A stretch of 61,590 nt of DNA, counting the filler, from Malassezia furfur (lineage: Eukaryota), in the NCBI GenBank assembly GCA_052055015.1. It is 8 parts of 8 records of this genome, joined end to end, with 100 filler letters (N's around TTAATTAATTAA, not from the genome) between each part and the next. Parts side by side here need not be neighbours in the genome. Positions count along the whole stretch, not along the records: positions 1 to 7,730 come from JBQJIT010000487.1; 7 more parts are not named here. One strand, written 5' to 3'. Positions 1 through 61,590 of the stretch are shown piece after piece (positions within the stretch are counted from its first letter, which is position 1; each line of letters begins with the position of its first letter). The notes below the pieces were generated by a model. It was given only the letters and a program-made list of their open reading frames with translations, searched no databases and was not told where the DNA came from. The position numbers and the translations under genes were made by a program.

Positions 1-240
1 CCAAACTAAGGGAAATTCGTACTCCTTTACACTAATGCATCGCGTCCTATCTGGGACCAGAACATGTTATGTAATATGTTAGTCAGCAAGGCCGGATGAT
101 GGCCTGTGCGTAGCGTCTCCACTTCGGCACCTCGGGATATCGCTCGATCACCATAGTAAATCCGGTCATGGCACACGTGTAAGCCAGCACTTATTTATAA
201 GCCTATTGAGTAGTTCCTGTGGTAAACCTTTGCAACCACT

Positions 241-1263
241 ATGGAATACGTCAACCTTGGTAACTCGGGGCTTAAAATTTCCCGAGTCATTATGGGATGC
301 ATGACCTTCGGTTCCGACCAATGGATCCCGTGGGTCATGAATGAAGATGATGCTCTTCCTCTTTTCGAGCATGCATACAAAGCAGGGATCAATACTTGGG
401 ATACTGCAGACGTTTACAGCAACGGAAGATCTGAAGAGATTGTGGGGAAAGCGCTGAAAAAGTACAACATTCCTCGTGAAAGGGTGGTAATTATGACCAA
501 ACTGTACTTCCCGGTAAACGAAGACGGTCCTGAACCCTTGATTGGCGCGAAAAACGATGGTCCACTGGTAAATCGAGCGGGTCTATCGCGCAAACACATT
601 CTTGATGCGGTCGCCGCAAGTGTCAAACGTTTGGGAACTTATATTGACGTGCTCCAAATCCATCGTTTGGACCGGCAAACACCCAAAGAGGAAATCATGC
701 GCGCGCTCAATGATGTGATTGAGCAAGGTTCTGTCAGATACATCGGAGCAAGTTCTATGGCTGCTTGGGAATTTCAACAACTCCAGAATGTTGCTGAGAA
801 GAATGGATGGTTTAAATTCATCTCCATGCAGAACCTTTACAACTTGATTTATCGTGAAGAAGAGAGGGAAATGATTCCTTATTGTCAAGCAACAGGCGTC
901 GGCATAATTCCGTGGTATGCCCTGGCGGCAGGCATGCTCGCTCGTCCGTGGAGCGATGAATCTTCTAAACGTGCACAAACAGATGAATTTATGAAGTACA
1001 TTTTGCGCAACGATTCGACCCAGTCTGATCAAGAAGTTGTTGCACGAATTGAAGAATTGTCGAAGAAGAAAGGTGTGCCTATGGCCCAAATTTCCATTGC
1101 GTGGTTATTGAGCCATAAAGGAGTCAATCCTATCCTTGGGCTGAACAAACCAGAACGTATAAATGAGGCTGTTGAAGCACTTAAAGTCCAGCTATCTGAA
1201 GAAGAGATCAAGTATCTTGAAGAACCTTACAAGTCAAAGCCGGTTCGAGGAATCAGCGGCTAG
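241..1263 (+). CDS. Aldo-keto reductase (aryl-alcohol dehydrogenase-like), intronless
   Basis: 340-aa ORF with the LGNSGLKIS...GCMTFG N-terminus, DTADVYSNGRSEEIVG, MTK, DVLQIHR and RYIGASSM. The AKR catalytic D/Y/K/H residues are present. Confidence 0.93.
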   Translation: MEYVNLGNSGLKISRVIMGCMTFGSDQWIPWVMNEDDALPLFEHAYKAGINTWDTADVYSNGRSEEIVGKALKKYNIPRERVVIMTKLYFPVNEDGPEPLIGAKNDGPLVNRAGLSRKHILDAVAASVKRLGTYIDVLQIHRLDRQTPKEEIMRALNDVIEQGSVRYIGASSMAAWEFQQLQNVAEKNGWFKFISMQNLYNLIYREEEREMIPYCQATGVGIIPWYALAAGMLARPWSDESSKRAQTDEFMKYILRNDSTQSDQEVVARIEELSKKKGVPMAQISIAWLLSHKGVNPILGLNKPERINEAVEALKVQLSEEEIKYLEEPYKSKPVRGISG

Positions 1264-1992
1264 AATGGTGAATAAACTTGATTTGGCAGTAGCCCCTGAC
1301 GAAGCAAGTAGTGAACAAACCATTGAAATTATCTGTTTAGTTTACATATTGAGCAGTCTATTTAGACAATTCTGGAGACAATGCACATTTGTTACTCATT
1401 GTGGGCTTCATGAGATCTGAAGTCAACTTCCCGCGAAAGTCCCATTCAACTGTTCAGTAAACACAGAACAAGGTCCAAATTATTTCGTAATTACACCATC
1501 TATTTATTCGGTAGGACGGTATTGGTGTGTGGCTTTCAGTCTGTCAGACCCTAACCGACATCTTTCAACAATTACAATAGCTGACCTTGTGACCAAAGCG
1601 AGCGAAAGCCGGTCAGTAACAACTTGGATCTGCATGGGGTTGTTTCGAAAAAAAAAAAATAATAGGCTCCCGATCGACCAATCTGTTGTGGGGATTCTGA
1701 AGGGATGAACGACGCGTGACCCCCGGCGGAAAGGTCATTACGGTTACTCACAACCCCACAAAAAGTAGCTTTATTTTATCCAACCATTGGCGTCTCCCAC
1801 GCAGCCGAAGATCAAAATAGAGCGATCATGGACTGTGAGGGGTGATTCAGCTGCAGCATGGTCACTAAACGTGGATACCTCCTTGCTCAGCATGACCGGT
1901 TGTTTTGGTTAAGGGGCTGTTTACACGGGGAAAATGAGTAACATAAATTTGTGAAACCGTCCGAACCTTGCACATCCAACCGCCCCTTCGCT

Positions 1993-3387
1993 ATGCGTTC
2001 ACCGCTCCTTCTTTTCGTCTTTGCGTTCTTTCATTGTGTCTTAGCGCTCTCTCATCCCCCTCAGCGCCGGGCTAGCATCAATACGCCTCCCAATGATGCT
2101 TTCTACACTCCTCCTGATGGATGGGAGAGCAAGGAGCCTGGTACCGTACTTCGTACGCGTAAGGTGAACCTTGCCTTTTTGCAAATTGACGACTACAACT
2201 ATGAGGCGGCCTACCAGATCCTCTATCGTACCACGGGTGGTTACGAAGACGAGCCTGCGACCACGGTGACTACGGTCATCATTCCTTACAACGCCAAGAA
2301 GAACAAGCTGGTCAACTACCTTGTGTATACGGATTCGAATGGTGCCCAGTGCGCGCCCTCGTATTCGATGCGCAAGGGCGGAAACTTCGGCACGGACCTT
2401 GCCTTGAGTTACCAGCAAATTCTCTTCACGACCTTCCTTAACGAGGGTTGGATCCTCACTGTGCCGGATTACCAAGGTCCTACGCGCGGGTTTGGTGCTG
2501 GTCGTCTGGAGGGCCGTATGGCACTTGATGCCATTCGTGCCACTCTGAACTACGAGCCGGTTGGCCTGAGCAAGAACACCAAGGTTGTTTCGTATGGCTA
2601 CTCGGGTGGTGCCATTGCGTCCGGCTGGGCTGCGGGACTCCAGCCTAACTATGCTCCGGAGATCAATGCAGTTGGCTTTGCAATGGGCGGAACCCCTGCC
2701 AACATTTCGGGCACGGTTCAAAACCTTAATGCCGGTCTCTTCTCTGGCTTCGCCATCACGGGTATTACTGGCGTTTACTTTACGTACCCGGCCATTCAAG
2801 AATGGGCGCGCGGGAAGCTTACTACCAAGGGTCGCCAGGCTCTTGAGTATGCTCGCACCCATTGCATGCTTGACGTGCTGCTCAGGTACCCCTTCACCAA
2901 TGCTCTCACTGATGACTTGATTCGCGGTGGCTCTCAATTGCTCGAGGCGCCTGCGGTGGCCAACGTGATCGACAAGCTCAACATGGGTCAACAGGAGAGT
3001 GAGACGCCTACTGCTCCGGTTTATATGTTCCATGGACAGCATGACGAGGTTATTCCCTTCAGGGATGCGCTGAAGACGGCTCATGCCTGGGCCAACCATG
3101 GAGCGGACGTTCGCCTGGATGACTTCACCGACGTGACGTCCGAGCACCTCGTCTCTGAGCTGCTCAACGTTCCCAACGTCCTCTTCTTTGTGCGTGACCG
3201 TTTCGCCGGCAAGTCCTTCCCCAAAGGTTTCCACCGCAGGACGACGAGCAACCCGATCGACGAGCCGAACGACTCGCTCCAGGGTCTTGGGTCTCTCGTT
3301 CAGTCCATCGAGGACCTTATTGGCCGCAAGGTCGGTCCGGGCGACTCGATTATCAAGAACCGCATTCGCGAGAATGCCCGTTCTTAA
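1993..3387 (+). CDS. Secreted lipase, Candida LIP-type (secretory lipase family)
   Basis: ATG at 1993 gives a hydrophobic signal peptide (MRSPLLLFVFAFFHCVLA). Motifs include AYQILYRT, CAPSY, VPDYQGP, the GYSGG nucleophile elbow and HGQHDEVIP. Confidence 0.93.
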   Translation: MRSPLLLFVFAFFHCVLALSHPPQRRASINTPPNDAFYTPPDGWESKEPGTVLRTRKVNLAFLQIDDYNYEAAYQILYRTTGGYEDEPATTVTTVIIPYNAKKNKLVNYLVYTDSNGAQCAPSYSMRKGGNFGTDLALSYQQILFTTFLNEGWILTVPDYQGPTRGFGAGRLEGRMALDAIRATLNYEPVGLSKNTKVVSYGYSGGAIASGWAAGLQPNYAPEINAVGFAMGGTPANISGTVQNLNAGLFSGFAITGITGVYFTYPAIQEWARGKLTTKGRQALEYARTHCMLDVLLRYPFTNALTDDLIRGGSQLLEAPAVANVIDKLNMGQQESETPTAPVYMFHGQHDEVIPFRDALKTAHAWANHGADVRLDDFTDVTSEHLVSELLNVPNVLFFVRDRFAGKSFPKGFHRRTTSNPIDEPNDSLQGLGSLVQSIEDLIGRKVGPGDSIIKNRIRENARS

Positions 3388-3798
3388 GCAAGACCCCTCC
3401 CTAACTGTTTCCGACTCTCGTTTGTGGGTTTTTGTGGGTTTCTGCGTCGTTTCCGAGCGCGTTTTATAGGTTTGATACAGTATAAAACTATCGATACAAT
3501 CCGTCCTAGTACAGCCAGCAACGGTTGAAACTAGACGATGATGGATGAAATGCCAGGTAGAAATATCCATACATGTAAAGGATGAGCCCCTTGCCCACCC
3601 TCACCTTTCCACCTTTTTTGTCGTTCCTGCACGTGGTAGTACACAATAGTCAATGCCCTGTGCGCTTGTACCCGATTCTGGGCTGCACGGTACGGTGAAA
3701 ATGATCTTTGCCCCAGAGACCTCTTGCTCTCACAAATTGTCACGAATATTCCTGACGTGTGCACGCTAACGACAGTGGTCCGGTTACCGTCTGATCCT

Positions 3799-4254
3799 TT
3801 ACAATAGGTCCACCTCCCAGTTCAGCTTTTGAATCTTGGTATCAAGCTCGCGATAGTCTCTTGCGAGTTCATCCACCTTCTTTTGCATGTTCTTGACATT
3901 CACCGTCGTGACATACTTGATCTCGTTTCGCGAGTACCGCTCCTGTGAAGAGCTAGCTCTCGCGGCCAAATCCGAGTACAACTTTCGCCGCTTGAGTAGC
4001 ATGTCTCGGAAAGCAATCGCATCCGTGAGTGTGTATTGGTCATTAAACATGGTTTGAGTGTTGGTCTTGTTGATTCGCCGAATGAGGAGGTCGAGCTGAT
4101 CGAGAATGGCATTGGCCTCCGCAATCAGCTCGTCCGGGTCCTCGGAAGGCTCGTCACCCTCCTGTATCCGTACATTCTGCAAGATGCGCTCCTTGACTTG
4201 GTCATATCTCCGTTGGGCCTCGGCCCTCTCTGCCAATGCCTCGGCCAACAACAT
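3799..4254 (-). CDS. DIP1984-family ('septicolysin'-annotated) coiled-coil protein, bacterial-like
   Basis: 151 aa from the ATG at 4254: MLLAEALAERA...VRIQEGDEPSEDP...IRRINKTN...TLTDAIAFRD...RYSRNEIKYV...RELDTKIQKLNWEVDLL. This matches the family pattern from end to end. No introns. Confidence 0.85.
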   Translation of the reverse strand: MLLAEALAERAEAQRRYDQVKERILQNVRIQEGDEPSEDPDELIAEANAILDQLDLLIRRINKTNTQTMFNDQYTLTDAIAFRDMLLKRRKLYSDLAARASSSQERYSRNEIKYVTTVNVKNMQKKVDELARDYRELDTKIQKLNWEVDLL

Positions 4255-4861
4255 CGTTGGTGAGAAGAAATGAAAGACGGGTGGTGGAGGGAGCGGGGGA
4301 CCGTGAATGCTGTGCTTATATACCTTTCTTCTCATGGTATGCTACGTTCATGACGCCACCGTGCCACAACTAGGGCAACGACGCCACCTTCTGATTCATG
4401 AGGCGCTCTTGTTAATGGCCACACGCAACCTAAAAGTTCGCATCATGCAGAATGAAACAATGGTACGGGCTCGGCGCAATGCGATTTGTCCATCGTCCGT
4501 ATCACGTGGAAGTACCTTGCGGAGGGGTCAATTTTAGCTACAGTGGCGGTACCTTGGCAGCTAGGGGCACCGATGGGGGGATGATTGGGTCTGCGCTCAT
4601 GAGCCCGGTGGCAGCCTGGGCAAGTTCCAGGAGCCTCCGCTGAGCGGCTCTGTCAAGCTATGCGCCTGAAAATAAAGCCTGCACGTGCGCCTCTCCCTGG
4701 AGCGCGGCGAAGTATCGGAGTGTGGAGAAACGTCGCTTCTTGTGCGCACGTGTCAGGTTGACCCTGGCTCGCTGTGGGGGAGCAGTGTGCGATCGTAGCA
4801 AGCGGCGTGCCTACAAATGTGAGACAAGATGCCGTAGACACGGCGTTCCCTTCTGGGTTGA

Positions 4862-5809
4862 ATGATGTACATTCGGGCGCTGATGCTCCTCTTTGTTTCG
4901 AGCGTCTTGGCGCTGTCGAACAATGAGGCCCTGAAGATTGTCAAGCATGGTGCGCAAATGAAGAATGCAGGCCCCTCGTCGGAGCAGCAACCCCGCTCGA
5001 TCCCGATCGACTGGCACCTGCTGAGCCAGGCAGCAGGCATGGCGCAGCAGGACTACTGCCTGTTCCAGCGCCCCGGGCAGGACGTAGGCGATGCACAGCT
5101 GTTGTACGAGTTTGGTGACGGCAACTTTGTGCAGCGCGCCTTGATCTTCAAGTCGAAGAGCCTGGGCATCACGGTGGCCTTTGAAGGAACCGAGCCCATC
5201 AGTCCCTTTTCGCAGATCCACGACGCTGATTTCCGGCTGGTAGACCCGTCCAAGGCGCTTGGCGGTGCGTACCCTGAAGGGGTGCAGCTGTTTGATGGAT
5301 TCGAGACGGCGTACCTTGCTGTCGCGAAGCCGATCCTCGCCAAAGTGCGGGAGTACTGTGCGACGTACAAGGAGACGCGTGTGTCGGTCACCGGCCACTC
5401 GCTCGGTGCCGCGATGGCGCTCATTGCCGCCGGCCACTACAACAACGTCCTGGACCAGGGCCTCCACCAGGCGCTCGTGTTTGGGCTGCCGCGCACGGGC
5501 AACGCGCAGTTTGCCAACTTTATTGACGCGACGCTCAAGGGCAAGTTTTACTACGTGGTGAACGGCCATGACCTGGTGCCGCATGTGCCTCCGCGCGGCT
5601 TTGGGTACCAGCACCCCTCGGGCCAGATTTGGATCAACCCCGCGAGCTCGACCGAGTGGAAGTTTTACCCCGGGCAAGAGAATGTGCACGGGGCGAACTC
5701 GGTGGGTCTTGCGCTCAATACCGAGGACCACCACGGCACGTACTTCCACACGGGCCTGGGCCATGGACTCGGTGCCGGCTCGTGCCCTGCCAAGGTGGAC
5801 ACGCAGTAA
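4862..5809 (+). CDS. Secreted class 3 lipase (mono/diacylglycerol lipase, Malassezia SMG1-like)
   Basis: Signal peptide, AFEGT oxyanion region, TGHSLG (Ser), FGLPRTGN, HDLVPHVPP (Asp), GYQHPSGQIWI and DHHG (His). Confidence 0.92.
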   Translation: MMYIRALMLLFVSSVLALSNNEALKIVKHGAQMKNAGPSSEQQPRSIPIDWHLLSQAAGMAQQDYCLFQRPGQDVGDAQLLYEFGDGNFVQRALIFKSKSLGITVAFEGTEPISPFSQIHDADFRLVDPSKALGGAYPEGVQLFDGFETAYLAVAKPILAKVREYCATYKETRVSVTGHSLGAAMALIAAGHYNNVLDQGLHQALVFGLPRTGNAQFANFIDATLKGKFYYVVNGHDLVPHVPPRGFGYQHPSGQIWINPASSTEWKFYPGQENVHGANSVGLALNTEDHHGTYFHTGLGHGLGAGSCPAKVDTQ

Positions 5810-5889
5810 GCCGCCCCGAGAGGCTGCGTCGCTGGCAGGCACTCTGCAGCTGTGGGACGTTGATAGCCTTGCTAGCTTGTATGAGTCTC

Positions 5890-7716
5890 CTACAGGAACG
5901 CCTCGAGGTTGAACTCCAGTGCGGAGCACGGGAAGAGGATGTCAAAGTGCTGGAGCACCTCGGGGTGGAGCACGCCGAGGGTGCCGACCTGGGCGTCGCC
6001 GCCCTGCTCGAGCGCCTTGCGGAGCTCGGGGAGGGTGTCGAGCGGGCTCGATCCGTCGGCGTTCTCGAACGTGCGGCGCAAGAAGATGGCCGCGGCGCGG
6101 CCCGAGAAGAAGGTGGCATCGTCGGTCTCCTTGAGGTAGTAGCCGACCTTGGCGGTGGTATCGTTGCGGTCGATGCGCGGGATGGACAGGGTGAGCATGA
6201 GCTTGTCGAGCAGCCCGTGCACCACCTCGAAGCCGGCCGTCTTGTTGCAGTAGACGGCGCCGACGTGGCGCTCGTTGCGCGCCATGCGCTGCTTCTCGGT
6301 GGGGTCCTTGAACGCGACGTCGGACACCTCGAAGACCTGCATGGGCAGCGCGTGCTTCTTATTCTCCCGCAGCGTCTTGAGAAGCCCCGGGATGAGCGAG
6401 GTGCGCACCACCTGGAACTCGGCGGTCTTGGGGTTGCCGAGCACGATCGCCTTGGTCTTGTCGTCCTTGCGGTTCATGAAGCGGAAGTTTTCGTCGTGCG
6501 AGCAGAGGATCAGCGGCAGCGTCTCGATCCAGCCGGCGTACGCACACTCCTGGCGGATGATGTCGCCGAGCGTGTTGATGGCGAGCGGCGCGCCGACCGT
6601 GTTGGTCGACGGGAAGGTCTTGGGCAGGTTGTCGAAGCCGTGCGCCACCGCGACGTCCTCCATCAGGTCGCACTCGTGCAGGATGTCGGGCCGCGTCACG
6701 GGCACATCGACCACCACCTCGTCGTCGCCGCCCGGCGTCGCGCCGTGGCCCATGCGCGCGAGGAGCCGTGCGATCTCCTGCGCGTTGTGCTCCAGGCCGG
6801 TGCACCGGTTCACGTACGAGGGGTGCGCGAGGGTGCGGCGTGCGTCCAGCTGCGGCGTGATTTCCTCGTGTCCGTCGGGGTATACGACACGGATCGGCTC
6901 GACCTTAAACGGCTCGGCGCAGTACTCGGAGAACATGGCGACGAGGATGTTGAGCACGATGTCGAGCTTCGTCTTGTCGACCGCCGTCACGTCGATAAAC
7001 ACGTTGCGCGTCTCGAGCGTGATCTTGGAGTGGTTCGAGTTGATGATCGGCGGCATGGACAGCACGCGGCGCTGCTGGTCGAAGATGATCGGGTACACGG
7101 GGCTGTCGCGGATGATGTGCAGGTAGCGGCTGAGGTGCAGGTCGGACTCGTACAGCTCCATCAGCTCCTTGCCGCTGTACTCCTCGGTGCGGTTCAGCGG
7201 CGCAAAGCGGAAGGCGTCCGGCGGCAGCGCCTCGTAGGTGAACGGCGCCTGGATCGTGTCGAGGTCATGCGTGCCGATGGCCACGAGCGTGCGGCGGCGC
7301 GCGAGGTTCTGGTGCAGCTTGTCCTGCAGGTCAATGAAGCTCGCGTAGCGCTCCGGGGTGAAGCGCACGTTGCGCAGCACCGCACCGGCAAAGTACGGCC
7401 GGATCTGCGCGGTCTCGGGCGCGACGGTGAGGGTCAGCAGCTCCTTGGGCTGCGTCAGGCGGTACGTGGGCGGCTCGTCCTTCCCGAGGAAGATGCGCAG
7501 CGCGCGCAAAATGCCCTCAAAGCACAGCAGGTCGTACCGGTTGGCCGGGATATCGATTTTGAGCTGCGGGCGCTCGTCGGTGCCCTTGACCTCCTCGGTG
7601 GTGTCGTCATCGAGCTCGATGCCGAACTGGAAGCACAGCTCATCGAACTCCTCGGTGGTGTACTGGCGCCCGAGTCCCTCGAGCAGCAGCGCCTTGTCCA
7701 CGCTGACGGTCGGCAT
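5890..7716 (-). CDS. FRS1: Phenylalanyl-tRNA synthetase beta subunit, cytoplasmic
   Basis: MPTVSVDK...FDELCFQFGIELD, KIDIPANRYDLLCFEG, DLQDKLHQN, LSMPPIINS, NPKTAEFQVVRTSL, GVLHPEVL. Confidence 0.97.
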   Translation of the reverse strand: MPTVSVDKALLLEGLGRQYTTEEFDELCFQFGIELDDDTTEEVKGTDERPQLKIDIPANRYDLLCFEGILRALRIFLGKDEPPTYRLTQPKELLTLTVAPETAQIRPYFAGAVLRNVRFTPERYASFIDLQDKLHQNLARRRTLVAIGTHDLDTIQAPFTYEALPPDAFRFAPLNRTEEYSGKELMELYESDLHLSRYLHIIRDSPVYPIIFDQQRRVLSMPPIINSNHSKITLETRNVFIDVTAVDKTKLDIVLNILVAMFSEYCAEPFKVEPIRVVYPDGHEEITPQLDARRTLAHPSYVNRCTGLEHNAQEIARLLARMGHGATPGGDDEVVVDVPVTRPDILHECDLMEDVAVAHGFDNLPKTFPSTNTVGAPLAINTLGDIIRQECAYAGWIETLPLILCSHDENFRFMNRKDDKTKAIVLGNPKTAEFQVVRTSLIPGLLKTLRENKKHALPMQVFEVSDVAFKDPTEKQRMARNERHVGAVYCNKTAGFEVVHGLLDKLMLTLSIPRIDRNDTTAKVGYYLKETDDATFFSGRAAAIFLRRTFENADGSSPLDTLPELRKALEQGGDAQVGTLGVLHPEVLQHFDILFPCSALEFNLEAFL

Positions 7717-7730
7717 GGTGCAGCAGAGCA

Positions 7731-7830
7731 NNNNNNNNNNNNNNNNNNNNNNNNNNNNNNNNNNNNNNNNNNNNTTAATTAATTAANNNNNNNNNNNNNN
7801 NNNNNNNNNNNNNNNNNNNNNNNNNNNNNN
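7731..7830. other. Artificial contig-joining spacer (N-run/TTAATTAATTAA/N-run)
   Basis: 100 bp, with a six-frame stop linker at 7775-7786. Confidence 0.98.
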
Positions 7831-8350
7831 GCCAGTGCCGCGCACGCCGCGCACGCCGCGGCGCGTGCCAGCGCCGCCGCCGCTCTCGGCGGCCGACTTG
7901 GCGCGGCTCACGACCAAGCACACGAAACAGAATGAGCAGTACACCGTCGAGCTGCACACGCACGAGCTGCGCATGCCCGGCGCGCGCCCGCCCAGCCCGT
8001 CGCAGGCGTTCCACATGGACGCACGCCCACGGACGCCGCACTGGACGCAGCCGTGCTGGACCGAGACGAACGAGTACGGCGAGCCGGTGCGGCACGCGCA
8101 GGGCGCTGGCGACGTCGAGCCGTACGTCACGCCGCCGCCGCACGGCGCGCGGCGCGTGCGGTGGGACAAGCGGCTGGTGGTGAGCCCGGCGCGGCGGCGC
8201 GCGCCGCACGCGCCGCAGCGCACGTGCCTCGTGCCGACGGAGCGCTCGCTTGATGCGTTTGGCAATGTGCCACGCACCGGCGCAGCGGGCGCACGGCGGC
8301 GGACGGTGGTGGTAAAACGGCTCGTGTATGACGATGAGGAGGAGGAGTAG
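7831..8350 (+). CDS. 3' fragment of an uncharacterised protein (5' truncated by contig edge)
   Basis: Open frame from the contig edge to TAG at 8350, with GC3-biased codons and motif-like blocks (RPPSP, RVRWD, LDAFGN, VVVKRLVYDD). Confidence 0.55.
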
Positions 8351-8404
8351 CCTCGGAACTATGTACCTGTACAAACGTGTTTTTCCTCGTTGCGCGCGGC
8401 ATGG

Positions 8405-11400
8405 CTACGCGGCCTCTTCCTCGTTGCGGGGTGCGGCGTCGGTGTCGGCGTCGGCCATGGCCGCCAGCGCGCCAATGACGTCCTCGACGTCGCCGACGTG
8501 CCAGTCGGCGAGCGTGCGCTTCGACGCGGCCCCGACGGTCATCGTGAACATCTGGTCGCGGTGCAGTCGGATCTTGCGCGGGCCCTCGGAGCGCGAGGCC
8601 GTCGCGCGGTTCAGCGGCGTCGGCGGGTCGACGACGATGTTGTCGAGCGTCGGCGCGTCGTCGTCCGCGGCGGCGCCGTGCCCGTCCTCGCTGACGTCCG
8701 ACGACAGGCCCGAAAGGAAGCGGAACATGTCCTCGTCCGTCTTGTCGTCGCCCGCGCAAAAGACAAACTCCGTGTCGGGGTTGCCGTACAGGATGCGGTG
8801 CACAATCTCGCCCTTGTTGATCGCGAGCGGGCGCACCTCGACGTTCTTCTTGCCGACGACCACCTCGACCTCCAGCTCGTTCTGCGAGAGGATGTTGTCC
8901 AGGAGCGACTGGCAGTCTTTCGCCTGGAACGAGCCAAAGTCGGGGTCCGCGTTGCGGTAGTGCCACACGATCGAGCTCTTCTTTTCCTCGATCATGCTGC
9001 CGATCGTGCGGTCGGTGTAGTAGCGGAACACGTTGAGCACGTCCGACTTCCACGACATGTCCAGCTCCGCCGACAGGTTCTGCCACTTTTTGCCCGTGCC
9101 GTGCTCCTTGAAGTAGCTGCCGTGCTCGGCCGACAAACCGATCGCGGGCAGCTGGTCAAAGTGCTTGCGCAGGAACGCCTCGTCGCGCCCCGAGATGATG
9201 TACAGCACGTTGCGGGGGTCCTCGGACAGGATGCGCAGCGCGTCCAGCAAACGCTGCGACGGCACCGCACGCTCGGGGTCCTTGACAATCGGCGTGAGCG
9301 TCCCGTCGTAGTCGAGCAAGAAGAGGCGCTTGCGCGCCGGCACATACTTGCGCAGCATCGCCGCACGGTCAAACACGGGCGTCGCGTGCGCCGAGTACCG
9401 GTGGCGCAGGCGCAGCAGCATCTGCTGCACCAGCGACAGCGCCCACGTGTGCGACGTCTGCGACACCACCGCGTGATAGCACTCGCGGTGGCGCTCGGCG
9501 CGCTCGGCGTCCGACATGCGCAGGCCGTGGTCGATCGCATTGGCCACGCCGCGAATGTCCCACGGGTTGATCTGGATCGCGGCAGGCAGGCGCCCGGCCG
9601 TGCCGGTGAACTCGCTCAAGATGAGCGTGCCGCGCTGGTGGTGGTGCTGGCACACGACGTACTCCATCGACATGGTGTTCATCCCATCGCGCACCGACGT
9701 CACCAGCGCGAGGTCCGCGACCGACAACAGCGCATAGTACTCGTCGCGGTCGATCAGCTGGTGGTAGTGCTGCACGGGCGTAAAGCTCAGCGAGCCAAAG
9801 TCGCCGTTGATCAGGCTCACCAGCTCGCTCACCTCGCGCTCGAGCTTCGCCGAGGAGTTCATCGCAGGGATGGTCACCTGGATCAGCACGACCTTTTCGC
9901 GCCACGCGGGGAAGTGCAGCAGCAGCTCGTAGAACGCCTGCAGCTTTTGGATCACGCCGCGCACCACATCGAGCTTGTCGCAGCCGACCAGCACGTGCTT
10001 GTCCGCGTACAGCTCCTGCAGCTGCGCCATCTTGGGCGCAACGCCGGGCGCGCGGCTGTCGTGCTCGACGCGCGCGACGTGGATCCCGATCGGGCTGTAG
10101 GAGACGTGCGTCACGCGCCCGTTGTACGACTCGACGCTCGCGCCCTGCACCTCGAAGCCGCTGATGCGCACACAGCTCGAGATAAAGTGGCGCGCATACG
10201 AGCGGTTCTGGAACACACACAGGTCCGCGCCGAGCATCCCGTCGATCAGGTCGCGCCGCTGCGGCAGGCACCGGAAGAACTCGCTCGAGGGGAACGACGA
10301 GTGCACAAACAGGCCGATGTGCGCCTCGGGCACGCGCTTGCGCACCAGCTCGGGCACCAGCAGCAGGTGGTAGTCGTGCACCCACACAATGTCCCCGGGC
10401 TGGTACTCGGCCGCGACGCGCTCCGCAAACGCCTCGTTCACCTGCACGTACGCCTCCCAGCTGTACTGGTCCCACCGCGTGCGGTCCGCGTCGTCGCGCC
10501 ACAGCAGGTAGTGGAAGAGCGGCCAGAGCGTCGACTTGCAGTAGCCCTCGTAGTGCGCACGCCGCGTGCGGTAGTCGAGCCACACCGGCACGTACTTGAT
10601 CCCGTGCCGCGGCGGCGCCTCGACCTCCACGGCCGACGGGCCCATGCGCAGCCCGCCCTCGTGCAGCGTCCACGCGGCGCGGTCCTCGAGCGACGCCAAG
10701 ACCCGCTCCATGTCGCGCCGCTCGTCGTCCGTCGCTTGGCTCACGTCGGTGCGCATATCGTTGTGCGCCTGCGCGGCAAACAGCACATTTTCGGGGCACG
10801 CAATGTACGTCTGCGCGTGCGTCGCACACAGCGCGTACACGCCGCTGTTCATCGCCGCACTCACGCTCGTCAGCGACAGGTACCACGGCGGGCGCGTCGG
10901 CACCGTCGGCTCGGGCGGCGTCGCAGGGCTCGCCTGGTCACTGATCCCGCTCTCCTGCGGCATCCACGACGGCATGTCGATGTCCACGCTCGAGCTCGAC
11001 GTATGCGTGTAGCGCGAGTTGCGCCGCGATGCAATCGGCGAGAAACGGTCGTCCTCGGACGCCTCGCTCGTATCGTCCACCACCTCGGTCATCATCCACG
11101 CCCGCCGGCCCGCACGCCGCCGCGACCGCTCCTGGTTCTCCATCAGCTTGGTCTCGAGGTTAATGTTGTCGAGGAATGCGCTGCGCATGCCGGCAAGCGC
11201 ATTCGCTGCCGCGCCCGACGCCCGCCGCGACCGCTGGCCCCAGAAACTGCTCCGCCGCGAGTGGTGCGTCGCGGGGGGGATCGCCGCGGCGTACTGCCGC
11301 TGCAGCGCACGCTGCTCCTCTTGCGCGGCCTGCTCGGCCTCGCGCGCTTCGCGCTCCGCGCGCCGCGCACGCGCCGCCTGTGCGAGCTGCGCAACACGGT

Positions 11401-11710
11401 CAACCGCCGCGGTCTGCGCCGCAAGCCGCTCGTGGTGCTCGACCTCGGCCATCGACTGCAGCACAAACGGCATCTTGTGCGCGACATGGATGATGCGTCC
11501 ACTCAGGGGGTTGTTTGCCCGGTCAATGCGCAGCTCCCGCTCCAGCCGGTTCACGGCGTCTTGCAGCTCGTGCAGCGTCGGGAACGTCTTTCGTGGCTGC
11601 TCGTCACAGCCGGGGATCGGGCCACTGGGCTCTTCCAGCATGGGCGTGCCGGGCACGCCCTCCCGACGCTCGGCAGGGATGCTCGGCTGTGCCGCACGCT
11701 CGCTGCTCAT
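8405..11710 (-). CDS. TPS2: Trehalose-6-phosphate phosphatase (GT20-like domain plus HAD phosphatase)
   Basis: LWPLFHY, VWVHDYHLLLVP, FPSSEFFRCLP, RDGMN, LSEFTG, then HAD motifs FLLDYDGTLTP, AEHG and CAGDDKTDEDMF. Likely ATG at 11710. Confidence 0.95.
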   Translation of the reverse strand: MSSERAAQPSIPAERREGVPGTPMLEEPSGPIPGCDEQPRKTFPTLHELQDAVNRLERELRIDRANNPLSGRIIHVAHKMPFVLQSMAEVEHHERLAAQTAAVDRVAQLAQAARARRAEREAREAEQAAQEEQRALQRQYAAAIPPATHHSRRSSFWGQRSRRASGAAANALAGMRSAFLDNINLETKLMENQERSRRRAGRRAWMMTEVVDDTSEASEDDRFSPIASRRNSRYTHTSSSSVDIDMPSWMPQESGISDQASPATPPEPTVPTRPPWYLSLTSVSAAMNSGVYALCATHAQTYIACPENVLFAAQAHNDMRTDVSQATDDERRDMERVLASLEDRAAWTLHEGGLRMGPSAVEVEAPPRHGIKYVPVWLDYRTRRAHYEGYCKSTLWPLFHYLLWRDDADRTRWDQYSWEAYVQVNEAFAERVAAEYQPGDIVWVHDYHLLLVPELVRKRVPEAHIGLFVHSSFPSSEFFRCLPQRRDLIDGMLGADLCVFQNRSYARHFISSCVRISGFEVQGASVESYNGRVTHVSYSPIGIHVARVEHDSRAPGVAPKMAQLQELYADKHVLVGCDKLDVVRGVIQKLQAFYELLLHFPAWREKVVLIQVTIPAMNSSAKLEREVSELVSLINGDFGSLSFTPVQHYHQLIDRDEYYALLSVADLALVTSVRDGMNTMSMEYVVCQHHHQRGTLILSEFTGTAGRLPAAIQINPWDIRGVANAIDHGLRMSDAERAERHRECYHAVVSQTSHTWALSLVQQMLLRLRHRYSAHATPVFDRAAMLRKYVPARKRLFLLDYDGTLTPIVKDPERAVPSQRLLDALRILSEDPRNVLYIISGRDEAFLRKHFDQLPAIGLSAEHGSYFKEHGTGKKWQNLSAELDMSWKSDVLNVFRYYTDRTIGSMIEEKKSSIVWHYRNADPDFGSFQAKDCQSLLDNILSQNELEVEVVVGKKNVEVRPLAINKGEIVHRILYGNPDTEFVFCAGDDKTDEDMFRFLSGLSSDVSEDGHGAAADDDAPTLDNIVVDPPTPLNRATASRSEGPRKIRLHRDQMFTMTVGAASKRTLADWHVGDVEDVIGALAAMADADTDAAPRNEEEAA

Positions 11711-11832
11711 CGCTCGCTCCGCACTCGCCAAGCTGAGGGGGAACCCGCTTTCAGGTGGAGGTTCGCCGGTGCGGGGCGCTGGCACCCGTCTGCTTGCTGC
11801 CGGGTGGGGGGGATAGCAGCGAGAGGTGCTGA

Positions 11833-13759
11833 CTAAGCTACGGACGTGGGCTGCGTAGGGGTAAAGACCGGCAGCGGGTGCGCCTCGGTGTTGAACACCC
11901 ACGCGTCGAACGACACGGTGTGCCGCGGCGAAAACAGCAGGTAGAGGTACTTGAGCGTCTCCGAGAGCCAGAACGTCTCCATGCGGTCCACCTGCTGGGG
12001 GTGCTCGGCGTCCACGTCGTCGATCCCGGCATATCCGCCGCGGCCCCCGTCGACTTGCCCATAGCGCTCAAACGCCTCAAAGATCTGCCAGCCCCACGTG
12101 CGGTACACCTCGTCGCCCGTCAGCTGGTACGCAATGTACAGCGACTCGACCGTCTCGGGCCGCAGGATGTTGCGCGCATCGATCGGCGGAGCCTCCTCTG
12201 TTTCGCGCGCCCTGCACCGTCAGTGTCTTCCACAGATACGCACCGCTTCACCATCCAGTCGCGCGCGTCCGGCTCGCCCACGTCGGGCGGCAAATAAAAC
12301 ACAATCTCGGCGCCGAGGCCCGTGCGCGAGCGCGTATACGTGTCGACACACGCGCGCGTCAGCTCATGGCCCACGCGCCAGTCTTCGATGGCCGCACGCG
12401 TCGCATTGCGCGCCGAGCGCGGCGGCGCAAGCGTACCGGGCAGCGACGCAGCCGCGCCCAGCATCATCGTGCCGCCCAGGAAGCACACAAGATGGTCCTG
12501 CTTCGGCACCTTGTGCCACGTCGGGCCCTCGGGACCGGGCCGCGGCACCAGCTCGATCGTGTGCACCAGCGGCGGGTCCTGCCGCGTGCTCAGCGCAAGC
12601 AGCCCCGCCTTGATCCCGTCAAAGGCGTACTCGTACATCGCACGGTACACGTCCTCGGTGCGGTTCGTCTGCAGGTACTGCTTCACGAGGTACTCGTAGT
12701 ACGAGTCGCCACGCGAGCCCAACCGGATGTCGGTTATGTAAAACTGGCCCGTCTCGACACTGCGTCAGTCGCGTCGACCCACCTCATCAGAATCGGCAGG
12801 ATGCCCAGCGTCGGCGGCTGGCTCATCGCCCGTGCGTACTGCATCGGCCGCTCGGCCGCGCGCCAGTACGTGGGATTGTTGGTGAGGTGCGACAGGTACT
12901 TGAACTCGAGCTGCACCGTCGTCGCCTCGGCCAGGCTGCTCGCATTGTAGTTGTCCGTGTCGGGGAACGCCTCGCCCGTCACCAGATCCACCTCGCGCAG
13001 CGGGATTCCCGACGGCGTCGCAAACGCGGGCAGCAGCCGGTCGGCCAGGTCCACGGCTTTTTCGAGAAAGAGGTCCGCGTCCTCGGCCGGCGCATGCAGC
13101 GCGCCCGGCGGCGGATCACGCACGAGCGCCGTGGCAGAAAGCAGGCCGCCCAGCACACGGATCGTCGTCTCAAACACGTTCAGGCGGCCTTCGATGCCCC
13201 AGTCGAGCTCGTCGCGGATCCAGTCCCGCGCATGGGCGTACGCCTCCGTCTCGTTCAGCAGGATGAGCATGTCGAGCGCATCGATGATCGTGTACCCGAG
13301 CGGGCGGTTGTCGCCCAGCAGATTGCTGCCGGAGCGCGACAGGGGGTGGAATTCGTCGAGGCCCCAAGCGTACTTCTCGTACGCCGCCCACGACTGCCGG
13401 AAGGCGGTGTGCACCGCCTCGCGCTTCGCGTCGTCCGCACCGTCCACGGGGTGGTCGGGGATGCGGTGCACGGGCGGCAGGCGGAACGGCACCTTCATCG
13501 TGCGTGCCTCCGACGTGGTCGCCTGCTGTGCCGCCGATGCCGAGGGCATTGCGGACGACGATGTCGACGACGACGACGCGGACGAAGACGGGGCCGGCAC
13601 ACCCAGCTCGGGCTCTGGCTCGTCCATCGCAAAGTACGCGGCGATCGCTAGTAGCACACCAGCACCTGCGAGCAGGAGCGAACGGCGGAGCGACCACGCC
13701 GTCGGCGTGCGCGGCGTCGGCGCCGCGTCACTCGGTCGCGCAGCGCGGTGGTGGGCCAT
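11833..13759 (-). CDS. MNS1: ER alpha-1,2-mannosidase, GH47, type II membrane protein; introns 12760-12782 (23 nt) and 12212-12243 (32 nt)
   Basis: N-terminal TM helix, AWGLDEFHPLS, NVFETTIRVLGGLLSA, LEFKYLS, GSRGDSYYEYL, DHLVCFLGG, NILRPE (restored by splicing), METFWLSETLKYLYLLF, VFNTEAHPLP. Confidence 0.94.
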
Positions 13760-13914
13760 GACGAGCCGCACGACCTCCACTCCTTCCGGCTGCCAACGTC
13801 GCGGTTTAGTCAGGCGCTCGCCGCACTTGCGTGGATTTCGCGGCGGACGCGGTGTGCTCCACACACCCCACCCCGCGGACGCGGGTGCGCACACCGGCGG
13901 AGAGACACCGCGCG

Positions 13915-15318
13915 ATGATCTCGGTGCGTGCACAACGCCCAGGCACGCATACTTACGCAGGGATTCTTCTTGTTCAATTTGGGAGGCGATCTGCTTATCT
14001 CGCGCCTGTTCCGCAGCGATCTCAGGTACGCCGCCGGCGCACGCCCCACTGACCACGCAGGCGCGGGATCCCGGACGCGTTCCGCGCGCACGTCCTGCCC
14101 ACGGCCGACACCGCCGTTCCGATCGTGACGCTCGGCAGCACGAGTTTCCTATGGGTGCGCGAAGAAGACGTTTACCTCGTCGCCGTGACGCGGTGCAACG
14201 CAAACGCCGCGCTCGTGTTCGAATTCTTGTACCGCTTCCAGTCGATCTGGCGCACGTCGTTCCGCGCGCCGCTGTGCGAAGAGACGGTCAAGAAAAACTT
14301 TGCGCTCGTGTACGAGCTGCTGGATGAAATCGTGGATTTCGGATACCCCCAGAACAGCGAAATGAACGCACTCAAGATGTACACGGCGAACGACGACCTG
14401 CGCCTCGACGACGGGTTCCATGGCGACGACCTGTTCTGGAGCATATCGCCGCCGTCGCACCAGCAGCAGCAGCAGAAGCAGCAGCAGCAGAATATCTCCT
14501 GGCGAAGACCCGACGTGCGGTACCGCAAGAACGAATGCTACGTCGACGTCATCGAGACGATGCACGTCCTCCTCAGCAGCGACGGCACGCTGCTGCGCTC
14601 CAATGTCGACGGCCAGGTGATGATGCGCGCGTACCTGAGCGGCATGCCGGAATGCAGCGTCGGGCTCAGCACCGAGGTCGGCATCGATACGTCGCCGCGC
14701 CCAAGTGCGTCGACGCTACCCACGACCTCGGCCGTAAAGCTGAGCGACTGCTCCTTCCACCCGTGCGTGCAGCTCGACTCGCTCGAGCGCGACCGCAGCA
14801 TCCACTTTGTGCCGCTCGACGGCGACTTTGAGCTGATGCGCTACCGCGCGACCGACCACATCCAGCTCCCGCTCGAGGTGCGCGCGACCGTCGAAGAGGT
14901 GCGCGACCAGCGCGTGGTGTACACGGTGCACGTCCGCGCGACGCTCGAGCCGCACCTGCACGCGAACCAGGTCACCGTCTGCATCCCGACGCCCCGCAAC
15001 GCCGCGCGCGCGCGGTGCTCGACGCAGACGGGGCGCGCCAAGCTCGAGGCGGAGGAGCACGCCATCGTATGGCGCCTGCCCAAGGTGCCGGGGCGCACCG
15101 AGCACGTCTTGCACGCCGAGGCGACGCTCGTGCCCGCGACGCAGCTCGCGCAGCCGTGGATCCGGCCGCCGATCGACGTGCACTTTTCCGTGCTGATGTT
15201 CGTCGCCTCGGGCTTCGGCATCCGCTACCTCAAAGTCACGGAAAAGAGCCAGTACCGCAGCGTCAAGTGGGTACGCTACATGACCCGCGCCGCGGGCTCC
15301 TACCAGGTCCGTATCTAG
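13915..15318 (+). CDS. APM4: AP-2 clathrin adaptor mu subunit; two 5' introns (first 13924-13960)
   Basis: Spliced N-terminus MISGFFLFN.GGDLLISRLFRSD. Also NFALVYELLDEIVDFGYPQ, SWRRPDVRYRKNE, MRAYLSGMPEC, FHPCVQL and SVKWVRYMTRAAGSYQVR. Confidence 0.93.
14461..14490 (+). repeat. Imperfect (CAG)n microsatellite encoding poly-Gln inside the mu-adaptin linker
   Basis: cagcagcagcagcagaagcagcagcagcag = QQQQQKQQQQ. Confidence 0.85.
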
Positions 15319-15324
15319 CACACG

Positions 15325-15485
15325 TTAGGCACCCGCCAGGCGCCACCGCGCAAACTCGGCCTCGCCAAAGCGCAGCAGCGACATGGTGCCCTGGTCGACG
15401 ATCGCCACCACCACGCTGCACCGCCCCGCCTTGAGCGGCAGGTAGACGTTGCCGACGGGCTTTTTGGGCGCACGCACCGCGCCGC
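15325..15485 (-). CDS. SEN54: C-terminal fragment resembling tRNA-splicing endonuclease subunit Sen54 (not in the ORF track)
   Basis: Manual translation gives ...KKPVGNVYLPLKAGRCSVVVAIVDQGTMSLLRFGEAEFARWRLAGA*, resembling the fungal Sen54 C-terminal LKxG...AVVDQG..S.LR pattern. Its stop lies 6 bp from the APM4 stop. Confidence 0.55.
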
Positions 15486-15540
15486 ACGCTCGTGCCCGCG
15501 ACGCAGCTCGCGCAGCCGTGGATCCGGCCGCCGATCGACG

Positions 15541-15640
15541 NNNNNNNNNNNNNNNNNNNNNNNNNNNNNNNNNNNNNNNNNNNNTTAATTAATTAANNNN
15601 NNNNNNNNNNNNNNNNNNNNNNNNNNNNNNNNNNNNNNNN
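15541..15640. other. Artificial contig-joining spacer
   Basis: N-run/TTAATTAATTAA/N-run, 100 bp. Confidence 0.98.
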
Positions 15641-15813
15641 CGATGCGGCGCCGGCGCCCAGCGAGCCGCTCGAGGCGGTGCGCGGCCCAATTGAGGCGGC
15701 CGTGCCGCCGCCCGAGCCTGTGGCGTCCACGCCTCCCGATGAATCCGAGGCAGCCCCGTCGGAATCCTCCCAGAAAGACAAGGGCAAGGGCAAGGGCAAG
15801 AGCCGTGCGTAGT
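15641..15813 (+). CDS. 3' fragment of an unknown protein
   Basis: Low-complexity frame ...DAAPAPSEPLEAVRGPIEAAVPPPEPVASTPPDESEAAPSESSQKDKGKGKGKSRA* starting at the contig edge. Confidence 0.4.
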
Positions 15814-15996
15814 AGGTGTATAGGCCCAGGCCGCCGCGTGCGCACAGACCGCTCCACGTGGTCGACCGGCGGAGGGACCGGTGGTCTGTTCGCCGCCCCG
15901 CAGACCGGTGCCCGTGCACGTGATGCCGAAGTCTCCCGGTTCCGGCCGCAAACCCGGGGCCACCTTCTTCCCCCACACATACGAACTTAAGATACA

Positions 15997-16995
15997 ATGG
16001 TGAAGGCTACGGTTATTGGTGCTGCTGGTGGTATTGGCCAGCCCCTCTCGCTTCTGCTCAAGCAGTCGCCGCTGGTGACGGAGCTGTCGCTCTACGATGT
16101 GGTGAACACTCCCGGTGTCGCCATGGACCTGTCGCACATCAACACCCCCGCGCCGGTGACGGGCTTCACGCCGCAGGATGACGGTCTGGCCAAGGCGCTG
16201 AAGGGCACGGAGGTCGTGGTGATCCCCGCCGGCATGCCGCGCAAGCCCGGCATGACCCGTGACGACCTGTTCAACGCGAACGCCTCGATTGTGCACGACA
16301 TTGCCGAGGCGATCGCCAAGAACGCGCCCAAGGCGTTTGTGCTGGTCATCTCGAACCCTGTCAACTCGACGGTGCCGATCGTCGCCGAGGTGTTCAAGAA
16401 GGAGGGTGTGTATGACCCCAAGCGCCTGTTTGGTGTGACGACCCTCGACGTGGTCCGCGCCGCGACCTTTGTGTCGGAGGCTGCCGGCAAGCCGCTCGAC
16501 GCGGGCAAGTACCATGTGCCCGTGGTGGGTGGTCACTCGGGTGTGACCATCATCCCCCTCCTGTCGCAGACGAAGCCCTCGTTCTCGGCGAGCGAGAAGG
16601 AGATTGGTGAGATCACGCACCACATCCAGTTCGGTGGTGACGAGGTCGTCCAGGCCAAGGAGTCCAAGGGCAGTGCGACGCTGTCGATGGCCTACGCCGG
16701 TGCGCGCTTCGCGCTTGCGCTGATCGAGGCGTTGGCGGGCAAGACCTCGGAGCTGCCCGAGTACTCGTACGTGGACCTCAGCGCGGACGCCGAGGGCGCC
16801 AAGGCGGTCACCGAGGTGATTGGCACCAACACGCCCTTCTTCTCGGTGCCGCTCACGCTCGGCAAGAACGGTGTGGAGAAGATCCACTCGCTCGGCAAGC
16901 TGTCCTCGTTCGAGAGCGAGGCGCTCAAGAAGGCCGTGGATGCGCTCGGTGACAACATCACCAAGGGCATCTCGTTCAAGGCGAACAAGCTCTAA
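15997..16995 (+). CDS. NAD-dependent malate dehydrogenase with no mitochondrial leader (cytosolic/peroxisomal type)
   Basis: [77 protein letters not shown]. Ends in ANKL. Confidence 0.97.
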
Positions 16996-17051
16996 AAGGA
17001 TAGCGCTCCATAGAGACGACACGACGTTTTAGTCATCCTACCGTGGCCGCC

Positions 17052-19424
17052 ATGCCGTCCGTGCAGGACGACCGTGCGGCGTGGCTCGCAGACGCTGTGC
17101 GCGTGCCGCCTAGCGCGCCCACCGAGGCGACTGGCGCATGGTCGCAGCGCCTCTCGGAGCGGGGCGCTCCGGACCTGGCGCACGTCGCTGCGGCGCTGCG
17201 CTCGCTGGCCGACGACGTGCGCGAGCAGCAAACCGCGCTCACCTCGAAGCTGAGCGCGCAGATGAACGTCGCGCGCACCGTCGCTTCCGAGGCCGCCGAC
17301 GAAGCCGAGCACCTTGCGCGCGACACGCAGTCGCTGCGCGCGGCACTCGAGCACACCCAGCACACGCTCGTCGCCAAAACCCCGGCTTCGGGTACGGCCG
17401 AAGCCGCGGCGCTCGCCGAGCTGCACCGCCTTGCGCAGGTCAAGCACCGCATGCAGGCGGCGCGCGACACGCTGCGTGCATCCGAGTCCTGGTCTTCGGT
17501 CGAGTCTGAGGTCGATGGACACCTCGCACAGGGCGACTGGGAACGTGCGGCGCTGCGTCTCGTCGGCATGGAGCAGACGCTGAGCCACTTTGACGCCTCG
17601 AGCGAGTACGTCGCCGCGAAACGCATGCTGCTCAATCGCCTCCTTGACACGCTCGACGAGGCGGTCGCCGGCGCGCTCGCAACCGCCGTGCGCGCCGAGG
17701 ACACCGACGCCGTCGTTCGCTGCGCCCGCGTGTATACCAGCGTGCACCGCGCGCCGGTGTTTGTCGCGCGGTACACAGAGCTGCGCACGCAGCCGCTTAG
17801 CGATGCCTGGGACGCCGCGCCGGACCGTGTCGCAGGGCTGTGTGCCGCGCTGTGTGCCCTGGCCGACGCCGAGCGGGGGCAGTTGGCGCCGCGCCTCTTC
17901 CAGGACGTGAATGCCGCCGTGGACGTCGTGCTGACGGCCGCCGCAGAGCGCCTCCCGCTGCGCGCACACGTCGAGCGCCTTGCGTCGCCCGCCACGTTCC
18001 CCGCACTCGTCCAGGCGTACAGCGACCTGGCAGCGACGTGCAAAGCCATCGCCGCGCCTGCCGCGCACGACCCCACGCCCGATGCACCGATACCCCTGGA
18101 CGCACTGCCGCCTGCGCGCGCGTGGCGTGCCCAGGTGCTGGGCGTGTTTGCGCCGCATCAGGCCGTGTACGGCACACTCGAGGCTGCGCACCTCGAGCAC
18201 GCCTTCGAGGCGACGCGCGCAGCCTTTGAAGCGCGCCGCGACCGTGCCTATGTGCAGACGGCAGATGGGCACCCGGGCGCGTGGGCCGCGTGCATGCAGG
18301 ACATGGCCGTGCTCAGCCGCGACCAGGTCGATGCGTGTGTCGAGCTGGCGCGCGCCGCGAGCGAGCGCGCACAGGCGTTTGCGCACGGCGCCGACGTGCT
18401 GGACGTGCTGCAGGACGCACTGCTGCCGGCGCTGTCGGCGCGCCTAGGCAGCGCCTGGGAGCAAGTGCGTGCACGCCATGCGCAGCACATCCGCGCGCAG
18501 GCACTCAGCGACCCTGCCCAGCTGCTTGCCGAAGACATGGACCCGATCCCGGACTGGGACGTGGTGCACGCGAGCGTCCAGGTGATGCAGATCGGTCCAC
18601 GCCTCGATACAGCCTTGCATACGCTGCAGGCGGCGCTGCTTGCGCACGCCGCACACGATGCCGCGGCGCTCGAGCGCCTTCGCGCCCATACCCCCCCGCT
18701 CGTGGCGCCGCCCGCCCTGGCGCGCGCGGCGCACGCGCTGGTGCTTGCGCAGCTGCTGAGTGCGTTCCGTGTGCACCTCGAGGCATACAGCACACATGGC
18801 CAGATCTATGCGCCGCCAACGGAGCAAAAGGCCGAGGTGCACATCCCTTCGTTTAGCCGCAGCCCGACCGAGGCCATGGTCAAACTCGGCGAGGGACTGC
18901 TCAACCTGCCGCGCCTGCTCGAGACGCTCGTGGAGCGCGAGCTGCGCGTGTTCTCGTACGAGGTGGATGCGCTGCCGTACGCACACGACGATGCCGAGAC
19001 GCATGTGCCGCCCCAGCGCGCCATGAGCACACACCGCGCGCTGTCCATGTCGCTGCTGACGCATGCGCCCGATGCGCGTCCGACGCCCACAGCAGCGGCG
19101 CCTGCGGAGGCAGCGACAGACGGCGCGCCGACGGCGTACACGGCGGAGCATGTGCTCTCGCTGTGGCTGCGCTCGCTCACCTCGACGCTGCTTGTCGAGC
19201 TGCAGGGCAAGCTGCCGCGCATGGCGCGCGACGCGCGCTGCGACCGTGCGCAGCTCGCGGCCGACGTCGAGTACCTCGGCACAATCGCGTCGGCGCTCAA
19301 TGCGTCCTCGCCGGAGCTGCGCGCGTGGGCGCAGGTGCTGACGCTGACGCCGGGGGCGGCGCGTGCGCTACCTGCGGAGCATGCGTTGCGTGCGTCAGCG
19401 GCATACGCCGCGGTATTTTCGTAG
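17052..19424 (+). CDS. COG7: Conserved oligomeric Golgi complex subunit 7-like protein
   Basis: Long helical ORF with LAQVKHRMQAARDTLRASESWS, FSRSPTEAMVKLGEGLLNLPRLLE and AQLAADVEYL, recognised as COG7-type blocks. Confidence 0.7.
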   Translation: MPSVQDDRAAWLADAVRVPPSAPTEATGAWSQRLSERGAPDLAHVAAALRSLADDVREQQTALTSKLSAQMNVARTVASEAADEAEHLARDTQSLRAALEHTQHTLVAKTPASGTAEAAALAELHRLAQVKHRMQAARDTLRASESWSSVESEVDGHLAQGDWERAALRLVGMEQTLSHFDASSEYVAAKRMLLNRLLDTLDEAVAGALATAVRAEDTDAVVRCARVYTSVHRAPVFVARYTELRTQPLSDAWDAAPDRVAGLCAALCALADAERGQLAPRLFQDVNAAVDVVLTAAAERLPLRAHVERLASPATFPALVQAYSDLAATCKAIAAPAAHDPTPDAPIPLDALPPARAWRAQVLGVFAPHQAVYGTLEAAHLEHAFEATRAAFEARRDRAYVQTADGHPGAWAACMQDMAVLSRDQVDACVELARAASERAQAFAHGADVLDVLQDALLPALSARLGSAWEQVRARHAQHIRAQALSDPAQLLAEDMDPIPDWDVVHASVQVMQIGPRLDTALHTLQAALLAHAAHDAAALERLRAHTPPLVAPPALARAAHALVLAQLLSAFRVHLEAYSTHGQIYAPPTEQKAEVHIPSFSRSPTEAMVKLGEGLLNLPRLLETLVERELRVFSYEVDALPYAHDDAETHVPPQRAMSTHRALSMSLLTHAPDARPTPTAAAPAEAATDGAPTAYTAEHVLSLWLRSLTSTLLVELQGKLPRMARDARCDRAQLAADVEYLGTIASALNASSPELRAWAQVLTLTPGAARALPAEHALRASAAYAAVFS

Positions 19425-20519
19425 CTACGAGCGGCTGCTGCGCCGCGCAAGGACCGCGGCATTGAGCCGGTCCAGTAGCTCTACGGTGGTATCCCAGCCG
19501 ATGCACCCGTCGGTGATCGACACGCCATACTCCAGGTCGTCCTTCGTCTTGCCGTTCTTGGGCTCGCTCTGCTTGCCCTCCTTCAGGTTCGACTCGAGCA
19601 TCACGCCAGTGATCGCATCCTGGCCCTGCTCAATCTGCTCCGCCACCGAGGTGGCGCCCTTGGGCTGGTTGCGGTAGTCCTTGCTCGAGTTGCCGTGGCT
19701 CGCGTCAACCATGATGCTCGGGTGCCGGTCGGGCATCGCCTTGAGCAGGTTCTCCTTGCTGGTCTGGATGCTTTCCGGGTCGTAGTTGGTGCCCTTGTTG
19801 CCACCGCGGTGGATGATGTGCAAGTCGCTGTTGCCCGACGTCTTGACGATCGCCGCAAGGCCCTGGCTCGTGACGCCCATGAACGCGTGCGGGTGCGACG
19901 ACGCGCGGATGGCGTCGATCGCGACACCGATCCCGCCGTCCGTCGAGTTCTTGAAACCAATCGGCATCGACAGACCGGACACGAGCTCGCGGTGCAGCTG
20001 CGACTCGGTGGTCCGCGCGCCGATGGCGCCCCACGAGTAGAGGTCCGAGAGGTACTGTGGCGAGATGGTGTCGAGCACCTCGCACGCGACAGGCATGCCG
20101 AGGTCGGTGATCTCGATGAGCAGCTTGCGCGCCACACGCAGGCCGCGGTTGATGTCGAAGCTGCCGTTCAGGTCCGGGTCGTTGATGAGGCCCTTCCAGC
20201 CGACGGTGGTGCGCGGCTTCTCAAAGTAGGCGCGCATCACGACCACCAACCCGTCCTTCCAGCGCGACTGCGACGCCTCGTGCAGGCGGCGTGCATACTC
20301 CTTGGCCTGCTCCGGGTCGTGGATGGAGCACGGCCCCACGACGACGAGGAGGCGGTCGTCCTTGCCGGTGACCACCCGGCTCACGTCGAAGCGGCCGCGC
20401 GCGATAGTTTCCTTGCCCTTGTCCGAGACAGGCAACTCGTGCATGAGCAGCGAGGGTGCGATCAGCGGGTCGTAGCCCGTGACGCGTGTGTCATTGCCGT
20501 ACTGCAACTGGTCCGCCAT
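19425..20519 (-). CDS. ARO4: Class I DAHP synthase (phospho-2-dehydro-3-deoxyheptonate aldolase)
   Basis: VVGPCSIHD, MRAYFEKPRTTVGWKGLINDP, AIGARTTESQLHRELVSGLS, GFKN, MVDASHGNS, YGVSITDGCIGW. The FMGVT motif resembles Aro4. Confidence 0.95.
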   Translation of the reverse strand: MADQLQYGNDTRVTGYDPLIAPSLLMHELPVSDKGKETIARGRFDVSRVVTGKDDRLLVVVGPCSIHDPEQAKEYARRLHEASQSRWKDGLVVVMRAYFEKPRTTVGWKGLINDPDLNGSFDINRGLRVARKLLIEITDLGMPVACEVLDTISPQYLSDLYSWGAIGARTTESQLHRELVSGLSMPIGFKNSTDGGIGVAIDAIRASSHPHAFMGVTSQGLAAIVKTSGNSDLHIIHRGGNKGTNYDPESIQTSKENLLKAMPDRHPSIMVDASHGNSSKDYRNQPKGATSVAEQIEQGQDAITGVMLESNLKEGKQSEPKNGKTKDDLEYGVSITDGCIGWDTTVELLDRLNAAVLARRSSRS

Positions 20520-20582
20520 GGTGCGAAGGAAAGGCGTCGCTGACTCGAGAAGAACCGTATGTAAGTATGACAAATCAACTAC

Positions 20583-23279
20583 TCAGGCGAGCACGGGGGT
20601 GCCCACACCGCTGCCGCCGATCGACTTTTTGATCGTGTCGCGTGCCCAGTTGGCCGTCTTGCGCGTCTCAGAGCCGTTGGTACGGCTGCGACCGACCTTG
20701 ATGTATTCCATGACCCATTGCTGCTGCAGCTGGGCCATCACGGGCCCGGTCGGGAACGCGGTGGCGATGTCGCCGAGCAGGCCGATCGTCGTGCGCAGCA
20801 GCGTCTCGGAGCGGTCCACGCTGTCGCTCGCGACGAGCCCGACAAATGCGATGGTGTACTCCATGTAGGGCAGAAGCAGCTCCGTCTTGCCGCCGATACG
20901 CATGCCGGACACGATGCCGACGTACGCCTCGGCGATGCCCTCGCGCAGGTCGTTGACGTATTCGCTCATCTCGTAGTCGTTCACGTCGCCCGTGTTCTGC
21001 ACCATACTCGCCTGTTGCAGCACGGCCATGGCGGTCTGCAGGTAGGGCTCAAAGTGGCCGTTGATCGCGAGCGCAATGTCGCCAAAGCTGCTCAGGATCG
21101 GCGGCTTGACGTTGCGGTTCAGCACGGGGCTCTGTAGGTCCTCAAACAGCGCATAGACGAGCGTCTGGCTCGACTTGGTCGCTGCCTCGCCGAGCGAGCG
21201 GCACAGGTCGCCGACGAGCCCGACGCTGATGGTGCACAGCTGGTACTCCTCGTGGTTGCGCAGCCCCTCGACGAGGAACGGCAAAAAGGCATCAAGGTAC
21301 TTTTCAAAGTGCGCCTCGAGCGCAACAATCACGGCGCCCACCGCGACGAACGCGTCCTCGAGCACCGTGGGCTGCTTGGCGCTGTTCTGGATGAGCGTCA
21401 GCAGCCCCGTCATGAGGCGGTCGCCGATCGGCGCAATGCCCGCCTGCAGGCGCCGCACACACGCAATCATGACGCTGCACAGGTTGCTCTGCAGCTCGGC
21501 CCAGTTGTTCCGGTCGTCCAGTCCGACGAGCTGGTGCACGAGGCCGTTGAGCTGCTCCTGGCGCTCGACAACGTGCACGAGCACGTTGCTGACCTGCTGC
21601 AGGCAGTCGCTCGCGCTGTTCGCCACGAGGCTCGCGAGCGCCTCGTATGCCGACGTGCGGCTGTTCGACTCGTTGCTCGCCTGCTGCGTGACGGTGATGA
21701 GCTGCGTCGCGATCGTCTCAAAGTAGGGCGAGAGCGGCGTGGTCGGCGGGTCGGGGTCGTCGAGGCGCGCCAGGATGCCCTTGTGCTCGGCCAAGTTCAT
21801 CAGCGCCCAGCAGCAGTGCGTCACAATGCGCGGCTGGTCGTGCAGCGCACCGAGCAGGCCCTGGACGAGCGGCGGGAGCTGCACCTCAGGCGTGATGGCG
21901 TCGTACACAAACTCGCACATCCGGCCGAGCGTCCAGGCGGCCGTGTCCTTCACAGCGACGCTCGGGTCGTGCAGCGTCTCGAGCACGGTGGGGAGCGCCT
22001 GCGTGACGAGCGTCTCGAGCAGCTTGCTCTCGGGCCCGTCCATGATCGAGCCGAAGCACATGAGCGCCGCCTCGCGCCGGCGCCAGTCGGGCGACTTGAT
22101 GTTGGTCTCGATGAACGGCACGGTCAGCGAGACGATCGCGTCGCCGACCACCTGCGCGAGCAGGCCGAGACACGTGCCGGCGGCCTTGGCGGTGTCCCAC
22201 TCGTCCTCGTCCGCGTCCTCGTCCTGCTGGGTGAGGAGCTCCATGAGGACGGGGGCGATTTCGGGGAGCGCAATGCGCGCAAAGTGGTACGAGACGTGCA
22301 CGGGTTCCTCGTTGTACTCGAGCGCCTCGGCGGCCTCGATCTGCAGCTCGATCTCCTCGTCGCACACGGTCGACCAGAACTCGACGGCCTGCAGCGCGAC
22401 GCTCGGGTTCGTGTCGCGCATGCCGAGCACGGTGAGGCCAAAGAGCGCCTGCTCCATGTAGAAGCGCATCTTGTCGTAGTAGAGCTGCATGATGCGCACC
22501 AGGTTCTCGAACGCGGCCACCTTGACGGGGACGTGCGGCGACTGCGTCGCCTCGCATACGACCTGCATGATATAGTTGCGCTCGCCCTCGCGCTCAAAGT
22601 TGCTGCGCACAAACTCGAGCGAGTTGAGCAGCGCCTGCAGTGCCGCAAACTGCACCTCGGGCACCTGCTCCTCCTTCCGCGCGCCCTGGATCACCGCCGT
22701 GAGGATCTCGTTCGACTGCGCCGACAGCACCGCGGGGTTCACCACCTCGCACGTAAAACCAATGGCCTGCAGCGCCGCCTGGCGCAGCCGCGGGTTGGTC
22801 TGGTCGCTGACGGCCGTGAGGAGCTGCGTAATGAGGTCGTTCCACATGCCGAGCGGCAGCTCGATCGCCGCAATGGCCGCCACGACCTGCGCCGCGACCG
22901 TGCCGGCGCGCGGCTCGGCGCTCGAGAGCGTCATGAGCGCCTTGCTCTTGACGTCGTCGCGCGCGGCCGGCGGCAGCGCCGTCCAGCGCTCCGCAAACTC
23001 CTGCGCGCGCTTCGCCTCGCGTGCGGTCAGAGCATTCTTCAGCGCAAGACCCGAGGCAGAGCGGATGTACGACTCAGCCGCCTCGTTCGCGAGCTCGGCA
23101 GCGAGCGACGTCATGTACTGCGCCTGTCGGTCAGCCGGGCCAAGGGACGTACGTAGTTCTCGCGCGCCGTTTTCTCGAGTTCCTGCTCGGCCGCCTGACG
23201 TATGGCGACATCTGTGTGAGTCACATTGCGAGAACGTACCAGGCGAGAGCGAATTGGTGAGCAGTTCACCGACATTCAT
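20583..23279 (-). CDS. KAP95: Importin beta-1 (karyopherin 95); introns 23212-23239 and 23124-23152
   Basis: SGLALKNAL, NFEREGERNYIMQVVCEATQ, QAVEFWSTVCDEE, the DEDADEDEW acidic loop and VKPPILSSFGDIALAI. Confidence 0.96.
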   Translation of the reverse strand: MNVGELLTNSLSPGTFSQCDSHRCRHTSGGRAGTRENGARELRTSLGPADRQAQYMTSLAAELANEAAESYIRSASGLALKNALTAREAKRAQEFAERWTALPPAARDDVKSKALMTLSSAEPRAGTVAAQVVAAIAAIELPLGMWNDLITQLLTAVSDQTNPRLRQAALQAIGFTCEVVNPAVLSAQSNEILTAVIQGARKEEQVPEVQFAALQALLNSLEFVRSNFEREGERNYIMQVVCEATQSPHVPVKVAAFENLVRIMQLYYDKMRFYMEQALFGLTVLGMRDTNPSVALQAVEFWSTVCDEEIELQIEAAEALEYNEEPVHVSYHFARIALPEIAPVLMELLTQQDEDADEDEWDTAKAAGTCLGLLAQVVGDAIVSLTVPFIETNIKSPDWRRREAALMCFGSIMDGPESKLLETLVTQALPTVLETLHDPSVAVKDTAAWTLGRMCEFVYDAITPEVQLPPLVQGLLGALHDQPRIVTHCCWALMNLAEHKGILARLDDPDPPTTPLSPYFETIATQLITVTQQASNESNSRTSAYEALASLVANSASDCLQQVSNVLVHVVERQEQLNGLVHQLVGLDDRNNWAELQSNLCSVMIACVRRLQAGIAPIGDRLMTGLLTLIQNSAKQPTVLEDAFVAVGAVIVALEAHFEKYLDAFLPFLVEGLRNHEEYQLCTISVGLVGDLCRSLGEAATKSSQTLVYALFEDLQSPVLNRNVKPPILSSFGDIALAINGHFEPYLQTAMAVLQQASMVQNTGDVNDYEMSEYVNDLREGIAEAYVGIVSGMRIGGKTELLLPYMEYTIAFVGLVASDSVDRSETLLRTTIGLLGDIATAFPTGPVMAQLQQQWVMEYIKVGRSRTNGSETRKTANWARDTIKKSIGGSGVGTPVLA

Positions 23280-23287
23280 CTTGTCGT

Positions 23288-23387
23288 NNNNNNNNNNNNN
23301 NNNNNNNNNNNNNNNNNNNNNNNNNNNNNNNTTAATTAATTAANNNNNNNNNNNNNNNNNNNNNNNNNNNNNNNNNNNNNNNNNNNN
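23288..23387. other. Artificial contig-joining spacer
   Basis: N-run/TTAATTAATTAA/N-run, 100 bp. Confidence 0.98.
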
Positions 23388-24721
23388 TCTCGAGCGTGAT
23401 CAGCCGGCGTCCCCACTTGCCAAAGTCCTGCAGCGAGTGCGCGACGAGCGTAAAGTGGGGGTGCGTCGGGATCGGCGTCTCGTGGTTCTCCTCGTTCATC
23501 GTCGGCAGCCAGAACACGAGACGGCCCTCGGGCTTGAGCAGCGCCGACGCATACTCGAGCAAGTCGGCCGTGAGGTGCGACAGCGGGTACGGCTTCGTAG
23601 GCGGTACATAGTCAGGCAGCGTGTGCGACAACGTCCCATCGGGCATCACAAACGGCTCGTCGCGCTGCTGCGCCGCATCGCGCTTTCCAAGCCGCTTGGC
23701 CCCAGCACGTACACCATAGGGGGCTGTGTCAGACTCACACACACGTACGATCCGTGACGATCGCATCAAAGATGCCGCCGCCGCCGCCCTCGCAGAATGG
23801 CGCGCGCCACGGCGCATGCGTCATGTCAAACGTGATCGTGTCCAAAATTCGTCCGGTCAGCCCGTACTGCTTCGCGCTCAGCGCAATGCCGCGACCGCCA
23901 TGCTTGTCCTGGCGCCCGCGCAGCATGCGCCCGTCGATGTCGCTGCCGAACGAGAACGCGCCCAGCATGGAACACGCATACAACATCGAGCCCGTCCCTG
24001 CGAAAGGGTCGTACACAAACTTGGACGGGCCCGCAAGCGCCATGTTGGCCATCACGACACTCATTTCGCTCTCCATACTCGTATTCCCAATGTACTGCCG
24101 CTTCTTCAGGCTGAGCTCGTCGATCAGGTCACGCGCAGGTACACGCCCGGTTCGGTCCTTGATTTTCCGCCCAAAGAAGAGCTGCACCAGGCGGGGGTCC
24201 TGATCGCCTTGCGGCGGAGGCGCTGAGCCTGCATCGTGCGAGCGCACATACTCCTCGATTACGCCCCACGTCAAGTCTGCGCCTTTCATGCGCGTCGGTC
24301 CGGGCATGTCCATGTAGCCGAACGACTCGATCAGCTCCAGCCGACGTGCATCCGAGATGGCCGCATTGAAGCCCTGCATGAGCGCTTTCCACGAGACGTC
24401 CGGCCGACTGAATGCCGCATATGGCTTGGTGGCCTGGTTTCGGGCATGCAGTTCGGCATACGTATCCGCACAAACCCACAGCTGCCACACAGCCCGCAGG
24501 CACGAGCACCGGCCGAGCAGCTCGCGCGCAGCGTCGTCCGACGGCAAACGGCAGAGCACAAAGGGACGCTGGTCAGGCCGCACCGAGTCGAGTCGCGACG
24601 GCGTCTCGAGCAGCTCATAGGGAATGCCAAGGTACTTCGCCGAGGCCGCAAACTCGGGCAAGCGGAAGTCGGTGTGCGACTGCGCAAAATGCAGCACGTA
24701 CACCGGCGAATCTTCGTCCAT
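23388..24721 (-). CDS. TRM11: tRNA (guanine-10-N2)-methyltransferase catalytic subunit (3' truncated); intron 23724-23748
   Basis: FAQSHTDFRLPE, LKKRQYIGNTSMESEMS, VYDPFAGTGSML, GSDIDGR, FDAIVTD|PPYGVRAG (restored by splicing), GRLVFWLP. Confidence 0.94.
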
Positions 24722-24755
24722 GGTCGCTGAGTGGAGGTGCTTGCTCCACTTGACC

Positions 24756-26476
24756 ATGTTTGGCGCGCGTCTGGGGGTGGGTCGTGCGCGAAGCAGGACC
24801 CTGGGCCGCGCGTGTGCGCGCACAGTCGCACGGTTCGTGAGTCAGGTGCCACCCAAGCCCCTGGCGCAATTACAGCGGCTCCAGTCCTTTGTGGGGGAAG
24901 CATCGGCCACAAATAGCCTGCTCGAGAAGAAGGGCATCCTCTCACGCTACCCCGATCTAGTGCCCGTACTCGAGCGGTAGGTGTGCGACTAACCTAGGTT
25001 ATACCTGCGCTCCATGCGTTTTCATGTATCGTCTTCTGCCTTGCGCAAGTACCTCGAGCAGCACCCAGAGCCATGCGAAGAGCCGGAAACCCTGCCTCCC
25101 TCGCTCGAGTCTCTGTTGGATGCACTGAGTTCGCGCGCTGTCAAGGGCAACGAGGCGAAAGAGCTGCTGCGCGCATTCCTGCTGAAGTATCAGATTTTGT
25201 CTAGTCATAACCTGCCGACAGGTGCGGTACACACCTCTTCGCCGCTGCTTGATTTATTCTACCGGTGCCTCGATCGCAACCTCAAGGCGGGCATCTCGCA
25301 GAACTCGCTGCGCGATGCGCTCGCGTCTACGCAGGCGCACACTCGGACACAACAGTTCCTCGAGATGCTCCGCGCAACCGGCTCAGTCAATGCGTTCCCG
25401 ATGGACATTGCGCTTGCCCACATCGCGACGCCCAAGCGCCTCCAACACCTGCACAAGCATGCGCCGTGGTTTGTCTCGCGGAAGCTCGACGGAATCCGGT
25501 GCATCATGATTGTCTCCATCGACTGGACACAGCGCGACCCACGTGTGACCCACCTAGATACCCTGTCGCGCACGGGCCGCCCTCTGGGATCGCTTGCGTC
25601 GTTGCGTACGCAGTTGGCTAAGGATCTGGCCGCCTATCCGGACCTGGCTGGCCTGTGCGGTGCACGAGATGCACACGGCATGGCACATCTCGTGCTGGAC
25701 GGCGAGCTGTGTGCACTTCGGCCCACGGAGGATGCGCGCGGCGACGCCTACGTCGAGGATTTCCTACACACGCTCTCGGTGGTGCGACGACACACCGACA
25801 GCCAGACGCCGGTCGTCTTCTTCCCATTTGATGTATTGCCTCTCGATGCGTTTGTGTGCTGGCGCACCTACCTGGAGCAAGGGCGCGCACAGCCACTGCA
25901 GACACGGCTGGCGGCCCTGCAGGCATGGGTCGCTTGGTGCCTGGCAAACCAGCCTGCGACGTGCGTGCGGCGCCTCGAACAAGTGCGCGTGCCGGACATT
26001 ACGCCAGATGAGGTGGAACGCATGCTGGCACAGGCGATCGACAAGCGCTGGGAGGGGCTCATCATGCGCGGCGATGGGCCGTACGAGGGCCGGCGGTCGA
26101 ACGCGATGCTCAAGCTGCGTCCCACGCAGGAGGCTGAGTACGTCGTGCGTGAGGTGGTAGTGAGCCAGATGCGCTTGCCTCTGGCAGGGCACTACGAGGA
26201 GCGCCCTGCATTGTCGCGTACGTCCCCCCCTCACCCCGCAGACATTGTGATTGAGCACAAGGGCGAGCCGGTGTCGGTTGGCTCGGGATTCTCCGTGGCC
26301 GAGCGGTTGCGGTACGGCGCGCATCCAGAGGAGCTGCGCGGCAAGGCGGTGACGGTGATGTGTACGTGGTCCGCGACACTGACACAGACTACCAAGAATC
26401 GACCAAAGACCAGTCGTCTTCGCTACGATTTCCCATAGTCAAGGGGGTATACGGCACGGCCCGCCGCACCCTGTAA
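24756..26476 (+). CDS. ATP-dependent DNA ligase of compact phage/bacterial type with an Arg-rich putative mitochondrial leader; introns 24977-24997, 26218-26241, 26362-26387
   Basis: Motif I SRKLDGIRC, SRTGR, III DGELC, IIIa FPFDVL, IV WEGLIMR, V RRSNAMLKLRP, VGSGFS and VI SLRFP (restored by splicing). Confidence 0.85.
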
Positions 26477-26490
26477 TGCACCGCCCCTGG

Positions 26491-28405
26491 CTACTTCATC
26501 GCGCCGCCCATCCAGGCAAACGCGAGGAATGCACATCCGTACGGCGAGGCAAGCTGTGTAAGTTGAGCAACGTACGCGGTTCAGCATATAGCCCATCGGC
26601 GCAGCCAGCTTTCCTGTGCGCGGCCCAAAACGCTGTGCAAAGTGCCAAAACCGGCTCCCCAGTGTGCCCGCCTCGGGACGCAATGCTTGCAAGATGGGCG
26701 TGGGCGGTGGCGGCAGCGCAGGCGGCGCCGCACCCCATGGCCGTGGTGCCGAGGCCTTGCACAGCTCGGGGTACACGAACGGACGCACAAAGTACGTCTG
26801 CACCAACAGCCGCAGCGAGGACATGCGCGAGCCGGGCGGCGCCGTGAGGCGCGCGTACCGCAGCAGCTTGGTAAAGGTGCTCTGCGCGTAGCGCCGCTTG
26901 CGTGCCTTGGCACGTGCGCGCATGGCGCGTACGTTGCGCGGCGGCGGCGGTGGATGCGACGGGGGTGCGCGATGCGCAGGCACGCCCTTCACGATGCGCG
27001 GCAGCGTAAGGCGCCGGCGCAGCGGCCGCAGGCGACGTACCGACTGGGTGTAACTCACGCGCGGCACAGGATACATGGTGCGAACCGGGCGCACCGTGTA
27101 CGCGACGCTTGCCCAACGGTGCGGCGGGATGCGCGACTTGGACGGTGTCTGCATCGCAGACGCGGCCGGCCTACGCGGGCGATCCCAGACGTGTAGACCA
27201 TACCAGAGAACCATGCGCATGTACTCGATCGGGCGGCTCACCAGCTCGTACAGCAGCGCGCCGATCGCGCCGCCACACACCAGGATGAACGCCGCCGTGA
27301 TCCGCCCATAAACCGTGTGGCTCGCATTGTACGAAAAGTCGAGGTGTACCTTTTCTCCATCGTCCTCGACGTGCTGGTTCTTGGCGAGCGCACGCGGACC
27401 GCCGAGACGGAGGAAGCGGACGACGTTATCGACCGCGAGCGACGCATGAAACGCGACGTACCGCGCCCACTCGAACGACACGAAGAAGCACGAAAACCCG
27501 GCTGAGTCACGGATCAGCGAGAGGAACAGGCTCGTGCCGTGCACGCGGCGCGACAGGAGACGCAGGTGGTTGGGCAGGTGCTGGAACGCCGAGCCTGTCT
27601 TGGGCTCGCGCGAGACGGTCGGGCGCGTCATGCGCTGGATCAGGCGGTGGTACCAATTCTCTGGAAGGAAGGGCAAGATGCCGGCCTGCACGATCGTGCG
27701 CCAGGTCTGCACGGGGTGTCGAACGACTGCGGGGAGCATCGCTTGGTTGCGCACGTCGCGCACCAGCATGCGCTGCAGAACGAGGCGCACATTGTCGAGC
27801 GGCGCCGCGATGATGCACTGTGCCGCACCGGCGACAGCGCCTGCGATCGCAACCACCTTGGTGGGCGTGAACTGGCCGCTGCGCTCGTACGCCTCTTCGG
27901 CGTGGTGCTTGTGGAGCAGCAGGTCCTGCGTCAGGGTGTACGTCTGGAACAGCGTGAATCCGATCGCGACATTGGCGACTGCGTCAGTTGCATCACTTAC
28001 ACATCGGCGGCACCACCAGCGAGAGCAATAGAATGGGCTTCGTGAGTGCCCGGGTCGACGTACCTTTTCTTGCCGGATGAGCCGACGCAGGTAGGGCACG
28101 CCGAGTTTCTTGCCCTCGCGGCGTGCCATCAGCTCAACCAACGACAGCGACGAGACTGTGTGTGAGTGCGCCCACGTACACTGCATGGGCCGAAACAGGC
28201 GGATCGGCCGCTGGAACATGAACGACAGCGAGCTGACCACCGCGCGCACAAAGGCACTCGCCGCCGAGTCGATGCGGTTGATGCCCGCGCGCGCGCTCTT
28301 GACCAGCTCGCGCGACTCGGAACCCGAGTCGTCGTGCGCAGAGATCGTTGCTGCATCTGCCGCATCTTGTCGCCCCGGACCCGCGGCGCCTGTATCGCCC
28401 GCCAT
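26491..28405 (-). CDS. Divergent mitochondrial carrier family (SLC25-like) protein, at least 4 short introns
   Basis: FMFQRPIRLFRP, AGAVAGAAQCIIAAPLDNVR (Px[DE]xxR signature), LIRDSAGFSCFFVSFE, LVSRPIEYMR. Spliced C-terminus LASPYGCAFLAFAWMGGAMK*. Confidence 0.72.
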
Positions 28406-28528
28406 GCAAAAGCTTCGCGGAGTGGTGTAGTGTGTGGAGGGGCGCGAGCACAGACGCCCGCCCCGCGTGGCCCCGCGTAGGCCCCGTGCGCGGGGCAGCG
28501 GCACGTTGGAGAACCGAGACGTAGGACA

Positions 28529-30016
28529 CTATTTCCAGCTAGACGAGACCAGCACCGCGAGTGTCTGCAATGCGGCGTGCCGCACTTCGGGATCGTCATA
28601 GTCGACCAGGCCCATGATCGCGTCCTTGGCGCCCAACGCCGTGACGCGACGCCGCCCCGTCTCGAAGTGGTGCACAAAGCGCCCAATGTCGTGGCACGCC
28701 ACGGCAAGCGTCGTAGCGTCCGAGTGCGTCTCAGGCTTGACGAGCGACACGAGCAGCTTGAGGTCCTGCTCGTTGTGCTCGACGAGCTTCTCGGCGTTCT
28801 CCTTCCAGAACTCGTCGAGCGTGTGCACAGGATTGTCGAACGAGAGGTGCTTGCTCTGCAGCTCCGACTGGTACTCCTCGTAGGAGCTCATCTGGTCCAG
28901 GCGGTTCGACAGCACTGACACAACGTATTTCAGCTGGTCACGCATCTCGTCGTCCGGGTAGTTGCGCTCCTGCAGCGTCTTGCACAGCGGCAGCACCTTG
29001 GCGCCCAGCAGGCGCGTCGCGTTGTCCTCCTCCGAGGCGTCGGGCGCCGTGAGCATGTTGTCCCAGATGCCCACGATCAGCCGTACAATCTTGTGCTTCA
29101 GCGCGGTCTGCGCGAGGCGCACCAGCACGGTCGCGAGCTCAAAGCGCTCGTCGATCCCCGCGGCCGCTTCGGGGTCGAAGGTGAGCACCCACAAGACAAA
29201 CAGGCCTTGGTATTGCAGCTGGGGGTATCCCGCCGTGCCCTCGCGCGGTGTCTGCGTGCCCCCACGCGTGCTAGACGCCATCTTTTCCTCGAGCGAAACG
29301 AGCGTGCCGACGATGGACGACTGCGGCGCCTTGGGCGCTTGGACTGCCTGCTTCCACACCCGCGCCCGGAACGGCGCCTGGCGCACCACCTCGCCGAGGA
29401 TCAGCAGCGCAATCGACACCGCATTGCCGTCCGTGTCATCGTCGCTACCATCGAGCGCGGTTTGCAGCTGCTTGTTGAGGAACGCGAGCAGCTTCTCGAG
29501 CACCTCGTGCGGCGGCGCACCGTGCGACGACGATGCCGACTGCGCGGTCAGGAACAGCGCAAGGAACTGTGCCGCCTTGAGCGACACGAATGCATCCTGC
29601 ACATCAAACAGTCTGGGTGAGTCAAAGGCCACCTACTTGAGCAGCGACGCATACAGTTGCGGCGCATCCAAGAACGCGTCCAGGCGATCGGGCGCGGCCT
29701 GCACGAGATCGTCCGCCAGTAGCACGACCTGCTGAATGGTATCGGCGCGGCTTAGCTTTCCAAAAAGCCGCGTGTGGAGCGCGGCATACTGCGGTTCCTT
29801 CTCGAGGACAGTGCGGAACTGCTTATCGCGCCCCGCCTGCTCGGCGTCGCGCAGCATTTGCAGCTCCTCAGAGCTGATCAGCTCGGCGCGCTGGTAGCCC
29901 TCCCACGCGGTCTGCCGCGCACGCACTTTGTCTGCCGTCTCCTTCAGCCAGCCGTTGTCCAGCGGCATCAGCGGAGACGTCGACACCGCCTGTTGCCCGC
30001 GCTTCTCTTCCGGCAT
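28529..30016 (-). CDS. VMA13: V-type ATPase V1 subunit H; intron 29613-29636 (24 nt, contains an in-frame stop)
   Basis: WEGYQRAELISSEEL, PQLQYQGLFVLWVLTF, EFWKENA, LAVACHDIGRFV, DPEVRHAAL. Confidence 0.94.
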
Positions 30017-30096
30017 GGTGAGGCCAAGCGACCCGACCCGCTGCCCGTGCGGACCACCCACGTGGCTCCACGTGATAAGGAAGAAGAGTTTCGACC

Positions 30097-30885
30097 ATGC
30101 TACGACCGCTGCGCTCCGCAGCGACGGTGTGCGCGCGGCGTGCCGTGAGCACGGATGCGAAGGCAAATGCGCCGCTGAGCGCAGCGCTGCTTGTAACACG
30201 CGCGCCCGTACTCCAGCGCGAGCCGACTGCGCTCGAGCGCGAGTACTACCGCTTCAACACGGAGCTTGCGCACAAGCTCCAGCAGCCGTTCCCGCGCGAC
30301 ATGTACTTCAAGAAGGGTTCTGCCGCAGAGTCGCGCTTTGAAGAATACTATACACAGCTCCAAAAGACATGGGAGCTCAAGACGGACACACGCGACCCGT
30401 CGAAACAGGCGCGGAAAGACGGCCCGTCCGACTCGGATGCGGAACTGTATGCGACCATGCCGCGCACCACCGACGCAGATGCACAGAAGAACATCAAGAG
30501 CATGGAGCGTGCACTTGACCGCACACTCTACCTCTTCGTCGCAGACAAGCGCAATGGCGGCGCCTGGCGTTTCCCGTCCAAAGGTCTGCCGGCGGAACGA
30601 ACGCCGCAGGACTCGCTCCACGCGACAGCGATGAGCGCCGCAACCGAGACGCTCGGAGATACCATGGACCTGTGGCTGGTGAGCAAGCTTCCGGTCGCTG
30701 TTGTGCCGGGCGTGCCGAAAACTTACATTCTCCGCGCGCGCGTCCTGGCCGGTGAGCCCCGCAGCAGCAAGGAGCAGGACTTTGCGTGGCTCACCAAGGA
30801 GGAGGCCGAGCACTACCTCTCGAAAAATGCGCGTGCCGAGGACGCGGCGTACTGGGCCAAGATCCGGGATCTGTTGGACGAGTAA
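30097..30885 (+). CDS. MRPL17: Mitochondrial large ribosomal subunit protein mL46
   Basis: Mitochondrial leader, FPRDMYFKKGS, PRTTDAD...KSMERALDRTLYLFV, WRFP, SLH, DFAWLTKEE. Confidence 0.88.
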   Translation: MLRPLRSAATVCARRAVSTDAKANAPLSAALLVTRAPVLQREPTALEREYYRFNTELAHKLQQPFPRDMYFKKGSAAESRFEEYYTQLQKTWELKTDTRDPSKQARKDGPSDSDAELYATMPRTTDADAQKNIKSMERALDRTLYLFVADKRNGGAWRFPSKGLPAERTPQDSLHATAMSAATETLGDTMDLWLVSKLPVAVVPGVPKTYILRARVLAGEPRSSKEQDFAWLTKEEAEHYLSKNARAEDAAYWAKIRDLLDE

Positions 30886-31019
30886 GCAGCTGGCTCTCGC
30901 TTGCCGTGATGCGCATCCCGGATAAGCCCAAACCTGCCACGGACACTGCATGCATGTGCAGCGCTTCCCGGGTGCTTTCATGGTAGCCATACATAGCCAG
31001 CGCCCCCATACCTCCCCAC

Positions 31020-31119
31020 NNNNNNNNNNNNNNNNNNNNNNNNNNNNNNNNNNNNNNNNNNNNTTAATTAATTAANNNNNNNNNNNNNNNNNNNNNNNNN
31101 NNNNNNNNNNNNNNNNNNN
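31020..31119. other. Artificial contig-joining spacer
   Basis: N-run/TTAATTAATTAA/N-run, 100 bp. Confidence 0.98.
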
Positions 31120-31581
31120 TCGGCGCGTCGACCTCCGACCGGCGCCTCGCCGCCTCGTCCACCGATCGGCGGCCGGCCGCCTCGTCCGACCGGCGGCTGG
31201 GCGCGTCGACGACCGAGGCACGCGCGCCAAAGCGCATCCCCCTCGCAGTCAAGCGCCGGCGCGAGGCGTTCGCAGACGACATCATCGATACCATGCCGCT
31301 CGAGTACCGCAACGGCGATGCGGAGCAGCGGCGCCTGCTCCACGGTGTGATCCTGGCGCTGCTCTCGGCGGGCGACCAAGGCGTGCGAGGTACGTGTCTG
31401 GACTGACCCAGTGGCGGACGTGGCACACCCCCCGGACCTGCCCGCAGGCAAGGTGAACAAGGCACTCATCGCGCTGCTCGCCGCGAACCACGTCGTGCGC
31501 GTGTCGCAAAACGTACGTGGCCCACTGACCCAGGGCGTGGTGTACCGACTAAACACGGCGCGGCATACGACTCTACCGTAG
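31120..31581 (+). CDS. 3' fragment resembling the C-terminal extension of basidiomycete DASH/Dam1 kinetochore subunit; introns 31390-31411 and probably 31513-31533
   Basis: Spliced translation ...RREAFADDIIDTMPLEYRNGDAEQRRLLHGVILALL...VAHPPDLPAGKVNKALIALLAANHVVRVSQN/GVVYRL. The family is recalled from memory only. Confidence 0.5.
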
Positions 31582-32394
31582 CTACAGACCGCTGCTGCGC
31601 AGCCAGCGCTCGACCTCTTTAATGAGCCCCTCCTTCTCGTTCCACTCATCGGTGAGCACCTTGGCGTTGCGCGCAGACGCCTCGACGCTTGCCCACGCGT
31701 CCGCCTCGCCCTGCGAGCGCGGCACGACGAGGATCGGCGTGTTGTTCGGCCAGTCGGCCTTCTCAGCGGGCTCGGCGCTGCCGGGGTGCAGCAGCACGAG
31801 ACCCGACATGGGGCCGCGGCGGCCAAACAGGCCGCCCTGCCCGAGGTACGGCGGGACAATCTGGTCTTCGCTCTCGCGCAGGAAGATCACCGGCTGGCGC
31901 TGCAGCGACGCGAGACGTACCTGGCCCGCGACCTCGCGCGCGAGCTGCTCCTCCTGCGTGACACCCTCGGGCATCTTCTCGGGAAGCGACACGTTCATGT
32001 CGATGCAGTCGTAGCCGGCCTCACGGAAGTACATGATCCACGACTGCCACTGGCTGCGCTTCACATGCAGCGGGTCGGAGCTCAGGAAGACGAGCGTGTA
32101 CGGCTGCTTGGTGGGCGCGGCAGGCGACGCCTCACGCAGGATCGAGCCCGTCTCGGTCGTGCCGAGAATCTCGCGGGGGTTGCTCAGGAAGCCAAAGAGC
32201 GACGCAGCGACCGTCGTCGCCGTGAAGGGGCGCGAGAGCATCCCCGCGCCCCCGCGGGGCACGGCACGCGGGCGCCAGAACGAGGGACGCGGTGTCTGCG
32301 ACGACCATGCACGCACGCCCAGCGGCGACATGCACGGCGTGCGCGTGGCAGTGCGCAAAAGACCAGAAGTGCGGACCGGGCCGAGAAGCGACAT
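31582..32394 (-). CDS. Uncharacterised protein with a mitochondrial-type leader and degenerate alpha/beta-hydrolase-like topology
   Basis: ATG at 32394 (MSLLGPVRTSGLLRTATR). Contains YTLVFL...WIMYFREAGYDCIDMNV...QPVIF...SGLVLLHP...PILVVP. No GxSxG motif seen. Confidence 0.65.
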   Translation of the reverse strand: MSLLGPVRTSGLLRTATRTPCMSPLGVRAWSSQTPRPSFWRPRAVPRGGAGMLSRPFTATTVAASLFGFLSNPREILGTTETGSILREASPAAPTKQPYTLVFLSSDPLHVKRSQWQSWIMYFREAGYDCIDMNVSLPEKMPEGVTQEEQLAREVAGQVRLASLQRQPVIFLRESEDQIVPPYLGQGGLFGRRGPMSGLVLLHPGSAEPAEKADWPNNTPILVVPRSQGEADAWASVEASARNAKVLTDEWNEKEGLIKEVERWLRSSGL

Positions 32395-32518
32395 GGTGTG
32401 TGGAGAAGACCGGTCCGCACAAAGAATCCCGCGTGGTCTGTGCGAGGAAGAAAGAAACGCGCAGCGCTCCTTTCTTCCCCAGGGTATATAGACGCGCGGC
32501 GACGAGGATCCGTCATGT

Positions 32519-33823
32519 ATGGCGTTTCTGTCGCTCGTCGCGCCACCCGTTCTGCACCTCGTTGCGCTCCTGCTGGTGCTCATCACCCTCCTTAGCCCGG
32601 TGCCGTACCACTCGTCGAGCATCTCGCTCGTGTACATCAGCCCGGTGCTCGCGCCCAGTAACAACACCTTGACCCCCGACGCGCTCGCACTCGGCTCCTC
32701 GGATGCCGTGAGTCGCGCGCTTGCCAGCACGCCCGTGCCGGCCGCCACGTCGTCTGCCGTGTCGTCCGCCGCGCCGTCCGCCGACACGGTACGGCCCGAC
32801 TCGTTCAGCATGGCACGCAGCCTGTACAGCTTGTCAACAGACCCCACGGAGCTGGAGAGCGGTACGGTCAGCGCACCGCCCACCTCCAGCCTGCACACTC
32901 GCGCAAGTACGACCGACCCCCCACCGACCGTCGCGCTACCGCCCGACAGCCATCCATTCCCTACCTCGACCCCGGCACCCGAGCGAAGGTACCTGCACAA
33001 GCGCGATGACCCCGTCGACACGAGCATGATGCCGATCAGCAACATCCGCTTCACCGCTGGCTTGCTCGGCTCATGCTTTACCGACACCAACAGCACGTAC
33101 CATTGTACCGGCTCGAGCCTGCAGCCCACGTTCAACAACACCTGGCTCGCGACGTCGCCGGGTCTGGACACCGACACCTCTGGCATGATCTCTGGGATCA
33201 CCGCCGGGCCCGTGTTTGTGCTGCTGTCTCTGCTCGTGCTCATTGCGTGCTCCGCGGTACAGGCACGGCGCGTGCACCGCGAGGCGTGCAAGGCGACGTG
33301 CACGCTGTCGACTCGGCGCGTCCTCTTCGGGCTGCGGTGCTGTACCTACGCACAGGACGTGGCCGCTGCCGTGCTGTTCATCGCTATGATCTGTCTACGC
33401 ATTCAAGTCTCGCATGCAAACGACGCCTTCAATGCCGCCAACGGTCAGCGCACGCTCGGCGAAGCGGCGCTCTCGCAGCCTGGCATGCTTCCCACGCAGC
33501 TCGTACTCAGTGCGAACGTCGGCACGGCGTTTAGTTGTGTATGTGTCTCGGCGGTGATTTTTGTGGGCCTCGCGCGCTGGGAACGGCGACGACTCCGCCG
33601 CGAAACCCCGCTCGAGGGTAAAGAGGAACCGTGCACCACCCAGCGACCCTCGTGGAGGCGCTTTTTCCGCGCACCGCTCACCGAGATAACGCAGCAGCCC
33701 CGGCGCTCTGTGACCATCTCGGCGCCGCTGCCGATCTATACACCTGACCACATCCCCCAGCGGCACGAAGCCTGGATGACCGTAGAAGGCCGCAAACTCC
33801 GCCCTTACGCCAGGGCGGCTTAG
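32519..33823 (+). CDS. Membrane protein, SUR7/PalI-like, with Ser/Thr-rich extracellular loop
   Basis: N-terminal TM helix (LLLVLITLLSPVP), a GLLGSC...C motif and three further hydrophobic helices. Confidence 0.65.
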   Translation: MAFLSLVAPPVLHLVALLLVLITLLSPVPYHSSSISLVYISPVLAPSNNTLTPDALALGSSDAVSRALASTPVPAATSSAVSSAAPSADTVRPDSFSMARSLYSLSTDPTELESGTVSAPPTSSLHTRASTTDPPPTVALPPDSHPFPTSTPAPERRYLHKRDDPVDTSMMPISNIRFTAGLLGSCFTDTNSTYHCTGSSLQPTFNNTWLATSPGLDTDTSGMISGITAGPVFVLLSLLVLIACSAVQARRVHREACKATCTLSTRRVLFGLRCCTYAQDVAAAVLFIAMICLRIQVSHANDAFNAANGQRTLGEAALSQPGMLPTQLVLSANVGTAFSCVCVSAVIFVGLARWERRRLRRETPLEGKEEPCTTQRPSWRRFFRAPLTEITQQPRRSVTISAPLPIYTPDHIPQRHEAWMTVEGRKLRPYARAA

Positions 33824-33861
33824 ATGCGTCTTGTTTAGTGATCACGATTTCCTTACCCGAG

Positions 33862-34681
33862 ATGACCTCCTCTACACCCAGCGTGCTCATTACCGGCGGT
33901 GGCATGGGCCTCGGCCTCGCCATTGTGAAGAAGCTACTGCAAGGCACGAGGCATTCGCCGCCCGCCAACGTCTACACGCTGACCATGGCGGTCTCAGACG
34001 AGTTCAAGGAACTGGTGTCGCAGTCGGAAGGTCGGCTCGCGTACGCGATGGGCGACGTGACCAAGTTCGAGGACAGCAAGAAGGCCGTGGATGATATCCT
34101 TTTGCGCTGGCATCGTCTCGATGGGGTGGTGGTGAATGCAGGTATCACGAATCTGGCGCCGCTGAAAGACCTTGTGCGTTGCCACACTAACACAGGATTA
34201 CGACACGATGCTCAAGACGCTCTCTGTGAATGCTGCAGCGCCCGTCAACACGCTGCGTGCGGCACTTCCGGAGCTGCGTAAGCACAAGGGTCGCGTGGTG
34301 TTTGTGACCAGCAGCTCGTCGTACCAGTGCCATCCTACGTGGGCGCCGTACAGGTACGTGAACCGCTGACGCAGTTGCTCGAAAGCCGCGCTCAATTCGC
34401 TTGCTCTGACGCTCGCGAACGAAGAGCCAGACATTGCGTCGTTCGCCGTGAGCCCCGGCCACGTCGACACGGCAATGCAGAGCAAGATCCGCTCCACGGA
34501 CGAATCGTTTGAAAAGCTGTACAAGGAGCACAAGCTCCTCCCCGCCGAGAAGCCCGCTGCCGTGCTGGCCGCCCTTGTCATGCGTGGCTCGCGCTCGGAG
34601 CCGGCCAAGGACAGCAAGCCGCTCGGCGCAGGCGCGTTTGTGTCGTGGGACGACCCCGCGTTGAAGGAGTACCACGAGTAA
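33862..34681 (+). CDS. Short-chain dehydrogenase/reductase, tandem copy 1; introns 34174-34195 (22 nt) and 34354-34374 (21 nt)
   Basis: ITGGGMGLG, VVNAG, GRVVFVTS, catalytic YSCSK (formed only after splicing) and VSPGHVDTAMQ. Confidence 0.9.
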
Positions 34682-34892
34682 ACTAGCACATTTCGATATC
34701 CACCGATCTATATATAGACTCTACCGATGATCGTTTGTCCCTTGTGACCACCTCGCGTGGGCCGCGCATGGCAGGACCGACACACGCAGGCCTTGTTCCG
34801 TTCTTCGAAGCTGGCCCGTGCCGGGCTACTATTTTGCGCACGGGCCCTCGCACGGTGCCCGTCTTAGCTAAGCTTCTCGATCCATTCCCACC

Positions 34893-35730
34893 ATGGCGGA
34901 CAAGCAAGTGGTTCTCCTCACCGGCGCAAGCCGCGGCCTTGGCCTTGCTGTGCTCAAGCTGCTCCTGAAAGGTACCGACAAGACACCTGCTGCAAATGTC
35001 GTGACGCTCTCGCGCTCCGAGCCGAAGGAGCTCCAGCAGCTCCAGCAAGACTTCCCCGACGCCCTCGCTGTGGTGAAGGGCAACGTCACGGAGCTGAGTG
35101 ACAACAAGCGTGCCGTCGACGAGGCACTGCAGCGCTGGAAGCGTCTGGACGCGTTGATCCTGAATGCCGGCATTGCCGAGTTTGCGCGGATCGAAAACCT
35201 GGTACGTGCCTCGCTGACGCAGTCGCCCGAAACCCTGCTGAATACGCTCAACGTCAACACGGTGTCGCTCGTCACCACGATCCGTGCGGCGCTGCCGTCG
35301 CTGCGTGAGCGCCACGGCCGTGTCGTGTTTGTGAGCAGCGGTGCGGCGGTCGGTAATTATGCGTCGTGGGCGCCGTACAAGTACGTTGCGCGACTGACAC
35401 AGCGCCTCGAAAGCGGCCCTGAACTCGATTGCGCGCACGCTCGCGAACGAGGAGCCCGACATTGCGTCGTTCTCGGTGCGCCCCGGCGTGGTGGACACGG
35501 ACATGCAGACGCAGATCCGCGGCTCCAACACGATGAACCAGGCGGAGCACTCCAAGTTCCTCGACCTGCACAAAGAGGGCAAGCTACTGCCCGCCGACAA
35601 GCCTGCCAGTGTGCTGGCCGCGCTTGCGCTGCGTGGCTCGCGCACCGATCCCAAGAAGGATGGCGAGCCGCTCGGCAACGGCGCATTTGTGTCGTGGGAC
35701 GACCCTGCGCTCGACGCCTACCATGCATAG
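34893..35730 (+). CDS. Short-chain dehydrogenase/reductase, tandem copy 2; introns 35202-35222 (21 nt) and 35381-35402 (22 nt)
   Basis: LTGASRGLG, LILNAG, FVSSGAA, catalytic YNASK (formed only after splicing) and RPGVVDTDMQ. Confidence 0.92.
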
Positions 35731-35794
35731 ATGCCGCAGCGTGTCCGTAGAGTGCGCACGCGCCCGGTAGGCCGCCGTGTGCCTCTGCCTCCAC

Positions 35795-37114
35795 ATGCAC
35801 GCTAGGAGCGCGCCGCTAAGCGCGCGCGGGCTTCGCGCGCTGCCGCTCCCGCGTCTGTACCGCGCGTGGCGCGAGCAGGCGCGGTTGCTAGCATACGAGT
35901 GGCGCGATCCACATCTGTATATGGCGCACGCGGCACTGGCACGCACGGCCATCGAGTTTGTGCGCGATGCACAGCGCTCGCGTGCGTCGACGGCCGACGA
36001 CGCCGACGCACGGCGCACGAGTGCAGAGCGCCGGCACCGCCAGAGCTGTGCGCGTGTGCGGAAGCTTGCGAATGCCAACCTTGGGTGGCCGCACGCCGTC
36101 GCGCGCGCGCTTGAACAGGCATACGCGCGACGCGGCAAGCCACGGCGGGCGCTTCTGAATGTACGTCGTCTACTTATGCAGCTCCTTGCGCCGCCGCATC
36201 CCTCACCTGCAGTCGGTGATGAGGCCAAGTATGCGCCTCGTCAGCGGCTGCCGTACATCCCGCCGATCCTACGTACGCTGCTGCTCTCCACGCATGCGCA
36301 GCGCGGCGCGCCGGCCAAGGAAAGTACGCTGCAGTGCCCTCCCAAGCTGCGCATTGCCTTGGACTCGGCGGCGCGTGTTCCCGGCAAAACGGTGGCGCGC
36401 AGGCGCGTCGCCAATGCACATTGGTGGTATGTCACAGAGCACATGTCGCGACTACGGCTGCCGCTCGGTGTGCAGGTAGGCACGCAGGGCGTCGGGCTGG
36501 ATACAATGCACGCACTCGAGGCCAAGGCGCAGCCGCGGGACACGACGGTGCCGCGCCGCGTCCGCGAGGCACGCGAGGCAGCGAGCAAAGCCGAAGGCGG
36601 TGCACCGGCGGCCGCCGCGGCTGAAGACATGCCGTCGACGCCGCCGCGCTTCCTCGCGCGCGCGCGTGCCCTCGCCGATACGGCCGGCACCACTGTACCC
36701 CGGTGCCGGCTGCCCCGCGCACAGCGCACCGGCTCCTGGAAACACGCACGCACCGACTATACACGGCGGCCACGCGCACAGCGCCGGCAGTGGGCGCGCA
36801 TTCTCGCACAGACGCCGACACTACACCTTGCTACAGACGAAGAGGTCGCGCGCAGCGTGCAGACCTACGCCGAGGCGCTCGACATGCATGCGGCCGTTGT
36901 TGGCCGCGTGCGGCAGCCGTGGGACGATGCACGGCGTGCGCTGCGCGCTGCGACGCATGCCGCACACCAAGCGCGCGTACGCGGCAGCAAGCTGCACGCG
37001 TCTGTGCATGTCTCAGAAGCAGCGGTGGGCGCGCGCGGCTCGCGGCGCACGGCGCGGTCCACGGCGGGGGCGGACGAGTGGGCCCTCCTCGAGGGCCGGC
37101 GTTCACGCACGTGA
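35795..37114 (+). CDS. Uncharacterised basic protein with LYR-like N-terminal motif (probably mitochondrial)
   Basis: LPRLYRAWREQARLL...RKLANANLG...LEQAYARRGK. The ORF fills the gap between SDR copy 2 and COX10. Confidence 0.55.
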   Translation: MHARSAPLSARGLRALPLPRLYRAWREQARLLAYEWRDPHLYMAHAALARTAIEFVRDAQRSRASTADDADARRTSAERRHRQSCARVRKLANANLGWPHAVARALEQAYARRGKPRRALLNVRRLLMQLLAPPHPSPAVGDEAKYAPRQRLPYIPPILRTLLLSTHAQRGAPAKESTLQCPPKLRIALDSAARVPGKTVARRRVANAHWWYVTEHMSRLRLPLGVQVGTQGVGLDTMHALEAKAQPRDTTVPRRVREAREAASKAEGGAPAAAAAEDMPSTPPRFLARARALADTAGTTVPRCRLPRAQRTGSWKHARTDYTRRPRAQRRQWARILAQTPTLHLATDEEVARSVQTYAEALDMHAAVVGRVRQPWDDARRALRAATHAAHQARVRGSKLHASVHVSEAAVGARGSRRTARSTAGADEWALLEGRRSRT

Positions 37115-37125
37115 TCTCTCCGACC

Positions 37126-38439
37126 ATGGCGTGGTGCAGTGTGCCCGGCGCGCGGGCGCCGGCGAGTGCGCGCACGCTGCGTGCGTGTGTGCGCGCGCAG
37201 TGGGCGCCGAGATACCCCGTAGACGGACGTGCATGGCAGGTGCGTGCACTGAGCTCGACACGGTGTGTGCACGAGGTGGGGCGCACAGAGCGCATGGCGC
37301 GTCCGCCCGGCCCCCTCTTCTTCACGCCGGTGCCGGCGCCGCAGACGGGCGCGCACATCGCCGAGGCCGCCGAGCACGTCGCGCACAAGTACCGCCCCGC
37401 GACCGACGACCCGCTGTGCGTCGAGGTGGTGCGCGACGAGCCGGTGCCCTCGGCGCTCGTTGCGCAGCCGCCCGCGGGGTTTGTGCTGCAGAAGCCGCCG
37501 ACGCTCGCACGCACCTTCCGAGTGTACCGGCAGCTGGCCAAGTCGCGGCTGACGTTCCTTGTGGTGCTGTCCGGCATGATGGGGTACGCGCTGTGCCCTG
37601 CCGCGTACGTCGTGCCGTCGGCGCTGCCGCCCGTCGTGCGGCTCTTGGCGCTGGCGGGCGGCATGACGCTGTGCTCCACGAGCGCCAACGCGCTCAACCA
37701 AATCATCGAGGCGCCGTACGACGCACAGATGGCACGCACCAAGGCGCGCCCGCTGCCGCGCCGCGCCATTGCGCCCGCGCACGCCTTCGGTATGGCGGCG
37801 GTCAGCGCCGTGTCCGGCGTCGCGATCCTCGGCACGCTCGTCAATCCGCTGACCGCGGCGCTCGGCGCGGCCAACATTGTGCTGTACTCGTTCATCTACA
37901 CGCCGATGAAGCGCGTGAGCATCGCGAATACGTGGGTCGGCGCGCTCGTCGGCGCACTGCCGCCGCTCATGGGCTGGGCGTCGTGCACCGGCACGCTGGA
38001 CCACGTCACCGACGCGGCCGGATGGGTGCTGGCAGGCATCCTGTTTGCGTGGCAGTTCCCCCATTTTAACGCGCTGTCGCACGTCACCGGCAACGAGTAT
38101 GCGCGCGGCGGCTACCGGATGATGGCCGTGACGAACCCCATGCTGAACCGGCGCGTCGCGCTGCGCTACGCGCTGCTGCTCATCCCGCTATGCTCGCTGG
38201 CGCTCCCGCTGACGTACACGGTGGACCCCGTGGCGTACGGCGTGCTGTCGCTCGTGCCGAACGTCGCGCTTGCGTATGCCTCCTACCAGTTCTACCGGCG
38301 CCCGAGCGAGGCGACCGCGCGTGCGTGCTTCCGGCTGAGCCTCGTGCACCTGCCGGCCGTGATGCTGCTCGCGATGGCGTGCAAGTACGAGCTGTGGCAC
38401 ACGCGCACGCCGGACGAGCCGACCTTGTACACTACGTAG
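37126..38439 (+). CDS. COX10: Protoheme IX farnesyltransferase (heme O synthase)
   Basis: YRQLAKSRLTFLVV, SANALNQIIE..DAQMARTKARPL, YTPMKRVSIANTWVGALVGALPPLMGW, WQFPHFNALS, EYARGGYRMM. Confidence 0.95.
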   Translation: MAWCSVPGARAPASARTLRACVRAQWAPRYPVDGRAWQVRALSSTRCVHEVGRTERMARPPGPLFFTPVPAPQTGAHIAEAAEHVAHKYRPATDDPLCVEVVRDEPVPSALVAQPPAGFVLQKPPTLARTFRVYRQLAKSRLTFLVVLSGMMGYALCPAAYVVPSALPPVVRLLALAGGMTLCSTSANALNQIIEAPYDAQMARTKARPLPRRAIAPAHAFGMAAVSAVSGVAILGTLVNPLTAALGAANIVLYSFIYTPMKRVSIANTWVGALVGALPPLMGWASCTGTLDHVTDAAGWVLAGILFAWQFPHFNALSHVTGNEYARGGYRMMAVTNPMLNRRVALRYALLLIPLCSLALPLTYTVDPVAYGVLSLVPNVALAYASYQFYRRPSEATARACFRLSLVHLPAVMLLAMACKYELWHTRTPDEPTLYTT

Positions 38440-38442
38440 CGC

Positions 38443-38707
38443 CTACGTCATCCCCCGGCTCCCGTCCGCGGGCCGCAGCGCCAGCGCGTCGCATGCGGCG
38501 CCCAGCGCGCGCTGCCACACCTGGCGCTGCCAGTCGTAGCCTCCGGCGCGGTACTGCGCCGCAGCGTCCGACGTGGCCAGCTCTGGGCGCAGCCACGGAT
38601 CGACGTACCCCTCGCCTGCCGCGCCGCGCCCGCCAAGCGCGCATACAGCATCGCATCGGGCGCGATGTACATGTGCTCGCACGCCTCGTCTGATGTGGGG
38701 CGCTGGG
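38443..38707 (-). CDS. 3' fragment of an unknown protein (5' truncated)
   Basis: The frame is open from the contig edge to a stop 3 bp from the COX10 stop (...EGYVDPWLRPEL...YDWQRQVWQRALG...). Confidence 0.4.
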
Positions 38708-38807
38708 NNNNNNNNNNNNNNNNNNNNNNNNNNNNNNNNNNNNNNNNNNNNTTAATTAATTAANNNNNNNNNNNNNNNNNNNNNNNNNNNNNNNNNNNNN
38801 NNNNNNN
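38708..38807. other. Artificial contig-joining spacer
   Basis: N-run/TTAATTAATTAA/N-run, 100 bp. Confidence 0.98.
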
Positions 38808-40226
38808 AAGGCGGCGGCCGCGGCCGACACCCCCAAGACGCAGTCGTCGACGCCTTCGCGCTCGCGTGGCTCGCGCACCACCAAGGCCGCGGCGGCCGCT
38901 GCTGCCGCCGCGGAAGAGACTGCACCCGAGGTGCCCGCATCTCCCGCGCCCAAGGCCGCTCCGCTGTCGGAGCGTGTGCACGCGCTGCCGACGCGTACGA
39001 ACCCGCGTCTCGCCGAGGTCAAGTCGCGTCAGGTGAAGCTGCAGGTGATCCGCCGCGAGGACAAGGAGATCATCATTGGTCGTATCAAGCTGCCGACCGT
39101 CAACGGTGCCGAGCACGGCTTCCTGCTGAAGCGCTTCGACACGAACGCAATTGCTGGTTCTTCCATGTTCCGCCTCGCCTTCCCGTACGCAGATGGCGAG
39201 GAAGAAAGTGCCGAGATGGCCTACCTTGAGTCGCGCTTCGACACGAACGTCGCCAACGGCGGCACCCTCGCTCCTGCTACCCCGCGCCGCGGCCGCAAAC
39301 CGGACCCAAATAATGCCAAGAGCAATGGCAGCGGTGTGCTGCCGCCCGGCTCGACGGGTGTGCGTCTGCAGGGTGTGTGGATTCCGTGCGAGCAGGCGGC
39401 ACCCATCGCCGAGGACTATGGTCTCCTGGAGCTTGCGCAGCCGCTGCTCGAGGCCACGGCGGTGCTGCTGCCGAACGACGACGTCCCGCTGCTCAACCCT
39501 GACGCGGACACGCTGGCGCTCGCTGCAGAGAGCGAGCGTGTACCGCTCAGTACGCCGCAGCGCCAGGCGAAGCGTGCGCGCACCGCCGAGTCGATGGCCG
39601 CCGACGCGGCCTCGGCGGCACTTGCCTCGCCGAGCTCCTCGACGCCGATGCAGGCTGCACAGCAACTGCTCGGCACCTCGGCGCCCGAGACGCCTACATC
39701 GCCGAGCAAGCGCCGCGCCGCGCCGCGCCGGACGCGCGCTGCGATGGCGGCTGCCGCGGCGGCCTCCGAGCCGGGCCTGCAGACGCCCATGACGCCTGCG
39801 CAGATCGATGCGCAAATCCGCGCTGCCAAGGAGCTCGCTGCGGATATCGCTGCCGACTCGGACAAGGCGAGCAGCACGACGACGCGTGCCAAGCGTCGCG
39901 CCGAGGAAGAGGCGGACGGCGAAGTAGTTGTTGCGCCGCAGGGGCAGACGGCGACGCGTGCGCTGCGCCACCGCGTGCCGCACAGCGCCCCGCTCGTACG
40001 TGCGGCGGGTGCGCTGACGGCAGCGGGTGCGCTGGGTGTCGGTGCTGCGGCGTGGTACGCCGGCACGCTCAATCTGGCGACGGCCGTGCCGGCTGCGCTG
40101 CAGCAGCTGCAGCGCTCCGACTACAGTTCTGCACTGCAGCATCTGCAACATATCGACTACTCGAGCGCATTGCACACGCTTCAGCAGAACATTCAGAGTT
40201 GGGGCACTTCCTGGTTTGGATCGTAG
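38808..40226 (+). CDS. APSES/KilA-N domain inner nuclear membrane protein, Bqt4-like (5' truncated)
   Basis: IIGRIKLPT...FLLKRFDTNAIAGSSMFRLAFP...RLQGVWIP (APSES-like), a disordered middle region and a C-terminal hydrophobic segment (AAGALTAAGALGVGAAAWY). Confidence 0.75.
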   Translation, partial: KAAAAADTPKTQSSTPSRSRGSRTTKAAAAAAAAAEETAPEVPASPAPKAAPLSERVHALPTRTNPRLAEVKSRQVKLQVIRREDKEIIIGRIKLPTVNGAEHGFLLKRFDTNAIAGSSMFRLAFPYADGEEESAEMAYLESRFDTNVANGGTLAPATPRRGRKPDPNNAKSNGSGVLPPGSTGVRLQGVWIPCEQAAPIAEDYGLLELAQPLLEATAVLLPNDDVPLLNPDADTLALAAESERVPLSTPQRQAKRARTAESMAADAASAALASPSSSTPMQAAQQLLGTSAPETPTSPSKRRAAPRRTRAAMAAAAAASEPGLQTPMTPAQIDAQIRAAKELAADIAADSDKASSTTTRAKRRAEEEADGEVVVAPQGQTATRALRHRVPHSAPLVRAAGALTAAGALGVGAAAWYAGTLNLATAVPAALQQLQRSDYSSALQHLQHIDYSSALHTLQQNIQSWGTSWFGS

Positions 40227-40370
40227 GGTTGGCTGTAGGTTTTGCTTGGCTCCGCTAGTGTTGCATCGTTTGATTGGCTCCAAAAAACAAAGTTGCGTGG
40301 GTGGAGACAGCAGAAGCGCGGCCCTCGCGGAGTTGACACCGACGAAGACCAGCTGGCAGGGAGGCGTGAT

Positions 40371-43300
40371 ATGGACGAGCGGACACGCGCCGCAGTGAGC
40401 GGCGCGGATGCTCCAGTACCGTCGCAGCGACCACGCGAGACCAGCGATTCAAAGCTACCCGAGTTTGTGCTCACGCCGCCAGAGCCATTTGAGCACTTTC
40501 CGCTCCAAGGCAGTGCCTTGGCACCGGATAGCCCAGGGTCATCGCTGGCATACAATTCTTCTCCGGTTTCACGGCGCTCTGCACACAGACGGGGTAGCTC
40601 GCATGCCTCGATTCTGGAAAAAGCCCCGCCACCGCCACCACCGATCCCCGTTAGTACGGATCTGCGGGAGGCCGAGGGCGCTATCAACAAGATTAGCCGC
40701 ATGCAGCGTGCCCAGGCGCCCAAGCATGTATGGCACAAGTGGTTAGGATTCGCGGCCATGCGCGAAGCTAGCAGCCGCATGAATGCGCCGCGTGGCACAA
40801 ATGCAGAGGACGACGAAGAGCAGCGGCTGCTCACACAGATGGACGCCGACTGCACCGCCCAGGGACTGTCCGACGCGCCGGATGATATCGGTGCATCATG
40901 TGTACCTGATCAGTCGCTGGGCTCGCGCACACCCTCCCTCTCCCTCACTGCGACGCCACCGCCGCATTCGGGATCCCCATCGCCGGCACAAACTCCGTCG
41001 TCGATGATGCCCAACCTCAATGGATTGCGCCGACCTTCACAATTGGATCTGTGTGCACCGCCTGTGCTGCAGCAGCCGCGTGCGACGTACGTCCCGCGTG
41101 AACTGCTCTCGGAGAACTGGGACCAGAGCTCCTTCACTTCCGGCAGCGAGGAAGAAGACGCAGGCGGCACATGGTCGACAGACACCGAGTCGTCCGAGTC
41201 CGAATCGCAGAGTGGCCAGATTCCCGCACGCTTGAACCTGTCGCATGCCGAGGTGATGACAAACAAGCAGATGCGCCGTCGGCTACGTGCGATGCGCAAG
41301 ATGCGCTACCACCAGGTCGGACCGAATGGCGAGCAAAGCGAGAGTTCGAGCTCGTTTAATCCACATGCCATCCGCCAGAGCGTTGCACATGGCCTCAAGT
41401 ATGCCAGCAAGATGCAGCGCACACAACGGGCGATGGAGCGCTACACGCCCGCCGCACAGGGCGAGTCGAGCGAGACAGACGAGCGGCTGTTGCCGCCTGC
41501 GGCCGTGCCGGAGACCCTTGCGCCATCGCGGCAGAGCTCGCCCGGGACCAGCGATGTACCCTCGGGCAGCGCAAGTGCCCCGGAGAACAAACTGCCGCAC
41601 GTGTGGCGACGCCGGCAGCGCCGCGCGTGGAACAACGCACCATCGGCGATGGACATGGCGCAGCTCGAGGAGGACGAGGAGGAGTGTGGACGCATGTGTC
41701 CTGACGTGACCAGGGCGCAAGATACCAAGCCCATGGTACAGGGCGACACATCCAAAGCACAACTCTTCCCCAAGGGCTACAAGACCGAACTTGTGTACGA
41801 TATGCTCCATGAAAATCAGCGCGGCATCGTGTGGTTTGGCATTGCCAAGCGCTTTAGCTCACAGATGTTGTTCCTGTGGGACCCCTCACCGTGGACGGAT
41901 GCTGCGGGCGCCAACACCGCGCTGGACATCACAACCATGCAGCTGCCTGACCCCACCTGGGAGTGGGTACACCCCTCCTGGCTCGTCGATATGACCTGCG
42001 ATACCGACGAGGATGGCTGGCAGTACTCGGGCAGTTTCACGGGCCTGAAGATGTGGAAGCGCCCGATCCACTTTAGCCACTCGCGCGGCCCGAACCGCTG
42101 GCTGCACAAGCTGTATCTCTTTGCGCAGCGTCGCGAAGAAAAGAGCAACGAGCGCCGCGAGCAGCGCGAGGCGACGCATGCGTCCGAGGGGCTTGCTGCC
42201 GTGATGCGCTCTGCGCGTCTCCGGACGCTCCGCTGGCACGGCCGGCCGACCATGTGGACATTTGTACGGCGCCGCCGATGGGTCCGCCTGCGCCGGCGCC
42301 TCGTACCCATCACGGAGAGTAACGAGCGGTCGAGCGACCACATTCCGGCGCAGATTGAGCTCATCCCACTCTCGGACGAGGAATCCGGTGGCGCTTCGGA
42401 CGAGGAGGGGCGTACGAATACCGACGCGCGCGAAGGTGCCTCGCACCTCGGGGAACCGGTGGCCCTGCCTGTGCATGTCGATATGGGCGACGAGCGTGCT
42501 GTACAGGAGCTGCGGCACATGCACCAAGTGTACAAGACCAAGCAGATCCTGCATATGCTCACGCCCTTCTTTTTGCTGTCGTCACACCAAGTTCAAGAGA
42601 TTCTGCGGAACAAGGACGAGGTGCCCGTGTACAAATCAGAAGCATGGAGGCACCAAGTGACGATGATCGTGGACCAGGAGCTCCGTGTACAGAATCCGTT
42701 CATTACCTACCCTGCCGTGTGTCAATGGCTCGAACGCGAGGACCTTGCGGAGCTCACCGAGCCTCTGCATGCATACGAGCGCAGCTACCGAGATCAATGC
42801 CACGCACGTGCACCGACCAACTGCATTCTGCCTAGTGCGCCGCAGCGTGACGAGGCGTTCGACACGCTCTTACCCCCCCGCGTCGATCCGGCGGTGGCGC
42901 TGTGCGCCAGGGGCGAGCCGTCGCTCGTGCGCGAGGCAGTTGTGGAGCGCAACTTTACGATGGCAGTCGACACGATGAAGCTTTGTCGCGTCGATCGTCT
43001 CAAGCTCAATCTCTGGTTCGTCTGGCTTGGTGTACGCAGCACCCGGGATTTGGTTGCCGGAGGAGAGCGTGAGATGGGTGGCCCAATCGCGGCAGTACAG
43101 CACGAGTGGAACCGGCGGGCACAGCGCGTGCACGCATACGTACAGACACCGAGCGTATTTTCAAGTACGGTGGAACGGTGCCTCCGTGCGCGCATTCATG
43201 AGCACACGATGGGGACGCCGCATCTACTGGATGTATGGGACGTGCTTGTTGCGCATCTGCACGAGATTGTGGCGATGCTGGACCATGAGCGGTCGCGGCG

Positions 43301-43442
43301 GACCTTTTTGCACCTCGCCCACAAGCTACAGTCGACGGACTACAGCCTGCCGACGGCCACGCCATCGCTGGACCCTCGTTGGCGCGTGCGGCGGGTCGGG
43401 GTGGGGCGCCTGCCGCGCCTGCCGGCGCTTGGACGCGTGTAG
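40371..43442 (+). CDS. Large protein with a dysferlin (DysF) domain (Spo73/Pex30-type domain)
   Basis: VYDMLHENQRG, DPSPWTD, LPDPTWEWVHPSWLVDM, DEDGWQYS and FVRRRRWVRLRRR are DysF hallmarks. Confidence 0.75.
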   Translation: MDERTRAAVSGADAPVPSQRPRETSDSKLPEFVLTPPEPFEHFPLQGSALAPDSPGSSLAYNSSPVSRRSAHRRGSSHASILEKAPPPPPPIPVSTDLREAEGAINKISRMQRAQAPKHVWHKWLGFAAMREASSRMNAPRGTNAEDDEEQRLLTQMDADCTAQGLSDAPDDIGASCVPDQSLGSRTPSLSLTATPPPHSGSPSPAQTPSSMMPNLNGLRRPSQLDLCAPPVLQQPRATYVPRELLSENWDQSSFTSGSEEEDAGGTWSTDTESSESESQSGQIPARLNLSHAEVMTNKQMRRRLRAMRKMRYHQVGPNGEQSESSSSFNPHAIRQSVAHGLKYASKMQRTQRAMERYTPAAQGESSETDERLLPPAAVPETLAPSRQSSPGTSDVPSGSASAPENKLPHVWRRRQRRAWNNAPSAMDMAQLEEDEEECGRMCPDVTRAQDTKPMVQGDTSKAQLFPKGYKTELVYDMLHENQRGIVWFGIAKRFSSQMLFLWDPSPWTDAAGANTALDITTMQLPDPTWEWVHPSWLVDMTCDTDEDGWQYSGSFTGLKMWKRPIHFSHSRGPNRWLHKLYLFAQRREEKSNERREQREATHASEGLAAVMRSARLRTLRWHGRPTMWTFVRRRRWVRLRRRLVPITESNERSSDHIPAQIELIPLSDEESGGASDEEGRTNTDAREGASHLGEPVALPVHVDMGDERAVQELRHMHQVYKTKQILHMLTPFFLLSSHQVQEILRNKDEVPVYKSEAWRHQVTMIVDQELRVQNPFITYPAVCQWLEREDLAELTEPLHAYERSYRDQCHARAPTNCILPSAPQRDEAFDTLLPPRVDPAVALCARGEPSLVREAVVERNFTMAVDTMKLCRVDRLKLNLWFVWLGVRSTRDLVAGGEREMGGPIAAVQHEWNRRAQRVHAYVQTPSVFSSTVERCLRARIHEHTMGTPHLLDVWDVLVAHLHEIVAMLDHERSRRTFLHLAHKLQSTDYSLPTATPSLDPRWRVRRVGVGRLPRLPALGRV

Positions 43443-43532
43443 CACGTGACACATAGTGGAGAATTATATTGCCGAGGTGCCCCAGGGTCGTCGCCGTGCG
43501 TGCACGCCGGTGCGGCTTGTTCTTGTAGCAAC

Positions 43533-44223
43533 ATGGCGGATCACTTGGTATGTGGAATTGTTTGTCGGCCATACTAACGCGAGCAGAGTGAAGGTATGTG
43601 AAAATACTCACAGCAGAACAAATTGCGGGTATGTGATGTGGTGTAACGCAGAATTCAAGGAGGCATTCTCGTTGTTTGACAAGGGTATGTTGTCGTCCTA
43701 CTGACTGAAGATGGCGACGGCTCGATCACCACCAAGGAGCTCGGCACGGTGATGCGGTCGCTTGGCCAGAACCCGACCGAGGCTGAGCTGCAGGACATGG
43801 TGAACGAAATCGATGCGGACGGCGACGGGACCATCGACTTCCCCGAATTCCTGACGATGATGGCGCGAAAGATGAAGGACACCGACAGCGAAGAGGAGAT
43901 CAAAGAGGCGTTCAAGGTGTTTGACAAAGACGGCAATGGCTTCATCAGTGCAGCCGAGCTGCGTCATGTGTACGTTGTAACCCTGTGCTCATCCAGCATG
44001 ACGAATTTGGGTACGCTGCGCGGATTATGCCCCCGCATCTAACACTGCAGGCGAAAAACTCTCGGACCAGGAGGTTGAGGAGATGATTCGGGAGGCGGAC
44101 ACCGACGGTGATGGCCAGATTAACTACGACGAGTTTGTCAGGGTACGTATGGACAGGCTAATGTGCAGATGATGATGAGCAAGGTGTGTATCCCTGGTCC
44201 CCCAAGGACCTCTAACGCAGTAA
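43533..44223 (+). CDS. CMD1: Calmodulin, 9 coding exons and 8 introns
   Basis: Exons 43533-47, 43587-93, 43617-28, 43652-84, 43711-969, 43997-44010, 44051-142, 44169-183 and 44221-223 splice to [26 protein letters not shown]...EFVRMMMSK*, with four EF hands. Confidence 0.96.
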
Positions 44224-44415
44224 TGTGGCCCCCGCGTGAAACCCAATCCGTAGTCACTCCACGCCTGCGCATGCCACGTGGCATACCGCCGTATCATACG
44301 TAATTCCCCACCACGTGGTGAGGGGTTCCGTCACGTCCGCGCCCGACGTGCTCGACACTGCGGGGGACGTGCGTGCACGCAGGGGCTCGCGCATAGACGC
44401 ACAGGGATGTGTGCG

Positions 44416-45804
44416 ATGGCGAGCATGTATACGTCGCCGAATAATAGCGTCTATATGGCGGAGGCGCCTGGGATGCCGCCGCCGGTCGACCCCTACGCGT
44501 ACGACCCGGCTGTGCTGACCAGTCCGCGATCGCCCGTCCCGGCGTTTGCGTATGCGCAGCCTGCGCCGAGCGGATATGGCTCGCCATCGGTGCTATCGCG
44601 CTCGTCATCGAACCGGGTCATGTCGCCGCGCGCGTCGCTGTACGATGTCGATATCAGTGATCGCCGGCGGCGGGACTCGTCGATACAACCGTCGCTGCCA
44701 TACACGAAAGAGTTTGTGGACGAGTACCGGAAACGGATGAAGAACGACCCAGACCCCGAGGCGCAGTTTGCGTTTGCGATGTACCTAATTGATGCGGCGA
44801 AGCGCGTCGCCGACCCGCGCGACAGCGCGAAGCAGGCGCGCAAGTACCGCGATGCGCTGCTGGCCGACTCGCTGCGGCTCATCAAGCGGCTTGCGACGAA
44901 CGGCATGGGCCCCGGAAAGCCGCCGTTTGCGGATGCGCAGTTCTTTCTCGCCAACTGTTTCGGAAACGGGTCGCTGGGCCTGCCCGTGGACCACACCAAG
45001 GCGTACCATTTGTATGTGCAAGCCTCGAAGCAGAACCACCCTGCGGCAACCTATCGCACCGCGGTGTGCAACGAGGTGGGCGCAGGTACGAAGCGCAACT
45101 ATGCGCGGGGCCTGCTGTTCTACCGCAAGGCCGCGTCGCTGGGCGACACGGCGGGGATGTACAAGCTCGGGCTGATTCTGCTGCACGGCCAGCTTGACCA
45201 GCCGCGGAATGCGCGCGAGGCGATCGTGTGGCTGCGGCGCGCTGCCGGGCAGGCCGACGAGGACAATCCGCACGCGCTGCACGAGCTCGCACTGCTACAC
45301 GAGAACCCCAAGAGCACGATCGCCGCGTACAACGAAGCGTACGCGCGTGACTTGTATACCCAGGCGGCGCAGCTCGGCTATGCGCCGTCGCAGTGCAAGC
45401 TCGGCGAGGCGTATGCGCGCGGCACGCTGTGCTGCCCCGTGGATGCACGTGCGAGCGTCTCGTGGTACACCAAGGCGGCGAACAAGGGCGACGGCCACGC
45501 GGAGCTGGCGCTCAGCGGCTGGTACCTCACCGGCGCCGAGGGCGTCTTGCAGCAGTCCGACAGCGAGGCGTATCTGTTGGCGCGGCGTGCGGCGAACAAG
45601 GGCATCGCCAACGCCGAGTACGCCGTGGGGCACTACACCGAGGTCGGCATCGGCGTCTCGACCGACATCGAGGAGGCCAAGCGCTGGTACGCCCGGGCCT
45701 CTGCCCAGGGCCACGCGCGTGCGACGCAGCGCCTGCAGGAGCTGCGGCAGCACAATGGGCGCGTGGCGACGCGCGACGGCGATGGCGAGTGCGTCGTCGC
45801 CTAA
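44416..45804 (+). CDS. SKT5: Chitin synthase activator with Sel1-like repeats (Skt5/Chs4 family), C-terminal CaaX
   Basis: ADAQFFLANC, ASKQNHPAATYRTAVCNEVGAGT, FYRKAASLGD..GMYKLG, ELALSGWYLTGAEGVL. Ends in CVVA. Confidence 0.9.
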   Translation: MASMYTSPNNSVYMAEAPGMPPPVDPYAYDPAVLTSPRSPVPAFAYAQPAPSGYGSPSVLSRSSSNRVMSPRASLYDVDISDRRRRDSSIQPSLPYTKEFVDEYRKRMKNDPDPEAQFAFAMYLIDAAKRVADPRDSAKQARKYRDALLADSLRLIKRLATNGMGPGKPPFADAQFFLANCFGNGSLGLPVDHTKAYHLYVQASKQNHPAATYRTAVCNEVGAGTKRNYARGLLFYRKAASLGDTAGMYKLGLILLHGQLDQPRNAREAIVWLRRAAGQADEDNPHALHELALLHENPKSTIAAYNEAYARDLYTQAAQLGYAPSQCKLGEAYARGTLCCPVDARASVSWYTKAANKGDGHAELALSGWYLTGAEGVLQQSDSEAYLLARRAANKGIANAEYAVGHYTEVGIGVSTDIEEAKRWYARASAQGHARATQRLQELRQHNGRVATRDGDGECVVA

Positions 45805-45844
45805 TTTTACGCAAGGATCCCGTAGCCACTGTCCTGCTTTCTTG

Positions 45845-46344
45845 CTATGTACTTGCGACCGGCGCTGCGCCCGCGTCCGACGGCGTCGCGGCGTTGCTGT
45901 GGCAGTTGGCCAGGAGCGCCAGCACCCCCGGGTCGTCGAGCATCGCCACGAGGCCTGCGTCGTGCGGCGCCTGGGAGGTGAACGACTCGACGTGCGGCGT
46001 GTGCGCCTGCCCAAGGTGCGCCGCCAGGCCCAGGCCGCCGTGCGCGGTAAAGTCGCGCAGGTGCTCGCCAAACGCCTCGGCGCCGTGCAGCTCGATGCCG
46101 TTCAGCGCGCCAAGGTCGAGGCCCTCGCCAAGCGACATGTTGCCCTCGTCGTCGTACACGGCGAGCCCACTCGCCTGCAGCAGGCCGTACGGGTCCTCGA
46201 TGTACTCCACCGCGCTCTCGGGCGAGTTGCGCGGCGACGAGTGCTGCGACGACGATGCGTCCTCGACGGTGGCCGGCAGCGGCCGCCGCGCCGGCACACG
46301 TGGCGGCGTAGACGGCGTCGGGGCGGACGACACCGCCGCTGGCG
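45845..46344 (-). CDS. 3' fragment of an unknown acidic, low-complexity protein
   Basis: Frame open from the contig edge with GC3-biased codons. Its stop lies 40 bp from the SKT5 stop. Confidence 0.5.
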
Positions 46345-46444
46345 NNNNNNNNNNNNNNNNNNNNNNNNNNNNNNNNNNNNNNNNNNNNTTAATTAATTAA
46401 NNNNNNNNNNNNNNNNNNNNNNNNNNNNNNNNNNNNNNNNNNNN
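46345..46444. other. Artificial contig-joining spacer
   Basis: N-run/TTAATTAATTAA/N-run, 100 bp. Confidence 0.98.
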
Positions 46445-46762
46445 TGCGCCGCACGCGGCGCATACGATGCATAGAGCAGGTCGCCGTGCCTGTGTCAGCA
46501 GACCCCACTTACTTGATGCCTAAGGTGGCTAGCGTCGAGCCGACGAGCTCGCGCGCCGGCCGCGCGGCGCCGTGCGGGCCATCGGCGAACTTCAGTGTGT
46601 CCGCGTCGGCATCGGGCATCGTTTCGAGCGCCTGTGTGAGCGCGCGCGGCGTACCTTGTCGACCAGTACACGTGCATCATCCTGCGCATCGACCGCGATG
46701 CGGAACTGCCCGTCTTTCGAGCGGATACGCACGAGCTGCATGAGCGCACGCCGACCTACCAT
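46445..46762 (-). CDS. NPL4: Npl4 (Cdc48 cofactor) N-terminal ubiquitin-like domain, 3' truncated; first coding exon is only ATG
   Basis: Spliced M|LVRIRSKDGQFRI...DK|ALETMP...TLGIK|HGDLLY. Introns include 46736-46759 and 46490-46512. Confidence 0.8.
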
Positions 46763-46825
46763 GGCCATTGCCACTCAAGCGCCGCGGCGCACGCGTCCCC
46801 CTACGTAAGCCATGTGGAGGCAGTC

Positions 46826-48400
46826 CTACGGCGCACGGCGCAGAAGAAACGCCGCGAGCGCCTCGTTGACGCGCCGCGGGTTGTCGAGGTAGAGGTGGTG
46901 CCCTGCAAGTGAGTCGCACACAACGTACCAGCTTTGGAAATCTTGAGCACACGCGTGTCCAAGTTGCCCGCATCGCGCAGGCGCCGCTGCGCGTCCTGCC
47001 CGCCGCGGATATCCATCCAGTCGCTGTCGCCCTGCGGTCAGTCGCGCCGTACAACCCCTACTACGCACGTAGAGAAACAGCGTTGGCATCTTGAGCTTGT
47101 CGATGCGGTGAATGAGTGGGGAGCGCGCATATGCGCCCGGTGCAAGAATATCGGACACTGGGTCAGTCCACGAGTACGTACAGCAGTACTCGCTGCTCCC
47201 ACGCCCGGCAAAGATTCCGTGGCAGTACGCATGCATGCACTGCAGTTCCTCGGGCGGGATGTTGGCAAAGCGCCGGCGCGTGTAGCCGCTCACGAGCCAC
47301 GGTGCAAAGAACGATGTCGAGCGTAGAAGCCCAAAAATGCTCACGTTGCGGTCCCACAGCCAGCCCAGCATGCTCAGCGTGCGGGTGTTCAGCCGGCGCG
47401 GCGGCATGGGCGCCTTGCCGGACGAGTCCGAATGGTCGGACGCTGCATCGTCGCTCTCTGCCTCGCTCTCTGCCAGCCGCTCGGACGCTGCTGCGGGCTG
47501 CCACGATCCCTCAGGGATACCCACGGGCGACACCAGCACCAGCCGCTCGACGCGCTCGGGGTACCGAAGCGCGTACGCAACCGATAGGTAGCCGCCCAAA
47601 CTGTGACCCACCAGCACCATCTTGTCGATCTGCATCTTTTCGCGCCATTGCTCGAGTGACGCTAGGAAATACGACTCGGCGGCCTCGACTCGCTCCGCAC
47701 TCCGCGCCTTGCTGGGCGGCAGTGCGTACGGAGGGCGCGACGAGCGGCCCATGCCCAACCAGTCTAGCGCAAAGAACCGCGAGTTGGGCAACGAGCCAAA
47801 CATTTGCATGTTGCGGTAAAAGAACGCGAGGCCTGCCGCATAGCCGTGCACCAGTACCACCTTTTGCTCGTGCGGGTCCTGCTCGGCGCGCGGCACAGGC
47901 GTGCCGATCTCGAGCGTGTTGATCTGCCGCGGGTGGTGCCGCAGACCAAGACGCGACAGCACACCCTCGCGGCTCGTGCCCGCAGGCGGTGCCCCAATGT
48001 CGACGAGGCGGATGCACCCGACTTTGCCGTCGCTCGCACACTGCGTGCCCACGGTGAAGAACTTGGCGGGCCCCGGTGCCAGGGGCTGTGCCTCTTTGGC
48101 CGATTCCGACACGAGCCGGTAGGCGGTACTGAGCGCATCGGGGCCATCGACCGTGCATGCCGAGGCATTGCCGATTGTTGCGCCGCCAAAGTAACCCGAC
48201 TTGCGCACGAGGAACAACTCGGCCTCGGCAGTCTGCGCGGGGCTCAGATTCCACCAGCTCGAGATGGACGACATCATCGAGGAGGGCATTGGCAGGATGC
48301 TGGACGGCAGTCGCATCTCAGGAGCAACCTCTCCAGCTGCATCGCCTGCCGCAGCTGCCATTCCTTCGAGCCCGTGCGGCTGCTCGGGTGTGGTAGACAT
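46826..48400 (-). CDS. Alpha/beta hydrolase of the ABHD4/ABHD5/Cld1 family (lipid deacylase/acyltransferase-like); several short 3' introns
   Basis: VLVHGYAAGLAFFYRN, ALDWLGMGRSSRP, LEQWREKM, VGHSLGGYLSVAYALRYPERVERLVLVSPVG, GHHLYLDNP. Confidence 0.88.
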   Translation of the reverse strand: MSTTPEQPHGLEGMAAAAGDAAGEVAPEMRLPSSILPMPSSMMSSISSWWNLSPAQTAEAELFLVRKSGYFGGATIGNASACTVDGPDALSTAYRLVSESAKEAQPLAPGPAKFFTVGTQCASDGKVGCIRLVDIGAPPAGTSREGVLSRLGLRHHPRQINTLEIGTPVPRAEQDPHEQKVVLVHGYAAGLAFFYRNMQMFGSLPNSRFFALDWLGMGRSSRPPYALPPSKARSAERVEAAESYFLASLEQWREKMQIDKMVLVGHSLGGYLSVAYALRYPERVERLVLVSPVGIPEGSWQPAAASERLAESEAESDDAASDHSDSSGKAPMPPRRLNTRTLSMLGWLWDRNVSIFGLLRSTSFFAPWLVSGYTRRRFANIPPEELQCMHAYCHGIFAGRGSSEYCCTYSWTDPVSDILAPGAYARSPLIHRIDKLKMPTLFLYVRSRGCTARLTAGRQRLDGYPRRAGRAAAPARCGQLGHACAQDFQSWYVVCDSLAGHHLYLDNPRRVNEALAAFLLRRAP

Positions 48401-48501
48401 GATGGACGAATTCTCCGCGGGCGCTTGCGTAACCCCGCGGCATTAGGCGTACGGCAAAATTGCGCACGTACCGCGCATAACGCCTCCACACGATACGCAC
48501 C

Positions 48502-49327
48502 ATGGACGAGGCCACGCGCCGCTCGCTGCAGTCGGTCGTCGCCGAGGTCGAGGCGGAGCGCGCCACGGGCGAAGTACGCATTCCCTACGCTGAAACAGAC
48601 GCTCCGCGAGCTCGCACGTAACCTGGATCGTACGCAGCGCATGATCGCGATGCAGTTGGGGCAGGTCTATGCCCTGCCGACCGCCCAGCGTAGGTCGCAT
48701 ACACTCACGCAGTCTCGGCGCACGTCACCACTACTGCGCAGCAGTTCGCCGAGGTGCGTGCAGACATTGCACGCCTGTGTGAGGCCGTGCCTGCACAGGA
48801 GTACTACAAGGTGCGCTGCATGCACGCTGACGCAGTGGAACGAAACCTGGTCGTGGGCGATGCGCAATGCCGCGTTTGGCGCATGCTTTACCTACTACCT
48901 CGGTACGGGCCTCCTTCTGTCCAAGGAGCAGACCGCTGATGTGCTCGGCATGCATGCGCTGCCGAGCGACCGCATGATGCTTGCCACCGACGAGTACCTG
49001 CACGGGCTCATCAGCATGGCCAATGAGCTGCCGCGCCTCGCGATGAACGCCGTGACGGCGGGCGACTTTGGCGCACCCGTGCGCATTGCAGCATTCGTCA
49101 AGCAGCTGCACACCGCGTTCCAGGTGCTCAACCTAAAAAACGACATCCTGCGCAAGCGCTTCGATGGACTCAAGGTACGTTGACGCCTGCTTACGCAGTA
49201 CGACGTGAAACGCGTCGAAGAGATCATGTACGACATCCGCCTGCGCAACCTGGCCTCTGACCAGGCACCCGCAGCGCCGTACAGCGACCAGGCCGCGCTG
49301 CTGGCCACGCTTACGGGACACACCTAG
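48502..49327 (+). CDS. TSN1: Translin; introns 48574-48598, 48690-48712, 48811-48835, 49175-49198
   Basis: EYYK|WNETW, DEYLHGLISMANELPRLAMNAVTAGD, FQVLNLKNDILRKRFDGLK|YDVKRVEEIMYDIRLR. Confidence 0.92.
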
Positions 49328-49388
49328 CGCGCGGAAAAAAAAGTGGGTATCATTCTATAGAGATACGAAAGAGAAGAATACAATGCGT

Positions 49389-50499
49389 TTACTCGCCCGG
49401 CGTGCCCTCCCCCTTGTTCTCGTCCATGGGGTACGACACCATATTTAGAAACGCGCCGCGCTGCTGGTGCGGGGGCATCGGCAGGGACGAGCCAGCGTCC
49501 ATAAACGGCGACGCATCCATCCCGCCACGCGGCAGGCCGGGCGCACCGGTGGGGGCACCGCGCATCGCCATGCCGGCCCCGGGATGGACGCGGCTGTCAC
49601 CCATGGCGCCCGCTCCGTGGAAGGGGTACATGGGCGAGGCCCATTCGCCGCCCATCGGCGGCTTGGGCATGCCCTTCATCGCCTGCGCAGCGGGGTGCAG
49701 GCCCATGTCGCCCTCCATGCGGCCGCGCATGTCGGGCTGGCTGGGGCGCAACGGCAGGAAGCCAGACCCCTTGGGCTCCAGCATCGGCTCATTCATGGAC
49801 CCGCGCGCGCCGACGTCGCCGCCGAGCACGGGTGCGACGTTGGGCGCCGAAAGCGCGTTGCGGATCGGCACGCTCGTGCTTCGGTTGCGCACCATGTCAG
49901 AGCGCGGCACAATGTCGATCAAGAAGTCAAACAGGTCGGAGCGGGCAATCGCATTGGCAATGTCGGAGCGCTGGATGGTGCGACGCTTGTTTTCCTCGGC
50001 AACCATGAATGCGCGGCAGGTCAGGTCGGAGATAAAGACTGGGTCAGCGGCCGTCACCTACTTTCACAGGCCCGGGAAAAGAGGATGGGCGCCTCGGCAG
50101 AGATCATCTGGACATGAGAGGGTGCAGACCTACCTTGACCTCGTCATCATTCTTCATCACCTTCTTGATGCGTGCCAGCGGCAGCGCACTGCTGCTCCCG
50201 TTCGGCGTCGAGCCGAGGTTGTAAAAATCAATCGTCTTGCCGTCCGAGTCGAAGCCGTTCTCGACCAGATCCATCTGGTGACGCCAGAAATGGCGTTGGA
50301 ACTGCGCGGGATTCCGCGAGAACTGCTGGATCAACGTGCTGAGTGGTACGTAGTTGGATGCCTGGCTACCACCAGACTCTTGCGCGGGCGGCATGCTTTC
50401 CACGGCGCCCACCGCCTTGCCTTCCGCCGCGCCCGACAGGGTGTGTGAAACGGGCAGGTTGGGGCTCATCGTGCCCGATTCCGAGGGGTAAAACGACAT
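49389..50499 (-). CDS. HAP5: CCAAT-binding factor subunit NF-YC/Hap5; two short introns
   Basis: Histone fold LPLARIKKVMKNDDEVK|MISAEAPILFSRACE|IFISDLTCRA...ENKRRTIQRSDIANAI..SDLFDFLIDIVPR. Confidence 0.94.
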
Positions 50500-50768
50500 C
50501 GTCGCGAAGGCTTGGGCAGCACACAAATCAAAGGCCAATCGAGAAGCACACGGATTAATACAATGCGCCGCCTCTGCACACACGAGAAGCCTTACGCCGG
50601 AGGTCGCGAGATGGCCGTTCGTCGCAGACCGCGTCTCGATGTGCCGCGGCACACATTTTGTGGCCTCTAAGGCCCATGCCACGTGGGCTTGGCGCGCGGA
50701 ATAAAAACACTACGGAGCGACGCGCGCCACACCCGCCAGGCGGAGCGCACGGGCGCATTCGGCGACGG

Positions 50769-51500
50769 CTACGTAGACGGCTCAATCTTTTCCAGATGAG
50801 GTCCAATAAGCTGGAGTTAGTGCTGGATGTGCCTACTTTCGCCATCTCGAACGAGCTGTGTCAGTCTTATGCACACGTACTCCACCGTGTCCTTGCCAAA
50901 CAGGCTGCTTAATTTCGCATCACACATGATCTGCGTAAGTGCATGCTGCACGGAACGCACCTGACGCTTGTTGCTCTCGTTCTGCAGGTTGTGCTCCTTG
51001 ATGTAGACCCACAGCTGCTTCACCACACCGTGTCGCGGCATTTCGTTTCCACCACACACCTCAGCCATCGCGGACGACAGCCGCATCGGGCGGTTCAGCG
51101 GGCTGTTGGGGTTCGGCGCACGCTTTTTCTTGGGCTCCTCGTCATCCTGGGCACTCGTGCCCCGCTTCTTGGACGTCTTCTTCGGCGGGGCGGCTGCCTT
51201 GGGCTTGGTCGTGCGCTTCTTGGACGCATCGGTGGCATCACTTCCTGTACCCGCAGACGCTTTGCTGGTCGAAGTGCCCTTGTGTGTCACCTCGTCGTAG
51301 CACTTGCGGATCTCGGCATCTACAGCCTTCTTTTGGTCCACCAGATTCACGCTCGCAGGCAGAGAACCTTCCGGCAACTCGGCGAGAGCCACACGAATCT
51401 TCTTTGCAGAAACAACCGAGAGGTCTGCATCTTTTAGTACATCGAATATCCGCTCACGCAGGGCGGGCAACGCGCTCGGGTCCAGCGTGTTGTTGTTCAT
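50769..51500 (-). CDS. DEK-C plus SWIB/MDM2 domain protein (Uaf30/Tri1-like); three short 3' introns
   Basis: VLKDADLSVVSAKKIR (DEK-C). SWIB domain LSSAMAEVCG...PRHGVVKQLWVYIKEHNLQN..NKRQ|IMCDAKL...FEMAK|LIGPHL. Confidence 0.88.
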
Positions 51501-51589
51501 GCTGGACGCGTCGCAGGTGCGGCGCGCAAGTGGAGACCGAATTTTGCCCACGTGGAGGCGCCGGGCGTACGGAGGCGAACGGCTTCGCT

Positions 51590-52052
51590 ATGCACCGCAC
51601 TGTAACCCGGCGCCTCGCGCAAGGCGCGCCTAACACGCCCATGGCAGAGGTGCAGGCGGCGACGAAGATGCTGCTTCCGCCGATCCCCTTGTACCGAGCC
51701 CTCTTGCGTGCGCACAGAAACCTCCCACCCGAGATGCGTTCCTTGGGCGACGACTACGTCAAGTCAGAGTTCCGGCGACACCAGAAAATCGACAATCCGC
51801 TGCAAATCGTCGGGTTCTGCAGCCAGTGGAAGATGTACTTGGACTCGCTTCGTATGGACCAGTTTAGCCCGGACGGCTCGCGCGGCCAACCCTTGGACCC
51901 TAAGCTGATCGACAAGGTACGTGCGAGGCACTGACGCAGTTCTCCGATGAGCAACTCTATCAGCTCTACGAGCTCAAGCTTGCTGCATCCGAAGTTTTTG
52001 ACCCAGAACGGGCACAGGCACGTCCCCCGCCCAAGAAAGACGAGTCCGACTC

Positions 52053-52056
<4 letters not shown>
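51590..52056 (+). CDS. SDH7: Succinate dehydrogenase assembly factor 3 (Sdh7/Acn9, LYR family); intron 51917-51939
   Basis: LLPPIPLYRALLRAHRNLPPEMRSLGDDYVKSEFRRHQKIDNPLQIVGFCSQWKMY...DK|FSDEQLYQLYEL. Confidence 0.92.
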
Positions 52057-53850
<1,794 letters not shown>

Positions 53851-53972
53851 AGTGTTTGATCAGTCGGGGCAGGGCGCGAGGCTACGCAATGTCCAGCCAG
53901 AGGCGCTGCGATCGTTCTCTGGCAGGGATTTGCCCCGGGCCTCGTCAGCCTCCACCGCGGTGCGGACCCGCA

Positions 53973-54072
53973 NNNNNNNNNNNNNNNNNNNNNNNNNNNN
54001 NNNNNNNNNNNNNNNNTTAATTAATTAANNNNNNNNNNNNNNNNNNNNNNNNNNNNNNNNNNNNNNNNNNNN
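53973..54072. other. Artificial contig-joining spacer
   Basis: N-run/TTAATTAATTAA/N-run, 100 bp. Confidence 0.98.
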
Positions 54073-54101
54073 AAGGGGGCACTGCGCCGCAGGGCCAAGC
54101 C

Positions 54102-55100
54102 ATGCCGAGCGACCTACCCGATGACCGCGGCAAGCAGCTTGATTGGGACTACGAGAATATCGCAGCTCTGATCGAGACAGAAGGGTGGGGGAACAACGAC
54201 ACCGCCGAGAGTATCCGAGCGCACTATGGCGGCTATTCGACGAGCCCGCGCCAGGGGCTGCGTGTCATTTCCGTCAACTCCGATTTCTGGTTTGTGGAAA
54301 ACCTGTTCAACTACATCAACCCGGACGACCCTGATCCAAGCGGCACGTTCCGATGGCTCACTGACGAGCTGGCATCAGCAGAGTCGGCCAACGAAACGGC
54401 ATGGATCGTCGCTAGTGTGCCGACGGGCTGGGAGGGGTCGGCTGCCCTGCCGCGCCCATCGGTGCTGTTCAACCTGATCATGAACCGGTTTGCCCAAACC
54501 ATCACGCATGTCTTTTTCGGACACACGCACGAAGATCAATTCTACCTGTTCTTTGACGAGAGCACCAACAGCACCGGTGTGCGTGACAACTCTACTCTTT
54601 CTGGTCACGCATTCATTGCGCCCTCACTCACACCCAACCGCAACTTGCAGCCGTCGTTCCGCATTTACGATGTGGACCCAGAGACGTACGAGGTGATGAA
54701 CTACCACCAGTATTATACGTCGGTGTCCGAATTCCAGAACCTCACCGATCAAGGCCCCGTCTGGCGCGAGTTGTATTCGGCGCGGGAAACCTATGCCAAT
54801 TACACGATGATTGGAGACGCGGGCAACCAAACGTCGTGGCCCACGGATGCACCACTCAATGCCACTTTCTGGCTGTCGCTGACGGACGAAATGAAGAAGG
54901 ACACAACGTTGGTTGACGCATTCAATCTATACCAAGGACGCAACAGCCCTCGAACGCCGGCTTGCGATTACACATGCCAACTAACGAAGATTTGCTACAT
55001 GAAAACCGGCAACTCATTCCCGCTGGATACTTGTACTCCCGGTTTTGGGTCTGTGCAGTCGGCCTACCCCCCGAGCGAGGTGACTCCCGTGGGGGATTGA
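54102..55100 (+). CDS. Acid sphingomyelinase-like metallophosphoesterase, copy 1 (C-terminal part; 5' cut by contig edge)
   Basis: GLRVISVNSDFW, WLTDEL, FFGHTHEDQF, PSLTP, PSFRIYDVDPETYEVMNY. Clearly paralogous to the two downstream genes. Confidence 0.88.
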   Translation: MPSDLPDDRGKQLDWDYENIAALIETEGWGNNDTAESIRAHYGGYSTSPRQGLRVISVNSDFWFVENLFNYINPDDPDPSGTFRWLTDELASAESANETAWIVASVPTGWEGSAALPRPSVLFNLIMNRFAQTITHVFFGHTHEDQFYLFFDESTNSTGVRDNSTLSGHAFIAPSLTPNRNLQPSFRIYDVDPETYEVMNYHQYYTSVSEFQNLTDQGPVWRELYSARETYANYTMIGDAGNQTSWPTDAPLNATFWLSLTDEMKKDTTLVDAFNLYQGRNSPRTPACDYTCQLTKICYMKTGNSFPLDTCTPGFGSVQSAYPPSEVTPVGD

Positions 55101-55458
55101 ATGCATGGTCATTTTCTACGAACAGTTGAATAGTGTACTAGTCAGTCTTATGTGGTTATGGACGTATGTCTGGATAGGCCATCGCTGTGGCCCACGGGGC
55201 CTGTGCAGCCAACTCGCTATACCATGTCATTGGACTGGCACGCGAGCTTCACCCCATGCACGTCCCACAGCCCATTTCGTGAACAATGGTTCTCTGCGTG
55301 CCAGCCGTCTAAATAAGCACACCACGTGCATGCGATCCAGCGTGTGATTGCGCGCGGAATTGCGCACGGGTGCATTCATTTTGGTGGAGGAGCGCGCGGT
55401 CGTGTGCGTAATAAGCCGGGGGCGCGCCGCGGCACCGGCACCCCTCGTCCCCTTCAAG

Positions 55459-57696
55459 ATGGCCAAGCCGGCACTGCTGGCCTCGGTGCTGCTGGTTTTC
55501 GCTGCCGTTGCGCAGGTTCTTGCCAAGAGTCCGACGCAGTATGTGACGACGACCTCGTTTGGCTCGGATGTCTATACGGTATCCTCGGCGTTCCCCACGT
55601 CTGACTTCCCATCGATGGACTTTGCGCCCTCGGGGCACGAGGCCGAGCCGCGTCCTGTCATTACCCGCGTATCTGGAGGACAGTTTGATGATTCGCTCGT
55701 GAACCCCACCATGCTGCCCTCCGCGGCGCCGTCCAGCGAGGCCGTTCTGCCTGCGCCCACGCAGAGCGCAGCCGCTGCGGTCGGCAACAACCAGGACCAG
55801 TACCGCCAGACGGTGCTGACCAACTTTACCAACATTCTGAACGAGACGGGCCAATCGCAGTGCCAGATCTGCCACAATGCCGTGATGCTGGGCCAGCAGG
55901 CGGCCCGTGCGGTGCCCTCGCTGGTGCCGGGCATTTTGGTGCAGCTCTGCAAGCAGTACAACTACACGGAGTCGGTCGACGTGGAGAAGGACTGCGAGGC
56001 CGAGTATGGCGCATCGCAGATGGGCAGCATCTACACGCAGCTGCTGAGCTACGCCAACCTCAGCGACGCGTCGACGACGGTGGACTACATTTGCAATGCC
56101 CTTGTCGACAGCAAGCCGTGCAACATGCCCGAGCCGCCCGTGCTCAGTGCCGACTTCCTGAACGACTGGTTCAACGGGACGGTGGCGCCGCCGGCCGACG
56201 TCGTGTCGCGCTCCAAGAAGACTGGCCCAGCGCAGGATCAGCCGCTGCGTACGCTGCATGTCTCCGACTTCCACGTGGACCCTCGCTACCTGGTTGGTGC
56301 CGAAGCTGCGTGTGACAACGGCCAGTGCTGCCGCGCTGACTCGTACAACTCGACGCTGTGGTCCCAGCCGGACTTTGCGCCAGGATCGCTGTCGCGCGAC
56401 AACATCTCGGAGCCTGCGAGCTACTGGGGTGCGTACGAGTGCGACCCGCCGTGGTCGCTCATCGAGGCGGGCATGCAGGGCATTGGCGCGCTGGTGGAGA
56501 GCGACGGTGACATCCACCTGGGCGTGTTTACCGGCGACCTGACCACGCACGACTCGGATGCGCACATCTCGCAGGACCTTGTGAAGTACTCGGAGCAGTC
56601 GCTCTACGACCTCTTCCACAAGCACACCGGCAACGCTACCATCGTGGTCGCGCTTGGCAACCACGACTCGTCGCCAGCCGACGAGGCGGCGCTCGCGAGC
56701 CTGCCCGACGGCCGGAGCGACCAGTTCAACTGGGACTACGAGAACGTCGCTGCCCTTGTCAAGTCTGAGGGCTGGGGTAACGACACGACTGCCGAGACGA
56801 TCCGCACGCACTACGGCGGCTACTCGATCAGTCCCCGCCAGGGCCTGCGCATCATTGCGCTTAACACCGACTTCTGGTACAAGAACAACTACTTCAACTA
56901 CATCAGCCTGGATCAGCCGGACCAGAGCGGCATGCTCCGCTGGCTTACGGACGAGCTGCAGGCGGCAGAGAACAGCAACGAGCGTGCATGGATCGTGGGC
57001 CATGTGCCAACCGGCTGGGACGGTAGCAATGCGCTTGACACGCCGACGAACCTGTTCTACCACATCGTCTCGCGCTATTCACACACGATTGCGCACATCT
57101 TCTTTGGGCACACACACGAGGACCAGTTCCAGGTGTTTTACAACGTCACGAACGGCAACTCGACCTCGGCTAACCGCAACACGCAGGACGCCGTGGCAAG
57201 TGCCTTCCTGGGCCCGTCGCTCACGCCGCTGACCAACGTCCAGCCGTCGCTGCGCATCTACGAAGTGGACCCGGAGACGTACGAGGTGATGGACTACCAC
57301 CAGTACTTTACGCCGGTTACCGCCTTCCAGAACCTCACGGACCAGGGCCCCATCTGGCACGAGCTGTACACCGCGCGCGCAACGTACGGCAACTTCTCGG
57401 CGTCCGCCGCGGCGAACAAGTATGTTGCGGGTGTGCCGCTTGACAATGGTGTGTGGCCTGCCTCGGCGTCGCTGAATGCCTCGTTCTGGGCGGCGCTTAC
57501 GGACGAGATGGAGGTGCGCCCGGAGTTGGTGGAGCTGCACAACCTGTACCAGGGCCGCAACAGCCCCCGCAGCCCGTCGTGCGACACGCAGGAATGCCAG
57601 GCAGCCAAGGTGTGCTACATGCGCTCGGGCTCTTCCTCGCTGGGTCGTGCGTGCCCCAAGGGCTATGGTTCCGTGCAGTCGGGCTTTTCCTCGTAA
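55459..57696 (+). CDS. Secreted acid sphingomyelinase-like phosphodiesterase, copy 2
   Basis: Signal peptide MAKPALLASVLLVFAAVA, a saposin-like Cys region, then the metal-binding motifs SDFHVD, FTGD, GNHD, GHVP and GHTH. Many N-glycosylation sequons. Confidence 0.93.
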   Translation: MAKPALLASVLLVFAAVAQVLAKSPTQYVTTTSFGSDVYTVSSAFPTSDFPSMDFAPSGHEAEPRPVITRVSGGQFDDSLVNPTMLPSAAPSSEAVLPAPTQSAAAAVGNNQDQYRQTVLTNFTNILNETGQSQCQICHNAVMLGQQAARAVPSLVPGILVQLCKQYNYTESVDVEKDCEAEYGASQMGSIYTQLLSYANLSDASTTVDYICNALVDSKPCNMPEPPVLSADFLNDWFNGTVAPPADVVSRSKKTGPAQDQPLRTLHVSDFHVDPRYLVGAEAACDNGQCCRADSYNSTLWSQPDFAPGSLSRDNISEPASYWGAYECDPPWSLIEAGMQGIGALVESDGDIHLGVFTGDLTTHDSDAHISQDLVKYSEQSLYDLFHKHTGNATIVVALGNHDSSPADEAALASLPDGRSDQFNWDYENVAALVKSEGWGNDTTAETIRTHYGGYSISPRQGLRIIALNTDFWYKNNYFNYISLDQPDQSGMLRWLTDELQAAENSNERAWIVGHVPTGWDGSNALDTPTNLFYHIVSRYSHTIAHIFFGHTHEDQFQVFYNVTNGNSTSANRNTQDAVASAFLGPSLTPLTNVQPSLRIYEVDPETYEVMDYHQYFTPVTAFQNLTDQGPIWHELYTARATYGNFSASAAANKYVAGVPLDNGVWPASASLNASFWAALTDEMEVRPELVELHNLYQGRNSPRSPSCDTQECQAAKVCYMRSGSSSLGRACPKGYGSVQSGFSS

Positions 57697-57899
57697 TGTG
57701 TTTTGGTTGTGTAGGGTCGGTACAGAGTGTGTATTGGTACAGCGCGCGGACCGGCACCGGCCCTGTGCACGGGCCATGCGTCAACGTGCGGAGCCTGCTG
57801 ATTCAGCCGGAATTCATCGTGATAGACACGTGCGTACCTTGCCTGCAGCAGGGTGCTGGGACCTACCGTGCCGGTGAGTGGTGCGCGATCCCTGCTGCC

Positions 57900-60203
57900 A
57901 TGTACCGTCCGCGCAGCTCCGCGGACGATGCAGAGCTTCAGCCGCTGCAGGATGAAGGCCTTGAGCCGGCGCTTCGCATCGGCCCACGCTGGCCAGCGAA
58001 GCGGATCGCCAAGTACGCGGTGCTTCTCGCGGCATTTGTGTATGCCGTGAGCATCTGCTGGCCGTCGCGCATGGCGCGCACGCGCCCGGACACGGTCGTC
58101 GTGCCCGCTGCCTTCCCCACAAACGAGTTTCCGGGCATGGACTTTATGCCGAAAGCACAGGAGGCCGAGCCGCGGCCCATCATCACACGCGTCGGCGGAG
58201 GCCGTTTTGACGACGCGCTCGTCGACCCACTGCACCTTCCTACCGCGGCACCGAGCAGCGAAGGGGTACTGCCGAAGCCCACGGGCGCGGCCGATCTCAC
58301 ACAGAGTCGCAAGCAGCAGCTCCGCCTCGAGAGCAAGCAGAAACTCCGCGATCTGTTCGACTCGCAAGCGTCGAGCTGCGACAAGTGCCTTACGGCGCTG
58401 CGGCACGGCCAGTCGCTCGCGCACGCCGCACCCGAGCTCGTGCCGGAGCTCATGGTCGAGCTGTGCGAAGAGTACCGCTACACCCGCTCGCGTGACGTCC
58501 CGCGTGGATGCCAGGGCACCTTTGGCGTCGCGCAGTGGGGCGGTCCATACACGCAGATGCTGAGCTACCTGAATGTGAGCGAAGGCTCGGTACCTGCGCA
58601 GCTGATCTGTGCCAAATTCCTCAAGGGCAAGCACTGCCCGATGCCCGCGCGCCCGACGCTCTCGCCCGCGTTCCTGCACAAGTGGTTCCACGGGCAGACG
58701 GAGCCGTCGGAGTACGTCGCGCGGCGCTCCAAGAAGACGGGCGCAAAGCGCGCGACACCGCTGCGCACGCTGCACGTGTCGGATCTGCACGTCGACCCAC
58801 GCTACCTGGTGGGCGCCGAGGCCGCGTGCGACAGTGGGCAGTGCTGCCGCGTAGATGCGTACAACTCGACGCTGTGGGACGCCGCGACGCCGATCCCTGG
58901 GACGCTGCCGCGCGCGAACGTGTCGAGCCCGGCGCACTACTGGGGCAGCTACCACTGCGACCCGCCGTGGGCGCTCATTGCTGCGGGCATGCAGGGCATT
59001 TCCGCGCTGATCGAGCGCGATGGGCCGTTGGACCTCGGTGTGTTTACGGGCGACTTTACGACGCACGACCAGCATGAGCACATCTCGCGCGACCTGGTGC
59101 GCTATGCGGAGCAGTCGCTGCTCGACATGCTCGCGCGGCACATGCACAATGCAACGATGGTCGTTGCGCTCGGCAACCACGATTTTGCGCCGTCCGACTT
59201 TGCGGCGGTGCCTGGCCTGCCGGACGATGCGTCCGATCAGGTGCAGTGGAACTACGAGCACGTCGCGGCGCTCGTCAAGTCGCATGGGTGGGGCGACGAC
59301 GCGACCGCCGAGACCATCCGGACGCACCACGGCGGCTATTCGGTGAGCCCGCGCAAGGGGCTGCGCGTAATCTCGCTCAACTCCGACTTCTGGTACAAGG
59401 CGAACCCGATGGCGTACCTGCACGCGGACGAGCCCGACGTCGGCGGCATCCTGCGGTGGCTCACTGACGAGCTGCAGGACGCCGAGAACCGGCATGAGCG
59501 CGTGTGGATCGTGCTGCACGTCCTCACTGGCTGGGACGGCAGCAACGCGCTCGAGGGCCCCACGAACCTGTTCTACCACATCGTCTCGCGCTACACCCAC
59601 ACAATCGCGCACATCTTCTTTGGGCACACGCACGAGGACCAGTTCCAGGTGTTCTACCGCGCGACGGGCGGCGACTCGGCGTCCGTACCGCGGCACACCG
59701 CGAATGCGACGGCCGTGGCGTTCATCGGCCCGTCGCTCACACCGCTCAGCAACGTGCAGCCGTCGCTGCGCGTGTACGAGGTGGACCCGGAGACGTACGA
59801 GGTGATGGACTACCTGCAGTACTACACGCCTGTGGATGACTTTGCGCACACGCGCGACCACGGCCCGATCTGGCGCCTGCTGTACCGCGCGCGCGAGACG
59901 TACGACTCGTTCGCGGCGTCCGTCGCGGCCAAGACGTACACGGCGCCGGTCGCGCTCGACGCGGAGCACCGCTGGCCAGCCACGGCACCGCTCAACGCCA
60001 CGTTCTGGGCCGCGCTCACCGACGAGATGGAGGCGCGGCCCGCCCTGCTCGACCTGCACCACCTCTACCAGAGCCGCAAGAGCCCGCGGTCGTGGCTGTG
60101 CGCGTCGGCAGAGTGCCACCGCGCGAAGCTGTGCTACATGCGCGCGGGATCCGCATCGCAGGGGCGGCAGTGTCCACAGGGCTACTCCTCCGTACAGAGC
60201 TAG
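57900..60203 (+). CDS. Acid sphingomyelinase-like phosphodiesterase, copy 3, probable type II membrane anchor
   Basis: Charged N-terminal tail followed by KYAVLLAAFVYAVSICW. Motifs SDLHVD, FTGD, GNHD, LHVL and GHTH. Confidence 0.92.
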   Translation: MYRPRSSADDAELQPLQDEGLEPALRIGPRWPAKRIAKYAVLLAAFVYAVSICWPSRMARTRPDTVVVPAAFPTNEFPGMDFMPKAQEAEPRPIITRVGGGRFDDALVDPLHLPTAAPSSEGVLPKPTGAADLTQSRKQQLRLESKQKLRDLFDSQASSCDKCLTALRHGQSLAHAAPELVPELMVELCEEYRYTRSRDVPRGCQGTFGVAQWGGPYTQMLSYLNVSEGSVPAQLICAKFLKGKHCPMPARPTLSPAFLHKWFHGQTEPSEYVARRSKKTGAKRATPLRTLHVSDLHVDPRYLVGAEAACDSGQCCRVDAYNSTLWDAATPIPGTLPRANVSSPAHYWGSYHCDPPWALIAAGMQGISALIERDGPLDLGVFTGDFTTHDQHEHISRDLVRYAEQSLLDMLARHMHNATMVVALGNHDFAPSDFAAVPGLPDDASDQVQWNYEHVAALVKSHGWGDDATAETIRTHHGGYSVSPRKGLRVISLNSDFWYKANPMAYLHADEPDVGGILRWLTDELQDAENRHERVWIVLHVLTGWDGSNALEGPTNLFYHIVSRYTHTIAHIFFGHTHEDQFQVFYRATGGDSASVPRHTANATAVAFIGPSLTPLSNVQPSLRVYEVDPETYEVMDYLQYYTPVDDFAHTRDHGPIWRLLYRARETYDSFAASVAAKTYTAPVALDAEHRWPATAPLNATFWAALTDEMEARPALLDLHHLYQSRKSPRSWLCASAECHRAKLCYMRAGSASQGRQCPQGYSSVQS

Positions 60204-60209
60204 GTAGAG

Positions 60210-60611
60210 TTACTGCGGTCCCTTGGCGAGGATGTCCTCGATCTGCGACTTGGTGATGCGGTGCCGCCCGATCTCGGGGCCGAAGTGCGACTCGTCCTCG
60301 TCCCAGCGCAGGTGCAGCACAGGGATGTCGTACTGGTACTTGCGCCGCCAGTAGTCGACGTTGTACTCTTTGTCGTCGTGGATGTTGTACGTCGACACGG
60401 TGAAGGGTGCGTCGATTTGGTCGAGCACCTCTTTCGCCTCGTCACACAGCTGGCACTGCGTCCCCGTGAAGATGGTGATGTGCGGCAGCGGCTGGTGCGA
60501 GTACGCACGCACGCTGCCCAGCGCAGTCGGCGCACGCACCGCAGCCACGCGGCCTGCGCGCAGGGCCGGCGCCCAAGGCACACCGAGTCGGATCGCCCGC
60601 GCGTGCCACAT
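60210..60611 (-). CDS. Glutaredoxin-like protein (DUF836 type) with mitochondrial-type leader
   Basis: MWHARAIRLG... leader, ITIFTGTQCQLCDEAKEVL (CxxC), WRRKYQYDIPVLH, RHRI. Confidence 0.87.
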   Translation of the reverse strand: MWHARAIRLGVPWAPALRAGRVAAVRAPTALGSVRAYSHQPLPHITIFTGTQCQLCDEAKEVLDQIDAPFTVSTYNIHDDKEYNVDYWRRKYQYDIPVLHLRWDEDESHFGPEIGRHRITKSQIEDILAKGPQ

Positions 60612-60723
60612 GGGTGGAGGTTGGACGGGTGCCGAGGCTGTCGTCGAGCGGACCTTAATTCTCTCTCCACTTGCCAAATCACACCTACTGTACATGGGCG
60701 CGCACGCCTTTTCTACGGACAAA

Positions 60724-61590
60724 TTAGAACTGCCCACGCTCGCTGTAGCGCTTAAAGTACGGACCAGCCGAATGGCGCTTGCGCGCACCGCCAAACTCGT
60801 CCGCGTCCGTGGGGTACAGCCGCGAGCTGCGCCGGCTCGGCATGTCGACTTCGTATGCATCGCCCGCCTCCATAAAGGGGTCGCGGCTGCGCCGGCGCTC
60901 GCGCGCAATCTCCTGGCGGCTCATCGTGCGTGCCGGAATGTCGTATGCATAGTCTTCGTAGTCGTAGTCGCGCGGCTCGGCGTGGTCACGGCTTTCGTGG
61001 TGCGACCGGCCGCTGTGCCGCCGCGAGTGGTGCCCGCTGTGGTGCGAGTGGCGGCGCCCGTCGCTGCGGTGCGAGTGGCGGCGCGCCGGCACGCTGCCTG
61101 CATTCGCGGGGTCGTACGTAAGGCTGTGCCGCAGCGGACCACGCGCCGACTCGTACGGCTGGTCGCCCTCGCCATAGGAGCGGCCGAGCCCCGTCGACAT
61201 GACGGGCGCCGCCGCGGCCGGCTGCAGCACGGGCGCCGACACGGGCGCGGGCGCCGCCATGGCGGGCGCAGGGTCCGCATAGTAGTTGGCACCCTGGTAG
61301 TCCGAGTAGCGATTCGTGTTCGGCGCCGGTTGGTCGTAGCCGTACGGGTCGTCGTCCTTGGCGTACATGGACGCGGGCGGCTCGTAGTGCTCCGGCAAGG
61401 CCTCCTCGCGGTTCAGGCTCCAGGCCAGCGCGATGAACACAAAGCCGACCACGACGGCGGCCGTCGCCGCCACCTGCAGCCAGATGGCAGGTCCGAGCTC
61501 AGCACTGACCTGGCCGCTGTAGTTCGCGGCGAGCTGGTTGTTGAGCTTGTTGCGAGCGTTGATGAAGAGGATGAGCTCGATCACCAGCGT
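60724..61590 (-). CDS. SUR7/PalI-like membrane protein, C-terminal part (5' cut by window end)
   Basis: IELILFINARNKLN...AELGPAIWLQVAATAAVVVGFVFIALAW (last TM helices), followed by a long disordered tail. Confidence 0.7.
   Translation of the reverse strand, partial: TLVIELILFINARNKLNNQLAANYSGQVSAELGPAIWLQVAATAAVVVGFVFIALAWSLNREEALPEHYEPPASMYAKDDDPYGYDQPAPNTNRYSDYQGANYYADPAPAMAAPAPVSAPVLQPAAAAPVMSTGLGRSYGEGDQPYESARGPLRHSLTYDPANAGSVPARRHSHRSDGRRHSHHSGHHSRRHSGRSHHESRDHAEPRDYDYEDYAYDIPARTMSRQEIARERRRSRDPFMEAGDAYEVDMPSRRSSRLYPTDADEFGGARKRHSAGPYFKRYSERGQF

Follow-up and report, generated by a model that had tools for sequence, protein, structure and literature searches.

What is a small gene of bacterial type doing on a chromosome of the yeast Malassezia furfur, and what might its product do for the fungus? 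The gene is an unbroken, intronless reading frame of 151 codons on the minus strand at positions 3799–4254 of the window, by which we mean the whole stretch of 61,590 nucleotides that was analysed. A preliminary description had read this frame as a member of the DIP1984 family on the strength of its sequence patterns; its coordinates are exact, and the patterns MxLAEALxxRA, QEGxxPxEDP, IxRINxTN, RYSRxEI and LDxxIQxxNWxxDL are all found.

The gene, its protein family and its fold

The Met at 4254 is the likely translation start, even though an alternative in-frame ATG at 4335 would yield an ORF of 178 amino acids. We favour 4254 because the corresponding M1 of the family is invariant in 68 of 68 aligned sequences, and because the TATATAAG box at 4322–4315 sits 3′ of the ATG at 4335. 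This box is followed by a pyrimidine-rich tract and by an A at position −3 of the ATG, an arrangement that on inspection resembles a fungal core promoter (putatively 4255–4322, minus strand). The contig of the gene occupies only positions 1–7730 of the window and ends at an N spacer (7731–7830). Eight contigs are joined in the window, with paired N runs recurring about every 7.7 kb between 7731 and 54072, and because these spacers part contigs, genes beyond 7730 are not neighbours of the DIP1984-family gene. A trehalose-phosphate synthase/phosphatase at 8405–11710, for example, lies on another contig.

Profile searches bear out the proposed family membership, with full-length scores above the curated cut-offs for both Pfam DUF6847 (PF20935; E 1.5e-55, 187 bits against a cut-off of 27, positions 1–141 of 141) and NCBIfam NF038048, DIP1984_fam (193 bits against a cut-off of 70, positions 2–149 of 149). 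The protein also matches PDB 3KDQ_A of Corynebacterium diphtheriae at E 1.4e-44 and 50% identity, and its predicted model superimposes on that structure with a TM of 0.96 and an rmsd of 1.1 Å over 151 residues. Unlike the bacterial members of the DIP1984/DUF6847 family, this copy resides on a fungal chromosome and has a TATA-type upstream region. In the literature on the family we found no description of its function.

The AlphaFold2 model (pLDDT 94) comprises four helices, at residues 3–27, 40–67, 76–101 and 120–147, which form two related helix-loop-helix halves. The relationship between the halves emerges from profile comparison alone (hhalign 79%, E 1.6e-5 over 69 columns, against 5.5% for a reversed control), since BLAST of the halves as single sequences was not significant. 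The only clear fold match is 3KDQ (Z 17.3); the next, itself among generic helical bundles, reaches Z 9.0, and the ESM Atlas returned only unnamed 169-aa clusters at 0.90, for which recognition was low and a named match was lacking. Across a diverse set of 130 sequences, most of the conserved positions are polar (R10, R23, QEG 31–33, N62, N65, R106, E111, R135, Q142, N145 and W146), and no catalytic arrangement is evident from them. With a pI of 5.2 and a net charge of −3, the protein is slightly acidic; it has no hydrophobic segment (the highest 19-residue Kyte-Doolittle mean is 0.84), and it appears to possess neither a signal peptide nor a membrane segment. Nine longer homologues offered no convincing fusion: a 516-aa protein has a low-information extension, one 457-aa form carries an HTH protein in front, and 12 longer representatives contain no second Pfam domain above cut-off.

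The early suggestion that helical hairpins might assemble into oligomers was offered as speculation, and it is now consistent with both the duplicated four-helix fold and a predicted four-copy assembly. The four-copy prediction scores 0.65 against 0.02 for the best control, with at least 64% of contacts agreeing between runs and a pLDDT of at least 82. The mark used for self-association was attained by 21 of 30 microbial proteins whose solved structures are pairs, and by 0 of 23 single chains; among eukaryotic proteins it was reached by 17 of 29, but by just 1 of the 7 that have no older solved relative. The four-copy job is unlike the two-copy calibration, and because 3KDQ was solved with four chains, the high score may be memory. 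In the predicted interface, helices 1–2 of one copy pack on helix 3 of the other, with loops 27–33 and 112–118 included. The 151-aa protein is thus predicted to self-associate.

A self-associating protein of this shape might serve as a membrane-stress scaffold, in which an elongated helical dimer would polymerise on the inner membrane face like PspA/ESCRT-III or BAR proteins, an activity that could be useful for a yeast fed on fatty acids. The all-helical hairpins and the predicted assembly suit such a role, and structural comparison yields PspA (Z 8.1, rmsd 12.8, 111 residues aligned), Snf7 (Z 8.2, rmsd 4.6, 77 aligned) and weak BAR-domain matches (E 0.36 or worse). A co-oriented AAA ATPase also follows the family gene at loci L068, L083, L086 and L102, and another is present at L204. 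However, these Z-scores fall within the helical-bundle background, where 9301 chains reach a Z of at least 2 and many are tied between 7.7 and 9. No Pfam match to PspA, Snf7 or BAR was obtained, and the net negative charge of the protein and its lack of a hydrophobic segment also count against a scaffold. We consider a membrane scaffold unlikely, though not so unlikely as to be neglected.

RNA-repair and tRNA-array neighbourhoods of the bacterial relatives

The DUF6847 family is patchy across bacteria. Genomes above its cut-off make up 6 of 151 in Cyanobacteriota, 15 of 201 in Chloroflexota, 5 of 351 in Pseudomonadota, 9 of 301 in Actinomycetota, 16 of 301 in Bacillota and 4 of 201 in Acidobacteriota, where each phylum tally includes the sample's centre genome and those for Chloroflexota and Actinomycetota include one unpublished genome each (G305 and G936). 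An even sample of Blastocatellia gave 17 of 151. Deinococcus radiodurans, too, has a match to the family. Two Bacillota genomes (L232 and L233) hold two DUF6847 genes in tandem, 2 kb apart.

To describe the neighbourhoods, a locus was scored for RNA-repair or tRNA-array context when it held at least five tRNAs or any of rtcB, rtcA, rtcR, Ro60 or an RNA ligase, with neighbour Pfam scans covering 86 of 109 proteins and 48 of 99 cluster representatives. Among 116 loci taken from the top matches, this context, which the preliminary description had not foreseen, is present at 23 of 25 in Acidobacteriota and at 3 of the 37 that are unassigned, but at 0 of the 54 from other named phyla. Pfam scans beside the Acidobacteriota copies identified Ro60, RtcR, RtcB, RtcA, RNA ligase and HNH proteins, and tRNA scans revealed co-oriented arrays of up to 31 tRNAs. 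The even sample of Blastocatellia, the class of L061, shows the context at 13 of 16 loci (11 with repair genes and 6 with arrays), leaving out the centre genome and including two loci that repeat the first set; these counts are not independent events because the loci share ancestry. Even samples of five other phyla gave 0 of 43 loci, with the nearest-neighbour Pfam scan covering 94 of 145 proteins. The RNA-repair link is therefore limited by lineage to Acidobacteriota plus three metagenome loci.

The gene order at some of these loci suggests a shared mode of control. At L061, a sigma-54 site separates a divergent rtcR from the series DIP1984–rtcB–rtcA–tRNAs. Six Blastocatellia copies face rtcR directly, and 4 of these 6 have a sigma-54-type site 51–63 bases upstream; the site is present at 0 of 11 other loci (two more had no start found), and shuffled sequences gave a mean of 0.015. 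Family-wide enrichment of such sites was not found (2 of 162 against a shuffle mean of 0.47). Because 13 of 16 loci lie in this context and four of the six rtcR-facing copies carry the site, we conclude that DUF6847 in Blastocatellia belongs to an RNA-repair/translation-stress unit, whose genes are probably co-regulated. At L103 and L105 rtcB is directly upstream, and these copies fall in the clade that is sister to Corynebacterium plus Malassezia (support 100/96).

Comparable units are on record in Anabaena, where HNH, rtcB and dpsA genes beside long tRNA arrays are co-induced by translational stress (PMC8421152; PMC10272220), and the accessible text of these two papers does not name DUF6847. 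The Blastocatellia relatives occupy units like RtcR/sigma-54 operons, long tRNA arrays and the Anabaena trn/TrcR regulon, whereas such neighbours are missing around the Malassezia copy, whose contig (1–7730) carries no tRNA gene and whose genome, in an assembly that may be incomplete, gave no RtcB match. Our search found no paper naming DUF6847 in an RNA-repair context; its coverage stopped short of Burroughs and Aravind 2016, reportedly a review on RNA-repair gene neighbourhoods. Two possible links to the Anabaena system were rejected. The array-linked gene all4315 (438 bp, 2.4-fold up in a trcR mutant) is not identifiable as a family member, and a TrcR-like repeat with 2 mismatches upstream of the cyanobacterial L204 gene is at chance level (one found against 2.39 expected).

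Several features of the arrays deserve mention in their own right. Long tRNA arrays occur in Blastocatellia/Pyrinomonadaceae at L014, L017, L023, L028, L032, L055, L063, L069, L083 and other loci, with up to 31 genes in 10 kb accompanied by HNH, RtcB, Ro60, RtcA and AAA ATPase genes. Three recurring array proteins have no Pfam match (L028:3703–4263, L014:4324–4983 and L080:6600–7448), and a homologue of the first of these (E 6e-49) is encoded near a cyanobacterial DUF6847 gene at L201:8175–8621. An intein-containing RtcB lies upstream of a DUF6847 gene at L054:1306–3468. Acidobacteria have been counted among the phyla with mostly stand-alone tRNA genes (PMC8421152).

RtcB is likewise without a match in 4 of 5 Corynebacterium carriers, which together with its absence from the present genome search rules out an obligate partnership. 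We propose that the Malassezia protein acts as a cytosolic, non-enzymatic, stand-alone stress protectant, a reading that we rank above its rivals but hold to be far from assured. The protein would be made when translation or RNA is damaged, and its two related helical hairpins would self-associate as an antiparallel dimer or a larger assembly. This assembly might bind RNA, ribosomes, or nascent, damaged or stalled protein, either as a scaffold or as a holdase, and its protection would need no RtcB. Malassezia would then keep the DIP1984-family gene among its bacterial stress genes and use it against the same stress as in bacteria. The slight acidity of the protein (pI 5.2, net −3) counts against a protectant, since it makes for no obvious RNA binder.

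It is also conceivable that the family is cargo for conflict or defence: a mobile accessory gene, travelling on islands and plasmids, that guards against the damage done by phages or toxins and is neutral or repurposed in Malassezia. Its patchy spread (samples range from 5 of 351 genomes to 17 of 151) would be expected of such cargo, as would its presence on 370 plasmids, 341 of them from Acinetobacter, with BrnT/BrnA adjoining it in the one record examined. BFVD offers weak fold matches over the full length (TM about 0.5, best E 0.014) to uncharacterised 170–210-aa proteins from large phages and from giant viruses, which are possible distant relatives. However, there was no PADLOC match at E 0.1 and no PHROG below E 0.006, and neighbours outside Acidobacteriota are mostly ordinary metabolic genes. 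We strongly doubt that defence is the main function, but this proposal and that of a stress protectant overlap because RNA repair answers toxin damage.

The chromosomal setting in Malassezia

On its contig, the DIP1984-family gene converges with a secretory lipase (Pfam LIP; 1993–3387, plus strand) and diverges, across a 607-bp intergenic region, from a class 3 lipase (4862–5809, plus strand). Beyond the lipases lie an aldo-keto reductase (241–1263, plus strand) and the phenylalanyl-tRNA synthetase beta subunit FRS1 (5890–7716, minus strand), a core fungal gene that anchors the contig. The genome holds 17 matches to LIP, 7 each to the class 3 lipase and the aldo-keto reductase, and one to FRS1, and both protein and family searches find the DIP1984-family gene in single copy. 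Along the contig, GC3s rises from 0.43 in the aldo-keto reductase, the lowest value, through 0.64 (LIP), 0.67 (the DIP1984-family gene) and 0.80 to 0.95 in FRS1, so the composition of the gene suits its place in this gradient. At 13.7 Mb in 1856 contigs, the assembly is big for Malassezia, whose genomes typically span 7–9 Mb, yet FRS1, both lipases and the DIP1984-family gene are without a close second copy. A hybrid that has locally lost heterozygosity, or contigs of foreign origin, may account for its size.

The position between two secreted lipases, to which the preliminary description drew attention, is genuine on this contig, but none of eight other Malassezia-type loci keeps the adjacency. 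At these eight loci, some of which are short, the two lipases, the aldo-keto reductase and FRS1 are all without a match, and an aspartyl protease or a catalase is located nearby instead. Four overlapping metagenome loci from a related Malassezia (L093, L094, L096 and L098) terminate in TTAGTG-type repeats about 2.5 kb downstream of the gene, with the aspartyl protease in between; longer loci add fungal genes. TTAGTG has been named as a Malassezia telomeric motif (PMC12506658). One M. japonica copy bears the second locus tag of its assembly, and no telomere is seen on contig 1–7730 itself. As a separate observation, the Malassezia-type copy at L101:2728–8413, at the end of a 150-kb contig, has a frame break near codon 126 and a long catalase 3 kb away, catalase being another reported class of horizontally transferred gene.

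Given that the lipase adjacency is not kept elsewhere, we prefer subtelomeric co-location to a functional lipase link, and the gene is probably a subtelomeric resident among multi-copy families. If the protein worked together with the flanking lipases, for example in lipid handling, with its expression co-regulated through the 607-bp region that two of the genes share, this would accord with the divergent and convergent arrangement of the three genes. However, both lipase families are multi-copy in this genome and the protein appears to carry no secretion signal, and, with the eight other loci lacking these neighbours, such a partnership seems to us improbable.

The septicolysin name and the bacterial origin of the gene

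A ‘septicolysin-like’ gene has indeed been listed among Malassezia transfer candidates, as the preliminary description said. Ianiri et al. describe one (bioRxiv 10.1101/2020.01.28.923367) that is absent from the M. sympodialis group and has five copies in M. globosa, as repeated in PMC7426719. Copy-number variation of this gene has also been reported (PMC12239588). Because UniRef gives the name Septicolysin to M. globosa MGL_4058 and to family members from M. furfur, M. obtusa, M. japonica and M. arunalokei, the published candidate almost certainly belongs to the DIP1984/DUF6847 family. The gene is a real and already reported horizontal acquisition, and since the transfer has been published, our core finding is not new. 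As far as their accessible text goes, the earlier Malassezia papers take the product for a toxin that forms pores, and they name neither a donor nor a tree, a fold or a place on the chromosome.

A pore-forming cytolysin or virulence factor is what the name, as used in databases and in the accessible statements of several papers, would imply, and the reported variation in M. globosa copy number could be taken to agree. Cholesterol-dependent cytolysins are secreted, beta-rich, four-domain proteins of about 500 amino acids with a Trp-rich undecapeptide. The Malassezia protein shares with true septicolysin and perfringolysin O no more than the name: it has 151 residues, four predicted helices, one Trp, no Cys, no hydrophobic segment, no cytolysin Pfam domain and no match to an undecapeptide-like motif. 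The initial view that it is far too small to be such a cytolysin can thus be extended, as its fold and sequence also argue against the toxin label, and we regard a cytolysin as highly improbable.

The literature behind the label points in the same direction, within the text available from each source. For Acinetobacter, septicolysin's precise role is given as unknown and expression alone is reported (PMC3358182). The septicolysin primer of that study exactly matches the start of the DIP1984 CDS in NZ_CP030084, which aligns the plasmid ‘sep’ gene of the tonB-sep module with this family, although the Acinetobacter protein has 34% identity to ours and does not represent the donor lineage (AU p 0.0002). 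The deposited spl sequence had no high-identity counterpart in five C. septicum genomes (PMC8696124), and a functional test is not to be found in the accessible parts of PMC10889530, PMC13141974, PMC5390826, PMC7943614, 10.1101/845511 and 10.1101/2023.09.04.556232. A termite study among them reports that a ‘septicolysin-like’ symbiont transcript, a putative member of DUF6847, is up in all 8 treatments. The ‘septicolysin’ label therefore appears to be a propagated annotation.

That the gene is no contaminant had been argued from its fungal flanks, and the argument is now considerably stronger. Its product is identical at 147 of 151 residues (97%) to a named protein of M. furfur that occurs on 43 contigs of up to 617 kb, at 130 of 151 to a second M. 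furfur protein, and at 66–74% to proteins of M. japonica, M. obtusa, M. globosa and M. arunalokei. Eight metagenome loci (L092–L098 and L101) hold copies at 65–66% identity, and around the longer of these lie genes of fungal type, for example those for Ipi1, an aspartyl protease and an SSRP1-type chaperone. Nei-Gojobori dN/dS between Malassezia copies is about 0.05–0.1 where dS is computable (1 of 7 pairs is saturated), indicating purifying selection. The gene thus has a physical place in a fungal genome, on one contig with FRS1 and lipases, with near-identical protein encoded on independent long contigs. Bacterial contamination or a chimeric assembly, which the fragmentation and size of the assembly might bring to mind, is so very unlikely, given this near-twin, the orthologues in four further species and a sequence far nearer to Malassezia proteins than to any bacterial one, that we set it aside.

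Phylogenetic analysis places the gene within bacterial diversity, as the bacterial origin proposed at the outset would require. Named eukaryotes are all Malassezia among the best 120 of 605 matches, and again among the best 120 of 1989 matches to a divergent clade member, most rows in both sets having no name; the next named matches are from Corynebacterium, at 50–57% identity. In an unrooted IQ-TREE tree of 40 rows, a subset of 101, ten rows form a Malassezia clade (98/94) comprising seven that are named or Malassezia-like, one of them assigned by likeness only, and three that are unnamed. This clade is sister to, not inside, a Corynebacterium clade (95/91), the two are united at 99/96, and a small Acidobacteriota-type clade is next to them (100/96). 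The same picture emerges from quick trees of 194 and 101 rows. With groups chosen after the tree was seen, AU tests rejected three placements for Malassezia, namely beside sequences of the Acinetobacter type (p 0.0002), beside Bacillota (0.002) and beside the Acidobacteriota sister clade (0.029), and nesting inside Corynebacterium, with the C. lowii/C. mastitidis group, was not rejected (0.137).

Two MAGs labelled Campylobacter (L038 and L081) have copies and neighbours that cluster with Corynebacterium, and these contigs are perhaps mis-binned. The family gene also has guaA (GMP synthase), an integration hot spot, directly upstream in Corynebacterium oculi (L046:3384–4958) and in a Bacillota genome (L243:2–742).

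It is highly probable that a Corynebacterium-related bacterium passed the gene to the Malassezia lineage once, long ago, and that inheritance was vertical from then on. The gene would subsequently have been duplicated in some Malassezia species and, as reported, lost in the M. sympodialis group, and it would have settled close to the ends of chromosomes, in the company of lipase, protease and oxidoreductase families. More broadly, DUF6847 might be an unrecognised translation-stress or RNA-repair effector that works independently of RtcB, often stands first in RtcR/sigma-54 operons or rides as a passenger on long tRNA arrays, has spread on plasmids and islands, and has distant relatives in large phages. 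Malassezia would have taken it from skin corynebacteria, kept it under selection and amplified it near telomeres as a stand-alone protector of the translation apparatus. We consider this full scenario possible but rather doubtful.

To a transfer that was already in print, the present analysis adds a likely donor, which the tree points to among skin corynebacteria, a subtelomeric setting, a case against the toxin label and a first testable hypothesis for DUF6847 function. The case against the label matters because it is the name alone that leads papers on Malassezia and Acinetobacter to cite a virulence factor that forms pores. For the family as a whole, the operon evidence lends a structurally solved group of proteins a testable role in translation- or RNA-damage stress.

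Follow-up and report, generated by a model that had tools for sequence, protein, structure and literature searches.

A phage-type ATP-dependent DNA ligase with a putative mitochondrial presequence in Malassezia furfur and related fungi

The upkeep of mitochondrial DNA uses a phage-derived polymerase, helicase and RNA polymerase, while the ligase of mtDNA is taught as a retargeted nuclear enzyme, and in yeast the nicks in mtDNA are sealed by a mitochondrial isoform of Cdc9/LigI. The enzyme type considered here is known, and a foreign origin of an organellar ligase has a precedent in kinetoplastids, whose ligase K, of prokaryote or virus type, works in the mitochondrion. A mitochondrial role is also described for LigIII (PMC7470946). 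Among solved structures, the best match to the present ligase, by profile as well as by structure, is Pmar-Lig of Prochlorococcus marinus (PDB 6RAR, 6RAS, 6RAU and 6RCE), and the same three-domain plan is found in T4 gp30 (6DT1; DNA-binding domain 5WFY) of PHROG 114. Eukaryotic ligase E, described from Adineta and Mortierella (PMC10665377), is likewise a foreign-acquired ATP ligase with PF01068 and PF14743.

The window, that is the whole stretch of 61,590 nucleotides analysed, is a chain of roughly 7.7-kb pieces of the Malassezia furfur genome with N spacers between them. The ligase gene was located on contig C491 (100% identity over 2001 bases) and comprises four exons at 24756-26476 which, spliced by coordinates, encode a stop-free ATP-dependent DNA ligase of 549 aa. 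The features, in window positions, are as follows.

24756..24839, plus strand: putative mitochondrial presequence, about residues 1-28, with seven Arg and no acidic residue, and a possible processing site near Arg26.
24756..24976, plus strand: exon 1, with the start codon, the presequence-like leader and the first helices of the DNA-binding domain; homologous sequence is present in P0009 and P0010.
24861..25330, plus strand: predicted helical DNA-binding domain of T4/Pmar-Lig type, about residues 36-185, with intron 1 inside it and approximate limits.
24977..24997, plus strand: intron 1, 21 nt, GT..AG, with a branch-site motif and an in-frame TAG; its position is kept in the C98 copy.
24998..26217, plus strand: exon 2, with the rest of the DNA-binding domain, the nucleotidyltransferase domain and the start of the OB domain; the predicted catalytic Lys236 is at 25482-25484, and further motifs are at 25698, 25827, 26052 and 26106.
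26218..26241, plus strand: intron 2, 24 nt, in frame and stop-free; its eight read-through residues are absent from P0002.
26242..26361, plus strand: exon 3, OB domain of PF14743 type (PF14743 being seen on full-length homologues), with VGSGFS at 26277.
26362..26387, plus strand: intron 3, 26 nt, frame-shifting, placed on the basis of P0002 homology and the C98 copy.
26388..26476, plus strand: exon 4, with motif VI (SLRFP at 26420) and the stop codon.
23749..24721, minus strand: divergent neighbour, which we take to be a Trm11-like tRNA methyltransferase, with weak UPF0020 and N6_N4_Mtase matches below cut-off.

Removal of the three GT..AG introns gives a spliced frame of 1650 nt. The joints are read through by annotated Malassezia homologues, P0009 and P0010 at intron 1 and P0002 at introns 2 and 3, and this homology, together with conservation between the two genome copies, argues that the introns are spliced. 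An intron-blind gene call (P0001) has 474 aa and lacks both true ends, because a stop codon lies in frame within intron 1, intron 2 keeps the frame and intron 3 shifts it, just as the original prediction had it in stating that the ORF track misses both ends through introns. Several Malassezia annotations also miss exon 1, with the gene models P0002, P0005 and P0008 beginning past intron 1 and lacking the leader and first helices, and the leader has therefore been hidden. A search by regular expression found 42 candidate introns in the window, 24 of them 17-28 nt and most of these 21-26 nt in length with clear branch sites (for example at 31390, 31513, 34354 and 35202); introns of 21-26 nt such as those of the ligase gene are normal for this window. 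The start codons of the ligase and of the divergent Trm11-like gene are about 35 nt apart (24719-24756).

All of the nucleotidyltransferase motifs that had been listed earlier are present in the spliced protein, with KLDGIR at residue 236, DGELC at 308, FDVL at 351, EGLIMR at 426, MLKLRP at 444, VGSGFS at 493 and SLRFP at 532, while ATNSLLEKKGIL stands at residue 51. Motifs I, III, IIIa, IV, V and VI, including the catalytic-lysine position, are thereby accounted for, and the protein would be expected to undergo adenylation and to seal nicks. The K, D, G and R of motif I, the D, G and E of motif III and the L, R, F and P of motif VI are invariant in 41 aligned members. The PF01068 match of the spliced ligase is over the cut-off (E 1.7e-10), and no NCBIfam model reached its cut-off, seven giving weak matches. 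The absence of the large LigI-type DNA-binding domain, of the PIP box of Cdc9/LigI and of the BRCT domains of Lig4, claimed earlier, was confirmed: the PF04675 DNA-binding and PF04679 OB domains were unmatched by Pfam on the ligase, genome scans placing them only on C18, C255, C292 and C59; a strict PIP pattern was not found in the protein; and BRCT or zinc-finger domains were unmatched by Pfam, the protein stopping 13 residues past motif VI. However, the ligase does not lack a DNA-binding domain altogether, since 5WFY, the T4 DNA-binding domain on its own, is matched at E 8e-12 by the family profile, for which 35 eukaryote-like rows were combined with 58 viral or metagenomic ones. This match and the structural score with T4 indicate that the earlier impression of a T4-like N-terminal segment was right, and that the DNA-binding domain is of the small phage type.

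The same profile matches Pmar-Lig at E 1.6e-59, T4 at 9e-38, LigIV at 2e-22, LigIII at 3e-13 and LigI at 7e-9. An AlphaFold model of the full-length Malassezia homologue P0009 (93-row alignment, pLDDT 90.5) contains about eight N-terminal helices, then a nucleotidyltransferase domain and an OB domain, and aligns end to end with Pmar-Lig 6RAR (Z 25.4, 401 residues, rmsd 3.2 Å, P0009 residues 23-526), while the Z values with other ligases are 25.3 for T4, 21.8 for human LigI, 20.3 for LigIII and 20.2 for LigIV; an earlier model of P0002 had the same top structural matches. PF14743 is matched by P0002 and, just below the cut-off, by P0009, P0031 and P0381 (E 4e-6 to 2e-5), and the genome scan with PF14743 gave no match at the phage-type ligase itself. 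The M. brasiliensis homologue matches PHROG 114 at E 1.8e-38. The predicted fold is that of a T4/Pmar-Lig-type ligase of the PHROG 114 kind, and not LigI or LigE-like, with the LigIII and LigIV structures scoring far lower against the model than Pmar-Lig and T4. Some family members give weak Pfam scores for RNA ligase and capping-enzyme models, and the phenotype cluster of the Cryptococcus orthologue, presented below, is mixed and does not point to mtDNA; both would suit an enzyme imported into mitochondria for a different substrate or task, for example at RNA-containing nicks or on mitochondrial plasmids. We consider this very unlikely, as the weak matches fall on the shared nucleotidyltransferase fold, and the family retains its OB domain, its motif VI and its T4-type DNA-binding domain.

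The named homologues among the matches listed belong to Ustilaginomycotina, Tremellomycetes, Mucorales, Mortierellales and Calcarisporiella, with no ascomycete, agaricomycete or chytrid names and no kinetoplastid sequences among those matches; the M. brasiliensis homologue is 86% identical to the ligase. A total of 2617 representatives at E 1e-30 or better were obtained beyond fungi, these being proteins of 420-460 aa. Relatives are encoded on 526 of the 600 IMG/VR viral-contig stretches examined, and phage families account for 22 of the 34 ORFs next to nine viral loci, a sigma factor, an RNA ligase and a thymidylate synthase among them, while the nearest Atlas clusters are mostly Uroviricota. 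A single strict peptide pattern, run over 185,579 prokaryotic genomes, returned only 10 loci, all metagenome-assembled.

A 107-row tree was constructed with 50 of the 207 metagenomic rows drawn at random, eight named phages, and the host LigI and its paralogue as outgroup. It unites 34 fungal rows and P0077 in one clade (SH-aLRT 99), with separate basidiomycete and Mucorales subclades, inside a 97-row clade (SH-aLRT 99) otherwise made up of viral-contig and metagenomic ligases; the 97-row clade excludes the T4-like and Bacillus-phage ligases, and the host LigI and its paralogue stand apart from the phage-type ligases (SH-aLRT 100). A 71-row tree repeats the fungal clade with 22 rows (SH-aLRT 99), though both trees are quick LG+G4 searches without bootstrap and disagree on which group is sister to the fungal clade. 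In BLAST comparisons of the phage-type ligase with the host LigI and the paralogue, the E-values are 8 and 0.65. By tree, the ligase belongs to one fungal clade (Ustilaginomycotina, Tremellomycetes and Mucoromycota) nested among uncultured large-phage ligases, which points to a phage origin of the gene and to an uncultured phage clade, not a T4-like phage itself, as the likely donor. The original prediction thus held in treating the ligase as phage-type and outside LigI, on trees and Z-scores alike; equally, the ligase is a separate, intron-bearing and virus-like one, but it is no Malassezia oddity, being a member of an old family present in two fungal phyla. P0077 is a C-terminally cut member of the fungal clade with an apparently duplicated DNA-binding domain.

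Outside the fungal clade, the tree places the presequence-bearing P0263, whose best other match is EukProt Nk52_evm3s355, an identifier of the ichthyosporean Chromosphaera perkinsii (PMC6981761). P0263 and the Chromosphaera protein pair at 100. A constraint that groups the two with the fungal rows lowers the log-likelihood by 2.6 units, and the AU test, run on 36 rows with 5000 replicates, which is below the advised number, does not reject it (p-AU 0.47). The result is compatible with a single acquisition in an opisthokont ancestor as well as with two independent ones. The phage-type ligases of Chromosphaera perkinsii (P0443) and of its relative P0263 carry N-terminal extensions. In P0190, possibly a giant-virus protein, a phage-type ligase is fused behind a 2-cysteine adaptor domain, which is typical of giant viruses, and a giant-virus go-between is therefore possible.

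The second ligase copy, on contig C98, has 84% DNA identity to the first, keeps the ATG and all three introns, and has an open frame of 548 aa. The two proteins are identical at 456 of 549 aligned positions, and the 548 paired codons divide into 316 identical, 140 synonymous-only and 92 amino-acid-changing ones, the excess of silent over replacing codons pointing to purifying selection on the gene. That the closest non-eukaryotic relatives are viral might suggest that the gene is decaying, was inserted recently or is phage contamination; this reading, which we hold to be next to impossible, is refuted by the spliceosomal introns, the host-like GC content, the fungal neighbours, the two diverged intact copies, and the separate basidiomycete and Mucorales subclades.

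The leader had been described as Arg/Ala/Gly-rich and acid-free over about 28 residues, and residues 1-28 indeed hold seven R, five A, four G and no D or E, the first acidic residue being at position 48. The first 30 residues are acid-free and Arg-rich in both genome copies, with a hydrophobic moment of 0.79 in the C491 copy and 0.50 in the C98 copy, and the presequence-like character extends across the fungal family. Under a home-made leader rule, which asks for a net positive charge and no more than one acidic residue among residues 1-20, an N-terminal extension that is basic and acid-poor was found in 59 of 67 named fungal members vs 4 of 205 viral or metagenomic ones. Many of the fungal rows in this comparison are closely related to one another, and the length range of 400-470 aa by which the viral set was picked favours short N-termini. 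The fungal count started from 72 named proteins, five without the first helix being dropped (P0002, P0005, P0008, P0013 and P0014), which are probably truncated gene models, and the viral and metagenomic count from 207, of which two were dropped. An extension of at least 10 residues ahead of the phage start occurs in 66 of the 67 fungal members. Mucorales leaders are short with R-x-F/Y-S patterns (KRFYSS and RRLFST types, for example), a classic kind of mitochondrial presequence. Because so many fungal members and so few viral or metagenomic ones carry the extension, mitochondrial import of the fungal phage-type ligase is likely, and with all mitochondrial readings taken together, the features of the protein make a mitochondrial location highly probable.

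Four ligase types were found in the genome, each in two copies: Cdc9 (C18, C255), a LigI paralogue (C292, C59), the phage-type ligase (C491, C98) and a LigE-type ligase (C198, C322). That each ligase occurs as two diverged copies suggests that the assembly is hybrid or diploid. The C292/C59 pair was rejected as Lig4, its sequence being that of a LigI paralogue; it lies head to head with a Ku gene on both contigs. The LigE-type gene (L126:1480-3138, minus strand; L127) has a SWIM-like finger, adjoins SDH2 and was missed by the PF01068 scan, and its similarity to the phage-type ligase is faint (best E 9e-4 over 30 residues).

The main ATG of the host CDC9 opens onto a PIP-box-like motif and then acidic sequence in both copies. 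In frame, 57 nt before it, is an upstream start, ATG in C18 and GTG in C255 (L009:1901-1960; L008), located 45 nt from the divergent SMC2 start; the upstream frame is open in both copies and would add a basic 19-aa extension with four Arg, one Lys and one Asp. The yeast Cdc9 two-start arrangement is resembled by this upstream start, which could yield a mitochondrial isoform. Near-cognate starts produce mitochondrial isoforms in Cryptococcus (PMC7049704), the ligase gene not being found in the supplement of that paper. Asking whether the host Cdc9 has a leader, as the original prediction did, thus receives a divided answer, the main start lacking one and the upstream start possibly supplying it.

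The same region bears on the possibility that the phage-type ligase is the sole, essential mitochondrial ligase in Malassezia and that Cdc9 has no mitochondrial form. Such an arrangement would fit the main CDC9 ATG, the change of the upstream start to GTG in one copy and its closeness to SMC2, as well as the upstream ATG of the LigE-type gene, which is not preserved in the second copy of that gene. Nevertheless, the 19-aa frame is open and basic in both copies, near-cognate starts are used in Cryptococcus, divergent genes in this genome can sit 35 nt apart, and the Cryptococcus orthologue can be deleted, and we regard this arrangement as distinctly unlikely.

CNAG_02549, the orthologue in C. 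neoformans, bears no annotation beyond that of a hypothetical protein and is listed without a human orthologue. Its gene body has 10 insertion sites and it is ranked among the non-essential genes; CDC9 (CNAG_04278) is essential, and insertion sites number 62 in the LigI paralogue and 97 in Lig4 (PMC12136443). The same source reports many mitochondrial genes as essential, which counts against the mitochondrial reading, and CNAG_02549 is missing from its table of orthologues in three ascomycete yeasts. Under fluconazole, CNAG_02549 insertions are mildly enriched (log10 0.32, p 0.002, uncorrected), the direction that the paper reports for reduced mitochondrial function (PMC12136443). A PCR-verified deletion exists and drops out strongly in mouse lungs, with a mean score of -8.85 and a retest score of -13.5 against a threshold of -2, although the deletion strains were, according to the authors, not genome-sequenced (PMC11526942); CRISPR beta scores for the gene are about -4. 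The deletion falls in phenotype cluster 167, 'Potential novel cluster 70', a mixed cluster of at least 20 rows, and among the rows listed no gene is annotated for mtDNA upkeep or DNA repair (PMC11526942); a role in mtDNA thus gains no positive support from this cluster. Since CNAG_02549 is deletable and non-essential, and the host CDC9 has a possible upstream in-frame start, the phage-type ligase is probably not the sole mitochondrial ligase and may not replace Cdc9 in mitochondria. The gene matters yet is not strictly required, and a ligase that does most of the mtDNA sealing, or acts in times of stress, beside a backup therefore fits better than a sole one.

The dispensability of CNAG_02549 for growth would also accord with an accessory repair ligase that is mainly nuclear, its basic leader being a disordered or nuclear-targeting tail, and that might replace Lig4 here. 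Lig4 was not found in the genome by PF01068 and PF11411 scans, of which the former also missed the LigE-type gene and the latter had no positive control, while Ku70/80-type matches are present, and acquired repair ligases have a precedent in the ligase E of bdelloid rotifers and Mortierella (PMC10665377). On the other hand, the short Mucorales leaders are of presequence type, C. neoformans carries Lig4 (CNAG_07573) as well as CNAG_02549, the CNAG_02549 deletion lies outside the DNA-repair cluster shown beside its own (PMC11526942), and a separate LigE-type gene, only faintly similar, already exists in the Malassezia genome. A mainly nuclear role is considered unlikely.

The explanation that we favour, and consider probable, is that of a phage-captured nuclear gene which encodes a stand-alone nick-sealing ligase with a mitochondrial presequence and acts on mtDNA. 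The gene would have passed from a large tailed phage into an early fungus, or into an opisthokont before that, and would have gained a mitochondrial presequence and spliceosomal introns. The ligase would be imported and its leader removed; Lys236 would then be adenylated and the AMP passed to the 5′ phosphate of the nick, which would be sealed, with the helical, nucleotidyltransferase and OB domains encircling the duplex, as those of T4 ligase and Pmar-Lig do. Being a stand-alone ligase, it would not need PCNA or XRCC4, and it would complete mtDNA replication or repair, sharing this work with a backup that is most likely the longer Cdc9 isoform. From the observed gene structure, motifs, fold, tree and leader composition we infer the splicing, import, catalysis, substrate and backup ligase of this mechanism. 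A wider, tentative and rather doubtful version is that the opisthokont ancestor added a large-phage ligase to its mitochondrial replication kit beside the phage-derived polymerase gamma, and that Mucoromycota, several basidiomycete groups and Chromosphaera-like holozoans still use it as their principal ligase for mtDNA, whereas it disappeared from ascomycetes and animals, where Cdc9 or LigIII was retargeted; if so, the mtDNA ligase arrangements of yeast and human would both be replacements.

The family spans two fungal phyla, perhaps all opisthokonts, and if its predicted mitochondrial location is true, it may be an unrecognised virus-derived part of fungal mtDNA upkeep. A dedicated phage-type ligase in two fungal phyla would be the fourth viral part, and a further family of eukaryotic ligases. 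CNAG_02549 is also a possible antifungal target, because its mutant is strongly depleted in mouse lungs and no human orthologue is listed.

The proteins are already in databases as PF01068-containing hypothetical proteins (orthogroup OG6_142639), and the family of fungal phage-type ligases appears to be undescribed, no published account of it as a phage-derived or mitochondrial ligase being found in a literature in which subscription papers were thinly covered. PMC7470946 refers to a 'mostly fungal' NT-OB_2 group in which no DNA-binding domain is annotated, and to a Basidiomycota cluster left unexplained; either of these may be the phage-type or the LigE-type family mentioned in passing, while the family is not discussed in the examined text of PMC2806865. 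The Andalucia mitochondrial ligase was rejected as one of the same kind, as its partial sequence looks LigI-like.

In comparison with the known systems, the ligase shares with Pmar-Lig the helical DNA-binding domain, the nucleotidyltransferase domain and the PF14743-type OB domain, whereas Pmar-Lig is bacterial, is about 21-24% identical, has neither presequence nor introns, and lacks the lineage-specific loop insertions of the fungal ligases. T4 gp30 differs by an identity of 15-17% and by the position of T4-like ligases outside the clade of fungal and uncultured-phage ligases. The host LigE-type protein is encoded by a separate gene and has a SWIM-like Cys/His finger that replaces the helical domain. 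With the mitochondrial isoforms of yeast Cdc9/LigI and vertebrate LigIII, the proposed job, nick sealing in mtDNA, is alike; however, those enzymes are nuclear ligases with dual targeting that carry PF04675 and PF04679, while the phage-type ligase is the product of a dedicated gene of apparent viral origin, without PF04675, PF04679 or a PIP box.
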